Part shown: piece by piece, positions 1 through 64,000 of the stretch
How the letters are laid out: every line of letters starts with the position of its first letter
Numbering within the stretch: the stretch's first letter is position 1
Source of the DNA: Candidatus Eiseniibacteriota bacterium
Lineage (GTDB): Bacteria; Eisenbacteria; RBG-16-71-46
Direction: 5' to 3'
Length of the DNA stretch: 64,000 nt
Assembly: GCA_963717505.1 (NCBI GenBank)
Contig: OY970342.1
Location: forward strand, 2,240,001 to 2,304,000
Notes under the pieces: model-generated
Databases searched by the model: none
The model's input: the letters and a program-made list of their open reading frames with translations, nothing else
What the model was told of the DNA's origin: nothing
Position numbers and translations under genes: made by a program

Positions 1-2
1 TA

Positions 3-1433
3 CGCGGCGCCGAGGAGCCACTCTACGTCGATACGCGCACGGGCTACGTCGAGGGGGGCGTGGGCTCGGCCACCAACCGCAGCACGGGGCGCGCTTCGGT
101 GCGGGGCTCAGTGGCCTTTGCGGTCCGCGACCACGCGCTCAAGACGGGCGTGGTCTATGAGGACGAGTTCTTCGAGGAGCAACTGTCCTACGACCAGGTC
201 TGGAGGCAGCAGTTCTACTACCAGACCATCACGCTCGTGGGCCGCGACGTTCGCGGTCACATCCGTGCGCCGGCGCTATTTGTTCAGGATGCGTGGCAGG
301 CCACGCGCGCTCTGCGGCTCGACGTCGGACTGCGCTGGTCCGAGGAATACTGGGTGGCTTCCGGCGGCGACGTCGGCCAGCGGATCGCCAACCAGTGGCA
401 GCCGAGGGCGGGTTCAGCTGGCGCATGGATCAGACGCCGGGCGTCGGTGTTCGGTTCGCTCGGGCGGTTCTACCAACGCACGCGGCTCGCGGTGCCGGGG
501 CTCTTCCTTCAGGACCTGCCGAGCACATATGAGGTGAGGATCTACCCCAACGATCCACGCAGCGACCCCTCGGGGGGAACGACGGTGTTCACCCAGACGC
601 TGGGTCACCAGCCCGAGGTCGACGGTTTGCGCGGCGCGGCATTCGACGAGGTCCAGATCGGGGCCGATCGCGTCTTTGCCGGTCGTGTCCACGTGGTCGC
701 GCGCGGTGTGTACCGCACCCAGCAGAGCGGCATCGTTGCGGTCGAATCGCCGATTACCGGCCAGGCGGTCTATGGCAACCCCGGCTCGGGCGAGCTGGCG
801 CCCTATCCCGGGATCTCGAGAGTCTATCGAGCTCTCGAACTCACGGCCGACGTCCAGGGTGCGGACGGTAGCGTCTTCGGCGCCAGCTACGTGCTGTCGT
901 CCATCCGCGGGAACTACGAGGGCTACTGGGGGCAGTCCGCGGGCGTCAACGACCCGGTCGGGGCAGCGGCATTCGTTACCGATCTGTCGGGCGTTGCCTT
1001 CATCCAGGGACAGCTGCCGAACGATCGTCCGCACCAGTTCAAGCTGCACGGCCAGGGGGCGCTCGGGCACGGCGTCTCGGTTGGCGCCACGCTGTTCTGG
1101 CTCTCGGGCACGCCGATCAGCGAGCTGGGAGTGACCCAGTATGGCGCGCCGTACTACACGTTCTTGAGCCCGCGCGGCAGCCTCGGGCGCACGCCGTCGA
1201 TCTATGACCTGAGCTTGCGAATTGCCTACGATCCTCCACTGGGGAGCGTAGCGCGGGCCCGGCCGCGGATGCTGCTGGACGTGTACCACGTCGGGAACCC
1301 GCGGCGTCCGGTGGTCATCGACCAGGTCCGCTTCTTCGACGCTGCGCAGACGTCGCCCAATCCCAACTACGGGCAGACGCTCTTCTTCCAGCCGTCAGTC
1401 GCGTATCGGGTGGGTGTCGAGGCGAGCTGGTGA
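3..1433 (+). CDS. TonB-dependent receptor (Oar-like), 3' part; runs off the left edge
   Basis: Frame open from base 3; ALFVQDAW, LRLDVGLRW, QPR..GRFY, GQLPNDRPHQFKL; barrel-type terminus YRVGVEASW. Confidence 0.85.
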   Translation, partial: RGAEEPLYVDTRTGYVEGGVGSATNRSTGRASVRGSVAFAVRDHALKTGVVYEDEFFEEQLSYDQVWRQQFYYQTITLVGRDVRGHIRAPALFVQDAWQATRALRLDVGLRWSEEYWVASGGDVGQRIANQWQPRAGSAGAWIRRRASVFGSLGRFYQRTRLAVPGLFLQDLPSTYEVRIYPNDPRSDPSGGTTVFTQTLGHQPEVDGLRGAAFDEVQIGADRVFAGRVHVVARGVYRTQQSGIVAVESPITGQAVYGNPGSGELAPYPGISRVYRALELTADVQGADGSVFGASYVLSSIRGNYEGYWGQSAGVNDPVGAAAFVTDLSGVAFIQGQLPNDRPHQFKLHGQGALGHGVSVGATLFWLSGTPISELGVTQYGAPYYTFLSPRGSLGRTPSIYDLSLRIAYDPPLGSVARARPRMLLDVYHVGNPRRPVVIDQVRFFDAAQTSPNPNYGQTLFFQPSVAYRVGVEASW

Positions 1434-1549
1434 TCGGAACCGTCCTCGGCCCGTTCACGATCCTCGAAGAGCCGGGTGCACTCGGCGCCAAGCTCCACGA
1501 AGCGAAAGTCGGCTCCGCGAACGTGGAGTCCAAACGCCACTCGGGATGA
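1430..1549 (+). pseudogene. Possible relic of a Ser/Thr kinase N-terminus (39 aa)
   Basis: GTGA overlap with the upstream stop; reads MIGTVLGPFTILEEPGA, like kinase starts (MIGxxLGxYxIxExLG), then degenerates. Confidence 0.35.
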
Positions 1550-1672
1550 GATGGCTTGCTGGTCATGACGCGAGCCCAATGCTGCACCGTAACTCGCAAC
1601 CTCATGTCCCGCTTCAACGTGATCCGACTCCGTGCGCCGCCACGGGACGCCACGACCCCTCTCTCCGGGCGG

Positions 1673-1688
1673 CGGCACACGACCTGCA
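1673..1688 (+). promoter_or_regulatory. Sigma-54 (-24/-12) promoter
   Basis: CGGCACACGACCTGCA = GG-N10-GC, ~80 nt upstream of ATG 1770. Confidence 0.6.
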
Positions 1689-1769
1689 ATGACTCCGCCT
1701 CTCACGATGTCGCCGGTCGCCGCCCCACCTTGGAGGCGTGGCTTGCGCCGCGGGAACGAGGAGGTCGTC

Positions 1770-3023
1770 ATGTCGAGGTTCAACACCAGGCATTCGCACG
1801 GCAACACGGGACCGCCGTTTGCAGGATTGCGTCGGGTCGCGCCGGCCGTGCTGTTATTGGCCGCAATCGCGCTCGCGGGCTGCGATAGCCAAAAGCTCGT
1901 GTCGCCGACGCTCTCGCCCACGGCTTCGAACTCGGCCGCGGCTCTGAGCGGCGGCAATGGAATCCTCTCGGCGGGCGAGGCACTGCATCTCGAAGGCAGT
2001 ATTGGACGCGGGGCTCTGTGGTCGATCGACCGGCCGGCCGACTGGAACGGTGATCTCGTCGTCTACCTGCACGGCTATACCGATCCGGCGCTGCCGGTCG
2101 CACTTCCCGCGTTCGGGCCGATCCGCGACGCCCTTCTGCAGCGAGGCTACGCGGTGGTGGCGTCGAGCTACTCGGAGAACGGCTATGCCGCGAAGGACGG
2201 GGTGCAGCGCTCGCACCAGCTGCGAGGGGTGTTTGCCTCGAAGGTGGGACAGCCGGAGCGCACCTACCTCTTCGGCCAGTCGCTGGGCGGACTCGTTGGC
2301 TTGCTCATGACCCAGAAGTATCCCGAGCAGTACGACGGGAGCCTGCTGGTGTGCGGAATCGTCGGCGGCAGCGACGACGAGATCCAGTACATGGGCGACA
2401 TCCGTGTGTTGTTCGACGCCGTCTACCCCGGGGTGATGCCCGGCGACCTCGAGCATCCGCCCGCGAATCCGAACTACGGAGCACTCACGGGCGCCATCGC
2501 CACCGCAGTCACCGCCAACCCTCAGGGTCTCGGCATCATCCAGTGTCTGGCTCGCCGGCCGCTGCCCGGAGCCAACGGCCAGGAACTGGTGACTTCGCTG
2601 GTCACAGTGCTGCTGTTCGGAGTGCAGGGGGGTGGGGACCTGTTCGACCGGACTCACGGGCACTCGTTCTACGACAACGCGGATTGGCAATACTCGTGCT
2701 CGGCGCTGCCCGCGGCGATGGTCGCCGACATCAATGCGCGCGTGGCACGCTTCGACGCTGCGCCCGATGCCCAGGCGTACCTGGCTCACTACGGTGAGCC
2801 CGCAGGGAATCTCCAGGACCCCGTGCTCGCGCTCCACACGTCGCGCGACCCGGTCGTGCCGGTGTTTCACGAGGATCTCTTCGGCCAGGTGGCGGCAGGC
2901 CCCCAACTGCTGCAGCGCGCCGTCAGCCGGTACGGTCACTGCACCTTCACCATTGCCGAACTGATGTCGAATTTCGAATCTCTGGTGGGTTGGGTGGAAA
3001 CCGGTATCAAACCGGCCAGCTGA
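1770..3023 (+). CDS. Alpha/beta-hydrolase lipoprotein
   Basis: RBS GAGGAGG before ATG 1770; lipobox LAGC; YLHGY, GQSLGG nucleophile, DPVVP acid, YGHC histidine. Confidence 0.85.
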   Translation: MSRFNTRHSHGNTGPPFAGLRRVAPAVLLLAAIALAGCDSQKLVSPTLSPTASNSAAALSGGNGILSAGEALHLEGSIGRGALWSIDRPADWNGDLVVYLHGYTDPALPVALPAFGPIRDALLQRGYAVVASSYSENGYAAKDGVQRSHQLRGVFASKVGQPERTYLFGQSLGGLVGLLMTQKYPEQYDGSLLVCGIVGGSDDEIQYMGDIRVLFDAVYPGVMPGDLEHPPANPNYGALTGAIATAVTANPQGLGIIQCLARRPLPGANGQELVTSLVTVLLFGVQGGGDLFDRTHGHSFYDNADWQYSCSALPAAMVADINARVARFDAAPDAQAYLAHYGEPAGNLQDPVLALHTSRDPVVPVFHEDLFGQVAAGPQLLQRAVSRYGHCTFTIAELMSNFESLVGWVETGIKPAS

Positions 3024-3156
3024 ACCGCCGTGCTTGGCGCGCTCGCGGGTTTCGGCCCGCGGGCGCGCCGCCGGAAGGAGCCCAGGTATAATGGCGCCCG
3101 TTTGCAATGACGATCCGCATGGCTGGGTCGTGCTGCGCGAACTCGAGGTGCGCCGA

Positions 3157-4737
3157 ATGACCTCTGATTCCGAGCGATTGTCGCAACAGCTGATCGAATC
3201 CCTGCGAGCAGTGCTCTGCCAGGTGGCGGAGCCCGACGCGGTGCTCCGGGCCATCCTCGATCAGGCCGTCGCCTTCACGCAGGCCGAGCGTGGGCTGTTC
3301 GTCGAGGTTGCCGAGCAAGGGGAGATCGTCTATCGGGTGCTGCACGGTTTCGAGCCCAAGAACCTCGAGGGCGAGCGAGGCCGCTTCAGTCGCAATCTGT
3401 TCAAGCGGGTGCTGGAAGGCGGCACCGAGATCGTGATTGCCGACGCTCGAGATGACGTGTTCTATCAGGTGTTCGCGTCGTTCCGGGCCTTGCGCACTTC
3501 GTCGATCCTGTGCGTTCCGATCCGCACGTCCCGCGGCATCGCCGCGATCGTCCACCTCGAGCATCGCAGCATCGGGCACTTTGGACGCGATCACGTCCAG
3601 ATGCTGCAGTACCTCGTGGACCTTGCCGGCCCGGTGCTCGAATCGCTGAGGGCCGGACGCGAGATGATGCAGGAGCGCGATCGGCTGCGACTGTCCGAGA
3701 CGCAGTATCGCTCCGAGGCCGAGGAGAACCGGCGGTTGCTCGCGTCCGAATGGTCGTTCGGGCGCTTCGTCGGCCGCTCGGCGTCGGTGCGCAGCCTCGA
3801 GGACACCGTTCGCAAGGCCGCCGCAACCGACTTCCCCATCCTGATCCTGGGCGAGACCGGCACCGGCAAGAGCATTCTCGCGCGCGTGCTGCACTACGGT
3901 GGGCCCCGGGCCGCGGGGCCGCTGGTCACGGTGTTCTGCCCTTCGCTCGAACGCAGCATGGTCGAGCCCGAGCTGTTCGGCCACAAGCGTGGCGCGTTCA
4001 CCGGTGCGGTGAGCGATCGTCTGGGCAAGGTCCCGGCGGCCGAGAAGGGCACGCTGTTCCTCGACGAGATCGGGGAGCTGCCCCTGGAGATCCAGCCCAA
4101 GCTCTTACGACTCCTCCAGGAACGAACCTACGAGCGCATTGGCGAGGCCGAAGAGCGGCGCGCCGATGTTCGCGTGATCGCTGCCACCAACCGCGACCTC
4201 GAGGCGGAAGTGCGTGCGGGCCGATTTCGTCGCGACCTGTTCGAGCGCATTCACTACATCCCGATCCGGATCCCGCCCCTGCGCGAGCGGGTCGAGGACA
4301 TTCCGTTGCTGCTGCGCCACTCCCTGGATCAGACGGATTCCGGGCGCTGGATCGAGCCGTCGCCCGAGGTCTGCGATTACCTCAAGGGTCTGGCGTTCTC
4401 CTGGCCCGGGAACGTGCGCCATCTCGAACAACTGGCGGCGCGCATGACGATGGAGGGGTGGAAAGGAGCGGTTCGGGTCGACGACGTCGTCCGTCTGCTG
4501 GGTGCCGGCATCGCCGGCGAAGGCGAGCCACTTGCAGCTGGCGATGGGGAGCGTGTCGAACTCGACGCGGGGCTGCCCAGGCTCCTGGAAGCCGCGGAGC
4601 GCAAGTGGATCGAGGAGGCGATTCGTCGCTACCCCGACCTTACGCGCGCCGAGGTCGCCGCCAAGCTCAAGATCAGCGAGTCGGCGTTCTACAAGAAGCT
4701 TCGCCACCTTGGGCTGGGAGGGCCGGCCTCCACCTGA
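3157..4737 (+). CDS. Sigma-54-dependent activator (GAF-AAA+-HTH)
   Basis: GAF region (SILCVPI), Walker [30 protein letters not shown]-terminal HTH; TATAAT at 3087-3092. Confidence 0.93.
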
Positions 4738-4740
4738 TGA

Positions 4741-4764
4741 CGAGCTGTCGCGAACGACAGCTCG
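4741..4764. repeat. Perfect 10-bp inverted repeat (hairpin or activator enhancer site)
   Basis: CGAGCTGTCG-CGAA-CGACAGCTCG right after the activator stop, ~140 bp upstream of a sigma-54 promoter. Confidence 0.6.
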
Positions 4765-4899
4765 CTTCTCCATCGACGAGCCGCTGAGCGCATTTGCGCT
4801 TCTGCACCTCGCGACATCCCGCAACAGTCCAGCCCGCCTATTCTCTGCCAGGAACGCAGTTGCGAGCCCATCGCCCTTCGGCGTCTCGAGGACATCCGA

Positions 4900-4915
4900 C
4901 GGCACGACTTCTGCC
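4900..4915 (+). promoter_or_regulatory. Sigma-54 (-24/-12) promoter
   Basis: CGGCACGACTTCTGCC, near consensus TGGCACG-N4-TTGC. Confidence 0.65.
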
Positions 4916-4925
4916 ATGGGTAATG

Positions 4926-5079
4926 CCCGAAGCCGAGTGGCGCTGATCGGCGGGCCAATTGGCACCGCCGCCATCGTCGCCTAACTCGGATTCGGGGGAG
5001 TTGTACCGCCCAGGCGGCGGGCCGCACGCCGCTCCAGGGCGCCTGCCCCCACGGAGGCGCCCTGGAAACGGGCGGAACT
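4926..5079 (+). ncRNA. Candidate structured small RNA
   Basis: Begins at the predicted sigma-54 +1; long hairpin 4926-4996 and multibranch domain 4999-5079; no credible ORF. Confidence 0.45.
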
Positions 5080-5086
5080 GGCGGCC

Positions 5087-6310
5087 CTAGAAATACTCCT
5101 GAGTTCCCAGGTACAACCCCTTGGACGCGGACTGCCCCCAGCCGTAGTCGACAGTCAGGTTGGTCTTCGTGCGCTTGATGAACTTGATGCGGAGGCCAAG
5201 GCCAATACCGGGGTCGAACTTGCTGAAGGTTCCGGAATCGAGCGTGCTGCTCGTGCCGTTCACGAACACGGTCGCGCCGAGCAGGCCATTCTTGGTCAGC
5301 ACCTTTCGGTACTCGCACTCGACGTAGACCTGATTGGGTGCTCGCAAGCGACCCTGCACGTACCCGCGCCCACTCTTGGTGAAGGTGTCCCAGCCGATCG
5401 CGGGCGTGTCCAGGTAGGGCGCCGGCCCGTACGTGGTCCACAACGTGACCCAGATCGCGAGCACGTCCTCGGGTCCGCTCGGCATGCGCGGATAGGCGCG
5501 AAAGTCGCTCCACAACTCCTGCCAGTTCCGGTCGTCACCCAAACCCGTCGAATACGCGCGAAAACTCGCATTCCAGTGAAGTCCGAGGGTCGGATAGATG
5601 GGACTCTCCCGGCTGTCGATCAGGATGTTGGCCGACACGCCTGACGCCATGGTGCGCGTCACGTCGCCGCTGTAGGCCGTGAACGGAGTGGACTCGCCGG
5701 CAAGCGCGCGCTCGTCCTCGATCTGGTCGTGAATGTTCAAATGGTAGCCGGGTCCGGCGTAGATGTTGTTACCCACGCGCAAGTAGGCCGTCTGATAGAG
5801 ACGCCACATGACGAAGTTCATCGGGTACTTGCCGGTCTGTTCGCTCAGGGGACCCAGGCCGTAGGTCGGCTGCGAGGTGTCGAGGTAGCGCCAGTCGCCC
5901 TTGAAGTTCCATCGATTGCCCGGAACCCACGCGTCGGACTTGAACTGAAGGCTCAACTGGTGCGACGTCGAATAGGTGAAGTTGAGGGCGAACACGGAGA
6001 CACGAGTCCTATCGGGATCGCCCAGCCAGCCACCCGCACTGGCCCCGATTCCGATGTAGGCGCCAAACGCCGGGTTGTAGCCGATCGAGGGCAACGCAAC
6101 GATCGCGAGCCCCGGCCTGGGCCGCATCGTCGCTTCGGTGTTCACGCGATCCTTCCCCAGGAGTTGGGCGATGACGTCCCCGATGTCGCGCTGGGGAACC
6201 TGTGTAGTCGTGTCGGCGACCGTCGAATCGGCGGGGACCTGTGCGACAGCAGTTGTCGTCACAGCACAGCTCATCGCGGTGATGAGGGCGGCGACGATGG
6301 CGCGCGACAT
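5087..6310 (-). CDS. BamA/TamA (Omp85) family outer-membrane barrel, no evident POTRA domains
   Basis: Signal peptide from MSRAIVAA; GRGYVQGRLR lid motif; terminal LYLGTQEYF. Confidence 0.85.
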   Translation of the reverse strand: MSRAIVAALITAMSCAVTTTAVAQVPADSTVADTTTQVPQRDIGDVIAQLLGKDRVNTEATMRPRPGLAIVALPSIGYNPAFGAYIGIGASAGGWLGDPDRTRVSVFALNFTYSTSHQLSLQFKSDAWVPGNRWNFKGDWRYLDTSQPTYGLGPLSEQTGKYPMNFVMWRLYQTAYLRVGNNIYAGPGYHLNIHDQIEDERALAGESTPFTAYSGDVTRTMASGVSANILIDSRESPIYPTLGLHWNASFRAYSTGLGDDRNWQELWSDFRAYPRMPSGPEDVLAIWVTLWTTYGPAPYLDTPAIGWDTFTKSGRGYVQGRLRAPNQVYVECEYRKVLTKNGLLGATVFVNGTSSTLDSGTFSKFDPGIGLGLRIKFIKRTKTNLTVDYGWGQSASKGLYLGTQEYF

Positions 6311-6502
6311 TCGAAGGTCCTCGGGGTGTCCAATGAACCACGGCGAACGCGTGAGAATCGCGGACCGGCGCTCATGGCGCAAGGAGTCGCCGAAAGGTGA
6401 GCGGACATCGCACCGCGGCCGGTGGACTTGCCGCGAGGGTATCGCCCGAATACGGTAGGGGCCTTCCGCCGACCCTTTCACCCAGTTTCGAAGGGAAGAA
6501 CC

Positions 6503-6814
6503 ATGTTGCTGATCCGAGAAATCATGTACTGCAAGCCCGGCAAAGTTCGCCCCATGGTCGAGAAGTTCCTCGCGATGTCCAAGATCATGGAGAAGGGGGG
6601 CATGGGAAAGATGCGGGTCATGACCGACTTCAGCGGCGAGCGCTACTGGACCCTGGTTGCCGAGTTCGAAGTGCCCAACATGAAGGCGTTCGAGGACATG
6701 TCTCAAGGCCAGGGTCATAGCGAGGCCGAAATGAAGCAAATGGAAGAAATCATGAAGGGCTACCACGACCTCGTGGAGCAGGGGCGCCGGGAGATCTACA
6801 AGATCGAAGGCTAG
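6503..6814 (+). CDS. Small NIPSNAP-like (dimeric alpha-beta barrel) protein
   Basis: IREIMYCKPGK...RVMTDFSGERYWTLV...GRREIYKIE; host-like codon use. Confidence 0.7.
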   Translation: MLLIREIMYCKPGKVRPMVEKFLAMSKIMEKGGMGKMRVMTDFSGERYWTLVAEFEVPNMKAFEDMSQGQGHSEAEMKQMEEIMKGYHDLVEQGRREIYKIEG

Positions 6815-6868
6815 GACGCGGGCGTTCCGCGCCTGCCGCGGCCATCCAAGCCACAACGACGAGCACTC

Positions 6869-8125
6869 ATGCAGGTTGAAGTCATCACCATCGGCAACGA
6901 AGTGTTGTCGGGCCGCACCCTCGACACCAACTTCGCGTGGCTGGCGCGCGCGCTCGAAGAAGTGAGCGTGCGCGTCGGTTGGCACTCGACCGTCGGCGAT
7001 TCGGCCGATCGGATCGGCGACGCGCTGCGCCGGGCACTCGATCGTGCCGACGCGGTGGTGACCACCGGCGGCCTCGGACCCACGCCCGACGACCTGACGC
7101 GCAAGGCCGTGGCCACCGTGCTCAGTCGTCCGCTGCGGCTCGACGAAGACGTGCTGCAGAGCATTCGCGAGCGGGTGAAGAAGTTCGGCCGTGCGATGCC
7201 GGCATCGGTCGAGGCCCAGGCGCTGCTGCCCAAAGGGGCGCAGGCGTGGCCAAACCGTCAGGGCACGGCCCCGGGGCTTCTGATTCTCGAGCGCGACAAG
7301 CCGCTGATTCTGCTCCCCGGCGTGCCCTACGAAATGGAAGGGCTCGCAAGCGAGTTCGTCGTGCCCTACCTGCGCGAGCGCGCCGGCCGGCGGGTGGAGG
7401 TATTCACGCTGCGCACCGCCGGTGTTGCCGAGAGTCATCTGCACGAGAAGATCGGTCCCATGCCGCAGACCTGGCCCGGTGCGGCACTCGCCTACCTGCC
7501 GAGCTTTTTTGGCGTCGACCTGCGCGTGACGGTGACCGGCGACGACCGGGCGCAGGTCGAAGCGGTCGCCGGGCGCGCCTACGACGAGCTGCGCGCGCGC
7601 GTGGCGTCGGTGATGTACGCCGAAGGCTCGACTCCGATCGAGCAGGTCGTGGCCGAGACGCTGATCGAGCAGGGACGAAAGCTGGCGGTGGCCGAGTCGT
7701 GCACCGGCGGGCTCATGGCCAAGCGCATCACCGATTTCTCGGGCTCGTCCAAGTACTTCGAGCGGGGCTTCGTGACCTATTCCAACGAGTCCAAGGTGCA
7801 ATTGCTCGGCGTGCGCGCCGAGGACATAGCCGCCCACGGCGCGGTGAGCGCGGTGGTCGCCGAGCAGATGGCGCGCGGTGCGGCGGAACGCGCGGGCGTC
7901 GAAGCCGGGGTCGGCATCACCGGCATCGCCGGGCCCGAGGGTGGCTCGGCCGAGAAGCCGGTGGGCACCGTGTTCATTGCCGTCCACACGCCGGGGGGCA
8001 CGGCGGTGCGGCCGTACCGCTTCGTCGGCACGCGCAACACGATTCGCGAGCGCGCGGCGCAGACCGCCCTCGACTTGCTCAGGCGGCACCTGAAGGGATT
8101 GCCGCTCGATCCGCGTCTCGGTTAG
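6869..8125 (+). CDS. cinA: Competence/damage-inducible protein CinA (MocF + NMN deamidase)
   Basis: IGNEVLSG..DTN, GGLGPTPDDLT, LPGVP, AESCTGG, TYSN, GIAGP. Confidence 0.96.
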   Translation: MQVEVITIGNEVLSGRTLDTNFAWLARALEEVSVRVGWHSTVGDSADRIGDALRRALDRADAVVTTGGLGPTPDDLTRKAVATVLSRPLRLDEDVLQSIRERVKKFGRAMPASVEAQALLPKGAQAWPNRQGTAPGLLILERDKPLILLPGVPYEMEGLASEFVVPYLRERAGRRVEVFTLRTAGVAESHLHEKIGPMPQTWPGAALAYLPSFFGVDLRVTVTGDDRAQVEAVAGRAYDELRARVASVMYAEGSTPIEQVVAETLIEQGRKLAVAESCTGGLMAKRITDFSGSSKYFERGFVTYSNESKVQLLGVRAEDIAAHGAVSAVVAEQMARGAAERAGVEAGVGITGIAGPEGGSAEKPVGTVFIAVHTPGGTAVRPYRFVGTRNTIRERAAQTALDLLRRHLKGLPLDPRLG

Positions 8126-8157
8126 GCCCATGCATTCGGCCGTGCGAGGTATGTGAC

Positions 8158-8757
8158 GTGGGTGAACCGAAGGCAGCGCACCGCGTGTTTCTCGCGGTGT
8201 TCCCGCCGGAAGGCGTACAGCGCGCCGCGCACGCCTTGGGCGAGTCGCTGCGGCGCGACGGTGACGGCGTGTCGTGGGTCAAGCGCGACAACCTGCACTA
8301 CACGATGCGTTTCATCGGCGATGTTGGCGACGACGGATTGCGACGCGTGGCCGAGGCCGCGGCGACCACTGCCGAGCGCCATGAGGCATTCGACGCCGAG
8401 CTGGGCGGCATCGGCGCGTTTCCGAACACAAGGAAGGCGCGCGTGATTTGGCTAGGGATGACGGCGGGCGAGCGGGCGATGATGGAACTCGGGCGCGACC
8501 TCGAGGCGGAACTCCGGCGGCGCGGATTCGAGAAGGCCGAGCGGCCGTTCACTCCGCACCTGACACTCGGGCGCGCGCGAGTGCCCGGCCGCGACTGGAC
8601 GGAGGAGCTGGAATTGGCACGAGTCGCAGGCGCGGTGCCACGCTTCCGAGTCGATCGGCTGCTGGTGGTCGAGAGTCAGTTGTCGCCAAAGGGATCGATT
8701 TACACGGTCAAGGGCGAGGGAAAGTTGGGAGTATCGGGCAGCCAGCCCGTGCGGTAA
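8158..8757 (+). CDS. thpR: RNA 2',3'-cyclic phosphodiesterase (2H family)
   Basis: Two HxT motifs (LHYTM, PHLTLGR), GAFP; usual position after cinA. Confidence 0.92.
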   Translation: MGEPKAAHRVFLAVFPPEGVQRAAHALGESLRRDGDGVSWVKRDNLHYTMRFIGDVGDDGLRRVAEAAATTAERHEAFDAELGGIGAFPNTRKARVIWLGMTAGERAMMELGRDLEAELRRRGFEKAERPFTPHLTLGRARVPGRDWTEELELARVAGAVPRFRVDRLLVVESQLSPKGSIYTVKGEGKLGVSGSQPVR

Positions 8758-8766
8758 CCTCGTTGC

Positions 8767-10497
8767 ATGCCATTCGTCGCCCGTGCAATCGCGACGAGCC
8801 TCCTCGCTTCGTCCCTCGCGACACCGGTTGCGGCCGCCTGGCCGCCGCTCGGCGGCCTCGGCGTCACGGTGTGTGACACGACCGGCTTCCGAAATGGACT
8901 GGCTAGCGTCGGGGATGGTTCCGGCGGCGCCTATTTCATGTGGCTCGACTGGCGTGATGAGGCGAACCGACGGTTCTTCGCCCAACGCGTGAGTGGATCC
9001 GGCGTCGCGTTGTGGCTGGCCAACGGCATCTCGGTGGGCTCTACGATGGCGTTCATCCACCCTTCCGTTGGTGGCGGCCCCCCGGTCATCGTCAGCGACG
9101 ACCAAGGCGGCGCGCTCGTTCTTTGGAGCGACTTTCGCGCCGACACGGCCGGCAACCTCTATGCGCAGCGGCTCGCCCCCGACGGCACGCTGCTCTGGGG
9201 GCCGGACGCTGTTCCCGTGAATCTCGGGCCCCGCCACGAAGTCAGCTTCGTGGCCGAGAGCGATGGCGCGGGCGGGATGTTTGTGGTGTGGCGCGATGAC
9301 CGTGACAGCATTTTCACGACACGCGCGCAGCGGGTGGATGCGGCAGGCAGTCTGCTTTGGGGCGAGGACGGCGTCGTCGTGTGCCCCAACCATTTGTCGC
9401 AAACGAGTCAGAGGCTCGCATCGGACGGTTTGGGCGGCGCGCTGGTCGCCTGGACGGAGGTTCGGGGTGGCCAGATTCATGGGTTCGCTCAGCGATTGAA
9501 CGCAGGAGGCGAGCCGCAGTGGGCCACACTGGGCGTTCAACTCTCGACCTCGCCACACGGGACCTTCGTGAATGACATCGAAGCCGACGGTAGCGGCGGA
9601 ATGGTGGTCGCATGGCTCGACTATCGGTCGCTGAACACCTGGACACAGGCCTTTGCACAGCGGGTGACCGCAGACGGCAATGTCGCATGGGCTCCCGACG
9701 GCGTGAGCCTGAGCGGGACCACTTGGTACGTCAATGAGACGTTCGTGCTGGGTGACGGCAATGGCGGCGCGATCGTCGGGTGGCAGGACTACAGGAACAA
9801 CGGGTGGAATGCCGCTATGGCTCAACGACTCTCGCCGACGGGAGCGAAGCTGTGGACGCTGCCGGCGGTCGAAGTTGGGCAGAGTTTCGGCGGCAGCGGC
9901 GTCAACCAGGTGAGGATGCTCGCCGACGGCGCCGACGGAGCGGTGTTCGTATGGAATTCAGACGACGGCGGCGACGTTAGCGACGAATATTCCATTTACG
10001 CACAGCGGGTCGGTTCGACCGGTGCGCCGATCTGGTCGAGTGGCGGGGTGGTGCTCGCCTCCCTACACCGGCTCGCCGGCCAGTTGGTTGCGGTTCCAGA
10101 TGGCAGCGGAGGTGTGGTCGCCGGATGGCTCGACCAAGCCGGATTCGGGGGCCCGCCCAGATACGCGGCCCAACGCGTTGCGGGCAGTGGCACGTTGAGC
10201 GTGCCGCAACGTGAGGAGTCGAGTTTGACGCTGGCATGCGTGCCGACGCCCGCCCGCGCGAGCGAAGGCGTGGAATTGCGCCTTGCGCCGGTGGTGGGCT
10301 CGCGCGTTGGCGTGGGGATTTACGACCTCGGTGGACGGTTGGTGCGCTCGTTCGACGAGCCGATGGTCGGAGCCACGGGCCGGCTGCGATGGGACGGACG
10401 GGACGCTGAGGGCCGCTCGAGCCCGCCGGGCCTTTACTTTGTAACGGTGCGCTCGGGCATTGGGGTTGGCCGGGCGAGAATCGTGATCGTGGAGTAG
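8767..10497 (+). CDS. Secreted repeat protein with C-terminal FlgD-Ig/T9SS-like domain
   Basis: Signal peptide; ~8 repeats of DGxGGxxxxWxD...AQR...GxxxW; tail IYDLGGRLVR..WDGRD..GLYFV. Confidence 0.8.
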   Translation: MPFVARAIATSLLASSLATPVAAAWPPLGGLGVTVCDTTGFRNGLASVGDGSGGAYFMWLDWRDEANRRFFAQRVSGSGVALWLANGISVGSTMAFIHPSVGGGPPVIVSDDQGGALVLWSDFRADTAGNLYAQRLAPDGTLLWGPDAVPVNLGPRHEVSFVAESDGAGGMFVVWRDDRDSIFTTRAQRVDAAGSLLWGEDGVVVCPNHLSQTSQRLASDGLGGALVAWTEVRGGQIHGFAQRLNAGGEPQWATLGVQLSTSPHGTFVNDIEADGSGGMVVAWLDYRSLNTWTQAFAQRVTADGNVAWAPDGVSLSGTTWYVNETFVLGDGNGGAIVGWQDYRNNGWNAAMAQRLSPTGAKLWTLPAVEVGQSFGGSGVNQVRMLADGADGAVFVWNSDDGGDVSDEYSIYAQRVGSTGAPIWSSGGVVLASLHRLAGQLVAVPDGSGGVVAGWLDQAGFGGPPRYAAQRVAGSGTLSVPQREESSLTLACVPTPARASEGVELRLAPVVGSRVGVGIYDLGGRLVRSFDEPMVGATGRLRWDGRDAEGRSSPPGLYFVTVRSGIGVGRARIVIVE

Positions 10498-10611
10498 CCC
10501 CTAGGGCCTTCGGGCTCCGATCCGGTTTTTCCGCTTGCCCGCGGCCTGGGGTAGGCCTAGCCTTGACGGGCGTTCCGTTAGCCCCCGACCCCTAAGCCGG
10601 GATGCCACATG

Positions 10612-10743
10612 GCCGAATCCCCTCATCCCACACGGAACCTGTTCGCGACCCCATCGGGGCAGACTCGTGCTGCCCGGGCGGGGTCTCGGTTTCTTCCGGC
10701 GGCTCTGCCCCCGAAGCCGAGCCGCGCAGCACGGAGAGGGGAT
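10612..10743 (+). ncRNA. Candidate structured 5' leader upstream of the peptide gene
   Basis: Nested helices 10617-24/10736-43, 10666-73/10726-33, 10685-93/10713-21; possible pseudoknot 10656-63/10704-11. Confidence 0.4.
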
Positions 10744-10761
10744 CTCCGAAGGAGCGAGGCG

Positions 10762-11052
10762 ATGAAGAAGCATGGCCGGCCGTGGTGGCTGGCGGTCGTG
10801 GTCGCGGTGGGGATGACCGTGATGGCGGCGGGGGTGGTGCAGGCGGGGCGGATCCCACTTCCGGAACGAGGTGGCTGGAAGTTGGGTGATCCGGATGATC
10901 CTCCGTCCCAGGTTCGACGGTCTCCTGCAATGGAAGTTGTGGTTCCTGTGGAAGGACGTCCGTACGGTGGACTTCTTCTGTGGCTCTCCAGGTGGGGTGT
11001 CTTGCCCAATCCAGTCTTGAAGAGGCTTGGTGAGAATGATCGTTGGCACTAA
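10762..11052 (+). CDS. Small secreted protein (96 aa) with GDPDDP motif; candidate signalling-peptide precursor
   Basis: RBS AAGGAG; basic n-region, hydrophobic h-region, VQA cleavage site; stop overlaps the start of the TPR regulator. Confidence 0.7.
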   Translation: MKKHGRPWWLAVVVAVGMTVMAAGVVQAGRIPLPERGGWKLGDPDDPPSQVRRSPAMEVVVPVEGRPYGGLLLWLSRWGVLPNPVLKRLGENDRWH

Positions 11053-13490
11053 GGCCCAAGTCAGCGCACTTCGCGAGCTGATCAGGTCCAATCATTGGTC
11101 AGCCGACAAGAGTGCAGTCGACGGGGCAGTTTTGGCTTGCAGCGAAGGACTCTGTGACCGCGGCGAACCCGAGGTCGCAATCGAGCTCATTACTGATTGG
11201 ACCGACCGAAACCCAATCGGGCTTGGGTCGGTCCAGCTAATGTCGACTTTGGCGCGGGCTCACCTCCTTCTGGCCCAGAATGACGATGCACTCCTCATTG
11301 TGAGGAGAGTCCAGAACGACATCGGTGATGAATTGGTACACAGTTCCGCTGAATCCGCGTACTTGCGAATCTGGGAGGGAGTAGCGCTGCGGGGCCTGAG
11401 TCGCACCGACGAATCGGAGTCGGTACTAATGGCGGTGCAAAGGGAACTCATTGCGAGGCCGGACTCGCGGGCACTGGGGACCTGCGCGTATCAGCTTGCA
11501 GCAACTCTTCTAGTTGGCGGCAATCGCGTTGCTGCCAAACGGTGGCTGTTGGACGCCATAGTGTCTGCCCGTCGTTGCCGCGATCCACTACTCGAGGCGA
11601 ACGCTTTGCTCGCCCTTGCGATGATTGAGAGATTCCATTGTCGCTGGCCCAACGCCATCGAGGCGGCGACTGAAGCGGCTACTCTGGCTCGGGGAATTGA
11701 TGGTGGCTTGGCGGAATGTCATTCGGCGAGAGCGCTGGCCATCACCGCTTGGAAGCGCGGGCGCCTAGAGGAGGCAGAAAGAGCCGCGGCTGCGTATCTG
11801 TCTGCAACGCGCAGTGCTGGAGCGCAAGACATCAAGTGGGAGCAGTTCGGCGCTCTGCTGATTGGAATGATTGCACTTCATGCCGGTCGGACTTCAGAGG
11901 CTGCTCTTGTGTTTGGATCGATCGATGGGCTGCCAACCGGGGGCCTTGAGTCCCGTCCGTCCCTCCTCACCTCCGAATTCCTCGGCGACGTCCATCTCGA
12001 ACAAGGCCAAGCCGCCGAAGCCCTGCGCTACTACGACGAAGTCTTCCCCAAAGCCATGGCGTTGGTGCCCAAGGGCGACATCGTCGCCGAGCTGCGCCGC
12101 CGCCGTGCCGAGTGCTACCTGCTCCTCGGCCGCAACGAAGACGCGTACGACGAAGCCAAGACCGGCCTCGAGCACTGTCGCGAGCTGGGCGATCGCTACG
12201 AAGAGGCGGCGACCTATCGCGTGCTGGCACTGAGTGCCGCGGCAATGGGCAACGCGACCGAGGCCCACCGCTGGTTCGAGCAGGGTTTCGCCTACTACGA
12301 CGACATCGAGACGCCGTACGAGTGGGGCAAGTTGTGGCTCGCGTACGGCGATTGGCTCATCGGACCGAATGCCGGCGAGTACACGAACGCCGCTTCGGCG
12401 CACGAAGCCTGGCACGCGGCGCGCGACCACTTCGAGCGCATGGGAGCCAAGGCCAAGCTGGCCGAAGCCGAGGCTCGCATCGCCACCATCCCGGCGGCGC
12501 GCGCTGCGACGAACAGCCACCCACGCCGCCGCCCGCGGGGAACCGCCGAGATCGAGCGGCGATCAAACTGGGGGTTCGAGACTTTCGGCCTGGTCACCGA
12601 ACACCGGCCGATGCTCCATTTGCTCGAGCAGGTCGCGAAGCTCGCCAAGTCGCAACTCGCCGGTGCTGATTCTCGGCGAATCGGGAACCGGCAAGGAGCT
12701 GATCGCCCACGGCATCCACAAGCTCTCGGTGCGCGCGGGCACGTTCATGCCCATCAACTGCGCCGCCCTGCCGCGTGAGGTGATCGAGAGCGAGCTGTTC
12801 GGCTACGTCGCCGGTGCTTTCACCGGCGCAACGCGCGAGAAGGCGGGGCTCCTCGAAGTCTGCCAGGACGGCACCGTGTTTCTCGACGAGATCGGGGAGA
12901 TGCCGTTCGAGCTTCAGGCGCGCCTCCTGCGATTCCTCGAGACCGGCGAGCTGCGTCGCGTGGGTGCGACGCGCAACCTCAAGGTGCAGACGCGGGTCGT
13001 TGCAGCGACCAATCGCGATCAATTGGCGCTCGAGAAGGGCGAACACCTGCGGCGCGACCTCTACTACCGTCTCGCGCACGGAGTGGTGGCGCTCCCGCCG
13101 CTCCGGCAGCGCGGCGACGACATCGGGCTGCTGATCGCCCACTTCCTCGACGAAGCATGCGCCGAAGCGGGGCGCGAAGTTCGGCTGAGCCTCGAGGCCG
13201 AAGAGATTCTGCGCGAGCACTCGTGGCCTGGGAACGTTCGTGAGCTGAAGGGCGTGCTCCAGCGCCTCGTGATCTTTGCGGTGGATGGGCACGAGATCAC
13301 TCCCGCCGAGCTGGAGCTGGGTACGGCCACCGCTCCCTCGACGCTGCTCGAGGAACTGGCCGAAAGCGAGAAGTTGCGAATCGCTGAAGCACTCAAGCAG
13401 GCCCGGAACTCCCGGACCGACGCGGCCAAAGCACTTGGAATTCCCCGAACGACTCTGCTCAACAAGATGAAGCGTTACGGGCTGAGTTGA
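11027..13490 (+). CDS. TPR-repeat sigma-54 activator (TPR-AAA+-Fis HTH), split by a 1-nt frameshift at ~12653
   Basis: TPR-like helices in ORF 11027 up to ..QVAKLAKS, continuing in ORF 12234 as NSPVLILGESGTGKE, GAFTGA, FLDEIGE, WPGNVREL, LGIPRTTL. Confidence 0.88.
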
Positions 13491-13521
13491 GTTCGACATC
13501 CGGCCGCAGCGGGAGGGAGCC

Positions 13522-15570
13522 TTGAAGCAGTTTCTATCGGCTCTGATGGGAGCTGCTGTGTTGGTGCCGTGGCTGACCGCCACGTCGGCGGGCGCAGCGT
13601 GTCCGGGGATCGATCTTCTTGGCCAGCCCTCTTTCTACTTCGTTGGCGAGAATCCTTTTCACACGATAGTTGCTGACTTCAACGGCGACGACATTCAGGA
13701 TTTGGCAGTCACCGTAAATGGCACGAGCCACATCGGCATCCTGATCGGTCAAGGAGACGGAACTTTCGAGAACGTGGTTCTTTACTCAGTGCTGCCGGGA
13801 AGCGGCCACCTTGTGGCCAAGGATTTCAACCTCGATGGATACCTGGATATCGCCACGAACAGCGGGGCGACGAACTCCATCACCGTGCTTCCTGGCAACG
13901 GCGATGGCACATTCGCCGCTCCTTCATCTGTTCCGGTGCACGGCCAGGCGCCCTACGGAGTCACGAGTGGCGATTTCAACAACGACGGCATCCCCGATCT
14001 GGCTTCTGCCGACCTTCTCTCCGACGCGGTCTCCGTGATCCTCGGTCAGCCCGGCGGTGGATTCTCGGCGCCCTTGAGTTTCGGCGCCGGTGTCCACCCG
14101 TACGACATCCAGACCGGCGATTTCAACGAGGACGGAAATGCCGACTTGGTGGTCTCGAATCAAAACAGCCAGAATATTTCGATTCTGCGCGGGGTGGGCG
14201 ACGGCACGTTCGACAATACGCTGAACTACCCGGTGGGGATCTATCCGTACAAGATCGCGCTCGGGGACGTCAACGGCGACGGCACCTTGGACCTCGCGGT
14301 AGCCAACGGTGGCAACGCGACACTCACGATTGTCAGGGGCAACGGTAGCGGCGGTGTTGGGAACGGGACCTTCGCTCAGCCTCTCCACGTCTACGCGGGA
14401 GGCGTGCCGCGCAGCGTCAGCATCGGGTTTTTCGACGACGACCCGATCCTCGACCTCGTGGTTGCCGATTCCGATGGCACCGTAGGGATTCTGACTGGTT
14501 TCGGGAACGGCCTCTTCCTGGGTCCCTACACTTTTCGGGTTGGCGGGCACCCTACGGATGTTGCCGTCGGGGATTTCAATGGCGATTTGAAGCTTGACGT
14601 GGCAGTTGTGCGGTACCCCGAATCGATGGAAATCGCGATTCTGCTGAACCAGTGCGACAATCCGCCGCCCGGTCCCGAGCCGGTCCTGACTGAGGTGCGC
14701 GACGTTCAGAACGACCAAGGCAAACGCGTACTCCTCTTGTGGCAACGCAGCGCGCTCGATTTGCCTGGGTACTCAACGATCACCGGCTATCGCGTTTGGC
14801 GCCTCAACGGAACGACCGCCATTTGGGAGGAGCAGGCCACTGTGCCCGCGGTGCAGCTCCCAGAATATAGCTTTGAGGCTGCGACCACCCAGGACTCTTT
14901 GTCCTCGAGCAACCCCTACACGGCCTTCTTCATCTCAGCACTCACCACCGACCCCGACACGTTCTACGAATCCAACGTCGACAGTGGCTACTCAATAGAC
15001 AATCTGCCGCCGGACGCCCCAGTAGGATTGAGCGCCATCACCACGGCGGGTGGGGTAGAGCTGACGTGGACGCCGAACTCCGAAGAAGACCTGGATGGCT
15101 ATCATGTCTATCGCGGGCTGACACCCGACTTCGTGCCAGGTCCCGGGAGTCTGATCGGTCCTTCCACGATCACGACGTTCGTCGACTCAGAGGGCAATTC
15201 CTCGCACTTCTACAAAGTCACCGCAATCGACTCCCAGGGCAACGAGGGTTCAACGGCGCTCGCGGCCGCCGGTCCGTACACCGGAGTAGGCGATGCCCCA
15301 TTCTTGTTCGCCCTGCGCGGCGCGATGCCCAACCCTTCGCGTGACGGCAGGTTCTCGGTCTCGTTCAGCCTGGCGAATTCGTCTCCGGCAAAGATCGAGT
15401 TGATCGATGCCGCGGGACGGCGAGTTCTCGAGAAAGCCCTTCACGGACTCGGCGCCGGGACGCACACGATCGACCTGGGGCGGCAGCGGTCGCTCCCCGA
15501 GGGGCTCTACGTCTTGCGTCTGTCGCAGGCAGGAAGTGCGGCTTCGTCGAAGGTCGTGGTCCTGAAGTAG
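13522..15570 (+). CDS. Secreted FG-GAP/VCBS repeat protein with FN3 and T9SS-like C-terminal domain
   Basis: Signal peptide; repeated GDFNxDGxxDL; [19 protein letters not shown]; [20 protein letters not shown]. Confidence 0.88.
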
Positions 15571-15595
15571 GCGGGCGACCGCTCCAGACGCCCTC

Positions 15596-15623
15596 TTGAC
15601 GCCAGTGCACATCCGTGTATCAT
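15596..15623 (+). promoter_or_regulatory. recA sigma-70 promoter with overlapping putative LexA box
   Basis: TTGACG-16 nt-TATCAT; imperfect palindrome TGCAC-ATCC-GTGTA at 15606-15619. Confidence 0.65.
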
Positions 15624-15691
15624 GGCGCCACCCGAAGGAACGGGACCCCGTCCCGGCACATGACGAAGCCCCTGCGAAGGAGACGCAGACC

Positions 15692-16831
<1,140 letters not shown>

Positions 16832-16890
16832 ACCAAATGCTTCATTGCCCCCTGAGAATGGACCTAGGCCAGAGCCAAGGGAGGGTCCCA

Positions 16891-17475
16891 GTGGGTGATC
16901 TGAGTCGAGAAGCCGTTGAAGTGGCGGTTACGCTTCTCCCCGGATTCCTTTCCGTCAAGGTGAAGGACTTCTTCCGTCCACCAAGGGAGCTGCCGACTTC
17001 TGACATGTTTCTCGAAGTTGTTGCGTTCTCGGTCGCGAACTATGTGATCGCCTCGATCGTGCTTTCCCTCTTCAACTCCAGGGTGGGGGTGTTCCCCGAA
17101 TCGCTCGTGAACCTCGGTTTGTCGTCCCTGGTTCTAGGTATGGCGAGCGGGATTGTCGTGGGGAATGACCTCCATTACCGTTGGGCGAGGTGGTTCAAGC
17201 TGACAACGAGGACGGGGAGAGACGATGTCTGGCAGGATGCCTTGGGAGACATCAGCGGCAACTGGATGCTCATTCATCTCGCAGATAGTCGGCGTGTCAT
17301 GGGGTGGGCTCGGTACTATTCAGACAATGGCAAGTCGTCTTCTGTGTTCTTGAAGGACGCGTCGTGGGTTGAAGACGACGACAGTATGATTCCAATTGAA
17401 GGTGAGGGTGTCCTGGTCACGGAGGCATCCCAAATCCGATACGTAGAGTTTCTGGGTCAAGGAGTCGACGAATGA
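16891..17475 (+). CDS. DUF6338-like membrane protein
   Basis: N-terminal LLPGF, ~3 TM segments, VW..WMLIHLAD..GW..YYS..VFL..GVLV..IRYVEF tail; atypical codon use. Confidence 0.7.
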   Translation: MGDLSREAVEVAVTLLPGFLSVKVKDFFRPPRELPTSDMFLEVVAFSVANYVIASIVLSLFNSRVGVFPESLVNLGLSSLVLGMASGIVVGNDLHYRWARWFKLTTRTGRDDVWQDALGDISGNWMLIHLADSRRVMGWARYYSDNGKSSSVFLKDASWVEDDDSMIPIEGEGVLVTEASQIRYVEFLGQGVDE

Positions 17476-17636
17476 AGAACCAGCGCGAAGACCAACACAA
17501 CGCAGTCAAGGGCACGACGCGTACTCCAGCCAAGGTCAACCGGGGGGGGCTTGGCATACCTCCCAAAGGCAAGTTACCGCCGCGACCAACTCCAAAGCCT
17601 GGGCGTGGAAACCATCAGGCAGAGAGCACCGGTTAA
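17472..17636 (+). CDS. Small Pro/Lys/Arg-rich peptide (54 aa)
   Basis: ATGA overlap with the upstream stop, GGAG RBS; MKNQREDQHNAVKGTTRTPAKVNRGGLGIPPKGKLPPRPTPKPGRGNHQAESTG. Confidence 0.5.
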   Translation: MKNQREDQHNAVKGTTRTPAKVNRGGLGIPPKGKLPPRPTPKPGRGNHQAESTG

Positions 17637-17674
17637 GGGCTCCTGACTGCTGAAGCGCCGCCCGTGCAGATGAA

Positions 17675-18154
17675 ATGAGCAATTCCTCTCCCGATCCGTG
17701 TCGTGAAGCGGCGCTCAAGCTGCTCGAACGCACCCGCCGCACGCGTGGCGAGCTGGTCCGCAAGCTGCGCGAGAAGGGCTTTGCGGCGCCCGCGATCAAC
17801 GAGGTGCTCGATCGCCTCGCGGGCGTCGGGCTGGTCGACGACGCCGAGTACGCCCGGGCGTGGCTGCGCGGACGTTGGGGGCGCCGTGCCGCTGGCTGGC
17901 GCAAGCTCGAGATGGGTCTGCGGGGGCGGGGCATTCACCCTGAGGACATCGCGCGTGGCCGCGCCCTGCTCGAGGCCGAGATGGGCCCGGCTGACGAGGT
18001 CACGGCTGCGCGCCGAGTGCTCGGTCAGGTCGAGCGCCGCTACGCCAAGCTCGATCCCCGGGTTCGTCAGCAAAGGCTCTACGCGCTGCTCGCCCGGCGC
18101 GGCTTCGACGGCGACGTGATCCGTGCGGCTCTAAAAGAAGGGGCGCCGGAGTAG
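17675..18154 (+). CDS. recX: Regulatory protein RecX
   Basis: ALKLL..RTRGEL..KL..KGF, GLVDDAEYA, LARRGF. Confidence 0.93.
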   Translation: MSNSSPDPCREAALKLLERTRRTRGELVRKLREKGFAAPAINEVLDRLAGVGLVDDAEYARAWLRGRWGRRAAGWRKLEMGLRGRGIHPEDIARGRALLEAEMGPADEVTAARRVLGQVERRYAKLDPRVRQQRLYALLARRGFDGDVIRAALKEGAPE

Positions 18155-18197
18155 CGCTTCCCCGGGGCACCGGGACCCATTATCTTTGCCGGCCGTC

Positions 18198-20894
18198 ATG
18201 CCCACGACCTCTTCCGTCCGCACCGCGGCCGAGCTGCGCCGCGCCTTCCTCGATTTCTTCCAGCGCCAGGGGCACGTCGAGGTGCCGTCGTCACCGCTGG
18301 TGCCCAGCGATCCGACCATGCTGTTCACCACCGCCGGCATGGTGCAGTTCAAGCCCTACTACACCGCCGCCGGCGACGTGCCCTACACGCGTGCGGTCTC
18401 GGTGCAGAAGTGTCTGCGGCTCACCGACCTCGAGAACGTCGGCCTGACCCCGCGGCACGACACGTTCTTCGAGATGCTCGGCAACTTCTCGTTCGGTCCG
18501 CGCGAGAAGGGCGCCTACTTCAAGGCCGAAGCGATCGCGTTCGCCTGGGAGTTCGTCACCAAGACGCTCGGGCTGCCGAAGGATCGCCTGTACGCGTCGA
18601 TCTTCGAAGGCGAGGGCAAGCTGCCGCGCGACGACGAGGCGATCGAGCTGTGGAAGAAGATCGGGCTTCCGGCGGACCGCATCGTGCCGCTCGGGCGCAA
18701 GGACAACTTCTGGGGGCCGGCCGGCGGCGCGGGCGCCTGCGGGCCGTGCAGCGAGATCTACTTCGACCTGGGCGAGAAGCGTCCCGACTATTTGCCGGCC
18801 GGCACGTTCTGGGGCGAGCGTCCCGGAGATCCGGGCGATCGCTACATGGAGTTCTGGAACCTGGTGTTCCCGCAGTTCGACGCGGCCCCCGACGGCACGC
18901 TGACGCCGCTCGCGCGCCCGGGCATCGACACCGGCATGGGGATCGAGCGTCTGGCGTTGATCGTCCAGGGCAAGAGCACGATCTTCGAGACGGACGTGTT
19001 CGAGCCAGTCGTGAATGCTGCTCTTATGCACTTCGGGAGCCCGGGACCTGAGCACGTTCGGGCGGCGCGAATAATGGCCGACCATGTTCGAGCGCTCACG
19101 TTCGCCATGACCGAAGGTGTGCTGCCGGGGAACGAGGGTGCTGGCTATGTCTTGAGGCGGCTGTTAAGGAGAGCGATCGCCCGCTACAAGCTTGTCGGAG
19201 GAACGGGGTATCCGGTTCTTGCGGTCCTCTCTTCAATCGTTGTGGATGTTTTCGAGTCCCACTACCCACAACTTCGTTTTCGCGAGCAGTTTGTACAGGC
19301 GGCTCTCAGAAGCGAGGAAGAGTACTTCAATCGAGCATTCGAGTCCGGATTGGCGAGGCTTGAGGAGTACTTGACTAGAAGCCAGTCTGTCGCCGGCGAC
19401 GTTGCGTTCGAGCTGCACGACACCTACGGCTTCCCGATCGAGCTGACCGAGGAGATCGCGGCGGCGCGCGAGGTGGCGGTCGATCGCGAGGGCTTCGAGC
19501 GCGCAATGGACGAGCAGCGCGAGCGCGCACGCGCGGCCAGCAAGTTCGGCCGCACCGGCGAGGCACGCCCGTGGACGACGGCCATTTCGGGCGCCGATTC
19601 CGTATTCCTGGGCTGGACGTCGACGCGTGCCGAGGGCCTCGCCGTCCGCCGCTGGCGGGAGTCCGATGCGGGTACGTTCGAGGTCGTGCTCGATCGCACG
19701 CCGGTCTATGCGGAGTCGGGCGGGCAGGTCGCCGACCGAGGGACGCTGGAAGCTGGCGGCGCGGTTGCCGACCTGGTCCACGTCTACAAAGACGGCGAGT
19801 CGGTCGTCCACCGACTGAAAATGGCCTCGGGGAGTCGCGAAGCGTTCCTGGCCGCGGGCGCCAAGTCCGACGTGGTGGCCGAGGTTCCCGCGGCGCATCG
19901 GCTCCCGACCATGCGCCACCACACGGCGACGCATCTGCTGCACGCCGCACTGCGTACCGTGCTCGGCGATCACGTGCACCAGGCGGGTTCACTGGTCGCG
20001 CCCGATCGGCTGCGCTTCGACTACGCGCATTTCGAGGCGCCGAACCGCGATCAGCTCGACCGGATCGAGCGCCGCGTCGCCGAATGGATCCTGCGCGACC
20101 GCGAAGTGCGCTGGGAGATCCTGCCGATCGACCAGGCGCGCGCCAAGGGCGCGATGGCGCTGTTCGGCGAGAAGTACGGGGCTCAGGTACGGGTGGTCAC
20201 GGTCGACGGCGTCGCCGACGTCGGGATCGAACCCAGCCTCGAGCTGTGCGGCGGTACCCACGTGTCGCGCACCGGCGAAATCGGCGCATTCGCGATCGTC
20301 GACGAGTCGGCGATCGCGAGTGGCGTGCGCCGGGTCGAGGCGTTGTGCGGGCACGAAGCACTCGCGTATTTCAAGGCCCAGGGCCAGACGTTGGCGCGCG
20401 CGGCAGCCGCGCTGCAAGCGGCGCCCGCGCAACTGGTGGAGCAAATCGAAAAGCAGAAGGCTGAACTCGAGCGTCTGCGAAAGGAGCAAGCCGATGCCAA
20501 GCGCGGCGGACTCGAGGCCGAAATGACCGGCCTGGTCGCCGGCGCGAGTGCCGCGGCCAACGGTCGCTGGGTGGTGGCGGAGCTTCAGTCCGAGGCCGAC
20601 GCCAACGCCGCGCGCGACGCGGCCGACCGGCTGCGCGGGGCCCTCGGCCGTGGTGCGGCGGTGCTCGCCATCAAGAACCAGGGCAAGACCACGTTTCTGG
20701 CCGCGGTGTCGGACGATCTGGTCGCCGAGAAGAAGATGAACGCGTCCGATCTGGTCAAGCGCGTAGCGCAGGTGACCGGCGGCTCGGGCGGCGGCAAGCC
20801 GCACCTGGCGCTCGCCGGGGCCAAGGATCAGGGCAAGGTGGCCGAGGCGCTCGACGAGGCGCGCCGACTGCTCGCCGAGGCGCTCGGTTCGTGA
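18198..20894 (+). CDS. alaS: Alanine--tRNA ligase
   Basis: FTTAGMVQFK, HDTFFEMLGNFSFG, DTGMGIER, HHTATHLLH, ELCGGTH, GGSGGGKP. Confidence 0.99.
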   Translation: MPTTSSVRTAAELRRAFLDFFQRQGHVEVPSSPLVPSDPTMLFTTAGMVQFKPYYTAAGDVPYTRAVSVQKCLRLTDLENVGLTPRHDTFFEMLGNFSFGPREKGAYFKAEAIAFAWEFVTKTLGLPKDRLYASIFEGEGKLPRDDEAIELWKKIGLPADRIVPLGRKDNFWGPAGGAGACGPCSEIYFDLGEKRPDYLPAGTFWGERPGDPGDRYMEFWNLVFPQFDAAPDGTLTPLARPGIDTGMGIERLALIVQGKSTIFETDVFEPVVNAALMHFGSPGPEHVRAARIMADHVRALTFAMTEGVLPGNEGAGYVLRRLLRRAIARYKLVGGTGYPVLAVLSSIVVDVFESHYPQLRFREQFVQAALRSEEEYFNRAFESGLARLEEYLTRSQSVAGDVAFELHDTYGFPIELTEEIAAAREVAVDREGFERAMDEQRERARAASKFGRTGEARPWTTAISGADSVFLGWTSTRAEGLAVRRWRESDAGTFEVVLDRTPVYAESGGQVADRGTLEAGGAVADLVHVYKDGESVVHRLKMASGSREAFLAAGAKSDVVAEVPAAHRLPTMRHHTATHLLHAALRTVLGDHVHQAGSLVAPDRLRFDYAHFEAPNRDQLDRIERRVAEWILRDREVRWEILPIDQARAKGAMALFGEKYGAQVRVVTVDGVADVGIEPSLELCGGTHVSRTGEIGAFAIVDESAIASGVRRVEALCGHEALAYFKAQGQTLARAAAALQAAPAQLVEQIEKQKAELERLRKEQADAKRGGLEAEMTGLVAGASAAANGRWVVAELQSEADANAARDAADRLRGALGRGAAVLAIKNQGKTTFLAAVSDDLVAEKKMNASDLVKRVAQVTGGSGGGKPHLALAGAKDQGKVAEALDEARRLLAEALGS

Positions 20895-20919
20895 GCCGGC
20901 GCTGCGCAGGGAGGCGCAC

Positions 20920-22044
20920 GTGAAGGCGCTGGTTCTCGCCGGCGGTCGCGGCACGCGGCTCCGCCCGATCACGCACACCAGCGCCAAGCAGTTGGTTCCC
21001 GTGGCCAACAAGCCCGTCCTCTTCTACGGGCTCGAAGCGATTCGCGACGCCGGCATCCGCGAGGTCGGCATCGTGGTCAGCGATCCGCGCGAGATGCTGC
21101 GCCCCGATCATCGCACCGGCGAGATGGTCACGGTCATGGTCAACAGCCAGGCCGAGATCCGCGCCGCGGTCGGCGACGGCTCGAAGTTCGACATGAAGGT
21201 GACCTACATCGAGCAGGAATCCCCGCTCGGCCTCGCGCACGCGGTCAAGATCTCCGAGAGTTACATGGCGGGAGAGCCGTTCGTCATGTATTTGGGCGAC
21301 AACCTGATCAAGGACGGCATCGCCCCATTCGTCCGCGAGTTCACCGAAGAGAAGCCCAATGCCCAGATCCTGTTGGCGCAGGTCAAGACGCCCGAGGACT
21401 TCGGGGTCGCCGAGCTGGAGGGCGATCGGGTGGTGCGACTCGAGGAAAAGCCGAAGCACCCGAAAAGCGATCTGGCGCTGGTCGGCGTCTACCTGTTCGA
21501 CGCCACGGTATTCGACGCCGTGCGCGCGATCCAGCCGTCGAAGCGCGGCGAGCTCGAGATCACCGATGCGATCCAGCAGTTGATCGACTCCGGCCGGCGG
21601 GTGCGCTCGCACGTGATCCGCGGCTGGTGGAAGGACACCGGCAAGGTCGAAGACATGCTCGAGGGCAATCGCATGATGTTGGGCGCGATCGAGACCGCGA
21701 TCGCCGGCACGGTCGACGCCGCGAGCGCGATCGAGGGCCGGGTCGTGATCGGCGAGGGCGCGGTGGTCGAGCGCTCGCGACTGCGCGGGCCGCTAATCAT
21801 CGGTCGCAATGCTCGGGTGATCGACTCTTACGTAGGTCCATTCACCTCGATCGGTGATGGCGTGAGCGTGGTGCACAGCGAAATCGAGCACTCGATCGTG
21901 CTCGAGCGCAGCCGGATCGAGCACGTTCCGCACCGGATCGAGTCGAGCCTGATCGGCAAGGAAGCGGTGGTGTGCCGGAGCGACGCGCGCCCGCGTACGC
22001 ATCGGCTGGTGCTCGGCGACTCGAGCCGGGTGGAACTGCCGTGA
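20920..22044 (+). CDS. rfbA: Glucose-1-phosphate thymidylyltransferase (long form)
   Basis: LAGGRGTRLRPIT..AKQL, YLGDN, RGELEITD, WKDTG, C-terminal beta-helix. Confidence 0.95.
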   Translation: MKALVLAGGRGTRLRPITHTSAKQLVPVANKPVLFYGLEAIRDAGIREVGIVVSDPREMLRPDHRTGEMVTVMVNSQAEIRAAVGDGSKFDMKVTYIEQESPLGLAHAVKISESYMAGEPFVMYLGDNLIKDGIAPFVREFTEEKPNAQILLAQVKTPEDFGVAELEGDRVVRLEEKPKHPKSDLALVGVYLFDATVFDAVRAIQPSKRGELEITDAIQQLIDSGRRVRSHVIRGWWKDTGKVEDMLEGNRMMLGAIETAIAGTVDAASAIEGRVVIGEGAVVERSRLRGPLIIGRNARVIDSYVGPFTSIGDGVSVVHSEIEHSIVLERSRIEHVPHRIESSLIGKEAVVCRSDARPRTHRLVLGDSSRVELP

Positions 22045-22922
22045 GGGTCGTGATCACCGGTGCACGCGGCATGCTGGCGCGTGCCGTGCTGCGGGCACTC
22101 GAGCGCGCCGGGCACGAAGCCCTGCCGCTCGCCCGCGCCGACGCCGACGTCACGCGGCCCGAGGCGCTCGATCACGCGCTCGCGACCTTCAAGGCCGATT
22201 GGATCTTCCACCTGGCCGGGTTCGTCCGGGTCGACGACTGCGAGTCGCAGGTCGACGAGACGTTTCGAGTGAACGGCTTCGGCTCCCGGAACGTCGCCCT
22301 GGCGTCGGTCCGTCACGACGTGCCCCTGCTCGCGATCTCGAGCGACTACGTGTTCGACGGCCGGTCGCGCCGGCCGTATCGCGAGTACGATCCGGCGGCA
22401 CCGCTCTCGGTGTACGGCGCTTCGAAGTGGGCGGGTGAGCAGGCGATCCGCGAGCTGCAGCCGCGCCACACGATCGTGCGCACTTCGTGGCTCTACGGTC
22501 GCGGGGGCGCCAACTTCGTCGACACCATTCTGGCGAAAGCCCGCGCCGGCGAGGCCTTGCGCGTGGTCGACGACCAGCACGGCTCGCCGACCTGGACCTC
22601 GGACCTGGCGCCGGCGCTGATCGCGCTCGCCACGCGGGGAGCGCTCGGCACCTTCCACGTCACCAACACCGGCGGCTGCACGTGGCATGATCTGGCGGTG
22701 CGCGTGTGCGCGGGCGCACGGCTCGAGGTGGCGATCGAGCGCATCTCGAGTCGCGACCTGGCTCGGGCGGCGCCGCGGCCGGCCTACTCGGTGCTCGACG
22801 GCCGGTTGTTCCGCGAGGTCACGGGGACCACGATGCCGTCGTGGGACGACGCGCTGGACCGCTACCTGGCTTCGCTCGAGGTGCGCGAGGTCGAACCGTT
22901 GGCCAAGGAGGCACGACGATGA
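22041..22922 (+). CDS. rfbD: dTDP-4-dehydrorhamnose reductase
   Basis: TGARGMLA, ISSDYVFDG, YGASK, DQHGSPT, RPAYSVL. Confidence 0.95.
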   Translation: MRVVITGARGMLARAVLRALERAGHEALPLARADADVTRPEALDHALATFKADWIFHLAGFVRVDDCESQVDETFRVNGFGSRNVALASVRHDVPLLAISSDYVFDGRSRRPYREYDPAAPLSVYGASKWAGEQAIRELQPRHTIVRTSWLYGRGGANFVDTILAKARAGEALRVVDDQHGSPTWTSDLAPALIALATRGALGTFHVTNTGGCTWHDLAVRVCAGARLEVAIERISSRDLARAAPRPAYSVLDGRLFREVTGTTMPSWDDALDRYLASLEVREVEPLAKEARR

Positions 22923-23635
22923 CGGCACGCCGCAAGCAGGGGGTTCTTCGGCGATCGGCGCGCAGAAAGTCCGGTCCGCTCGAGCGCGAGGCGCGAGCCG
23001 CGCTGGCCGCGTCGTCGCGGGCACTGCGCCTGATCGAACGCACGGCGGGCGACGTCGCCGCCGCGGCGGAAACCATGATCGCGTGTCTCGGCGGGGGCGG
23101 CACGGTGTTCTTCTGCGGCAACGGGGGCAGCGCAGCCGATGCCCAGCACTTCGCCGCCGAGCTGGCCGGCCGCTATCTGATCGACCGACCGTCGCTGCCG
23201 GCGTTGGCGCTGACCACCAACACTTCGTCGCTGACTGCGATCGGCAACGACTTCGGCTTCGACCAGGTGTTCGAGCGCCAGCTCGAGGCGCTCGGTTCAC
23301 CGGGCGACGTGTTGGTCGCGATCACCACCAGCGGACGATCGGCCAACGTGCTGCGCGCGGTGGCGACCGCGCATCGGTTGGGGATGGGCGTGATCGGGTT
23401 CACCGGGCTGCCCGGGCGCGCGTTTGCCGCCCAGTGCGACGTGGCCCTGGTCACGCCGCACGCGGCGACCCCGCGAATTCAGGAAGGCCATCTGGCGATG
23501 GGCCACGCACTGTGCGAGCTGGTCGAGCGCGGGATGTTCGGCGCGCGCCGCCAGGGCCGTGCGGCCGGAGCCCGCCGCACCCGGAAGGCGGCCCGGTCCG
23601 TCGGGGCTGCCCGAGCTTCGACCCGCCACCGATGA
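22919..23635 (+). CDS. gmhA: Phosphoheptose isomerase (SIS domain)
   Basis: CGNGGSAADAQH, TAIGND, TTSGRSANV, RIQEGH. Confidence 0.95.
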   Translation: MTARRKQGVLRRSARRKSGPLEREARAALAASSRALRLIERTAGDVAAAAETMIACLGGGGTVFFCGNGGSAADAQHFAAELAGRYLIDRPSLPALALTTNTSSLTAIGNDFGFDQVFERQLEALGSPGDVLVAITTSGRSANVLRAVATAHRLGMGVIGFTGLPGRAFAAQCDVALVTPHAATPRIQEGHLAMGHALCELVERGMFGARRQGRAAGARRTRKAARSVGAARASTRHR

Positions 23636-24519
23636 TCGACTTCGTTCGCGCGCTGAGACCGCGGCAATGGACCAAGAACCTGCTGGTCTTTGCCGGCGTC
23701 GTGTTCTCGCGCAACGTCACCGACCTCGATCTGATGACGCGGGCGGCGGCGGGATTCCTCGCCTTTTCGCTGCTCTCGAGCTGCGTCTACGTGGTCAACG
23801 ACGTCCGCGACATCGCCGTCGACCGCATGCACCCCAAGAAGCGCAAGCGCGCAATCGCTTCCGGGCGCCTGCGTCCCGAGGTCGCGCTCGCCGGCACCGG
23901 GCCACTGCTCGCGCTGGTGGTCGCCCTGGCGCTGTGGCTGGGCACCGGGTTCTCGATCGTCCTCGCCGTCTACCTGGCCCTGAATCTCGCGTACACCTTC
24001 ATCTTCAAGAATGTGGTCCTGATCGACGTGTTCCTGATCGCGACCGGGTTCGTGCTGCGCGCGATCGCCGGGGTCGAGCTGCTGCAGCCGGTCGCACCCG
24101 ACACGTCGCTGTCGCCGTGGCTCCTGGTGTGCACGTTCTTCGGGGCCTTGTTCCTGGCGCTGGCCAAGCGCCGGCGCGAGATCACCAATGCCGGCGAGAC
24201 CGCCGCCCAGCAGCGCGAGGTGCTGGCGTCGTACACGGCCGAGTTCCTCGACGGCCTGCTGATCGCCTCGGCCGCGACCAGCATGATGAGCTACGCGCTC
24301 TACACGATCTGGCCGGGAACGGTCGAGAAGTTCGGCACCGAGCGGCTGCTCTACACGGTTCCGATCGTCGCCTACGGCATCTTCCGCTACCTGTTCCTGG
24401 TCCATCGCTCGGCCTCGAGCGAGGATCCCTCGCTGGTCCTGCTCACCGATCGTCCGATGCAGATCTGCGTGCTCAGCTATCTCGCTGCGGTGCTGGTGGT
24501 TCTGTACGGGCCGTGGTGA
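23632..24519 (+). CDS. UbiA-family decaprenyl-phosphate phosphoribosyltransferase-like protein
   Basis: RPRQWTKN, NDVRD..DRMHPKKRKRAIASG, GFVLR, AKRRRE, EDP..D. Confidence 0.9.
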   Translation: MIDFVRALRPRQWTKNLLVFAGVVFSRNVTDLDLMTRAAAGFLAFSLLSSCVYVVNDVRDIAVDRMHPKKRKRAIASGRLRPEVALAGTGPLLALVVALALWLGTGFSIVLAVYLALNLAYTFIFKNVVLIDVFLIATGFVLRAIAGVELLQPVAPDTSLSPWLLVCTFFGALFLALAKRRREITNAGETAAQQREVLASYTAEFLDGLLIASAATSMMSYALYTIWPGTVEKFGTERLLYTVPIVAYGIFRYLFLVHRSASSEDPSLVLLTDRPMQICVLSYLAAVLVVLYGPW

Positions 24520-25487
24520 TCCGCCGATCACCCGGGCTCGGCCGTGTCGTGATCGAGGCCCGGGCCAAGCTCAACCTTGGGCTCCAGGTCGGTCCCAAGC
24601 GGCCCGACGGATTCCACGACCTATTTACCGTCTTTCAGTCGGTCAGCCTTGCCGACACGCTCGTGATCGAGCGAGCGCGGCGAGGGTTCACCCTGGCCGT
24701 GCGCTACCAGGACGCGAGTCTGCCGAGGGTTGCGCGGCTGCCCGCCGAACGAGGCCGGCCCCGAAAGTCGCCAACGCGCGGGGTTCCCACCGGGGCCGAC
24801 AATCTCGTCCTGCGTGCGGCGCACCTCGTGGCCGGCGAACTCGGAATCCGGGGTGGCGCCCGCTTCACGCTGATCAAGCGCATCCCGGCAATGGCCGGGA
24901 TGGGCGGCGGCAGCGCCGATGCCGCGGCGGTGCTTCACGGTCTGCCGGCGTTATTCGGGGCGCGGCTGACGCCGCGTCGCCGCATGGCGCTCGCGCTCGA
25001 GCTCGGCTCCGACGTGCCGTTCGCCTGCGTCGGCGGCACCGCGATCGGCCTCGGCCGCGGCGAGCGACTCACGGGCAAACGGCTGACGTCGCCCTTCCGC
25101 GCCCTGGTGGCCATGCCGCCATGGCGGGTTTCGACCGCTCAGGCGTTCGCTCGGATCGACCGTGGAAGAATGGGCTTGACAGCGCGGCGGCTGACTCTAC
25201 TATCCGGCCAACTCTTTGGGCGCGAGCGACTAAGCGCGACAACGTGCGTGCGCCTTGGCAACACCTTTGAAGGGGTGTTGGGGAACAGGTCGCGAGAGTT
25301 TCGCGAGCTTCGCGAACGGATGCGAGCTGCGGGACTGATCGATGTCCGCATGACCGGAAGCGGTTCTGCGGTCTTCGGGATCCTCCGACCGGGGTTCCCT
25401 GCGCACCGAGTCGCAGGTCGATTCGCGGGTAGCGAGCCGCTGTATCTGGTGCGCTCGGTCGCGAGCGGAGTGCGACTGGCAACTTGA
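24516..25487 (+). CDS. ispE: 4-diphosphocytidyl-2-C-methyl-D-erythritol kinase
   Basis: AKLNLGL..RPDGFH, KRIPAMAGMGGGSADAAA, LGSDVPF, MTGSGSAVF. Confidence 0.95.
   Translation: MIRRSPGLGRVVIEARAKLNLGLQVGPKRPDGFHDLFTVFQSVSLADTLVIERARRGFTLAVRYQDASLPRVARLPAERGRPRKSPTRGVPTGADNLVLRAAHLVAGELGIRGGARFTLIKRIPAMAGMGGGSADAAAVLHGLPALFGARLTPRRRMALALELGSDVPFACVGGTAIGLGRGERLTGKRLTSPFRALVAMPPWRVSTAQAFARIDRGRMGLTARRLTLLSGQLFGRERLSATTCVRLGNTFEGVLGNRSREFRELRERMRAAGLIDVRMTGSGSAVFGILRPGFPAHRVAGRFAGSEPLYLVRSVASGVRLAT
25176..25203 (+). promoter_or_regulatory. Sigma-70 promoter internal to ispE
   Basis: TTGACA-16 nt-TACTAT. Confidence 0.5.
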
Positions 25488-25597
25488 GTGGAGGCATGGA
25501 TGCAGACTGCTCAAGACCCCGACAGTTCCCCCGACCGGGGAGACCGCGCGTTTGGCCGCCGCGATCCGATTCCGGGTCGCCTCATGGAGGCTCGCCC

Positions 25598-25894
25598 ATG
25601 ATCGAGATCACGGAAGTCCGCGTATCCCTGCGCAGTGACGAAAAACTGAAAGCGTTCGTCAGCATCACGCTGAACAACGCGTTCGTCATTCGGGGACTCA
25701 AGGTCATCCACGGCAACAACGGCCTGTTCGTCGCCATGCCGAGCCGCAAGCGGCCCGACGGCCAGCACCAGGACCTCGCCCACCCGATCAACGACGCCAC
25801 CCGCAAGTACCTGACGCAGAAGGTCCTGTCGGAGTACGAGCGCGAGCTGGCGACGCCGAGCCGCGACGAGGCCCACGCGCGCGAGACCTACTGA
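25598..25894 (+). CDS. spoVG: SpoVG family protein
   Basis: EITEVRV..KLKAFVSIT..GLFVAMPSRK..DLAHPI; GGAGG RBS. Confidence 0.95.
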   Translation: MIEITEVRVSLRSDEKLKAFVSITLNNAFVIRGLKVIHGNNGLFVAMPSRKRPDGQHQDLAHPINDATRKYLTQKVLSEYERELATPSRDEAHARETY

Positions 25895-25973
25895 GGCCAG
25901 CCGGCAGAGGCCGGTCTTCCGCGGCCCGCATGCGGGGCCGCCCGCCGGGACCAGGCCGAAGCGGGCGCCGGGT

Positions 25974-26002
25974 TTGACGCCGCGGCGCGAAACCCCTAGA
26001 TT
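25974..26002 (+). promoter_or_regulatory. Sigma-70 promoter upstream of tRNA-Gln/prs
   Basis: TTGACG-17 nt-TAGATT. Confidence 0.6.
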
Positions 26003-26117
26003 CCGCGGGCTTTTTCAGGGCCAGCAGCCATCACCCCGGCTCGCGTCTCGACCGAGGTTTTCTCACTCGGTTCCGGTATCGTCGAGCGGTCCGTGACGGA
26101 ATACCCGTTCCTGTTGG

Positions 26118-26192
26118 TGGGGCGTGGCCAAGCGGTAAGGCACGAGACTTTGGATCTCGCATCCGGAGGTTCGAATCCTCCCGCCCCAGCCA
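26118..26192 (+). tRNA. tRNA-Gln (TTG)
   Basis: Acceptor TGGGGCG/CGCCCCA, anticodon arm CGAGA-CTTTGGA-TCTCG, GGTTCGAATCC, encoded CCA. Confidence 0.97.
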
Positions 26193-26358
26193 ACCGGCGG
26201 CGCGGGGGAGACGGGCCCGCGGCCTCGTAGGGCCGCGCCACCGGGCGCCCGACACGGATCCAAACCGGCCACCGCCTGGGCCCCGCGCAGGCAGGGAATC
26301 CGTCGCGCGGTGTGAGTGCTTCCCTGGCCGTTCGTCCGATCACTCGGAGGTGCCCTGC

Positions 26359-27285
26359 ATGGACCCGTGTCGCGTGTTCGCCGGCAACGCCAGCCGCAAG
26401 CTCGCCCAGTCCATCTGCGAGAAGCTCAAGGTGCCGCTCGGCGACGTCGAGGTCGACCGTTTCGAAGACGGCGAGGTCTCGGTGCGCTTCAACGAGAACA
26501 TTCGCGGCAGTGACGTGTTCATCGTCCAGGCGACGCATGCCCCGTCGGACAACCTGATGGAGCTGCTGGTCATGCTCGACGCCGCCAAGCGCGCGTCGGC
26601 CCGGCGCGTGACCGCCGTGATGCCGTACTTCGGCTATGCGCGCCAGGATCGCAAGGACCAGCCGCGAGCCCCGATCACCGCCAAGCTGGTCGCCAACCTG
26701 ATCACCGTGGCCGGCGCCGACCGGGCGCTGACCATGGATCTGCACAGCGCCCAGATCCAGGGCTTCTTCGACATCCCGTTCGACCACCTCTACGCCGCAC
26801 CGGTGCTGATCGAGTACTTCAGCAAGAAGAAGATTCCGGACCTGGTGGTCGTGGCCCCCGACATCGGCAGCGTCAAGATGGCGCGGGCTTACGCCAAGCG
26901 GCTCGGCGCCGACCTGGCGCTGGTCGACAAGCGCCGGCCGCGCGCCGATGCGGTCGAGCTGATGAACATCATCGGCGACGTCAAGGGCCGGAACTGCGTG
27001 CTGTTCGACGACATGATCTCGACCGCGCGCACGTTGTGCCAGGCGGCCGAGGCCATCAAGGAGCGCGGGGCGCTTCGCGTGTTCGCCGGCGCTTCGCACG
27101 GCGTCCTGTGCGACGGCGCCTACGAGCGGCTCACGGCGTCGGCGATCGAAGAAGTGGTGGTGACCGACACGCTGCACCACGAGCGGATGCCGCCACGCTT
27201 CGTCGAGTTGTCGATCGCCGGCTTGATCGGCGAGGCCCTGCAGCGGATTCACGAAGAGCGTTCACTCAGTTCCCTGTTCGTCTGA
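26359..27285 (+). CDS. prs: Ribose-phosphate pyrophosphokinase
   Basis: FEDGE, PYFGYARQDRK, DLHSAQIQGFFD, DKRR, DDMISTA. Confidence 0.97.
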   Translation: MDPCRVFAGNASRKLAQSICEKLKVPLGDVEVDRFEDGEVSVRFNENIRGSDVFIVQATHAPSDNLMELLVMLDAAKRASARRVTAVMPYFGYARQDRKDQPRAPITAKLVANLITVAGADRALTMDLHSAQIQGFFDIPFDHLYAAPVLIEYFSKKKIPDLVVVAPDIGSVKMARAYAKRLGADLALVDKRRPRADAVELMNIIGDVKGRNCVLFDDMISTARTLCQAAEAIKERGALRVFAGASHGVLCDGAYERLTASAIEEVVVTDTLHHERMPPRFVELSIAGLIGEALQRIHEERSLSSLFV

Positions 27286-27367
27286 CCCGGGTGGTCGCGC
27301 ACGGCGCGGCCATCCTTCACCGGCCCTCCGGAGATCCGGAGGCCGATAGGCAAGAAGGAGGAGACTC

Positions 27368-28051
27368 ATGGCAGTGATCCAGCTCCCCGCCGACCGTCGC
27401 GCGGCGCTCGGCAAGGGCGGGGCGCGCAAGACGCGGGCGGCCGGCAGCATTCCGGCGATTCTCTACGGGCACGGCGAGACGCCGGTGCCGCTCAACATCG
27501 GCGCCCGGACGTTCGAGCTCGCCTTGCGCCACCACAAGGGCGGCAACGCGATCGTCAACCTGGCGGTCAGCGGCAGCGAATACACTGCGCTGATGCGCGC
27601 CGTCCAATACGATCCGGTGACCCACAACATCCTGCACCTCGACTTCCAGCACATTTCGCTGACCGAGAAGATCGAAGTCGAGGTCGCGGTGCACCTGGTC
27701 GGGCTGCCGCTCGGTGTCAAGGACAGCGGCGGCATTCTCGAGCACATCACCCGCCACATTCGCGTGCGCTGTCTGCCGACCGCGATTCCGGCGTCGGTCG
27801 ACGTCGACGTCTCCGCACTCAACATCGGAGACTCGGTGCACGTCAGTGATCTGCCGATCGGCGATCTCGATCTGCTGACCGATTCCGATGTCACCGTGGC
27901 GACCGTGGTGCCGCCGAGCGTGATCGAGGAGCCGGTTGCGGCCGAGGCAGCGGTGGCGGCAGCGGTGGAGGGCGCACCGGCCGAGCCCGAAGTCATCGCC
28001 AAGGGCAAGAAGGAGGAGGGGGCTCCTGCCGAGGAGAAGGAGAAGAAGTAG
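27368..28051 (+). CDS. rplY: 50S ribosomal protein L25 (Ctc)
   Basis: GKGGARKTR..IPAILYG, HLDF, LNIGDSVHVSDL, EPEVIAKGKK. Confidence 0.96.
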   Translation: MAVIQLPADRRAALGKGGARKTRAAGSIPAILYGHGETPVPLNIGARTFELALRHHKGGNAIVNLAVSGSEYTALMRAVQYDPVTHNILHLDFQHISLTEKIEVEVAVHLVGLPLGVKDSGGILEHITRHIRVRCLPTAIPASVDVDVSALNIGDSVHVSDLPIGDLDLLTDSDVTVATVVPPSVIEEPVAAEAAVAAAVEGAPAEPEVIAKGKKEEGAPAEEKEKK

Positions 28052-28054
28052 TCC

Positions 28055-28636
28055 GTGGCCCTCGTCCTGGGTCTTGGCAATCCGGGCCGACGCTACGAGC
28101 GCACGCGACACAACGCGGGCTTCCGCGTGGTCGCTGAGCTGGCTCGGCGCTGGCCGGTTCGCGAGCTGCCGAAGCACGCCCGGTATCGGGCGTGGCACGC
28201 GGAGCCGCGCGAGCGGAGTGTCTACCTGATGACGCCGACCACCTACATGAACCTGAGCGGGGAAGCCCTGATGGACTGGCGGGCCGAGCATCCGGATACC
28301 GGCGAGCTGCTGGTGGTCGCGGACGACGTCTACCTGCCGGTCGGCACGCTGCGGATCCGCGAGCGCGGGTCGAGTGGAGGGCATCGTGGACTCGACAGCG
28401 TCGAGGCGGCGCTCGGGACCAAGGAGTACGCGCGGTTGCGCATCGGCGTCGGAGTAGCTTCGGGCGCCGAGCTGCGCGAGCACGTGTTGGATGAACCCGC
28501 GGCCGATGAAGCCGCGGCGTACGAAGAATCCATTGTCGCCGCGGCTGACGCGATCGAGTGCTGGCTGAGCGACGGGCTGACGGCGGCCATGAACCGCTAC
28601 AACAAGCGAGTACGCAAGGAGGTCAACGAACCGTGA
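28055..28636 (+). CDS. pth: Peptidyl-tRNA hydrolase
   Basis: GLGNPG..TRHNAGF, TYMNLSG, GSSGGHRG, RLRIGV. Confidence 0.97.
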   Translation: MALVLGLGNPGRRYERTRHNAGFRVVAELARRWPVRELPKHARYRAWHAEPRERSVYLMTPTTYMNLSGEALMDWRAEHPDTGELLVVADDVYLPVGTLRIRERGSSGGHRGLDSVEAALGTKEYARLRIGVGVASGAELREHVLDEPAADEAAAYEESIVAAADAIECWLSDGLTAAMNRYNKRVRKEVNEP

Positions 28637-28983
28637 CCAAGTACGAAACCACCTTCATCCTGGAGCCCGGCTTCGACGAGAACCGGGTGAACGCGGAGGT
28701 CGACAAGCTGTCGCAATGGGTCAAGGACCTCGGCGGCGAAGTGCTCGAAGTCCAGCGCTGGGGCAAGCGGCGCATGTCCTACGAGATCCGCAAGAAGCGC
28801 GACGGCGTGTACACCTGGGTCCTGTGGAACGGGAGCGCCGACATGGTCAAGGACCTGGAGCGCCGGTTGCGGCTCAACGAGTCGGTGATGCGTCTGCTGA
28901 CCGTCATGCACGTGGCGCCGGAGCTGACTCGGGGCAATGCCGAGGCCGCCTTGGCGGCCGCAGAGGCGGACGGCGACGACTGA
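28633..28983 (+). CDS. rpsF: 30S ribosomal protein S6
   Basis: KYETTFIL, WGKRRMSYEI, LNESVMR. Confidence 0.96.
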   Translation: MTKYETTFILEPGFDENRVNAEVDKLSQWVKDLGGEVLEVQRWGKRRMSYEIRKKRDGVYTWVLWNGSADMVKDLERRLRLNESVMRLLTVMHVAPELTRGNAEAALAAAEADGDD

Positions 28984-28995
28984 TCCGAGTCGAGC

Positions 28996-29376
28996 GTGAC
29001 CGAGCTCAAGCTGCCGGAGATCAACCGCGTCCTGCTCAGCGGGCGCCTGACGCGCGACCCGGATCACCGGTACGCGGCCGATGGCACCGAGATCACGGCG
29101 CTGGCGATCGCGTTCCACCGGCACTACCGGGGGCGCGACGGCAAGCTGGCGGAGCACACGGGCTACGTGACGGTGATGACGTATCAACGACTCGCGCAGG
29201 TGTGTGCGCAGTATCTGAAGAAGGGCAGCGCGGTCCTGGTCGAGGGCCGGTTGCAGATGCGGGAATCCCCGGCTCCACAGGGGGGAACGCGGCAGCGGAT
29301 CGAGGTGCGCGGCGAATCCGTGCACTTCCTCGAGAAACTGCCGCCCGCGCCCAAAGACGAAGGCTCGCTGTTCTGA
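28996..29376 (+). CDS. ssb: Single-stranded DNA-binding protein (short)
   Basis: NRVLLSGRLTRDP, YLKKGSAVLVEGRL; between rpsF and rpsR. Confidence 0.9.
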   Translation: MTELKLPEINRVLLSGRLTRDPDHRYAADGTEITALAIAFHRHYRGRDGKLAEHTGYVTVMTYQRLAQVCAQYLKKGSAVLVEGRLQMRESPAPQGGTRQRIEVRGESVHFLEKLPPAPKDEGSLF

Positions 29377-29407
29377 AGGACCCTAGACGGAGGTGAAACG
29401 CACCACC

Positions 29408-29650
29408 ATGGCCAGAGATCGAGAAGCACGAGGACTGAAGAAGAAGTACTGCAAGCTGTGCCTGGAGAAGGTCGGATTCGTCGACTACAAGGATGAGAAG
29501 CGGCTCGGACGGTTCGTGAACGACCGCGGCAAGATCGTGCCGCGCCGGGTCTCGGGAACCTGCGCCCGCCACCAGAAGCAGCTGACCACCGCGATCAAGC
29601 GCGCGCGCGTGCTCGCGCTGATGCCGTTTACGAGTGACGTCTACCGCTGA
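29408..29650 (+). CDS. rpsR: 30S ribosomal protein S18
   Basis: [22 protein letters not shown]. Confidence 0.97.
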
Positions 29651-30620
29651 ACCTCTGCGCCCTGCGACCCACACGTCGTGGCGGCGCGCGATCCTGCTGA
29701 TCGCACTGCTCGGGCTGTTCGCAGTCCAGTCGCCGATGCCGTGGGGCGGACTGTGGCTGCTGGTCCCGGCGGCGGTGGCAGTGTCGCTGCTGGCCGGTTG
29801 GCGCTTCGGCGCCTGGGGCGTGCTGGTTCCGGTCGTGATGTTCGGGGTCGCGATGGCGGCCGCCGGCCCGCAAAGTCTGTGGGCGTGGTGGGTGCCGGTC
29901 GCGGCGCTGACCGGGGCCTGGATGGGGCTGCGCGAGGAGTCGGAGGGTGGCTTCGCCGGCCGGCGCGCGGCGGCTCTGCTGCCGTTGCTCGTGCTCGCGG
30001 CCGGCCTGCCGTGGATGCTCCAGTATCCGGACCTGCTGAGCCACATGGAAACCCGGCTGCGCGACGGCGACCGTCAGTTCATCGCCATGTGGTCCGAGAT
30101 GGGGACCGCCGGCGAGCGTCTGGCCAGCATGCAGCGCGTGGTCGAAGACAACGCCAAGCTGCGTGCGCGCGCGCTGCCCTACCTGGTGCCGAGCCTGATC
30201 TTCCTGTGGGTCGCGGTCCTGGTCGCGGCCGGGCGGGCGATCGCGTCGCGCTGCGCGGGAATCCTGCGCTGGCCGGCGCTGGCCCGGGCGGCGTTCGCGC
30301 GCTGGCGTTTGCCGGACGGCGCCCTGGCGCTGTTCCTGGTCGGGCTGGGCGCGGTCGTCCTCGAGTGGCGCGCCGGGCTGCCGGCGGCGTGGACACTGCT
30401 GATCAACACCGGGCTCGGTTATTGTATCCAGGGAATTGCGGTCGTAGAATCCCTGTTGCTCGCACGAGGTGTGCCTCCCTCCATCATCGTCGTCACCATG
30501 GTGTTCGTGTTCGCGCTCGCGATGCCGGTCTTTCTGCTCATGACCGTGGCCGTCGGACTGAGCGACGTATGGCTGGACTATCGGCGCCTGGAAGCAACGC
30601 CGGACCAGGACTCAACCTAG
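29634..30620 (+). CDS. DUF2232 (YybS-like) membrane protein
   Basis: Multi-[26 protein letters not shown]; conserved position between rpsR and rplI. Confidence 0.85.
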
Positions 30621-30630
30621 GAGCGATTGC

Positions 30631-31074
30631 ATGCAAGTGATTCTGCTCGAAGATCTGAAGGGTGTGGGCGACAAGGGGGCGACGATCAACGTCAAGCCCG
30701 GTTTCGCCCGGAACTACCTGTTGCCGCGCAAGCTGGCGATTTCGGCCGGCACCAAGGCGGCCGGGCTCTACCAGGAGCTGGAACGCCAGCGCGAGATGCG
30801 CGCCCAGAAGCTGGTGGCTCAGGCGCGGATCGAAGCCGCCAAGCTGGACGGCGTCGAGATCAACATTCCGGCGCAGGCGAACGAAGAAGACACTTTGTTC
30901 GGCTCGGTGACCAACGCCGACGTGGCCGACGCCCTGGCCAAGGCCGGCCACACGGTCGACAAGCGCGCAATCGATCTGGAAGACCACATCAAGCAGCTCG
31001 GCAAGTACGACCTCCCGGTTCGCTTCCACGGCGGAGTGACCGCAACCGTCAAGGTCTGGGTGGTCCGCGCATGA
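30631..31074 (+). CDS. rplI: 50S ribosomal protein L9
   Basis: VILLED, VKPGFARNYLLP, LFGSVT, IKQLG. Confidence 0.97.
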   Translation: MQVILLEDLKGVGDKGATINVKPGFARNYLLPRKLAISAGTKAAGLYQELERQREMRAQKLVAQARIEAAKLDGVEINIPAQANEEDTLFGSVTNADVADALAKAGHTVDKRAIDLEDHIKQLGKYDLPVRFHGGVTATVKVWVVRA

Positions 31075-32405
31075 GCCGGCGGTCGTGGTTCGAACGGGGC
31101 GTGGTGGCAGCACTCGCGCTCGGATGCGTCCTCGCGCTCGCGGCCGTCGATCCGGCGGCGGCGCAGAAGTCGTCCGGTAAGGCCACCCAGAAGACCGCGA
31201 AGAAGTCGTCGCGTTCGGCCAAGACGCCAGCGATCGACGACTCGAATCGCGTGCTGGTCACCGTCGGCAAGGAGTCGATCACGCGGGGCGACGTCCAGCG
31301 TCGAATCGACCAGCTTCCCGATCAGTACCGCGCCAACTACTCAACGCCTGATGGCCGCAAGCAGATCCTCGACCGCATGATCGAGGAGCGGGTGTGGATG
31401 CAGATGGCGACCAAGGCCGGCGTGCCCGCTCGGCCGGCGATCCAGCAGCAACTCGATCAGCAGCGCCGCGACCTGATCATCCGCACGCACTTGAACGAGG
31501 TCATGGCCACGAGTCCGGCGGCGTCGGACTCCGAGGCGCACGCCTACTACGACGCCCACATCGAGGAGTACCGCGTTCCGGCGACCGTCAGTCTGCGTCA
31601 CATCCTGACCAAGAAGGAGAAGGATGCGAATTCGGCGCTGAAGGCGGTGAAGGGCAAGAACGCCGACTGGGACAAGCTGGTCACCAAGTGGTCGGTGGAC
31701 ACGCTCACCCGTGCCAACGGCGGCAACCTGGGCACCGTGACCCTCGAGGGGCAGTTCTCGGGCATGGGCGCCCAGCCGGCGCTCGCCGAGTCCGCGTTCA
31801 AGATCCCGGCCGGCGGCATCGGCGGGCCGTTCCAGACCGATCGCGGCTGGCACGTGATCAAGGTCGACGCGGTCAAGGAAGAGTCGGTCCGTCCGTTCGA
31901 GCAGGTACGCGCGGTGATCAACCGCCAGCTCAACTCGCAGCGCCAGCAGAGCTACTACCAGGAGGTGCTGCAGGAGTCGAAGGACGCGGTCAAGGTCAAG
32001 CCCGATTCCGCCGCCGTCGAGAACTTTGTGTCGCAGAAGAAGACGCCGCGCGAGCAGTTCAACGAGGCGCAGACGCTGCCGAGCCCGCAGGCGCGGCTCG
32101 AGGCTTATCGCAAGCTGCTCGAGGAGCACCCGGACAGCGACGTCGCGCCACAGGCCCAGTTCATGATCGGATTCATCTACTCCGAAGAACTCAAGGACCA
32201 CGACGCCGCCGAGCAGTCGTTTCGCGAGCTGCTGCGGCGTTGGCCTCAGGCGGAGCTGGCGACCTCGGCGCAGTGGATGATCGACCACATGCGCAGCGAG
32301 GAGCCGCCGGCGTTCATCCCGCTCGAAGGGGACGCCCCGTCCGACACCACCGGCGGATCGTCTCGTTCGTCCGGACAGACTCCGGCCGCCACGGGGAAGC
32401 CGTGA
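31071..32405 (+). CDS. Parvulin PPIase (SurA/PrsA-like) with C-terminal TPR
   Basis: Signal peptide, RHIL, GGNLG, GWHVIK, AQFMIGFIYSE. Confidence 0.88.
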   Translation: MSRRSWFERGVVAALALGCVLALAAVDPAAAQKSSGKATQKTAKKSSRSAKTPAIDDSNRVLVTVGKESITRGDVQRRIDQLPDQYRANYSTPDGRKQILDRMIEERVWMQMATKAGVPARPAIQQQLDQQRRDLIIRTHLNEVMATSPAASDSEAHAYYDAHIEEYRVPATVSLRHILTKKEKDANSALKAVKGKNADWDKLVTKWSVDTLTRANGGNLGTVTLEGQFSGMGAQPALAESAFKIPAGGIGGPFQTDRGWHVIKVDAVKEESVRPFEQVRAVINRQLNSQRQQSYYQEVLQESKDAVKVKPDSAAVENFVSQKKTPREQFNEAQTLPSPQARLEAYRKLLEEHPDSDVAPQAQFMIGFIYSEELKDHDAAEQSFRELLRRWPQAELATSAQWMIDHMRSEEPPAFIPLEGDAPSDTTGGSSRSSGQTPAATGKP

Positions 32406-32929
32406 GCGTTCTCGAGGTCAAGGTTCACGGCCTGATCCTCGAGCGCAAGACGCAACAGAACATCGTCATCCTGCGCGAGGCCGAGGGCGAGCGCATCCTG
32501 CCGATCTGGATCGGACCGGGCGAGGCCCAGGCGATCCGGCGCCTGCTCTCCGACGAATCCTTCCCCCGGCCGCTGACCCACGACCTGCTGTTCCACGTGG
32601 TCGAGGGGCTCAAGGCCAAGATCGCGCGCATCGTGATTGCCGACCTCAAGGACAACACGTTCTTCGCGAGCATCATCATCGAGCGAGACGGCGAAGTGCT
32701 GTCGATCGACGCCCGGCCGTCGGACTCGATCGCGCTCGCACTGCGCGCGAAGGTGCCGGTTTTCGCCAACGAATCCCTGCTCCAGCAGCCGCCGCGCGAG
32801 GCCGAAACCGAAGCAGGGGAGGATCCCGGCGAGCCCGAGCGGGAGCTTTCCGACGAGGAAAAGGCCGAGCAACTCCGGCGTTTCCTCGAAAAGCTCAATC
32901 CCGAGGACTTCGGCAAATTCCAGCTGTGA
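32402..32929 (+). CDS. Bifunctional nuclease family protein (DUF151)
   Basis: LPIWIG..EAQAI, RPLTHDL, DARPSDSIALA. Confidence 0.93.
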   Translation: MSVLEVKVHGLILERKTQQNIVILREAEGERILPIWIGPGEAQAIRRLLSDESFPRPLTHDLLFHVVEGLKAKIARIVIADLKDNTFFASIIIERDGEVLSIDARPSDSIALALRAKVPVFANESLLQQPPREAETEAGEDPGEPERELSDEEKAEQLRRFLEKLNPEDFGKFQL

Positions 32930-32940
32930 GGAGACCCGCG

Positions 32941-34356
32941 ATGAAGGCGACGACGGCGATCGTGGCAGCGCTGTGCCTAGTGACCACCCCGGCCGCCGCC
33001 GCCCCGCTCGCACTGACCCAGAACCTGCGCAACGCCGAGGCCTGGGCGGCGCAGCCGCCGAGCGCCGAGCGCGACAAGGTGCTCAAGAAGTGGGCGGATG
33101 GTGCTGCGCTCGAGGAGCTGGTCTACGTGCTGCGGCGCGACTCGCGGTCGCTGGGGAGCATCGAGGCCCACCTGCTCGAGCGTGCGCTCGAGCGCACCCC
33201 GCCCGAGCGCGCCGCGCTGCGCCGGCGCCTGACGGTGCGGCTCGCGGCCGCCGATCCGGCGCGCGCCAAGAAGCGCGTGCCCCTGCTCACCGAAGCCCTG
33301 GCCGACCCGCCGCCCGCGGCGGCGACCTCCTCGGTCTACCGCGCCGGCCTGCTGGCGCCCAGGAGCGGCGGCTACTCCGGGTACACCGACGACCTGCGCC
33401 TCGGCCTCGAAGCCGGGCTCGCGGTCAGCGATTCCAACCTGGTCCCGATCGAGCTCTTGTCGTGGGACACCGGCGACGCGAACCCGCCGCGCGCAGCGGC
33501 CGCCCTCGATTCGGCGGCGCGCGCCTGCGGCATCGTAGTCGGCGAGCTGCTGAGCGAGACCACGTTGATGATCGCCACCGGCGCGCGCCTCGCGGGCGTG
33601 CCGATGATCTCGCCGATCGCCACCGACGAGGCGATTGGCAGTGTCGGCGGCTCGGTGTTCGCGATCGGGCCGGCGAGTTACGAGCGCGGCCGCGCCCTGG
33701 CCCAGGCGATCGGTGTTTCCGGCATGCGGGTCGGCGCCCTGGTGTCGCGCGAGGCGTCACTCGGCCTGATGCGCGGATTCCTCGAGGCAGCGAAAGAACA
33801 GGGCGCAACCATCGCCTACGAAGGGCTCTATGCCGCGGGCCAGAGTTCGTTCCGCGGCGAGGCTCGAGATCTCGAAGCCAGGAAGGTGACGCTCCTGTTC
33901 TGGGACGGCGAACCCGCCGAAGCCGAAGCCCTGCTACGCCAGCTCGGTCGCGACCGCCTGGCCATCGCGGTGTGCGGCGGCTCGGCGTTGTCGCCGGGCC
34001 AGTTCCACGCCGAGGGCCGCTTCCTGCTCGAAGGCGTGCGTTACGTGGCCGACGACTGGACGCTGCCGCCCGCCGAGAAGTCGCGGCTCGACGCGTTCGT
34101 CGGTGCCCGGTCCGAGCGTGCGGCCGGCGCGCTCCACGTGCGCGGCTATCTCGCCGGCAGGATGATCTCCAGCGCCGTGCGAAATGGTGCATTGTGTACT
34201 GAAGAAATCGCGGCTCAGCTCAACCGCTTGCGCAAGCCCCACGCGCTGCTCGGGCCGCGCGGTTTTCTCGATCCGGGAATCGCGGGCCTCGAGTTGCCGG
34301 TGTTCACCGTGCGGCGCGGCATGGCGGTGGCCGGCGACGCCGGAAGCGCGCCCTAG
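32941..34356 (+). CDS. Exported protein with type I periplasmic-binding fold (LppC/LpoA- or LivK-like)
   Basis: Signal peptide; GLLAPRSG, DT, IVVGELLS, PMISP pattern. Confidence 0.7.
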   Translation: MKATTAIVAALCLVTTPAAAAPLALTQNLRNAEAWAAQPPSAERDKVLKKWADGAALEELVYVLRRDSRSLGSIEAHLLERALERTPPERAALRRRLTVRLAAADPARAKKRVPLLTEALADPPPAAATSSVYRAGLLAPRSGGYSGYTDDLRLGLEAGLAVSDSNLVPIELLSWDTGDANPPRAAAALDSAARACGIVVGELLSETTLMIATGARLAGVPMISPIATDEAIGSVGGSVFAIGPASYERGRALAQAIGVSGMRVGALVSREASLGLMRGFLEAAKEQGATIAYEGLYAAGQSSFRGEARDLEARKVTLLFWDGEPAEAEALLRQLGRDRLAIAVCGGSALSPGQFHAEGRFLLEGVRYVADDWTLPPAEKSRLDAFVGARSERAAGALHVRGYLAGRMISSAVRNGALCTEEIAAQLNRLRKPHALLGPRGFLDPGIAGLELPVFTVRRGMAVAGDAGSAP

Positions 34357-34378
34357 ACCGTTTCGAGCCGAACGCGAC

Positions 34379-35074
34379 TCAGTAGATTCGGAACGAGAAC
34401 CGGAACATCGCGTAGACCGACTGCGCCTCGCCGGTTTCGCGATAGGGTTTGAAGCGGCACTTCCACACCGCCTCGACCGCCGCCTGCTCGAGCAGCCCGG
34501 CCGGATCCGACCCCATCACCTGAACCCGGGCGATCGCGCCCAGGGTGTCGACCAGCGCCAGCACCGCGACCTTGCCTTCGATCTCCTTGGCGCGCGCCTC
34601 CTCGGGATAATCCGGCCGAACCAAGATCTCGATGATCAGGTCCTTGGACTGGACCAGCGGCACGTTTTCGCGAGCCGCGAGCATGCGCGCCAGGCGATCG
34701 ACGTCGGCCTCGCCTTCGATCGAGCGCGTCGGGCGGCTGACCGGCGGCGCATGGGGATGGTCGGTGCGTCGAGCCTTGGTAGTTCCGCCGCGGCGGGTCG
34801 CCGGCAGGTAGACGGCCTGAAGGCCCTCGTCGTCCGAGACGATACCCGGCGCCGCCTTGAGCTCGATCCGCTTCACGAAGTTTTCCTCGCCCTCGTAGCC
34901 GAATCGCAGGATCGGGGTCTCGCGAAACAGTTGCTCGGTCGCCGTGCTCGAGGTCAGGAACGGGAGGTAGCTGAGGATGGCGATCCCGAGGATCGACAGC
35001 ACGACGGCAATCGAGATCACGCGACGCGAGCAACGCGATCGTTCGATGAAATAACCGTGAGTCCCGTGCTCCAT
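34379..35074 (-). CDS. TonB family energy transducer
   Basis: N-terminal TM; PDYPEEAR..IEGKV..LEQAAVEAV..RFKP. Confidence 0.88.
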   Translation of the reverse strand: MEHGTHGYFIERSRCSRRVISIAVVLSILGIAILSYLPFLTSSTATEQLFRETPILRFGYEGEENFVKRIELKAAPGIVSDDEGLQAVYLPATRRGGTTKARRTDHPHAPPVSRPTRSIEGEADVDRLARMLAARENVPLVQSKDLIIEILVRPDYPEEARAKEIEGKVAVLALVDTLGAIARVQVMGSDPAGLLEQAAVEAVWKCRFKPYRETGEAQSVYAMFRFSFRIY

Positions 35075-35131
35075 GTCGGCGCCTCCGGGGCACCCGAGCG
35101 TCGCGGGCCACAGGGTCCGCGCGCGGCCCGA

Positions 35132-37435
35132 TCAGGGTCCCCGAGACCCGGTCAACACCATGCCGTGCTCGGAGTCTAGCAGAGAGCGGCGAACGCGGAG
35201 TTCGCGATGACGCGCGTCGACGTCGAGCGGGCCGGGCTCGGTGCGCGCGAAGCGTACGCGGCCGAGTGGGTCGGCTTCGAGCTGGATGGCGTTGCCCAGC
35301 CGAACGGCGGCGCCGGGCAGAGGTGCGCCGGACTCGTCCCGAATCTCGACCGAGTCCACCGGCGCCCGCAGATCGGGCGCCCATTCGAGCGCCAGGGCCA
35401 GGTAGAGCGCGTACGCGGAACGGCTCACCGCCCCGGGCTCGAGCAGACGCGCCTCGGAGGCCGGATCGTCGATGCGCGCCAGGCCCGCATAGAGCGCCGG
35501 GCAGGACGTCTGCTGGAGTGGGTACTGGGCGTTCTCGGCGAGCGGTGGTACCGGCAGGCCCAGGCTCGAGCACGCGGCCGCTACGCGACCGGCCCACGCT
35601 CTTCCGGCGCCACTCGCGAAGTAGTGGCCGATCTGGGGCGGCTCGCGCCGGTGGCCGATTCTCAGGAAGCGATCGGCGTTGAACGCCTCGCTGATCTGGA
35701 CGCGCGCCAGCTCCGAGAGTGCCGCGTCCGAGTCCCGGGTCAGCCGCACCCGGGCGCCCGCGGCTTCGAGCATGGCGGCGAGCGAGCGAGCGACGTCGAG
35801 ATTCAGCACCGCGGCACGGGTGCCGCCGGCCCCCATGCCGCCCGAGTTGTCGCCGCCGCCATCGGGGTCGAGCACGATGCGCCGGCCGTGGAGTGCCCCG
35901 CCCGCGATCGGCGTGAAGGCCGGCGGAACGCAGTCTGCCCACCAGCGGTGGCCGGGTAGCGACGGGATGACGTCGTTCGAATCGTCGAAGACGAGTGCGG
36001 CGAAGCCGTCGCGGTTGATCCACGCGAGTGCTGCCTCGGGCTCGTCGGTGCCCGGGGCGCCAGTGAGCGGAACCGATTCGGGCATGCGCATGACGAATCC
36101 GGTCCAAAGCGTACCGTCGCGCGACACTCGGATCGAGTCTGCGACGGTTGGGGCGGAGGTCAGGGCCGCGCGCAGGCGAAGCGCCGGATCGTTGGCGGCG
36201 GCCGCCGGTACGCGCACGTACGCCCATGCGACTCCGTCGCGGGCGGTGAGCACGGTGTCGGCCAGCACGCGCTTGCCGATCGTGGCGACCGCGCGCACGC
36301 GAGTCGTGTCGCGATAGGTCCCGCCGGCCGCGTCGAGCACCTGCGCGCGCACGCCCAGAATTCCGCCGGTGGCCGCAGCGCGATCCGGGCGCGCGGTCAG
36401 CGACAAGGCCGACGCCGGGCGCGCGATGTGAAACTGCAGAATCTGATCGCGCGCAGCGCCGACGCCGGTGCGGCGCACGCGCAGGCGCGCACGATGTCTC
36501 CCGGAGTCGAGTGGCTCGCCCGGCGTCCACTCGAGCCACGGACCGCGACGGATCGCCGGGACCGCGACGCCGTCGACCGCTAGCTCCGCGCGGTCCCACG
36601 CGCCGTCGATCCGGGCTCTCACGCTCGGGCCATCGGCGAACACGGTGTCGATGGCGCCCGAGCGCGGATCGTGTGCGGCGAACGCGGACACCGTCGGGAT
36701 CGGCCGCGAGAAGTAGCGCGCGATGCCCAGGTAGAGGGCTTGGGCTTCGATGGCTTGCTTCTCGGGGAGCCGCAGCCGGGCTTCGACCGGCGGGTAGGTG
36801 ATGTAGCTGGTCTCGGTCAGGATCGCGGGTGCCTCGCTGTTGCGCAGTACGTGGTAGTTGCCCGGGAACACGTTCTGGACGTCGATGCCGACGTTGCGCA
36901 CCAGCGCGCGGTGGACGTCCTGGGCGACGTCGAGCGAGGCGCCCTCGTCGCCGAGCTTGTAGTAGGTCTGGGTCTCGTTGACGTCGTGCCGGCCACCCGC
37001 GTCGGCGTTGTGGTGGACCGAGATGAACAGGTCGGCGCCGAACTCGTTGGCCATGCGTGCACGCTCGGAGAGATCGCCGCGCAGCGTGCTGTCCTCGGGA
37101 GTGAGGAAGTCGCGATCGGTGTCGCGGGTTATGAGGACCAGGGCGCCGCGCGCGACCAGCAGGTGGTGCAGCTCGAGCGAAACGCCGAGGTTGACGTCGG
37201 CTTCGGCCAGGCCTTTGACACCCATCGAGCCGCGGAAGCGCCCGCCGTGCCCGGGGTCGATCACGATGCGCCGGCCGGCGAGTCCGGCACCGTCGACCGC
37301 GGAGAGCGAGTCGCGCATGGCGTCGTAGCCGGGACGCGGGCCCTTGACCGCCGGGGCGCAACCGGCGGCGAGCAGGAGGGTGGCGGCAGTGAGAACCCCA
37401 AGGCCGCGAATCCGTTCGCTCACCTTTCGATTCAT
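35132..37435 (-). CDS. N-acetylmuramoyl-L-alanine amidase lipoprotein with a second, degenerate amidase domain
   Basis: Lipobox AAGC; IDPGHGG, EADVNL, FISVHHN, ILTE; repeat domain LDPDGGG. Confidence 0.88.
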   Translation of the reverse strand: MNRKVSERIRGLGVLTAATLLLAAGCAPAVKGPRPGYDAMRDSLSAVDGAGLAGRRIVIDPGHGGRFRGSMGVKGLAEADVNLGVSLELHHLLVARGALVLITRDTDRDFLTPEDSTLRGDLSERARMANEFGADLFISVHHNADAGGRHDVNETQTYYKLGDEGASLDVAQDVHRALVRNVGIDVQNVFPGNYHVLRNSEAPAILTETSYITYPPVEARLRLPEKQAIEAQALYLGIARYFSRPIPTVSAFAAHDPRSGAIDTVFADGPSVRARIDGAWDRAELAVDGVAVPAIRRGPWLEWTPGEPLDSGRHRARLRVRRTGVGAARDQILQFHIARPASALSLTARPDRAAATGGILGVRAQVLDAAGGTYRDTTRVRAVATIGKRVLADTVLTARDGVAWAYVRVPAAAANDPALRLRAALTSAPTVADSIRVSRDGTLWTGFVMRMPESVPLTGAPGTDEPEAALAWINRDGFAALVFDDSNDVIPSLPGHRWWADCVPPAFTPIAGGALHGRRIVLDPDGGGDNSGGMGAGGTRAAVLNLDVARSLAAMLEAAGARVRLTRDSDAALSELARVQISEAFNADRFLRIGHRREPPQIGHYFASGAGRAWAGRVAAACSSLGLPVPPLAENAQYPLQQTSCPALYAGLARIDDPASEARLLEPGAVSRSAYALYLALALEWAPDLRAPVDSVEIRDESGAPLPGAAVRLGNAIQLEADPLGRVRFARTEPGPLDVDARHRELRVRRSLLDSEHGMVLTGSRGP

Positions 37436-37535
37436 GGCGGGCAACCTAGCACAGTGGTTTTGCCAGCCCCAGGTAAGGGTTTCCATGCGCCGGTGCTAAG
37501 ATTGCCTCGGTACCGCCCGAACGCGGAGGTTTGCG

Positions 37536-39005
37536 ATGACCACGCGCCGCATCCTCTTGGTCTTCGTCGCTGCGATCAGTCTGTGGACTTCTCCTTCGCG
37601 GGCTGAGGATCTGGATTCGCTCGCGAACCACGCCCTTGAGTTCGCCGCGCAGCAGCTCGCGGCGACCGTTGCCGACGTCGGCGACCCCAACGACTTCCCG
37701 CGCAGCACGCTCGCCAACGGCAGCTGGCGCCTCGAGGACTCCGGCGACTGGACCAGCGGATTCTTCCCCGGCTGCCTGTGGTTCATGTACGAGCGGACGC
37801 CGGCCAGCGACTGGCTCGAGTGGGCGACCGACTGGACCGCCGAGATGGAAGGGGAGAAGACCGACACCGGATCGCACGACGTCGGCTTCAAGATCTTCTG
37901 CAGCTTCGGCAACGGCCACCGGCTGACCGGGAATCCATCGTATCCGGCGGTCATCCGCCAGGGCGCGACGTCGCTGGCGAGCCGCTTCAATCCCGTGGTC
38001 GGATGCACCCGCTCGTGGAACAACCGGAACTTCCCGGTGATCATCGACAATATGATGAACCTGGAGATCCTGTTCTGGGGCGCGAGCCACGGCGGCAACC
38101 CGGCGTGGTACGACATGGCGGTGAGCCACGCGCTACGCACTCGCCAGGATCACGTGCGCGCGGACGGCAGCACGTACCACATGGTCGACTACAACCCGAC
38201 GACCGGCGCGATCATCGAGCGGGGCACCGTTCAGGGCTATTCCGACGAATCGGCGTGGGCTCGTGGCCAGGCGTGGGCGATCTATGGCTTCACCATGGCG
38301 TACCGCGAGTCGTCCGATCCTCGCTTTCTGGAAACGGCCCAGCAGGTCGCGGACTACTTCATTGATCACTTACCCGCGGATCGCGTGCCCTACTGGGATT
38401 TCCAGGCGCCGAACATCCCGAATGAACCCAAAGACACCTCGGCGGGCGCGATCGCGTGCTCGGGCCTGTTCGAGCTGAGCGGGCTGGTGACGGACCTCGA
38501 AGCGCGTGCGCGCTACAAGACTGCGGCCCGGGAGATTCTCGCCGCGCTGTGCTCGCCCGCCTACCTGGCCGAGGGTTCCAACAGCAGCGGGCTCCTGCTG
38601 CACGGCGTTGGGAATCGGCCATCGGGGACGGAAGTCGACGTGTCGCTGATCTACGGCGACTACTACTTCCTGGAAGCTCTGCTTCGCTACCGGTCGCTGG
38701 TGACCGCCGTGCCGGTCGGCCCCGGAGTCGGGTCCCACCTCGAATTGGCGTTTCCGAATCCCTTCCGGAACTCGACGTCGATCGCGTTCCGGCTGTCTGC
38801 GGCGTCCGACGTCGAGCTCTCGATCTACGACCTGCATGGCGCCGAGATTCGAACCCTGGTTCACGGCCCCCGGAGCGCCGGCGAACACCTCGTGAACTGG
38901 GATGGCGCTCTCGACGACGGAACACCGGCGCCGAGCGGGATCTATTTCTTCCGGCTGAGCGTGGGGGGCGTCCAGGAGTCGCGGAGGGTCACGCGGATCC
39001 GGTGA
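37536..39005 (+). CDS. GH88 unsaturated glucuronyl hydrolase with FlgD-Ig C-terminal domain
   Basis: WTSGFFPG, HDVGF, VIIDNMMNLE, WARGQAW, DTSAGAI, YGDYY; FPNPF..WDG..GIYF. Confidence 0.93.
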   Translation: MTTRRILLVFVAAISLWTSPSRAEDLDSLANHALEFAAQQLAATVADVGDPNDFPRSTLANGSWRLEDSGDWTSGFFPGCLWFMYERTPASDWLEWATDWTAEMEGEKTDTGSHDVGFKIFCSFGNGHRLTGNPSYPAVIRQGATSLASRFNPVVGCTRSWNNRNFPVIIDNMMNLEILFWGASHGGNPAWYDMAVSHALRTRQDHVRADGSTYHMVDYNPTTGAIIERGTVQGYSDESAWARGQAWAIYGFTMAYRESSDPRFLETAQQVADYFIDHLPADRVPYWDFQAPNIPNEPKDTSAGAIACSGLFELSGLVTDLEARARYKTAAREILAALCSPAYLAEGSNSSGLLLHGVGNRPSGTEVDVSLIYGDYYFLEALLRYRSLVTAVPVGPGVGSHLELAFPNPFRNSTSIAFRLSAASDVELSIYDLHGAEIRTLVHGPRSAGEHLVNWDGALDDGTPAPSGIYFFRLSVGGVQESRRVTRIR

Positions 39006-39157
39006 GACCAGGGGCCTGATGGCTTGGACGCTCTTGATCGCCGCCCGACCGCGTGCTACCTGTTGCCGGCTTCGGCCCGGCACCTCAAGGGCCGGACTTC
39101 GCCGCGACCGCCGTAGGACGGTGCGGCCCCGACCGCGCACCCCAATCGGAGGCGGAC

Positions 39158-40375
39158 ATGACGTCGCGCACTCTTCGCTTTGCCCTTCCCGCGTTGCTGG
39201 TCCTTGCACTTCCGTTGGCATTCGCCGGTTGCGGCGGCGGCGCCTCGGGTCCGAGCGAACTCGTGATCGGGGTGTATGGCTCGCTCACGGGCAGCGACGC
39301 CGACTTCGGCCAGTCGACCCGCAAGGGCGTCGAGCTGGCGGTCGACGAGTTGACCTCGACCCGGGGAGGAAAGATCGGCGGTCTGACGGTGCGTTTGGTC
39401 GTCGAAGACGACCAGGGGAAGGCCGAAGAAGCCGCGACGGTCGTGCAGAAGCTGATCAATCAGGATCGCGTGTTCACCGTGCTCGGCGAGGTCGCCTCGG
39501 GCCGGAGTCTCGCTGCCGCGCCGATTTGCCAGAGCGCCGGCGTGCCGATGATCTCGCCGTCGTCTACGAACCCCAAGGTGACTCAGGTCGGCGATTTCAT
39601 CTTTAGAATGTGCTTCATCGATCCCTTCCAGGGGACGGTCATGGCGAAGTTCGCCGCGCAGAATCTGGGCTTGAAGCGCGTGGCGATTCTGAAAGACGTC
39701 GGACAAGAGTACAGCGTCGGCCTGTCCGAGTTCTTCACCCAGGCGTTCACCGGCATGGGTGGGCAGATCGTGATCGATCAGGCCTACAGCGGCCGCGACC
39801 AGGATTTCCGCGCTCAGCTCACCGCGATCAAGGCGCGCAACCCCGAGGCCATCTTCCTGCCCGGCTACTACAACGAGGCCGGACTCATCGCGCGCCAGGC
39901 GCGCGAGCTCGGGATCAAGGCTCCGATCCTGGGCGGGGACGGCTGGGAGAGCGACCAGTTGATCGGCATTGGCGGCGCCGCACTCGAAGGCTGCTACTAC
40001 TCGAATCACTTCGCGGCCGACAATCCGGACTCGATGCTGCAGGCCTTCCTCGCGCGCTACAAGGCCAAGCACAACATGGAGCCGAATGCGATCGGCGGTC
40101 TGGCCTATGACGCGGCCCAGGTGCTGTTCGGCTGCCTCGAGCAGCTGCACGCCGCGGATCCCCAGGCGTTCGCGGCACTCGGCTCGGCCCAGGCCGGCAC
40201 GCCCGCCCGACTGGAGGCGTGCAAGAAACTGCGCGACCTGATCGCGGCGACCCGGAACTACCCGGGCGTCACCGGCAACATCACGCTCGACGAAAACCGC
40301 AACGCTTCGAAGCCGGCGGTGGTGATCGAGATCAAGGGCGGCAAGAAGGTCTACAACACCACGATCGCGCCGTGA
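39158..40375 (+). CDS. livK: Branched-chain amino acid ABC transporter substrate-binding lipoprotein
   Basis: Lipobox FAGC, VEDDQG, STNPKVT, FRMCFIDPFQG, GGDGW. Confidence 0.9.
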   Translation: MTSRTLRFALPALLVLALPLAFAGCGGGASGPSELVIGVYGSLTGSDADFGQSTRKGVELAVDELTSTRGGKIGGLTVRLVVEDDQGKAEEAATVVQKLINQDRVFTVLGEVASGRSLAAAPICQSAGVPMISPSSTNPKVTQVGDFIFRMCFIDPFQGTVMAKFAAQNLGLKRVAILKDVGQEYSVGLSEFFTQAFTGMGGQIVIDQAYSGRDQDFRAQLTAIKARNPEAIFLPGYYNEAGLIARQARELGIKAPILGGDGWESDQLIGIGGAALEGCYYSNHFAADNPDSMLQAFLARYKAKHNMEPNAIGGLAYDAAQVLFGCLEQLHAADPQAFAALGSAQAGTPARLEACKKLRDLIAATRNYPGVTGNITLDENRNASKPAVVIEIKGGKKVYNTTIAP

Positions 40376-40403
40376 TCGCCCGCTCGTCGCGCGGCCGTCC
40401 TGC

Positions 40404-41303
40404 ATGAATGAGTTCCTGCAGCAGCTCATCAACGGCATCACGCAGGGCAGCGTGTACGCCCTGATCGCGCTCGGCTACACGATGGTCTACGGCGTGCTCG
40501 GGCTGATCAACTTCGCCCACGGCGACGTCTACATGCTGGGCGCGTTCTTCGGGTTCTACGCCGCCGGCAAGATCGCGGTGCACGGCTCGGGCGGGCCACT
40601 CGAGGCGCTGTTGGTCCTCCTGATCGCCATGCTCGGCTGCGCGCTGGTCGGGCTGATCATCGAGCGCGCCGCGTACAAGCCGGTGCGCAAGTCCTCGCGG
40701 CTCGCGGCGCTGATCACGGCGATCGGCGTGTCGCTGTTGTTGGAGAACGGCGGGCAGCTCTTGTTCGGCACCGACCCCAAGTTCTTCCCGCAGATCATCG
40801 AGCCTCGGAATATTCCTCTCGGAGGCGTGAACGTAACCAACCAGCAGCTAATCATCTTGGGCGTGTCTATCGGGTTGATGGCCTTGCTGCGATTCATCGT
40901 CATGTACACGAAAGTCGGCAAAGCCATGCGGGCGGTGTCGCACAATCATGCCGCGGCGGCGCTCATGGGCATCTCGGTCGATCGAATTATTAGTCTGACT
41001 TTCGTTATTGGCTCGATGCTGGCCGCTGCGGCCGGAGTTTTGGTGGCGCTGAAAGACCCGAGAATCGAGCCCTACATGGGCATCCTGCCGGGCTTGAAGG
41101 CGTTCGTGGCCGCCGTGCTCGGCGGCATCGGCAACATTCCGGGCGCGGTGCTGGGCGGCATGGTGATGGGGATCGCCGAGGTGCTGGTGGTCGGCTACAT
41201 CTCGCCGACGCTGCGCGACGCGATCGCGTTCGTAATCTTGATTATTATTTTGCTGGTTCGCCCCTCCGGGCTACTCGGCTCCCGAGTCAGCGAGAAGGTC
41301 TGA
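40404..41303 (+). CDS. livH: BCAA ABC transporter permease
   Basis: QQLINGI..YALIALGYTMVYG..INFAHG, KAFVAAVLGGIG. Confidence 0.95.
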   Translation: MNEFLQQLINGITQGSVYALIALGYTMVYGVLGLINFAHGDVYMLGAFFGFYAAGKIAVHGSGGPLEALLVLLIAMLGCALVGLIIERAAYKPVRKSSRLAALITAIGVSLLLENGGQLLFGTDPKFFPQIIEPRNIPLGGVNVTNQQLIILGVSIGLMALLRFIVMYTKVGKAMRAVSHNHAAAALMGISVDRIISLTFVIGSMLAAAAGVLVALKDPRIEPYMGILPGLKAFVAAVLGGIGNIPGAVLGGMVMGIAEVLVVGYISPTLRDAIAFVILIIILLVRPSGLLGSRVSEKV

Positions 41304-41305
41304 GA

Positions 41306-42292
41306 ATGCGCGGCGTGTTTGGCTTGCTCGCGATCGTCGCGGCTCTAGTCGTCGCCCAGCTCGTCGTTCCCAAGTTCGCGAATCCTTACATCGTCTCGGT
41401 CATGATGCTGTGCGGCATCAATGCCGTGCTCGCGGTCTCGCTCAATCTGGTCAACGGTTTCACCGGCCAGTTTTCGATCGGGCATGCCGGCTTCATGGCG
41501 ATCGGCGCCTACGGGGCCGCGATGTTCACGCTGCACATCGGTCAGAAGTGGGCGGCGGTCTTGTCGGGAATGGGCGTGCCGGCCGCGGTCGCGCAGGCAC
41601 CCGCGCTGCTGGTGGCGCTGCTGCTCGGTGGCTCGCTCGCCGCAGTGGCCGGCTACTTGGTCGGGCTCCCCAGCCTGCGGCTGCGCGGCGATTACCTGGC
41701 CATTGTTACTTTGGGATTTGGCGAGATCATCCGGGTACTGATTCTCAATATCGAAGCCGTCGGCGCTGCGCGTGGACTATTTGGAATCCCACAATGGGCG
41801 AACCTGTTCTGGGCGGGCCTCGCGGTGGTTGCGGTAGTCGCGCTGTCTTACCGGTTGGCTGACAGCACGCACGGCCGCGCGCTGTTCGCGATCCGCGACG
41901 ACGAGATCGCCGCCGAAGCCCTGGGCGTCGACACCACGCGCTACAAAGTTCTGGCCTTCACGCTCGGCGCGTTCTTCGCCGGTATCGCGGGCGGTCTCTT
42001 CGCTCATTTCCTTGGATACCTGAACCCGAGCAGCTTCCAATTTCTCAAGAGCATCGAGATCATTGCGATGGTCGTGCTCGGCGGCATGGGCAGCGTGTCG
42101 GGTTCGTTGATCGCCGCAATACTTTTGACCGTGTTGCCGGAATTCCTGAGGCCCGTCAAAGACTATCGCATGGTTATTTACTCGCTGATGCTGATTGTGC
42201 TGATGATCACGCGGCCTCAAGGGCTGATGGGCACCGGCGAGCTGCGCCTGCCGCGCTGGGGCCGGCCGCGCAGTGCCGAGGGGCGCGCATGA
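41306..42292 (+). CDS. livM: BCAA ABC transporter permease
   Basis: GQFSIGHAGF, LRLRGDYLAIVTLGFGEI, VVLGGMGS. Confidence 0.95.
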   Translation: MRGVFGLLAIVAALVVAQLVVPKFANPYIVSVMMLCGINAVLAVSLNLVNGFTGQFSIGHAGFMAIGAYGAAMFTLHIGQKWAAVLSGMGVPAAVAQAPALLVALLLGGSLAAVAGYLVGLPSLRLRGDYLAIVTLGFGEIIRVLILNIEAVGAARGLFGIPQWANLFWAGLAVVAVVALSYRLADSTHGRALFAIRDDEIAAEALGVDTTRYKVLAFTLGAFFAGIAGGLFAHFLGYLNPSSFQFLKSIEIIAMVVLGGMGSVSGSLIAAILLTVLPEFLRPVKDYRMVIYSLMLIVLMITRPQGLMGTGELRLPRWGRPRSAEGRA

Positions 42293-43086
42293 GCGAAGGG
42301 CCGATTCTCAGGCTCGAGCGCGTCACCATGCAGTTCGGCGGGCTCAAGGCTTGCGCGGACCTGGATCTCGAGATTCCGAAGGGCGAGCTGTTCGGGCTGA
42401 TCGGCCCCAACGGCGCCGGCAAGACCACGGTCTTCAACGTGATTACCGGCGTCTATGCGCCGACGGAAGGCCAGGTGAAGTTCGAAGGCCACGCGATCCA
42501 GGGGTTCAAACCCAACGTGATCGCGCGACGTGGGATCACACGAACATTCCAGAATATTCGGCTCTTCAAGAGTCGGACCTGCCGCGACAATGTTTGTATT
42601 GGCGCTCATGGTCACCATAAGGCGGGCCTGGGGTCTGCGGTCTTTAGAACCGGTGGCTTCCGCGCCGACGAGCGCGACATTCAGAAACAGGCCGCCGACT
42701 TGCTGGAGCTGCTCGATCTCTCGGAGTTCGCCGACACCATCGCCGCCGAGCTGCCCTACGGCCAGCAGCGCCGGCTCGAAATCGCGCGGGCCTTGGCCGG
42801 CCGGCCGAGACTGCTCCTGCTCGATGAGCCCGCGGCGGGCTTGAATCCTCAAGAGAGCGACGAGCTGATGCATTTGATCGTCGAGATCCAAAGGCGTTTC
42901 GAGCTGACGATTCTCTTGATCGAGCACGACATGCGCGTGGTCATGGGCATCTGCCGGCGGATCGCGGTGCTCGACTACGGCGCCAAGATCGCCGAAGGCA
43001 CGCCGGGCGAGATTCGCACCAACCCGAAGGTGATCGAGGCTTACCTGGGCGAAGAGATCCAGGCCGACTTGGGTGCGGGGGCGTGA
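42289..43086 (+). CDS. livG: BCAA ABC transporter ATPase
   Basis: GPNGAGKTT, RTFQNIRLF, LPYGQQRRLEIARAL, IEHDM. Confidence 0.95.
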   Translation: MSEGPILRLERVTMQFGGLKACADLDLEIPKGELFGLIGPNGAGKTTVFNVITGVYAPTEGQVKFEGHAIQGFKPNVIARRGITRTFQNIRLFKSRTCRDNVCIGAHGHHKAGLGSAVFRTGGFRADERDIQKQAADLLELLDLSEFADTIAAELPYGQQRRLEIARALAGRPRLLLLDEPAAGLNPQESDELMHLIVEIQRRFELTILLIEHDMRVVMGICRRIAVLDYGAKIAEGTPGEIRTNPKVIEAYLGEEIQADLGAGA

Positions 43087-43826
43087 TGGCGACGGGTGGC
43101 GGCGCGACGAATGGAGCGTCAATCCTGGAAGTCCGCGACCTGGACGTCGCCTACGGCGCGGTCCACGCGCTCAAGCGCGTCAGCCTGACGTGCAGCAAAG
43201 GCGAGATCGTCACTCTGATCGGCGCCAACGGCGCGGGCAAGACCACGCTGCTGCGGACCATCTCGGGGCTGATTCGCTCGCGTTCCGGCAAGATCGTGTT
43301 CGAGGGTCGAGACATCGCGCGGGTTCCGCCGCACGACATCGTCGGTCTCGGCATCTCGCAGTCGCCCGAAGGCCGAATGGTGTTCGCGAATCTCACCGTC
43401 GAAGACAATCTGGAGCTTGGTGCGTACCGGCGGAAAGACAAGAAACAAATTCGCTCTGACTTCGACGGCATGTACGCACTGTTCCCGCGATTGCTCGAGC
43501 GGCGCAAGCAGATGGCCGGGACGTTGTCGGGTGGCGAGCAACAGATGCTGGCGATCGCCCGCGCCATGATGGCCCGGCCTCGGTTGCTCCTGTTGGACGA
43601 GCCTTCTCTTGGGATCGCCCCGATCTTGATGCGCGAGATATTTCAGACAATCAAAGCTATCAACCAACGCGGCATGACCGTGCTCCTGGTCGAACAGAAC
43701 GCGCACATGGCGCTGGCCATCGCGCGCCGCGGATACGTGCTCGAGACCGGGAGCGTGCGGCTCGAGGATTCGGCGGCGAATTTGCTGAAGAACGACGAGG
43801 TGCGGAAGGCGTATTTGGGCGGGTGA
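43083..43826 (+). CDS. livF: BCAA ABC transporter ATPase
   Basis: GANGAGKTT, PEGR, LSGGEQQMLA, DEPSLG. Confidence 0.95.
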   Translation: MMATGGGATNGASILEVRDLDVAYGAVHALKRVSLTCSKGEIVTLIGANGAGKTTLLRTISGLIRSRSGKIVFEGRDIARVPPHDIVGLGISQSPEGRMVFANLTVEDNLELGAYRRKDKKQIRSDFDGMYALFPRLLERRKQMAGTLSGGEQQMLAIARAMMARPRLLLLDEPSLGIAPILMREIFQTIKAINQRGMTVLLVEQNAHMALAIARRGYVLETGSVRLEDSAANLLKNDEVRKAYLGG

Positions 43827-44203
43827 TCCCGACGATGAAGCCCTTGCTCACAGTCACCGCTGCGGTGGAGGTCACCGCGGGCGTGGGGTTGCTGGCCTCG
43901 CCGGCGATGGCTGCGTCGATCCTGCTCGGCGCCACGCTCGATGCCCCCGGGGTGATCGTCGCCCGGGTGGCCGGGGCGGCCTTGGTCGCGCTCGGATTTG
44001 CCTGCGGGCGCGCACGACAGGAGGGACGCAGCCGCGCCACGACCGGCATCGTCACCGCCATGATGTTCTACAACGTGGCTGTGGCCGCGATCCTCACCGT
44101 TGCCCGTTTCGGCGCGGGCCTGGGTGGTTGGGGTCTGTGGCCGGCCGTGATCGCGCACGTCGTCCTGGCCGGGTGGTGTCTCTCTCGCTTACGGCCGGAG
44201 TAG
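43823..44203 (+). CDS. Small 4-TM hypothetical membrane protein
   Basis: Four hydrophobic segments; GTGA overlap with livF. Confidence 0.7.
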   Translation: MIPTMKPLLTVTAAVEVTAGVGLLASPAMAASILLGATLDAPGVIVARVAGAALVALGFACGRARQEGRSRATTGIVTAMMFYNVAVAAILTVARFGAGLGGWGLWPAVIAHVVLAGWCLSRLRPE

Positions 44204-44344
44204 GTTCGGAACCGGCTTCATGGACGCAAGACGGATGCCCGCAGCCAGGGAGGCGGGCAGTAGGTCGGTATTCAGAGTGACCCACTATCGGGAAGCGGCG
44301 GGCGCGGAATTGACCGCGCGATTCCGGTAATATCCGAGCCATCT

Positions 44345-45802
44345 ATGGCCCAGCCCTCCGCACGTTCACTGCCGTCGGTCGACGCGGTTCTCCGCCGTCC
44401 CGAGCTGGCCGCTGCGCTCGTGGCCCTGCCACGCCCCTTGATCGTCGAAGCGATCCGCGCCGAGATTTCGGCGGCCAGGGCCGCCCTGCGGGCCGTCGCG
44501 GGCAACGGGAAGGCTCGCCGGGGCAAGTCCCGTGGATTGGCCACGGAGCCACTGGTGGTGGTGCCGAGCGATTCGGAACTCGCCACCCGCGCCGCCGAGC
44601 GCGCCGGTGCGACCCATCGCCCGCAATTCCGCCGTGTGCTCAACGCCACAGGAATCGTTCTACATACGAACCTGGGCAGATCGCCGCTGTCCGAGGCCGC
44701 CCGGCGAGCAGTCGACCAAGTCGCCCGAGGCTACTCCAACCTGGAATTCGAACTCGAAACCGGCAAACGCGGCGGGCGCGGCGCCGGCGTCGAAAACTGG
44801 CTCTGCCGGCTGACCAGCGCCGAGTCGGCCCTGGTCGTGAACAACGGTGCAGCCGCGATTCTCGTGACTTTGTCCGCGCTGGCCTCAGGCAGACCAGTAA
44901 TAGTCTCGCGCGGCGAGCTGGTCGAGATCGGCGGGTCTTTCCGGGTCCCCGACGTCATGGAAAAGAGCGGCGCGGAGCTCGTGGAGGTCGGCACCACCAA
45001 TCGCACGCACCTGCGTGACTACGAGCGTGCACTCAGCAAGCACAAGAACACGGCCGCAATTCTCAGAGTCCATCGCAGCAATTTCAGGATTCAGGGCTTC
45101 ACCACCCAGCCCGAGATCTCAGATCTGGCCAAGCTCACGAGAAAACACAAGATCCCGCTCATTGAAGATCTCGGCAGCGGGGCGCTCGTGGACCTTTCGG
45201 CCCTCGGCATCGAGCGCGAGCCGACGGTCGGCGAGAGCCTGAAGGCCGGTTGTGACGTGGTCACGTTCTCGGGCGACAAGCTCCTGGGCTCGACCCAGGC
45301 GGGCCTCATTCTCGGCCGCCAGAAGCACGTCGACCGCATCCGCAAGGACCCACTGGTGAGAGCACTCAGGGTCGACAAGCTCACGCTGGCGGCCCTCGAA
45401 GCCACGCTGCCGGCCTACCTCGATCCGGCCCGTGCCGCCCGCGAAATCCCTGCGCTTGCCATGCTCGCGACACCCGTGGCCGAGCTGGAAAAACGCGCCC
45501 ATGCGCTCGCCGAGGCGCTGAAGAAGAACGTCCCGGACCTGCAAGTTCGTGTCGAGCCCGGCTCGGGCGAGGTCGGTGGCGGCGCCCTGCCGTTGCAGAG
45601 GCTTCCAGGCTGGGTGGTCTCGATCACCCATCCCCGCCTCGCGGTCGACTTGATCGAGGCAAAAGCTCGTGCGGCAGAACCGCCCGTAATCGGGTACATT
45701 CGGGACGGCAGATTCCGGCTGGACGTCAGAACCCTGGCCGAGGACGAGGTCCGCGAGGCCGTGCAGGCTCTTGCTCGGACCCTCGGAGGCACAGGTAAAT
45801 GA
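44345..45802 (+). CDS. selA: L-seryl-tRNA(Sec) selenium transferase
   Basis: LPSVD, NATGIVLHTNLGR, VSRGELVEIGGSFR, EVGTTNRTH, FSGDKLLG. Confidence 0.97.
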   Translation: MAQPSARSLPSVDAVLRRPELAAALVALPRPLIVEAIRAEISAARAALRAVAGNGKARRGKSRGLATEPLVVVPSDSELATRAAERAGATHRPQFRRVLNATGIVLHTNLGRSPLSEAARRAVDQVARGYSNLEFELETGKRGGRGAGVENWLCRLTSAESALVVNNGAAAILVTLSALASGRPVIVSRGELVEIGGSFRVPDVMEKSGAELVEVGTTNRTHLRDYERALSKHKNTAAILRVHRSNFRIQGFTTQPEISDLAKLTRKHKIPLIEDLGSGALVDLSALGIEREPTVGESLKAGCDVVTFSGDKLLGSTQAGLILGRQKHVDRIRKDPLVRALRVDKLTLAALEATLPAYLDPARAAREIPALAMLATPVAELEKRAHALAEALKKNVPDLQVRVEPGSGEVGGGALPLQRLPGWVVSITHPRLAVDLIEAKARAAEPPVIGYIRDGRFRLDVRTLAEDEVREAVQALARTLGGTGK

Positions 45803-45860
45803 TTGCGACGTCCCGCCCCCGGGCGATGGATCGCGCGCACCCTACGGGAAGGGAATAAGG

Positions 45861-48800
45861 ATGTTCCTGCAAAAGCTCGAGCTTCAGGGCTTCAAGTCGT
45901 TCGTCGACCGCGTCCACCTCGATTTCGGCGACGGCATTACCGGCGTCATCGGTCCCAACGGCTGCGGCAAGACCAACATCTCCGACGCCATCCGCTGGGT
46001 CATGGGCGAGCAGAGCGCCAAGACTTTGCGTGGCGACTCGATGGAAGACGTCATCTTCAATGGCTGCCCGACCCGCAAGCCGGTCGGCATGGCCGAAGTC
46101 CACCTGACCTTCCGCAACGACCGCGGGATCCTGCCCACCGAGTACTCCGAAGTCACGATCTCGCGCCGCGTGTTCCGCTCCGGCGTCTCCGAGTACTTCC
46201 TGAACAAGACCCCGTGCAGGCTTCGGGACATCCGGGACTTGTTCTATGACACGGGCATGGGAAGCCACGCTTACTCGGTCATCGAGCGCTCGATGGTCGA
46301 TCACGTGCTCTCCGACAATTCCGGCCATCGTCGCTTCCTGTTCGAGGAGGCCTCGGGAATCACCAAGTACAAGGCGCGCAAGAAAGAAGCTCTCAGTAAG
46401 CTCGAAGCCGCCGACGGCGATCTGACGCGCTTGAACGACATCGTTTTTGAAATCGAAAGAGAACTTCGTTCCCTGGCCCGTCAGGTCGGAAAGGCGCGCA
46501 AGTACCAAAGGCTTCGCGATCGCGTTAGAGATTTGGATCTATTGATCACGGCAAGGCAAGTCGTAGGCCTGCGCGAGCGCGAGCGCACTGCGGCGGATCA
46601 GTGGCAGGAAGAGGCGGTGCGGCGCGAGGGTGCGGCGACCGCACTCGATAAGCTGGAAGCCGGGCTCAACGACCAGAAGCTCGCCCTGCTCGAACTGGAG
46701 CGCCAGTTGTCGACGGCGCAAGCGGGGCTGCGCGATCGCGAGGACACACGGGTCAAGGCCGAGCAGCAGACCGTGTTGCTGCGGGAGCGCGCCGACGGCT
46801 TGACCGGGCGCGCCCAGGAAGCCGACGAAGAGTGCGCGCGGATCCAGGCGCGGCTCGCCGACGTGCGTGGCGAGGAGCAAGAGGCGCAATCGCGGCGCGC
46901 CGAGCTGCGCATCGGGCTCGAAGGGGCGCAGCGCGAGGCCGAGGATCGCGAGAAGTCGCTGGCCGAGCTCGACGCCGAGCTCCGCCAACATCGCTCGGCG
47001 GCGGCGGACCACAAGCAGCTGTCGCTCGACCTGTTCTCGACCGAGGCCGAGAAGCGCGCGGCGCGCGAGCGGGTACTCGAGCGCAAGTCGTCGATCGGCG
47101 AGCGGCTCGACGCCTCACGCGAGCGACTCGAGGCCATGGAGGACCGCCTGGCCGAGCTCGAGCGCATCAGCATCGCCGGCGAGGAGCGGCGTGACGATCT
47201 CGAGGTCGAGCTGCAGGAGTCGCGCAGGTTGCTGGCCGAGGCCGAACAGGCGGTCGAGGCGGCGGCCGTCGCGCTGACGGCCCACGACGCCGGCGCTGGC
47301 AAGCTGCGGGAAGAACAGGCAGCAGCCGAGTCGCGGCTCAACACGCTGCTCGAGCTCAAACGCAGCTTCGAAGGGATTTCCGAAGGCGCCAAGGCCTTGC
47401 TGACCGGTACCCCGGTGCACGGCGTGATCGGCGTGCTGGCCGACGTGCTCCAGGTGCCGGCGACTTACATCGATGCGCTCGAAGCGTCGCTCGGCGAAGC
47501 CTCGGCCTTCGTCCTGGTCGAGTCGGCTCTGGCCCGCGACGCGGCACTCGAGCGCCTGCGCGGCATCCCCCAGGGGCGCGCGACTCTCGTCGATTTGTCT
47601 GCAGTCGTTCCCGGCGCTCCGCCGCCGATCCCGGAGGACAAAGAAGTCGTCGGACGGGCATCGGACCTGGTGCGCTGCGACGAACGCCACCGGCCTCTGG
47701 TCGAGCGACTGCTCGGCTCGGTGGTCATGGTCTTGAACCGCGCGACCGCCCAGCGCCTCGCCACGGCGGGCGAAGGCGGACTCCGATTCGTGAGCCTGGA
47801 CGGCGAAGTTTGGGAGCGTGGCCGCGTGCGTGCGGGTTCGGCGGCGTCGCTGCCGGGTCTGCTCCATCGCGAGATGGAGATTCGCGACCTGACCGGCCAG
47901 CTTGCCGAGATGGGCATGGCCATCGATGCCGCCGGCCGCGAACGCCAGGCGCTCGAGGCGCATCGGTCCGAGCGGATCGCCGCGCGGGCCGCGGCCGCGA
48001 GTGAGGTCGACCGCCGTCGGGATACCGCGGAGCAGTTGGACCGCGAACTCGAAGCCGGATCGCGCGAGCAGGGTTGGGCCGCCGCCGAGGCCGAGGCCCG
48101 GATTCGCGAGATCACGACGTTCGTCGCCGAGCAGGAAACGCTCGAACGCCAGCTCCAGGAAGCCGAGGCCGAGCTGGCTCGCTTCCAGACCCAGCTGGAT
48201 CATGCTCGCGCCCAGCTGGTCGATCTCGACACGGTGGTCCGCAACATCGAGACGCGGCGCGACGAAGCCGCAGCCGGCGCACAGTCGGCGCGCGAGCTGT
48301 TGTTGCGCATGGCGCGCGAAGACGCCGAGTGCCAGGCGCGCTGGGCGCGCGCCGAGCAGACCCGCCGCGAGCTGGAAGCGGCACTCGCCGCCCGGACCAC
48401 CGAGGGCACGGAGGCACGGGCCCGGGTGGCCGAGATCGAGGCCGAGATCAGCGGCATCGGCGCCGGGCTCGCCGGTCTGCTCGCCTCGGAGGGCGAGCAG
48501 CGCGAACGCGTGACCGAGCTGCTCGGCCGCTTCCAGACGCTCAAGGCCGGCGTCCAGGCCGGCGAGGACGAGGCGCGCGCCAAGCGATTTGCGCAGACAG
48601 AACTGAACGAGCTGCTGCACTCGCTCGAGCTGGATCGCGTCCAGGTGCGGGCCGAACTGGACCGCACGCTCGAGCGACTGCGGGTCGAGCACGAGCTGAA
48701 TCCGGCCGAATGGCAGCCGGCGGCCGAGCCCGAGGGCTTCGATCCCGAGCAGGCGAACCGCGATCTCGGCGAAGCTCGCGAACGGCTGCGCAGCGTCGGC

Positions 48801-49442
48801 GCGGTCAACTTGCTGGCGCTGGATGACTACACCAAGAAGAGAGAGCGCTGGCAATTCCTCACCCGCCAGCGCGAGGATCTGCTCCTGGCCAAGGCACAAT
48901 TGCTCGAGGCCATCGAGAAGATCAATACCACCGCGAGCACGCTGTTTGTCGAGACCTTCGAGAAGGTGCAGGTCCACTTCCGCGACATCTTCAAGACTCT
49001 GTTCGAGGGCGGCGATTGCGAGCTGCGCAAGCTCGGCGAGGACCCGCTCGAGTGTGAGATCGAGATCGTCGCCAAGCCGCGCGGCAAACACCTGCAAAGC
49101 ATCAGCCTGATGTCGGGCGGTGAGCGGGCGCTGACCGCGATCGCGCTGCTGTTCGCGATCTACTTGGTCAAGCCTTCGCCGTTCTGCCTGCTCGACGAGG
49201 TCGATGCCCCGCTCGACGACGCCAACGTCGACCGCTTCCTGCGCATGCTGGGGCGGTTCAGCGACCGCACCCAGTTCGTGGTCATCACCCACAACAAGCG
49301 GACGATGGAAGCCTCGCCCTGCCTGTACGGCGTGACCATGCAGGAGCTGGGCATCTCCAAGCTGGTGTCGGTGCAGTTCGGCGGCGTCGAGCGTTCGACG
49401 CCGGTCGTCCGGCCGGACGAGCTGGTGGAGGCGGGAGCGTAG
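45861..49442 (+). CDS. smc: Chromosome segregation protein SMC
   Basis: GFKSF, GPNGCGKTN, coiled coils and hinge, MSGGE, LDEVDAPLD, ITHNK. Confidence 0.98.
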   Translation: MFLQKLELQGFKSFVDRVHLDFGDGITGVIGPNGCGKTNISDAIRWVMGEQSAKTLRGDSMEDVIFNGCPTRKPVGMAEVHLTFRNDRGILPTEYSEVTISRRVFRSGVSEYFLNKTPCRLRDIRDLFYDTGMGSHAYSVIERSMVDHVLSDNSGHRRFLFEEASGITKYKARKKEALSKLEAADGDLTRLNDIVFEIERELRSLARQVGKARKYQRLRDRVRDLDLLITARQVVGLRERERTAADQWQEEAVRREGAATALDKLEAGLNDQKLALLELERQLSTAQAGLRDREDTRVKAEQQTVLLRERADGLTGRAQEADEECARIQARLADVRGEEQEAQSRRAELRIGLEGAQREAEDREKSLAELDAELRQHRSAAADHKQLSLDLFSTEAEKRAARERVLERKSSIGERLDASRERLEAMEDRLAELERISIAGEERRDDLEVELQESRRLLAEAEQAVEAAAVALTAHDAGAGKLREEQAAAESRLNTLLELKRSFEGISEGAKALLTGTPVHGVIGVLADVLQVPATYIDALEASLGEASAFVLVESALARDAALERLRGIPQGRATLVDLSAVVPGAPPPIPEDKEVVGRASDLVRCDERHRPLVERLLGSVVMVLNRATAQRLATAGEGGLRFVSLDGEVWERGRVRAGSAASLPGLLHREMEIRDLTGQLAEMGMAIDAAGRERQALEAHRSERIAARAAAASEVDRRRDTAEQLDRELEAGSREQGWAAAEAEARIREITTFVAEQETLERQLQEAEAELARFQTQLDHARAQLVDLDTVVRNIETRRDEAAAGAQSARELLLRMAREDAECQARWARAEQTRRELEAALAARTTEGTEARARVAEIEAEISGIGAGLAGLLASEGEQRERVTELLGRFQTLKAGVQAGEDEARAKRFAQTELNELLHSLELDRVQVRAELDRTLERLRVEHELNPAEWQPAAEPEGFDPEQANRDLGEARERLRSVGAVNLLALDDYTKKRERWQFLTRQREDLLLAKAQLLEAIEKINTTASTLFVETFEKVQVHFRDIFKTLFEGGDCELRKLGEDPLECEIEIVAKPRGKHLQSISLMSGGERALTAIALLFAIYLVKPSPFCLLDEVDAPLDDANVDRFLRMLGRFSDRTQFVVITHNKRTMEASPCLYGVTMQELGISKLVSVQFGGVERSTPVVRPDELVEAGA

Positions 49443-49540
49443 TCGCGGCTCCGGTCGCGCGGCGTACGCCGCGCCCACGCCGTCGCTCCGAATCCAGGAG
49501 TGACCGCCGAGCCGCGCCAACGTGGCTCGCGCGGGCGCCC

Positions 49541-51631
49541 ATGGCACTCGCCGTACTGTTCGTCGTCGCGCTCTCGTGGCGGCTCGGCTACCTCGGCCGT
49601 CTGGCCCGGAGTCCCCTCGGCGGCGGGCTGACCGAAGACGCCGCGATCTACTGGGAGTGGGCGGGGGCTCTGCTCGAGCAGGGTTGGCTCGGGAGCAACG
49701 CGTTCTTCCTCGGGCCGCTCTATCCCTACACCCTTGCGATTCTGCGCACGCTGTTCGGCGACTCGATCTCGGCGATGCTCGTGGTGCAGGCCGTGTGGGG
49801 TGCTGGGGCGTGCGTCCTTTTGGCCGACGCCGCACGGCGAATCGCGGGACCGGTCGCAGCCGTGGTCGCCGGAGTGCTCGCGTGTTTCTACGAGCCCGCC
49901 GTGTTCTTCGACGGGCTCGTGCTCATGGAGAGTCTGCTCTTTGCGCTCGCTTCGCTGCTGCTGTGGTGGGTGGCGAAGTCGGCGCCGCGATCCGGACCAC
50001 GCAGTCTTTCGGCGGTGCCCGCCGCCGTGCTCGACCTCGCGGTTACCGGAGCGATCATCGGGCTCATGGCCGCCGGTCGCGCCACTTCGGCGTTGCTGTT
50101 GATTCCCGCCGCCTGGCTGCTGATGCCCGTCGCGTCGGACTCGCCGCGCCATGGGCTGCGGCACGGCCTGGCGCTCGCTCTGGGCTTCGGGCTGGTGGCG
50201 GCGCCGATCGCGGTGCGCAACCTCGCGGTGAGCGGCGAGTGGATTCCCTTCACCTACAACGCCGGCTACAACCTGTATGTCGGCAACAATCCGGAAGCCA
50301 ACGGTTCGTTCGTTTGGATCACCGGAACCCACCAGTCGTCGCGCGCCGTCGGCCAGGCCGCCGAGGGCGGCGCCACGCTGGACGGGCGCGAGTATCTCGC
50401 GCGCACCGAGGGCCGCGAGTTCGGACCCTCGGCCAGCTCGGCACTCTGGGCGTCGCGCGCGGCGGAGTACGCGCGCGCGAATTTGGGACGCTCGCTGTCG
50501 CTCGCGTTGCGCAAGCTGGCGATGATGTGGAATCGACACGAGTACCCGCAGATCGAGAACCTGGTCGAATATCGCCACGTGGCGGGCCCGCTCGGGTTGC
50601 CGATCGCCGGGAGCTTCCTGGTGCTCGGCCCGCTCGCGATCGCCGGCGGCTGGTTCGCATGGCGAAGGGGGGCGGCGGGCCGATTCCTCGTCGCCTATGC
50701 GGTCACCATGACCCTGGCCATCGCGCCGTTCTTCGTGACCGACCGCTTCCGCCACCAACTGGCACCTGCGGCCCTGGTGCTCGCCGGCATCGCCGCGGTG
50801 CACACGGTCGATGCTTGGCGCCGCCCGTTGCGCCGGCCCCGAATCGAAGCGACTCTGGCGCTGCTGGTCGGGATTCTCATCGTGTTCCTCCCGGCGCCGA
50901 GGCTGAGTGCGGCCAAGCAGGCGTGGGGCATGGCCGCCGACCTTGGCGTTCGCTGGATGGAGCGCGGGCGCCCGGACCTCGCGATCCGCGAGTATCAGCG
51001 GGCGATCGAGATCGAGTCGCGGATGGAGACGCCGTCCGGCACCAGTGCGGCGACCGAGCGCGCCGCCCTCTACCACAACTACGCCAACGCGCTGGTGCGC
51101 ACCGGACGCCCCGAGCAGGCGCTCACGTGGTACGAGCGGGCTGCCCAAGCCGCTCCCGACAACGCCACGATTCAGAGCGCGCTGGCGAATGCCTATCGGC
51201 GCGCGGATCGTGAGGCCGAGGCCGCCGCGATCGAAGCGCGACTCTCGGGGCTCGTGGGTGGCGAGGCGCTGACGCTCAGTCAAAGAGGGTGGGACGCCGC
51301 GCGAGGCGGCGACCTGGCAGCGGCCGAGAGTCTGTTCGCGCGGGCCGTGGCGGTCGATCCCGCGCTCCACGACGCGTGGGCCGCGATCGTGCGGCTCCAG
51401 GTGCAAACCGGTCGCGCCGCCGCCGCTCAGGTCTCGCTCGAACGTGCGCGCGCCGCCGGGCTTTCGGCCGCCAGCTCCGCCGCGCACGAAGCGCTGGTGG
51501 CGGCAGCCCTCGGAGATCGATTGCGCGCGGAACGCGCGCTGGCCGCGGTCCCGCCCGCGGCACTGGCAAACGACCCGGTCCTGAGCAACGTAGTCGAGAG
51601 CGCGCGCTCGCTACTCCAGGGAAACCCGTAG
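49541..51631 (+). CDS. GT-C (ArnT/PMT-like) glycosyltransferase with C-terminal TPRs
   Basis: DAAIY..WA, PLYPY, multi-TM, NLYVGNNPEANG, FFVTDRFR, TPR tail. Confidence 0.85.
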   Translation: MALAVLFVVALSWRLGYLGRLARSPLGGGLTEDAAIYWEWAGALLEQGWLGSNAFFLGPLYPYTLAILRTLFGDSISAMLVVQAVWGAGACVLLADAARRIAGPVAAVVAGVLACFYEPAVFFDGLVLMESLLFALASLLLWWVAKSAPRSGPRSLSAVPAAVLDLAVTGAIIGLMAAGRATSALLLIPAAWLLMPVASDSPRHGLRHGLALALGFGLVAAPIAVRNLAVSGEWIPFTYNAGYNLYVGNNPEANGSFVWITGTHQSSRAVGQAAEGGATLDGREYLARTEGREFGPSASSALWASRAAEYARANLGRSLSLALRKLAMMWNRHEYPQIENLVEYRHVAGPLGLPIAGSFLVLGPLAIAGGWFAWRRGAAGRFLVAYAVTMTLAIAPFFVTDRFRHQLAPAALVLAGIAAVHTVDAWRRPLRRPRIEATLALLVGILIVFLPAPRLSAAKQAWGMAADLGVRWMERGRPDLAIREYQRAIEIESRMETPSGTSAATERAALYHNYANALVRTGRPEQALTWYERAAQAAPDNATIQSALANAYRRADREAEAAAIEARLSGLVGGEALTLSQRGWDAARGGDLAAAESLFARAVAVDPALHDAWAAIVRLQVQTGRAAAAQVSLERARAAGLSAASSAAHEALVAAALGDRLRAERALAAVPPAALANDPVLSNVVESARSLLQGNP

Positions 51632-51643
51632 ACTGACGGACCC

Positions 51644-52552
51644 ATGCCCATGAACCTGTGGAATCGGATTCGCGACGGGCTCGCGCGCACGCGTGAGCGA
51701 GTGACCGGAACGCTCGGCGCCTTGCTCCAGCACAAAGGTGCCATCGATCCCGAGACCCGCGAGCGCCTGGAGGAAGCACTGCTCGCCGCCGACGTCGGGC
51801 CTTCGACCACCGACAAGCTGCTCGCCTCCGCCGCCGACCTGATGCGCCGCGAGCCCGAGCTGGACCTGCGCACCGCGCTCGAACGCACCGCCGCCGGAAT
51901 CACGGGCGCCAAGCGAGCGGCATTCGAGCCTGGAGCCTCGCGGCCTTGGGTGGCGCTGATCGTCGGCATCAACGGCGTCGGCAAGACGACGCTGGCCGGC
52001 AAGCTCGCGAGCCGATTCGCGAGCGCGGGGCGGCGCACGCTGCTGGTCGCGGCCGACACCTTCCGCGCCGCCGCCACCGATCAGCTCGCGGTGTGGGCCG
52101 AACGGGCCGGAGTGCAGTTGATCCGCGCCCAGGACGGCGCGGATCCGGCGGCGGTGGTGCACGATGCGCTCGCGGCAGCGAAGGCGCGCGACACCGAAGT
52201 CGTGCTGGTCGACACGGCCGGCCGGCTGCACACCAAGCAGAACCTGATGGCTGAACTCGAGAAGATGCACCGCGTGTGCGCGCGCCAGGTGCCGGGAGCA
52301 CCGCACCACGTGCTGCTGGTGCTCGACGCCACGCTCGGCCAGAACGCGCTCGCCCAGGCGCGCGAGTTCCAGCGCGCGACTGCGGTGACCAGCCTGGCGC
52401 TGACCAAGCTCGACGGCACGGCGCGCGGCGGCGCGGTGCTGGCGATCGCCGATCAGCTCGGACTGCCGATCAGCGTGGTCGGCGTAGGCGAGGGGATCGA
52501 CGACTGGGAGCCGTTCGACGCCGAGGCGTTCGCCCGCGGATTGTTCGAATAA
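51644..52552 (+). CDS. ftsY: SRP receptor FtsY
   Basis: GINGVGKTT, DTFRAAA, DTAGRLH, TKLDGTARGG. Confidence 0.97.
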   Translation: MPMNLWNRIRDGLARTRERVTGTLGALLQHKGAIDPETRERLEEALLAADVGPSTTDKLLASAADLMRREPELDLRTALERTAAGITGAKRAAFEPGASRPWVALIVGINGVGKTTLAGKLASRFASAGRRTLLVAADTFRAAATDQLAVWAERAGVQLIRAQDGADPAAVVHDALAAAKARDTEVVLVDTAGRLHTKQNLMAELEKMHRVCARQVPGAPHHVLLVLDATLGQNALAQAREFQRATAVTSLALTKLDGTARGGAVLAIADQLGLPISVVGVGEGIDDWEPFDAEAFARGLFE

Positions 52553-53437
52553 CTAGCTGCCGGACCCGCCGGACTTCTTCGGTTTGGCCGCCGCGGCTTC
52601 CTGCTCGCGGATGGTGCGCCGGTAGCGCGCCGGCGTGATCCGGGGCTCGATGCCGCGACCGTAGTCCTCGAGCCTGGCCTCGCCGAGCGAGCGTCCGCTC
52701 AGCACCTTGCCGGTGCCCTCGCGGGAGCGTCCGACCGCCCACATCTGCTTGTGCGTGGTCTGCTCGATCGCCTCGCGGACGATGCGGGTGATCGGAATCC
52801 GATCGTCGAGATAGATGGTCCGTGTCTCCAGCAGCTCGGTGCGCAGGGTGCTGTCGGGCTTCTCGGAGGTGACCGCGACGCCGTCGCGCATCACGACCTT
52901 GGTGCAGCGAAACTCGCCTTTGGGCACCGAAACCGTGTCGGTGCCGAGCGTGTCGTAGTCCCAGGTCAGGCGTTCCGAAGGCGCCTGGCGGCTCTTGAGC
53001 GAAAGCGGCGGCCGCTTGAGCAGGCTCTCGATCGGATTGCCCTGTTCATCCACGTCGTTGACGGTCTTGCGCATGTAGAGCTTCATGCGGGGGATCGCCG
53101 CGCTGTCGCTGAAGATCGTGTAGGACATCAGCGTCGAAACACCGTAGACCGCGCCGCCGTCGTTGGGCACGTTCCAGGTCTCGACCCAGAAGCAGTCCTC
53201 GCCCCAGAAACGCTGCTCGCCCCCGATCAGGACGGTCATGACGTAGTCGGACGTCTCGCCCTTGGTGTTCCCGCCGGTGACCCGATAGCGCACCCAGTCG
53301 CCGATCTTGAAGGTCGGCTTGGTCGTGTAGTCCACGAGGCCGATGCCGTTCACCGTGGTCTCCGCGGGAGCCACACGGGGCAGGGACAACGCGGCGAGGA
53401 CGGTCATCCACAGGGCGCTTCGACTGGCACGGTGCAT
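52553..53437 (-). CDS. Secreted hypothetical protein
   Basis: Signal peptide; GDWVRY, DTVSVPKGEFRC (VPAGxF-type motif). Confidence 0.75.
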   Translation of the reverse strand: MHRASRSALWMTVLAALSLPRVAPAETTVNGIGLVDYTTKPTFKIGDWVRYRVTGGNTKGETSDYVMTVLIGGEQRFWGEDCFWVETWNVPNDGGAVYGVSTLMSYTIFSDSAAIPRMKLYMRKTVNDVDEQGNPIESLLKRPPLSLKSRQAPSERLTWDYDTLGTDTVSVPKGEFRCTKVVMRDGVAVTSEKPDSTLRTELLETRTIYLDDRIPITRIVREAIEQTTHKQMWAVGRSREGTGKVLSGRSLGEARLEDYGRGIEPRITPARYRRTIREQEAAAAKPKKSGGSGS

Positions 53438-53572
53438 GCGGAATCTCCGAGGAAGGATTTCGATCGCGACCGAGAGTACGCGCGGTCGCTCCGGGGCCGA
53501 GGATTATCCCGCAGGCGACGGCTGCCGCCAAGCCGAGCGTGGCGCGGATCGCGGGAAAGGGGAAGGCGCAAC

Positions 53573-54268
53573 GTGAACGACGTGACCACCTCCGGGGATC
53601 AGGCGCCGGCGGCCGGCCCGCGACTGCGAACCGCAGGCCCGCGCGAGAAGCTCGCCCAGCGCGGCGTCCGCGCCCTCTCCGAAGTCGAGTTGCTGGCCCT
53701 GATCCTGGGCTCCGGGATCCGCGGCCGAGGGGTGCTCGCCATGGCGCGGCCGCTCGCACGCCGCGGGGCCGAGGCCCTCTCGGGCTGGCCGCTGGCCCGC
53801 TGGCTAGGAGTCCCCGGGATCGGCCTGGCGCGCGCCGCCGCCCTGGTCGCAGCTTTCGAGCTGGGGCGCCGCGCCTGTCGTCCGCGGCTCGGCGGCGTGA
53901 CGATCCGCGGTCCCGAGGACGTGCTCGCCCAGGTGCGCGACCTGCCGCGCGCGCGTCGCGAGCATTTCGTCGTCCTGCTGCTCAACGCGCGCCACGAGAT
54001 CCAGTGCCGCGAAGTGGTGTCGATCGGCAGCCTGAACGCGTCGATCGTCCATCCGCGTGAAGTGTTCCTGCCGGCCATCCAGCAGTCGGCGGCCAGCATC
54101 GTGCTGGTGCACAACCATCCGAGCGGCGATCCGGAGCCGAGCGAAGAGGACCTGAGCATCACGCGCCGGCTGGTCCAGGTCGGCGAGCTGGTGGGTATCG
54201 AAGTGCTCGATCACGTCATCGTCGCGGCGCGCGGGCTGGTGAGCCTCAAGTCGCGCCGGCTGATGTAG
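53573..54268 (+). CDS. radC: RadC/JAB-domain protein
   Basis: PREKL, ELLALILGSG, GSLNASIVHPREVF, HNHPSGDPEPS..D, LDHVI. Confidence 0.95.
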   Translation: MNDVTTSGDQAPAAGPRLRTAGPREKLAQRGVRALSEVELLALILGSGIRGRGVLAMARPLARRGAEALSGWPLARWLGVPGIGLARAAALVAAFELGRRACRPRLGGVTIRGPEDVLAQVRDLPRARREHFVVLLLNARHEIQCREVVSIGSLNASIVHPREVFLPAIQQSAASIVLVHNHPSGDPEPSEEDLSITRRLVQVGELVGIEVLDHVIVAARGLVSLKSRRLM

Positions 54269-54330
54269 CGTTCTGAGCGTCGCCCGCGACGCACGCCGGG
54301 CATCCGCAGGGCGGGTGCTATCGTCCGGGG

Positions 54331-54753
54331 ATGCCCGAAGGCTTTCGCACGTTCGATCACACCGGAGACCTCGGGCTCGAGGTCTGGGCTGACTCGCCGG
54401 AACGCCTTTTCGCGCTCGCCGCCGAGGCGCTGATGGCGCAGGTCGCGGTGTCGCGCTCGCCGGAGCCGCCCGAGATCGAGATCCGAGTCGAGCTCGAAGG
54501 CACGGATGCCGCGGACCTGCTGGTCCACTGGCTGAACACCGCGTTGCTCGAGGCCGAGGTGCGCCGGGCGCTGTGGACCCGAGCCCAAGTCGACTCACTT
54601 TCCGCAAACCGGATCGAGGCCAGGCTCGCCGGTCCCCGCCTCGACGCCGGCCATCAGGAATTCCTGCGCGAGATCAAGGCGGTGTCGCACCACTTCCTGT
54701 CGCTCGACCTCGAACCCCCGAATTGCCGGTGCCGAATCATCCTCGACCTATAA
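54331..54753 (+). CDS. Archease
   Basis: DHTGD, LLVHWLN, EIKAVSHH, terminal ILDL. Confidence 0.92.
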   Translation: MPEGFRTFDHTGDLGLEVWADSPERLFALAAEALMAQVAVSRSPEPPEIEIRVELEGTDAADLLVHWLNTALLEAEVRRALWTRAQVDSLSANRIEARLAGPRLDAGHQEFLREIKAVSHHFLSLDLEPPNCRCRIILDL

Positions 54754-54910
54754 GAAGAGGGGCCGTCCCTGGGCGGTTTCCCCCAAACCGATGAAACGTC
54801 GTTTCACGGCGTGAAACCGGGCCTCCAATCCGGTTAGAATGGATGCGGCCATCGACTCCAGAAGCGCGTCGCCGCCCCGGCGCTTCCCACCCTTGAGGAG
54901 GTTTCCCGAG

Positions 54911-55636
54911 ATGATCCCCCGCCACTGGATCGCTCCTGCGATCCTGGTCCTGGGCGCCCTGTTGCCCGCTTCCGCCATGGCCGAGAGGCGGCTCTCTTCG
55001 GTCCCCCCCGGGGCCACGATCCATCGGGTCGGCGTTCCGTACACGATCGCCGCGGCCTGCACTCTCGGCAGCATGCGCACGCCCGACCTCCTGCTCGAAG
55101 TGTTCCCGGGCGACGACTTCTACTTCACGCGCCTCGATCGCTCGGTCTGCGCCCCGTGCACGACTGCGGTGCTGAGCACCGCGTACGTCACGATGGACTT
55201 TCCGGTGGCGTGCTCGATCCCGATCGACATCTATGTGTTCAAGTCCACGGGGGGTGCGTGTCCGGCGCCGGACGTCTACAGCCTCATCCCGACCATCTAC
55301 GGACCCTATCCGACCGAACTCTCCGCGTTCGACGTCGGCATCAACGAATTCGCGATCGCCCTGCCGCCGGCGTGGCAGATCAGCGAAGACGCGTTCCTCG
55401 CGATCTCGTTCCCGAGGGCGGCCAAGCACTGCTCGGCGCCGGGAGAGATCCCGCAGATCGCGCTCCATCCGTTCTGCCCCGGGTGTCGCTTCTACCAGGG
55501 CTTCGGCGGCGACGTCTACGACCTGTGCGCCTCGCCCAGCACCGGAAGTCCAATCATGAGTGTCGACGTCGAATCCTGCTCGACCACGCCGACACGCGCG
55601 AAATCGTGGGGTTCGGTCAAGGCCCGCTACCACTAG
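54911..55636 (+). CDS. Cys-rich secreted protein with C-terminal SWGSVKARY motif
   Basis: Signal peptide; ~10 Cys; tail TPTRAKSWGSVKARYH. Confidence 0.8.
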   Translation: MIPRHWIAPAILVLGALLPASAMAERRLSSVPPGATIHRVGVPYTIAAACTLGSMRTPDLLLEVFPGDDFYFTRLDRSVCAPCTTAVLSTAYVTMDFPVACSIPIDIYVFKSTGGACPAPDVYSLIPTIYGPYPTELSAFDVGINEFAIALPPAWQISEDAFLAISFPRAAKHCSAPGEIPQIALHPFCPGCRFYQGFGGDVYDLCASPSTGSPIMSVDVESCSTTPTRAKSWGSVKARYH

Positions 55637-55847
55637 CGCGTCCAGGCGTTTCCGATTCGGTCCCGGCGCTTTGCGTGTCGGGGCCGTTCTGTTCCACTGC
55701 GGCTGCTGCCACCGGTAGGCACGTGCTGCCAGCCTGGCAGCCGCGGAGGGCACGAAGTGGAGTCGCGGGAGACCATGACGCTGAGGGGTTGTCGCCAATC
55801 GACGGGCTGGCACTGGGTTCGAGGCGGCGGCACACGGTGGCCCCGGC

Positions 55848-55863
55848 TGGCACGAGCGATGCA
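55848..55863 (+). promoter_or_regulatory. Sigma-54 promoter of the Hsp20 gene
   Basis: TGGCACGAGCGATGCA, ~100 nt upstream of ATG. Confidence 0.72.
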
Positions 55864-55966
55864 GTTGAACTTCCTGTGGCCGGGGTTTCTCGACCGGCCG
55901 GACGTCCCCGAGAGCCGGCGCCGCGGGGACGCCGATTGAAGCGTCAGCGCCGGTCGGAGGCGAGTC

Positions 55967-56407
55967 ATGAAAGAGCTCATTCCCACCCCCAACCTGGCGT
56001 CTTTCCGCAAGGAAGTGGACCGCTTCCTGGACCGGATTCGCGAGGGCGACGCGTTCGACCTGCTGTCCACCTCGGACTGGATTCCCAACATGGACTTCTG
56101 GGAGAAGGCAGACGCCTTCACCGTGAAACTCGAAGTCCCCGGGATCGAGCCGAAGGACATCGAGGTCCAGTTCCAGAATGGCCTGCTCACCGTTCGCGGG
56201 CAGAAGGCCAAGGTCGAGACCGAGGAAAAGGATGCCCGGTTCTATCGTTCCGAGCGGTCCTACGGCTCCTTCGTCCGCAACCTGCGGATGCCGGCCGGGG
56301 TCGACGAGAAGCTGATCGGCGCCACGTTCAAGAACGGTGTGCTGACGATCATGCTGCCGAAGACCGTGGAAGCGCGCGCGCAGACGATTCCGATCAAGAC
56401 CGCGTAG
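55967..56407 (+). CDS. Hsp20/alpha-crystallin small heat-shock protein
   Basis: EVPGI, LLTVRG, ERSYGSFVR, FKNGVLTIMLPK. Confidence 0.96.
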   Translation: MKELIPTPNLASFRKEVDRFLDRIREGDAFDLLSTSDWIPNMDFWEKADAFTVKLEVPGIEPKDIEVQFQNGLLTVRGQKAKVETEEKDARFYRSERSYGSFVRNLRMPAGVDEKLIGATFKNGVLTIMLPKTVEARAQTIPIKTA

Positions 56408-56409
56408 CG

Positions 56410-57243
56410 TTGTCCTTCAGACCAGGTTGGCGACGGCCGGCCGAGTTCCTCGGCCGGCTGTCGGTCTGCTTCGCGCTGGCGGTGGCGAACGGGGTCGGGA
56501 AACCGGCAGTACTCACGGCGGCCGGCGCGAATGATTCGGCGCCCACGTACCACGCCGAGCGCGTGCGTGGCCCGGGGACCGTTGCCGCGCTGCGGGCCCG
56601 ACTCGGCGCCGAGGCATACGCCGAGGTCCTGCGGTTGAACCGTGTGGACGCCGACCGCGCGCCCGACCTCGACACGCTGATCGTTCCGAACCGCCACCGC
56701 GACTTTCGCGCCCGGTCTCCCTACCCGGAGCGCATCCCCGCCTTCGACTCGGTCTCCAAGCAGCTGCTGATTTCGCTACGCGTTCAGGCGTTCGCCACCT
56801 ACGATTCCGGGCGCCTGGTGCGCTGGGGCCCGATCAGCAGCGGCGGAGCCACGGCGCCGACGGTGTCGGGCCTCTTCCACGTGAACTGGAAACTGCCCGA
56901 GCACCGCAGCACCATCGACTCGACCTGGCTCATACGCTGGTGCGTCAACATCGACAACCAGGTGGGCACCGCGATCCACCAGTACGCGCTGCCCGGTCGT
57001 CCGGCCAGCCACTGCTGCATCCGCTTGCTCGAGGATGACGCCGTTTGGGTCTACGACTGGGTCGAGACCTGGCGCGTGTCCGACGACGGCCGCGAACTGC
57101 TCGCGCGTGGTACGCCGGTGCGCATCTTCGGCGTCTATGCCTTCGACGCCCGACCTCCCTGGCGACGCCTGTCCGTGGATCCCGAGGCGGATCAGGTGGG
57201 TGCGAGCGAGCTGGAGGAGCTGATCGCCGAAGATGCGCCCTGA
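56410..57243 (+). CDS. L,D-transpeptidase (YkuD family); start uncertain
   Basis: QAFATY..WGPISSG, IHQYALPGRPASHCCIRL. Confidence 0.85.
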   Translation: MSFRPGWRRPAEFLGRLSVCFALAVANGVGKPAVLTAAGANDSAPTYHAERVRGPGTVAALRARLGAEAYAEVLRLNRVDADRAPDLDTLIVPNRHRDFRARSPYPERIPAFDSVSKQLLISLRVQAFATYDSGRLVRWGPISSGGATAPTVSGLFHVNWKLPEHRSTIDSTWLIRWCVNIDNQVGTAIHQYALPGRPASHCCIRLLEDDAVWVYDWVETWRVSDDGRELLARGTPVRIFGVYAFDARPPWRRLSVDPEADQVGASELEELIAEDAP

Positions 57244-57261
57244 CATCGGCGAGGGGCTGCT

Positions 57262-58434
57262 TTAGCGCGTGCTCGCCCCGGCCGCCGGTGCCGCGACCTC
57301 TGCCCCGGCTGCGGATTCGCGGGCGCGCCGGCGCTCGGCGGCGCTCAGGAACGCCACCGAGACCAGGATCAGCAACAGCGAAACCCAGTCCGGCAGGCTC
57401 GGAGGCCGGCTGCCGAACCCCCACCACAGCAGCAGCGTCGCCGCGGTTCCCGCAATCAGGGACGTGAGCCGGTTGACCAGCCCGGTGAACGTCGCCGTTC
57501 GCCCATGGAACATGAACAGGAATACCGAGAAGAAGGCGACGATGCCGAATGGGATGCCCGACAGGACTGCGATCAAATCCGGTGCCAGCAGCGTGGCGCG
57601 CGCCTCGGCGACGCTCGGGTCGGTCCAGCCGAGGCGCGGGGCCATCAGCAGCAGCAGCGCCACGAGCCCGAGGGTTGCGCTGGCCGCGATCTGCTCGATC
57701 GCGAAGTACCCGTGGTTGTCCTGGCGGACGCCGGCCGCCCGCGTGTTCTTGAAGTAGTTCATGATGTACAGGCGAATCGAGTACGCGACCACGTAGATCG
57801 CGAGGATGGTGAGGGCCGGCGCCGAGCGCAGGAAGTCGAAGCCTCCCGCCAGAGCCGCCGCAGGGATGCCGAGGCTGGCCTCGAGGTCGACGCCTCGTTC
57901 GGCCAGCAGGTCGGCGATCGGCACCAGCAGGACGTGGGTGCCGATCGCGAGCAGCGCGAACAACACCGCCCAGTTCTCCTCGGGAGCGACGCGCCGGCGC
58001 AGGATGCCCTGCCGGATCTGGATCGCGTCCACCACGCGGCTGATGACGATGACGCTGCCGCGCATGATCACCATCGCGACCATGACCGAGATCGGCAGGG
58101 TGTACATGAGCGTGGTGGTCGGGATGATGGCCGCGGTGCAGACGCCGGAGGGCACGATGTACAGCGCCTCGACCGGGAACCGGACCCCGCCCCACGACAC
58201 GGTGCGGTTGGTCTCGAGGCGCACCCAGCCGAGGACGATCACCACCAGCAGGCAGAGCAGCGTGCCGCCCAGTGTGTTGTTCACCAGGTAGGAGACATCG
58301 GAAAGCGGGGGCACCCGGATGCCGCCAGTGAAGTACTTGGCCGCGATCCCGGTCAGGACATAGGCCGAGAAGTAGCCGGCGCAGAGCTGGAGCAGCCGGG
58401 CCGTGCTGTCCGGCGCGCTCCGCCAGAAGCTCAT
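57262..58434 (-). CDS. Multi-pass membrane protein (possibly DMT-like transporter)
   Basis: ~10 TM segments; overlaps the 5'-nucleotidase stop. Confidence 0.7.
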   Translation of the reverse strand: MSFWRSAPDSTARLLQLCAGYFSAYVLTGIAAKYFTGGIRVPPLSDVSYLVNNTLGGTLLCLLVVIVLGWVRLETNRTVSWGGVRFPVEALYIVPSGVCTAAIIPTTTLMYTLPISVMVAMVIMRGSVIVISRVVDAIQIRQGILRRRVAPEENWAVLFALLAIGTHVLLVPIADLLAERGVDLEASLGIPAAALAGGFDFLRSAPALTILAIYVVAYSIRLYIMNYFKNTRAAGVRQDNHGYFAIEQIAASATLGLVALLLLMAPRLGWTDPSVAEARATLLAPDLIAVLSGIPFGIVAFFSVFLFMFHGRTATFTGLVNRLTSLIAGTAATLLLWWGFGSRPPSLPDWVSLLLILVSVAFLSAAERRRARESAAGAEVAAPAAGASTR

Positions 58435-60098
58435 GGACGGCCGGTCTGCACCCAGCGCCCGTCGTTCGCTGGCTTCAGTTCCTTCACTCTGCGGATGTAG
58501 CGACTCACCACCTCGCGATCGGTGGTGCCCGCCGGGTAGAACGCCTCGTTGGGCAGAGCGGTCAGGCGCCCGAACCCGCTGTTTCCCTCGGCGAGGTAGT
58601 CGGTGAGCGCCATGGTGTAGGTGCGCGTCGTGTCGAGCGGGCTGCCGCCGACCTCGAAGCTCACGATCCGCGAGCCCTCGGGCCGCGACAGATCGAAGCG
58701 CACCTTCATTCCGGAGACGAAGATGCCGCCGCCGCGGCCGCGCAGCTTGTCCTCGATCAGGTCGCGCAGCATCACTCCCGGGACCGTGGCCAGCACCATC
58801 TGGTTGTTGAACGGCATGACCTCGAGCAGGTCACGCTCGGTGATCGGCCCAGCCTGGATCGCGCGGCGGATGCCGCCGGTGTTCTGCACCGCGAGGTCGG
58901 CGTTCAGCTCTTCGCGAAAGGCGTCGGCGACCACGAAGCCCAGGAGCCCGCTCTCGGGCGAGACACCCTCGAGCAGGACACCGGCCCTGCCGACCTCGAC
59001 CTCGAGCCCGGCTTCGGCGATCGCGACCTGACCGCCGAGGATCGCCGCCTCGGCCGAATCGGGCCACACTTCCTCCTCGAGCGTGGTGAGCAGGGCGCCG
59101 CGATCGAAGTGAGTCTCGTAGCCGACCAGGCTGCGGGTCGGGCGGTCGACGAGCAGGGTCACGTGTCCGAGGCTCGAGCCGTTGGCGTAGGGCTCGAACA
59201 CCAGAGTGTGCGTGCGCGGGTCCTGCCACGGGCGGTCGTAGCCCTGGTGGGTGTGCCCGCCGAAGATCACGTCGACGCCGTGGGCCAGGCGCGCCAGCTC
59301 CATCGCGTCGTTGCCGAAGTGGCGCAGCTCGCCACGCGATTCGCGCTCGACCATCCGCTGGTACTCGGCGTCGATGTTCTGCCGATAGGGCAGGCCGTGG
59401 TGGAACAGGACGAAGACCAGGTCGGCCCCGGCCTCGCGCACGCGCCGGACGTCGTCGTCGATCTGGTCGGCGACCGGCCGAAACTCGAGCCCGGCGACGT
59501 TGCGCTCGAACGACATGTGGATGGTGGACTCCGTGATGTAGCCGAGGATCCCGATCTTCAGGTCCTCGATCTCGACCATCAGATGGTCGCGCACCCAGGG
59601 CACGCGCGCGCCGGTGGACTTCTCGTACAGGTTGGCGCACAGGACCGGAAACTCCGCCATGCGGCCGAGACGTTCGGTGTTTTCGCGCCCGAGGTCGAAG
59701 TCATGGTTGCCGAGGGTCGCGGCGTCGTAGCGCATCCGGTTCATCCACTCGATGATCGCAGCACCCCGGGTGTGGGCCCCGAGCGGGGTGCCCTGGAACA
59801 TGTCGCCGCAATCGAAGAGCAGGACCCGCCGGCCGTCGACGGCGGCCTGGGATCGAACCGTGTCCAGATAGGTCGCCACCGAGGCGCCGCCGCCGAGAGG
59901 CGGCGGGAACTCCGGGTTCATGAACGTCGCCCGGCCGCGGTCGATGTGTCCATGAACGTCGCTGGTGAACAGCACGTCGAGGCGCAACGTGCGCGGGTCG
60001 CGAGCTTCGGCGGCGACGGCCGGTGCCGCCGCCAGGGCCGCGAGCCAGGTCAGGAGCAGCATCGCCCGCCGCGTGCGGGTCGAAGGAACGTGTCTCAT
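58431..60098 (-). CDS. 5'-nucleotidase / metallophosphoesterase (UshA-like)
   Basis: Signal peptide; DVHGH, GDMFQG, GNHDFD, GGHTH, NTGGIR, MPFNN. Confidence 0.93.
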   Translation of the reverse strand: MRHVPSTRTRRAMLLLTWLAALAAAPAVAAEARDPRTLRLDVLFTSDVHGHIDRGRATFMNPEFPPPLGGGASVATYLDTVRSQAAVDGRRVLLFDCGDMFQGTPLGAHTRGAAIIEWMNRMRYDAATLGNHDFDLGRENTERLGRMAEFPVLCANLYEKSTGARVPWVRDHLMVEIEDLKIGILGYITESTIHMSFERNVAGLEFRPVADQIDDDVRRVREAGADLVFVLFHHGLPYRQNIDAEYQRMVERESRGELRHFGNDAMELARLAHGVDVIFGGHTHQGYDRPWQDPRTHTLVFEPYANGSSLGHVTLLVDRPTRSLVGYETHFDRGALLTTLEEEVWPDSAEAAILGGQVAIAEAGLEVEVGRAGVLLEGVSPESGLLGFVVADAFREELNADLAVQNTGGIRRAIQAGPITERDLLEVMPFNNQMVLATVPGVMLRDLIEDKLRGRGGGIFVSGMKVRFDLSRPEGSRIVSFEVGGSPLDTTRTYTMALTDYLAEGNSGFGRLTALPNEAFYPAGTTDREVVSRYIRRVKELKPANDGRWVQTGRP

Positions 60099-61441
60099 GG
60101 CGTGCCTCCTGCGCACGATTCGCCGCCGTGCGCGGCGGGGGCGCCCGGTACGTGGACGCTGGCCGATTCGACCACCTCGACCTGGAAGCTCACGCCGTCG
60201 GTGACGACGGTGATGTTCAGGCCGCTGTCGCCGCTCAACGCGACGCCCAGGGGCTCGGCGCGATCCGAGGCGAACACGTGAATACTGCGCTCGTGCATGC
60301 GACCGAGCACCGCCGTGGTCGGCAGCGTGCCCGAGAACGACTCGTAGCTCGTGATCGGGATCAGGCCGACGCGCGGGTTGACCTCGTCCAGGTAGGCGGC
60401 GCTGCTCGCGTCGTTGACCCCGTGGTGGTGGATCTTGAGCACCTCGCTGTCGAGCGGTTGGCCGCTCTGGAGGATGGCGTTCTCCGCCGGGCCCTCAGCA
60501 TCGCCGCCGAGCACCACCTCGACGTCTCCGAATCCGACGCGGAGCACGACCGAGTCGTTGTTGAGCCAGTCGTCGTCGTCGGCCCCACCCAGGGCCTGGC
60601 CGCCACCGGCGTTGAGCGTGTGCACGCGCACGTCCGGGTCCCAGGCCAGGGCGGGGTTCGACGCGTCGTTGTCGCCCGGCAGCAGGGTACGGCGGGGAAT
60701 GCCGCGGCTCGTGAGCAGGGCCAGGAGCTCGTCGTAGGCGCTGCGGGAGGCCGACGGCGCCGGTCCTTCGAGGAAGGCGTCGACGGTGTAGGCGCCGAGC
60801 ACGCCGTCCAACGGAGTCGAGGCGTCGCCGATCATGCCGCCGATGTGGTCGGCGTGGATGTGGGTCGCGATCACCGCGTCGAGCCGGGTGATCGCGGCGT
60901 CGCTCAGGTAGCGGTTGACGTTGACCCAGTCCCGCCGCTCGCCGGCGTCGATCAGGACCCGGCGGCCGGTGCCCGGCATGGTCAGCAGGTGCGAATCGCC
61001 GAAGCCGACGTCGATCATGGTCCAGCGCAGCGTGGGTCGCTGGTTGGTGGCGTTGGTGAACGTGAACGAGTACTCGGCGCTGACCGCCATCCCGCCGCCG
61101 GACGGCTCGTCGATCAGCTGCAGGTGCACGGTCTCGCCGGCGCCGATCCCGAGCAGCGGGACCCGATGCTGGGTCACGAGTTGGCGATCGGCGCGTTGGG
61201 CCGCCGCCGGATAGGCGACCGCCGAATATTGCGATGGCGCGCGTCCGAAGCGGACCCAGCCGCGGGTCGGCACGGTGGTGGTCCACACGATGGAGTCACC
61301 ATCGAGCGCGACGCCGCTGGTCAAAGGCGGCGCGATCGGCGAGGGCGACTGGCATCCCGCGAGGAGGATCAGGATCCACAGCCAGAGGAGCCCCGTGAGT
61401 CCGAAACCGCGCGCTGCGCTGGGATGCGTCATCGTGTCCAC
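60095..61441 (-). CDS. ComEC/Rec2-type metallo-beta-lactamase-fold lipoprotein (nuclease-like)
   Basis: Lipobox LAGC; DVGFGDS, THIHADHIGG, NNDSVV, GDAE, KIHHHG; no ComEC membrane domain. Confidence 0.88.
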   Translation of the reverse strand: MDTMTHPSAARGFGLTGLLWLWILILLAGCQSPSPIAPPLTSGVALDGDSIVWTTTVPTRGWVRFGRAPSQYSAVAYPAAAQRADRQLVTQHRVPLLGIGAGETVHLQLIDEPSGGGMAVSAEYSFTFTNATNQRPTLRWTMIDVGFGDSHLLTMPGTGRRVLIDAGERRDWVNVNRYLSDAAITRLDAVIATHIHADHIGGMIGDASTPLDGVLGAYTVDAFLEGPAPSASRSAYDELLALLTSRGIPRRTLLPGDNDASNPALAWDPDVRVHTLNAGGGQALGGADDDDWLNNDSVVLRVGFGDVEVVLGGDAEGPAENAILQSGQPLDSEVLKIHHHGVNDASSAAYLDEVNPRVGLIPITSYESFSGTLPTTAVLGRMHERSIHVFASDRAEPLGVALSGDSGLNITVVTDGVSFQVEVVESASVHVPGAPAAHGGESCAGGTP

Positions 61442-61444
61442 CCG

Positions 61445-62692
61445 CTAGAAATTGGCCTGGATGCCGAGCGTGATCCGGGCGCTGGTGTCCTCGACTCGAT
61501 CGTTGCCGGCGCCCACCGCCGGACCCTGCTCATCGCGCGGCCATACCGGTTCCTGCCAGCTCGTACGCTTCACCACCTCGCCGCCGAAGTCGATGCTCAG
61601 ATTCTGCACCCGATAGCCAATGCCGAGGGTGATCGCGGCGCGGTCCGCCTCGCGCTGGGCGTAGGACCTCGAGTAGCGGAAGCCGATCCGTCCCGGGAGC
61701 GCATTGTAGTAGACGTGCTCGAGGCCGAACCGGACGTCCCAGGTGTCATCCAGCTGGAGACCGGGCTGGAGGCCGTCTTCGACCTCGGACCAGTTCATCC
61801 AGACGAGGTCCATGGCGAAGGTCGTGCGGTGCGAGTTGCGGGGTCGAAAGGCGGCCGCCCCCTGAACGCGCAGCGGCAGCTCGAGGTCGGTGCTCGACGC
61901 CGACGGCGAGATGACGACGCCGTTCTGGGTCTGGGTGTAGTCGTTGTCCAGCGTCGGGCTGCTTTCGATGGCGATCGACGTCTGCAGCCGCTCGTTGATG
62001 CGCGCCGAGCCGCCCAGAGTCACCGACACGCCCGAGAGCCGGCGCTCGAGCTCGGTGACGCTGGCGCTGGACGTGCTGGTGTGGGGCACCAACGCGTCCC
62101 GGCTCGAGACCACGCCTTGGTACCAGTTGATCGCCAGACCGACGGCGCTTCCCGGCCGGATCGGAAGCGCAGCCCCCAGCGAGGTCGCGCGGATCACGCC
62201 CTCGGTGGTGATGAAGCGCTCGGCCAGGAGCTCGTCCGAGGTCGACGTGCTTCGGCGTTCGTCGTAGTAGTCGTAACGCGGGTCGTAGCGGTCGAACAGG
62301 CCGAGGCCCACCGCCAGCCCGCTCGCAATCCCCGAATCCCAGACGATCCCGCCGGAGAGCGCCGCATACTGGTGATCGTTCACAGCGATCGCCGCATCGT
62401 CGACGAAGGAGTCGAACGTGTCGAACAGCGGCACGAAGCGGACCTCGCTCGACCGCGCCAGCCCGACGCTCAGGTCCAGCCGGGAGCCGCGCGTGATCGC
62501 CATGCCCGCCGGGTTGTCCACCAGACTGTACGCCCCCTGGTTCAGGGCCGATCCGGCGCCGCCCATCGAGCGCGACCGCACCGACTGGCCGAGCTCCGGC
62601 GTCCCGTAGTAGCGGTCGAGCGCCGAGTCGGCCGCCACCGGGCCCGCGGCCAGGGCCGCGCCCAGGGCCGTCCACATCACCCATCGTTTCAT
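61445..62692 (-). CDS. FadL/PorV-like outer-membrane beta-barrel
   Basis: Signal peptide; RSRSMGGAG, NPAG; terminal ITLGIQANF. Confidence 0.8.
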   Translation of the reverse strand: MKRWVMWTALGAALAAGPVAADSALDRYYGTPELGQSVRSRSMGGAGSALNQGAYSLVDNPAGMAITRGSRLDLSVGLARSSEVRFVPLFDTFDSFVDDAAIAVNDHQYAALSGGIVWDSGIASGLAVGLGLFDRYDPRYDYYDERRSTSTSDELLAERFITTEGVIRATSLGAALPIRPGSAVGLAINWYQGVVSSRDALVPHTSTSSASVTELERRLSGVSVTLGGSARINERLQTSIAIESSPTLDNDYTQTQNGVVISPSASSTDLELPLRVQGAAAFRPRNSHRTTFAMDLVWMNWSEVEDGLQPGLQLDDTWDVRFGLEHVYYNALPGRIGFRYSRSYAQREADRAAITLGIGYRVQNLSIDFGGEVVKRTSWQEPVWPRDEQGPAVGAGNDRVEDTSARITLGIQANF

Positions 62693-62712
62693 GGCAATCC
62701 TCCTCGTTCGCG

Positions 62713-64000
62713 TCACAGCGAATAGTCCAGTTGCAGGCGGAACCAGCTGCGGCTGTCCCGCGCGTTGGTCGCATCCGGCGTCGGCGGCACCAGATTCCCG
62801 AAGTCGCGGAAGTCCACGTAGGTCCGGGTCAGCTGGTGGTCGTTCGTCCACTTGAAACGCCACGACAGGCGGTCGGACAGGCGGCTGCGCATCAGGAACC
62901 AGTTGCGGAATCCCTTGCCGTCCATGACCGCGAATTCGTTGTCCTCGTAGTTGTAGAGGAATCCGTCGTAGACCTGGGTCGAGAACGTGAAGCTCAGGTA
63001 GTCGCTGATGTTGTGGGTGAACGCCGCCTGGAGCGCGTGCCCCGGCTCACCGCGCACCGCGGTGGTGTCGCCCTGGACGTCCCCGCCCGACGCCGGGCCG
63101 CTCAGTCGCCCGCGCTCCGCGAACGTGACGTTCCCGGTCGAGTACAGGAAGCGGACCTGGTCGTAGCTCGACAGGTTCGCGATCAGCTCGATGCGCGTGT
63201 CCCATGCATGGAAGGCGCGAATGTCGTCGGGCCGGTGGCCGTGGCGGCCGGAGTCGGAATGGCGAACGCGGACGCGCAGCGGGAAGATCGGTCGATACTC
63301 GAGTCGCACGACGAAGCGGCGCAGGTCGGCGTCGTCGGCCGCCCGGTACCAGGTGTCGTACTCGAGCCCCGAGAGCAGGAGCGGGCGACTGAACTGGTAG
63401 CGGGTGTTGAAGTACCAGCCGCGCTCGGACTTGGGCTGCGGCAGGTAGCGCGACAACTGCGCCCAGTAGGGATTGCGCAGGCGGAAGGCGTTGCCGTCGA
63501 GGATGGTCTGCTCGTAGCGCATGTCCTCGCTGAACGCGCGCGAGTAGGGATTGTCGTAGCCGATGTCGTAGTCGCGGTAGAGCGCCAGGGCGTTGAAGTT
63601 CTCGTACTGGACATAGCCCTGGGCGAGGAACGCCTCGGGACCGGCCGAGAAGATGCGGTCCAGGGTGCCGCCGTTGGGCGCGGTCTCCAGCTTGGCGTAC
63701 TCGGTGGCGAGCGCGACGTTGCGCCACACCGAGGCGCCTTCTGCGCCCCAGACGCGGCGGTAGTTACCGAGCGCCATGCTGTTGTACGCGGCGCCGATCT
63801 CGGCGTCGCGGTCCTCGATCCGGCCGGGGTCGATGACGATCTTGGTCGGATCGGGATTCCAGCGATCGGCGACCGGTCCGTCGAACAACAGGTTCTCGCT
63901 GCGGATGTTGAGCCCGGTGGCGCCGACGTACACGGTCGGCGCGAGCAGCACGCGCACGTTGCCGGCGGTGACCGTCTCCTCCATGACATCGCGCATCGGC
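62713..64000 (-). CDS. Large outer-membrane barrel-like protein, 3' part; runs off the right edge
   Basis: Aromatic-rich amphipathic strands; terminal FRLQLDYSL. Confidence 0.7.
   Translation of the reverse strand, partial: PMRDVMEETVTAGNVRVLLAPTVYVGATGLNIRSENLLFDGPVADRWNPDPTKIVIDPGRIEDRDAEIGAAYNSMALGNYRRVWGAEGASVWRNVALATEYAKLETAPNGGTLDRIFSAGPEAFLAQGYVQYENFNALALYRDYDIGYDNPYSRAFSEDMRYEQTILDGNAFRLRNPYWAQLSRYLPQPKSERGWYFNTRYQFSRPLLLSGLEYDTWYRAADDADLRRFVVRLEYRPIFPLRVRVRHSDSGRHGHRPDDIRAFHAWDTRIELIANLSSYDQVRFLYSTGNVTFAERGRLSGPASGGDVQGDTTAVRGEPGHALQAAFTHNISDYLSFTFSTQVYDGFLYNYEDNEFAVMDGKGFRNWFLMRSRLSDRLSWRFKWTNDHQLTRTYVDFRDFGNLVPPTPDATNARDSRSWFRLQLDYSL

Follow-up and report, generated by a model that had tools for sequence, protein, structure and literature searches.

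A small signal-peptide protein and a TPR-sigma-54 activator form a conserved gene pair that appears to carry a strain-exchanged block

Results

A small protein gene overlaps the start of a TPR-sigma-54 activator gene

In the window, by which we mean the whole 64,000-nucleotide stretch analysed here, two overlapping genes lie on the forward strand. The first (10762-11052) encodes a small protein of 96 amino acids, consisting of signal-peptide-like residues 1-28, a short proline-containing linker, the sequence GDPD and a variable tail of about 51 residues. An initial annotation had described a 96-residue signal-peptide ORF whose end overlaps the start of a regulator, and both parts were borne out: the hydrophobic N-terminus closes in V-Q-A, GDPDDPP is encoded at 10885, and with the activator ATG at 11036 the two genes share 11036-11052. 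Relatives of the small protein measure 86-125 residues, many of them slightly more than 100. By inspection, these proteins have a basic N-terminal end followed by a hydrophobic core and an A-x-A-like site, with a lipobox in one of the 57 compared, and we infer from these sequences that the small protein is exported by Sec.

Within the G-D/E-P-D motif (10885-10896, forward strand), G42 and P44 were invariant among the 57 small proteins. Glutamate replaces aspartate at the D/E position in 17 of them, which rules out autocatalytic Asp-Pro cleavage at D-P. The tail beyond the motif is 36-63 residues long, hydrophobic 10-35 residues past the motif and basic at its end (median net charge +6). Its reading frame is open, with stops in the two alternative frames in 49 and 42 of the 57 cases. 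A role for the tail as a membrane anchor was rejected, as a 19-residue hydropathy above 1.6 was reached in only 14 of 57. Searches of Pfam and NCBIfam assigned the small protein to no family, and an ESM Atlas search gave no usable match.

The second gene encodes a TPR sensor (11036-12652, forward strand; 24 predicted helices in residues 1-490, conserved from residue 305 onward) and a sigma-54 activator AAA+ domain with a Fis-type HTH (12654-13490, forward strand; Walker A GESGTGKE, GAFTGA at 12813, Walker B FLDEIGE). Pfam matched TPR_12 in the TPR part, Sigma54_activat (E 3e-55) and HTH_8, and no NCBIfam family scored above its cut-off. We read the activator as cytoplasmic because the window's copy lacks a transmembrane segment. 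The parts named in the initial annotation were therefore all present; their fusion in a single ORF did not hold for this copy, because the TPR frame (11036-12778) and the AAA+ frame, which runs to 13490, are offset by one base near 12653.

The extra base (within 12650-12656, forward strand) is very probably a sequencing error, because the assembly is prone to indels and other loci remain in frame: rpoN, which is present in this genome, is likewise split, frameshifts occurred in 3 of 32 genes tested against relatives' proteins (the activator among them), and the junction reads through in frame in all 29 other loci checked. Full-length homologues are 820-835 residues long and the window's receptor is about 817, of which some 490 form the TPR part. 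That the base is real and this copy a true pseudogene is improbable, and would concern this copy only, independently of any mechanism. The break does stand in the sequence, no near-identical contig in the sequencing reads bridged 12653, and broken copies exist elsewhere (L013, L088, L089 and L134); against this, further genes of the assembly are split along with rpoN, and both halves of the activator are otherwise intact. In L089 (G032:C1), about 1.3 kb of other DNA interrupts the activator between TPR residues 470 and 495.

The predicted sensor fold is shared with proteins outside peptide signalling

The TPR region was predicted as an all-helical superhelix (pLDDT 93.6). Its best structural matches were MalT domain III (Z 28.0; rmsd 3.7 over 359 aligned residues), APC (27.1) and APPBP2 (26.1). 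Peptide receptors followed, with Rap bound to its peptide at 25.6, NprR-NprX at 24.8 and AimR at 23.2, within an RRNPP range of 19.7-25.6. Since MalT domain III, APC and APPBP2 outscore Rap, NprR and AimR, the modelled fold is not specific to peptide signalling. Sequence likeness to RapJ (E 3e-6) and NprR (7e-5) is equally generic and ranks below LGN and kinesin light chain.

A promoter, a leader ORF and a conserved hairpin precede the pair

Upstream of the small gene lies a putative sigma-70-type promoter (10535-10563, forward strand; TTGCCC, 17 nt, TAGCCT), which is weak on its own, scoring below the threshold of a single-sequence scan, and conserved across relatives. In an alignment of 38 of the 50 available leaders, made without the most divergent clade, its TTG was invariant and TA..T nearly so, and 54 of 55 loci had the promoter pattern some 200 nt upstream of the small gene. 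A candidate leader ORF (10609-10761, forward strand) begins with a Shine-Dalgarno sequence and ATG about 40 nt into the predicted transcript. It is in frame with the small protein here; in most relatives it closes at a stop overlapping the small-gene start. A Shine-Dalgarno sequence with an early start codon was found in 45 loci, and the leader frame was open in 41 of these (38% expected), compared with 23 and 22 for the other frames. The distance from leader start to small-gene start (104 to 186 nt) corresponded to the overlap frame in 31 loci, to the in-frame arrangement in 12 and to neither in 2.

Inside the leader ORF is a long terminator- or attenuator-like hairpin with a U-rich tract (10647-10697, forward strand). 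The hairpin had z < -2 in all 38 leaders; its sequence varies freely, with the U-rich tract following it. All nine consensus pairs had two-sided changes, and covariation was 0.59, compared with 0.11-0.18 when the pairing was slid. Translation through the hairpin may gate expression of the pair. Searching the leader against Rfam gave no credible match, and CsrA control was discarded: csrA is present, but neither the leader nor the DNA behind the paralogues is enriched in GGA. A terminator-like site closing the upstream gene lies at 10510-10530. A contig from run X6 matches the promoter and leader at 97% identity but parts from the window to the left of 10522, which likely marks the left end of the unit.

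The pair recurs throughout two phyla

The host, an uncultured soil and water bacterium, encodes 27 sigma-54 activators, three of which have TPR N-termini. The idea that such paralogues would each be preceded by a peptide ORF was upheld, as all three TPR-type activators have an upstream signal-peptide ORF with G-D/E-P-D. The remaining eight matches of a genome-wide motif scan lie beside none of the other 24 activators, and the adjacency of small ORF and TPR activator exceeds chance.

A TPR match was found in 181 of 201 genomes of Ca. Eisenbacteria. The window's own subfamily (E <= 1e-30) occurred in 16 of 24 genomes of its family and in 0 of 16 from other families. It comprises 97 distinct loci, 62 of which, the window included, had sufficient upstream DNA to assess; conservation of the upstream ORF was confirmed at 59 of these (56 by motif and 3 with variant motifs on inspection). 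The small gene was missing beside three of the 62 receptors (L009, L024 and L133). At L009 promoter-leader-like DNA is joined straight to the activator, and L024 keeps the promoter and a partial leader.

More distant loci in the phylum numbered 40, two of them at a contig edge; 36 of the other 38 had a signal-peptide ORF, with GDPD or GDPT in 30. In a second phylum, which three named homologues suggest is Krumholzibacteria, the activator was present in 61 of 61 genomes and the upstream ORF at 28 of 29 assessable loci. A profile search of representatives returned family members and then generic TPR proteins. Two Acidobacteriota matches of a GTDB-wide scan were set aside as unrelated long TPR proteins without an AAA+ activator domain.

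The tail and the first sensor half lie in a block that appears to be exchanged between strains

Positions 10897-11947 (forward strand) form an exchangeable low-GC3 block that comprises the small-protein tail after GDPD and TPR residues 1 to about 305. Its left edge is the G-D/E-P-D motif, and on the right it ends in the loop that joins helices 15 and 16 in the 24-helix model of the sensor. From GC3 values of 0.79 for the signal peptide and 0.75 ahead of the motif, there was a fall to 0.63 past the motif and 0.64 across TPR residues 1-305, with 0.82-0.89 thereafter. A drop of more than 0.1 occurred in 61 of 69 loci. It is not obligatory for the block: L022 and L029 have block GC3 of 0.90-0.92, yet share 50-56% identity with L015 and L113, whose blocks are low in GC3. 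In this genome, the two other pairs are monomorphic and high in GC3 (0.83 and 0.85, no drop), and other families contain both conserved and low-GC3 versions of the pair.

Taking the 30 pairs with the most similar conserved halves (86-97% identity), we found N-terminal halves 29-70% identical, with saturated four-fold sites (0.61-0.83 vs 0.30-0.59). The sharpest case, between two short-read contigs for which a chimera is a formal possibility, is that of L130 and L131: nucleotide identity is 99-100% in the left flank (signal peptide and linker), returns to that level for 1.7 kb on the right, where the conserved half and downstream DNA lie, and is about 50-70% between these flanks. Their blocks share 47% protein identity (four-fold sites 0.73 vs 0.01), and the left switch in identity falls inside the motif's D/E codon, the right one some 15 codons short of residue 305. 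The L130 block is nearer to that of L026 (58%), and the L131 block to those of L123 and L124 (63-66%), than they are to each other. In run X2, a low-depth contig nearly matches the window to the right of position 11947 and is unlike it on the other side, and run X6 supplied a looser case of the same kind. Within one genome (G202), the N-terminal blocks of L227 and L228 differ, although the two copies share 100% identity along 1.6 kb from the conserved half and AAA+ domain. One of these blocks is at 46-54% GC, and the loop at these loci reads GAFSGA. Among 57 blocks only one pair exceeded 80% identity, so that nearly every locus has a different block.

These comparisons argue that the block is exchanged between strains, and that near-identical strains carry it in very different versions. 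The exchange would be among close relatives, because block and conserved-half trees mostly agree at clade level. Continuous local hypermutation is disfavoured by stretches of 151 and 213 nt within the block that runs X1 and X3 share exactly with the window (both runs belong to one study, which may include the source sample) and by two same-type pairs without a four-fold excess (0.53 vs 0.57; 0.32 vs 0.37), although L123 and L124 do show one (0.69 vs 0.37). Silent donor cassettes were not found in this genome by tblastn. GDPD as a DNA recombination site was ruled out, as its codons differ between alleles.

The tail tracks the sensor half among close relatives

The expected agreement between peptide and TPR sequences held in a nine-locus clade and did not extend to all pairs. 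In that clade, which was picked after the trees were seen, the 35 residues past the motif correlated with the TPR block (Mantel r 0.82, p 0.0004), whereas they showed no such relation to the conserved half (r 0.01). Residues before the motif tracked neither half there; among close pairs they tracked the conserved half (partial r 0.59). An AU test showed that the block rejects the conserved-half clade (p 0.0018), and the reverse test fell short of significance (p 0.09). When all 1596 pairs were taken together, the partial correlation of tail with TPR block was -0.03; it reached 0.28 and 0.59 only once pairs were restricted to those with conserved halves at least 80% and at least 85% identical, respectively. 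Joint exchange of tail and sensor half is as expected of a cognate pair; being adjacent DNA, they may also have moved together by linkage alone.

The initial annotation had singled out GDPDDP as the signal. This is unlikely, since the variation lies downstream of a motif that itself hardly changes; specificity probably lies in the tail of about 50 residues rather than in GDPD.

Neighbouring genes vary and target promoters are likely elsewhere

The suggestion that the flanking secreted repeat proteins are the outputs was not sustained. In a comparison covering 43 of 103 neighbours, these varied by locus (metK, yicC, tuf and others), and secreted FlgD-tail or FG-GAP proteins lay near only 4 of 20 larger loci. 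Sigma-54-like promoters were found downstream of the pair in none of 63 regions (1.4 expected) and upstream in 3 of 44 (0.9 expected). Because the neighbours are not conserved and a nearby sigma-54 promoter was not found, the target promoters are likely elsewhere in the genome. Members of the subfamily share a conserved HTH recognition helix, which is unlike that of both paralogues.

In the window, the unit is flanked by a secreted protein with a FlgD tail (8767-10497) and an FG-GAP protein (13522-15570, GC about 0.61). We take 6869-20894 to hold the unit and the secreted proteins between a cinA-like/2'-5' ligase-like pair and recA; recA and a recX-like gene presumably enclose a low-GC ORF (16837-17475). 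Another sigma-54 activator, with a GAF domain and GAFTGA, is encoded separately at 3034-4737 and has a close paralogue at G000:C1:842190. On the minus strand, long non-coding stretches follow both TPR-type paralogues (G000:C1:421100-421900 and 489700-490560); each contains a sigma-54-like site whose final letters are TGCT in place of TTGC.

Discussion

Relation to known systems

The initial annotation had proposed RRNPP-like signalling. The pairing is conserved, the predicted fold resembles that of Rap, NprR and AimR, and tail and sensor half appear to be exchanged together; membership of the RRNPP group did not hold. PMC10075063 gives five criteria for that group: a propeptide of 10-100 residues, a receptor of 250-500 residues, TPR repeats, adjacency and export. 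The small protein falls within the size range, the receptor contains TPR repeats and the genes are directly adjacent. However, the receptor is longer than the range allows, and the host belongs to Ca. Eisenbacteria rather than to Bacillota or their mobile elements. The pair is thus one that works like an RRNPP system and is not classed as one. As in Rap-Phr, NprR-NprX, PlcR-PapR and AimR-AimP, a small signal-peptide gene adjoins a cytoplasmic TPR regulator of superhelical fold, alleles are many (allele expansion is described for Rap-Phr in PMC5199041) and some receptors stand without a peptide gene. Unlike in those systems, the sensor is N-terminal to a sigma-54 AAA+ domain and HTH, the host is of diderm type and the variable determinant is about 50 residues long.

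The polymorphic layout is closer to that of two other loci. In the agr hypervariable region of Staphylococcus, as outlined in PMC3673130, the variable stretch takes in the signal and the 5' part of the receptor gene between conserved flanks, and the account of the comQXP pherotype locus of Bacillus (PMC6334282) gives the same arrangement. A variable stretch spanning the signal and receptor sensor between conserved flanks is also what we found. In contrast to those loci, whose receptors are membrane histidine kinases and whose stretch includes a processing gene, the receptor here has no membrane segment, the block contains no processing gene and nearly every locus has its own allele.

With its AAA+ domain, GAFTGA loop, Walker motifs and Fis HTH, and with rpoN in the genome, the activator resembles enhancer-binding proteins such as NtrC, NifA and PspF; it differs from them in that its input is a 24-helix TPR array with an exchangeable half and in that no adjacent target promoter was found. 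MalT, a STAND ATPase that senses maltotriose, provides in domain III the superhelical sensor that is the closest structural match, but MalT is not known to have an exported partner.

A candidate signal-receptor pair

We consider it somewhat favoured that the small protein is an exported, allele-specific signal and the adjoining TPR-sigma-54 activator its cytoplasmic receptor. This reading draws on the adjacency of the genes, their translational overlap, the signal-peptide-like start, the Rap/NprR-like fold and the exchange of the block. Sec would export the small protein, and GDPD would act as a common handle by which the protein is processed, taken up or docked onto the conserved C-terminal repeats. 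All or part of the tail would re-enter cells and be read by the matching N-terminal repeats, and binding would alter AAA+ activity at sigma-54 promoters elsewhere in the genome, with activation the more likely sign of control than inhibition. As C-terminal repeats, AAA+ domain and HTH stay the same, all alleles would share a single output. Judged from sequence comparison, small protein and sensor half likely constitute a private signal-receptor code that separates kin from non-kin. The fullest version, in which two sister diderm phyla use a many-allele kin code whose exported tag of about 50 residues is cut or gripped at GDPD, enters neighbours and is read by the matching TPR half, is possible and in our estimate doubtful. 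Such a code needs a route carrying the small protein across two membranes into the cytoplasm; the genome encodes four family-5 peptide-binding-protein genes, and we identified neither a processing gene nor such a route.

The signal reading is weakened by the tail, which is basic, partly hydrophobic and far longer than RRNPP peptides. A long tail would be more at home in an in-cell partner. PspA acts with PspF as an anti-activator, and by analogy the small protein might bind the TPR sensor before or instead of export, so that failed export or envelope stress would change sigma-54 activation. The re-import problem would then disappear, translational coupling through the start-stop overlaps would supply matched amounts, and monomorphic high-GC3 paralogues, including both other copies in this genome, would be accommodated. 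We nevertheless regard such an anti-activator or export monitor as unlikely, since it does not readily explain why strains would exchange alleles that diverge so strongly, or why nearly every locus has a different block.

The number of alleles, with a single pair of blocks above 80% identity, might instead reflect a TPR half that senses a foreign, fast-changing ligand such as a phage protein, the tail varying because it lies between recombination anchors. Receptors without a peptide gene and scattered genomic positions are compatible with this; we find it decidedly unlikely given that the tail frame stays open and keeps its hydrophobic-then-basic profile, that tail type tracks block type across lineages and that the pair persists in two phyla. 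Least probable of all is a module like those of polymorphic toxins and immunity proteins. GDPD would then mark the junction ahead of a variable, cationic tip that is passed to neighbouring cells, and the matching TPR half would both neutralise the tip and signal contact with self to sigma-54. Such a module would suit a motif that stays constant while the C-terminal tip beyond it and the adjoining gene part both vary within a single low-GC block, as well as a charged tail with a hydrophobic middle, but the tail is short, no toxin family matched, the neighbours scanned included no delivery apparatus and conserved high-GC3 versions occur throughout two phyla.

Gene-encoded peptide signalling to cytoplasmic TPR receptors has been described for Bacillota. 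If the signal-receptor reading is correct, such signalling extends to diderm-type soil and sediment phyla and is coupled there to sigma-54. In the full-text literature, a scope mostly outside subscription journals, we found no description of this pair for double-membrane bacteria, and the apparent exchange of the post-GDPD tail and the first 305 or so TPR residues as one block between strains is new. The identical-flank alleles L130 and L131 offer a ready comparison of cognate and non-cognate partners in which the specificity-bearing parts are located to the codon, and the many alleles make the pair a model for the diversification of signal-receptor specificity.

In family f7 (loci L032-L060), one HTH sequence, MKRTTLLYK, is common to conserved pairs of high GC (GDPT..) and to pairs of low GC, which suggests several inputs on one target. 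Some genomes hold two subfamily copies (L072 and L075 in G047 and G084; also G097), and L072 and L075 have a further TPR activator no more than 7 kb upstream.
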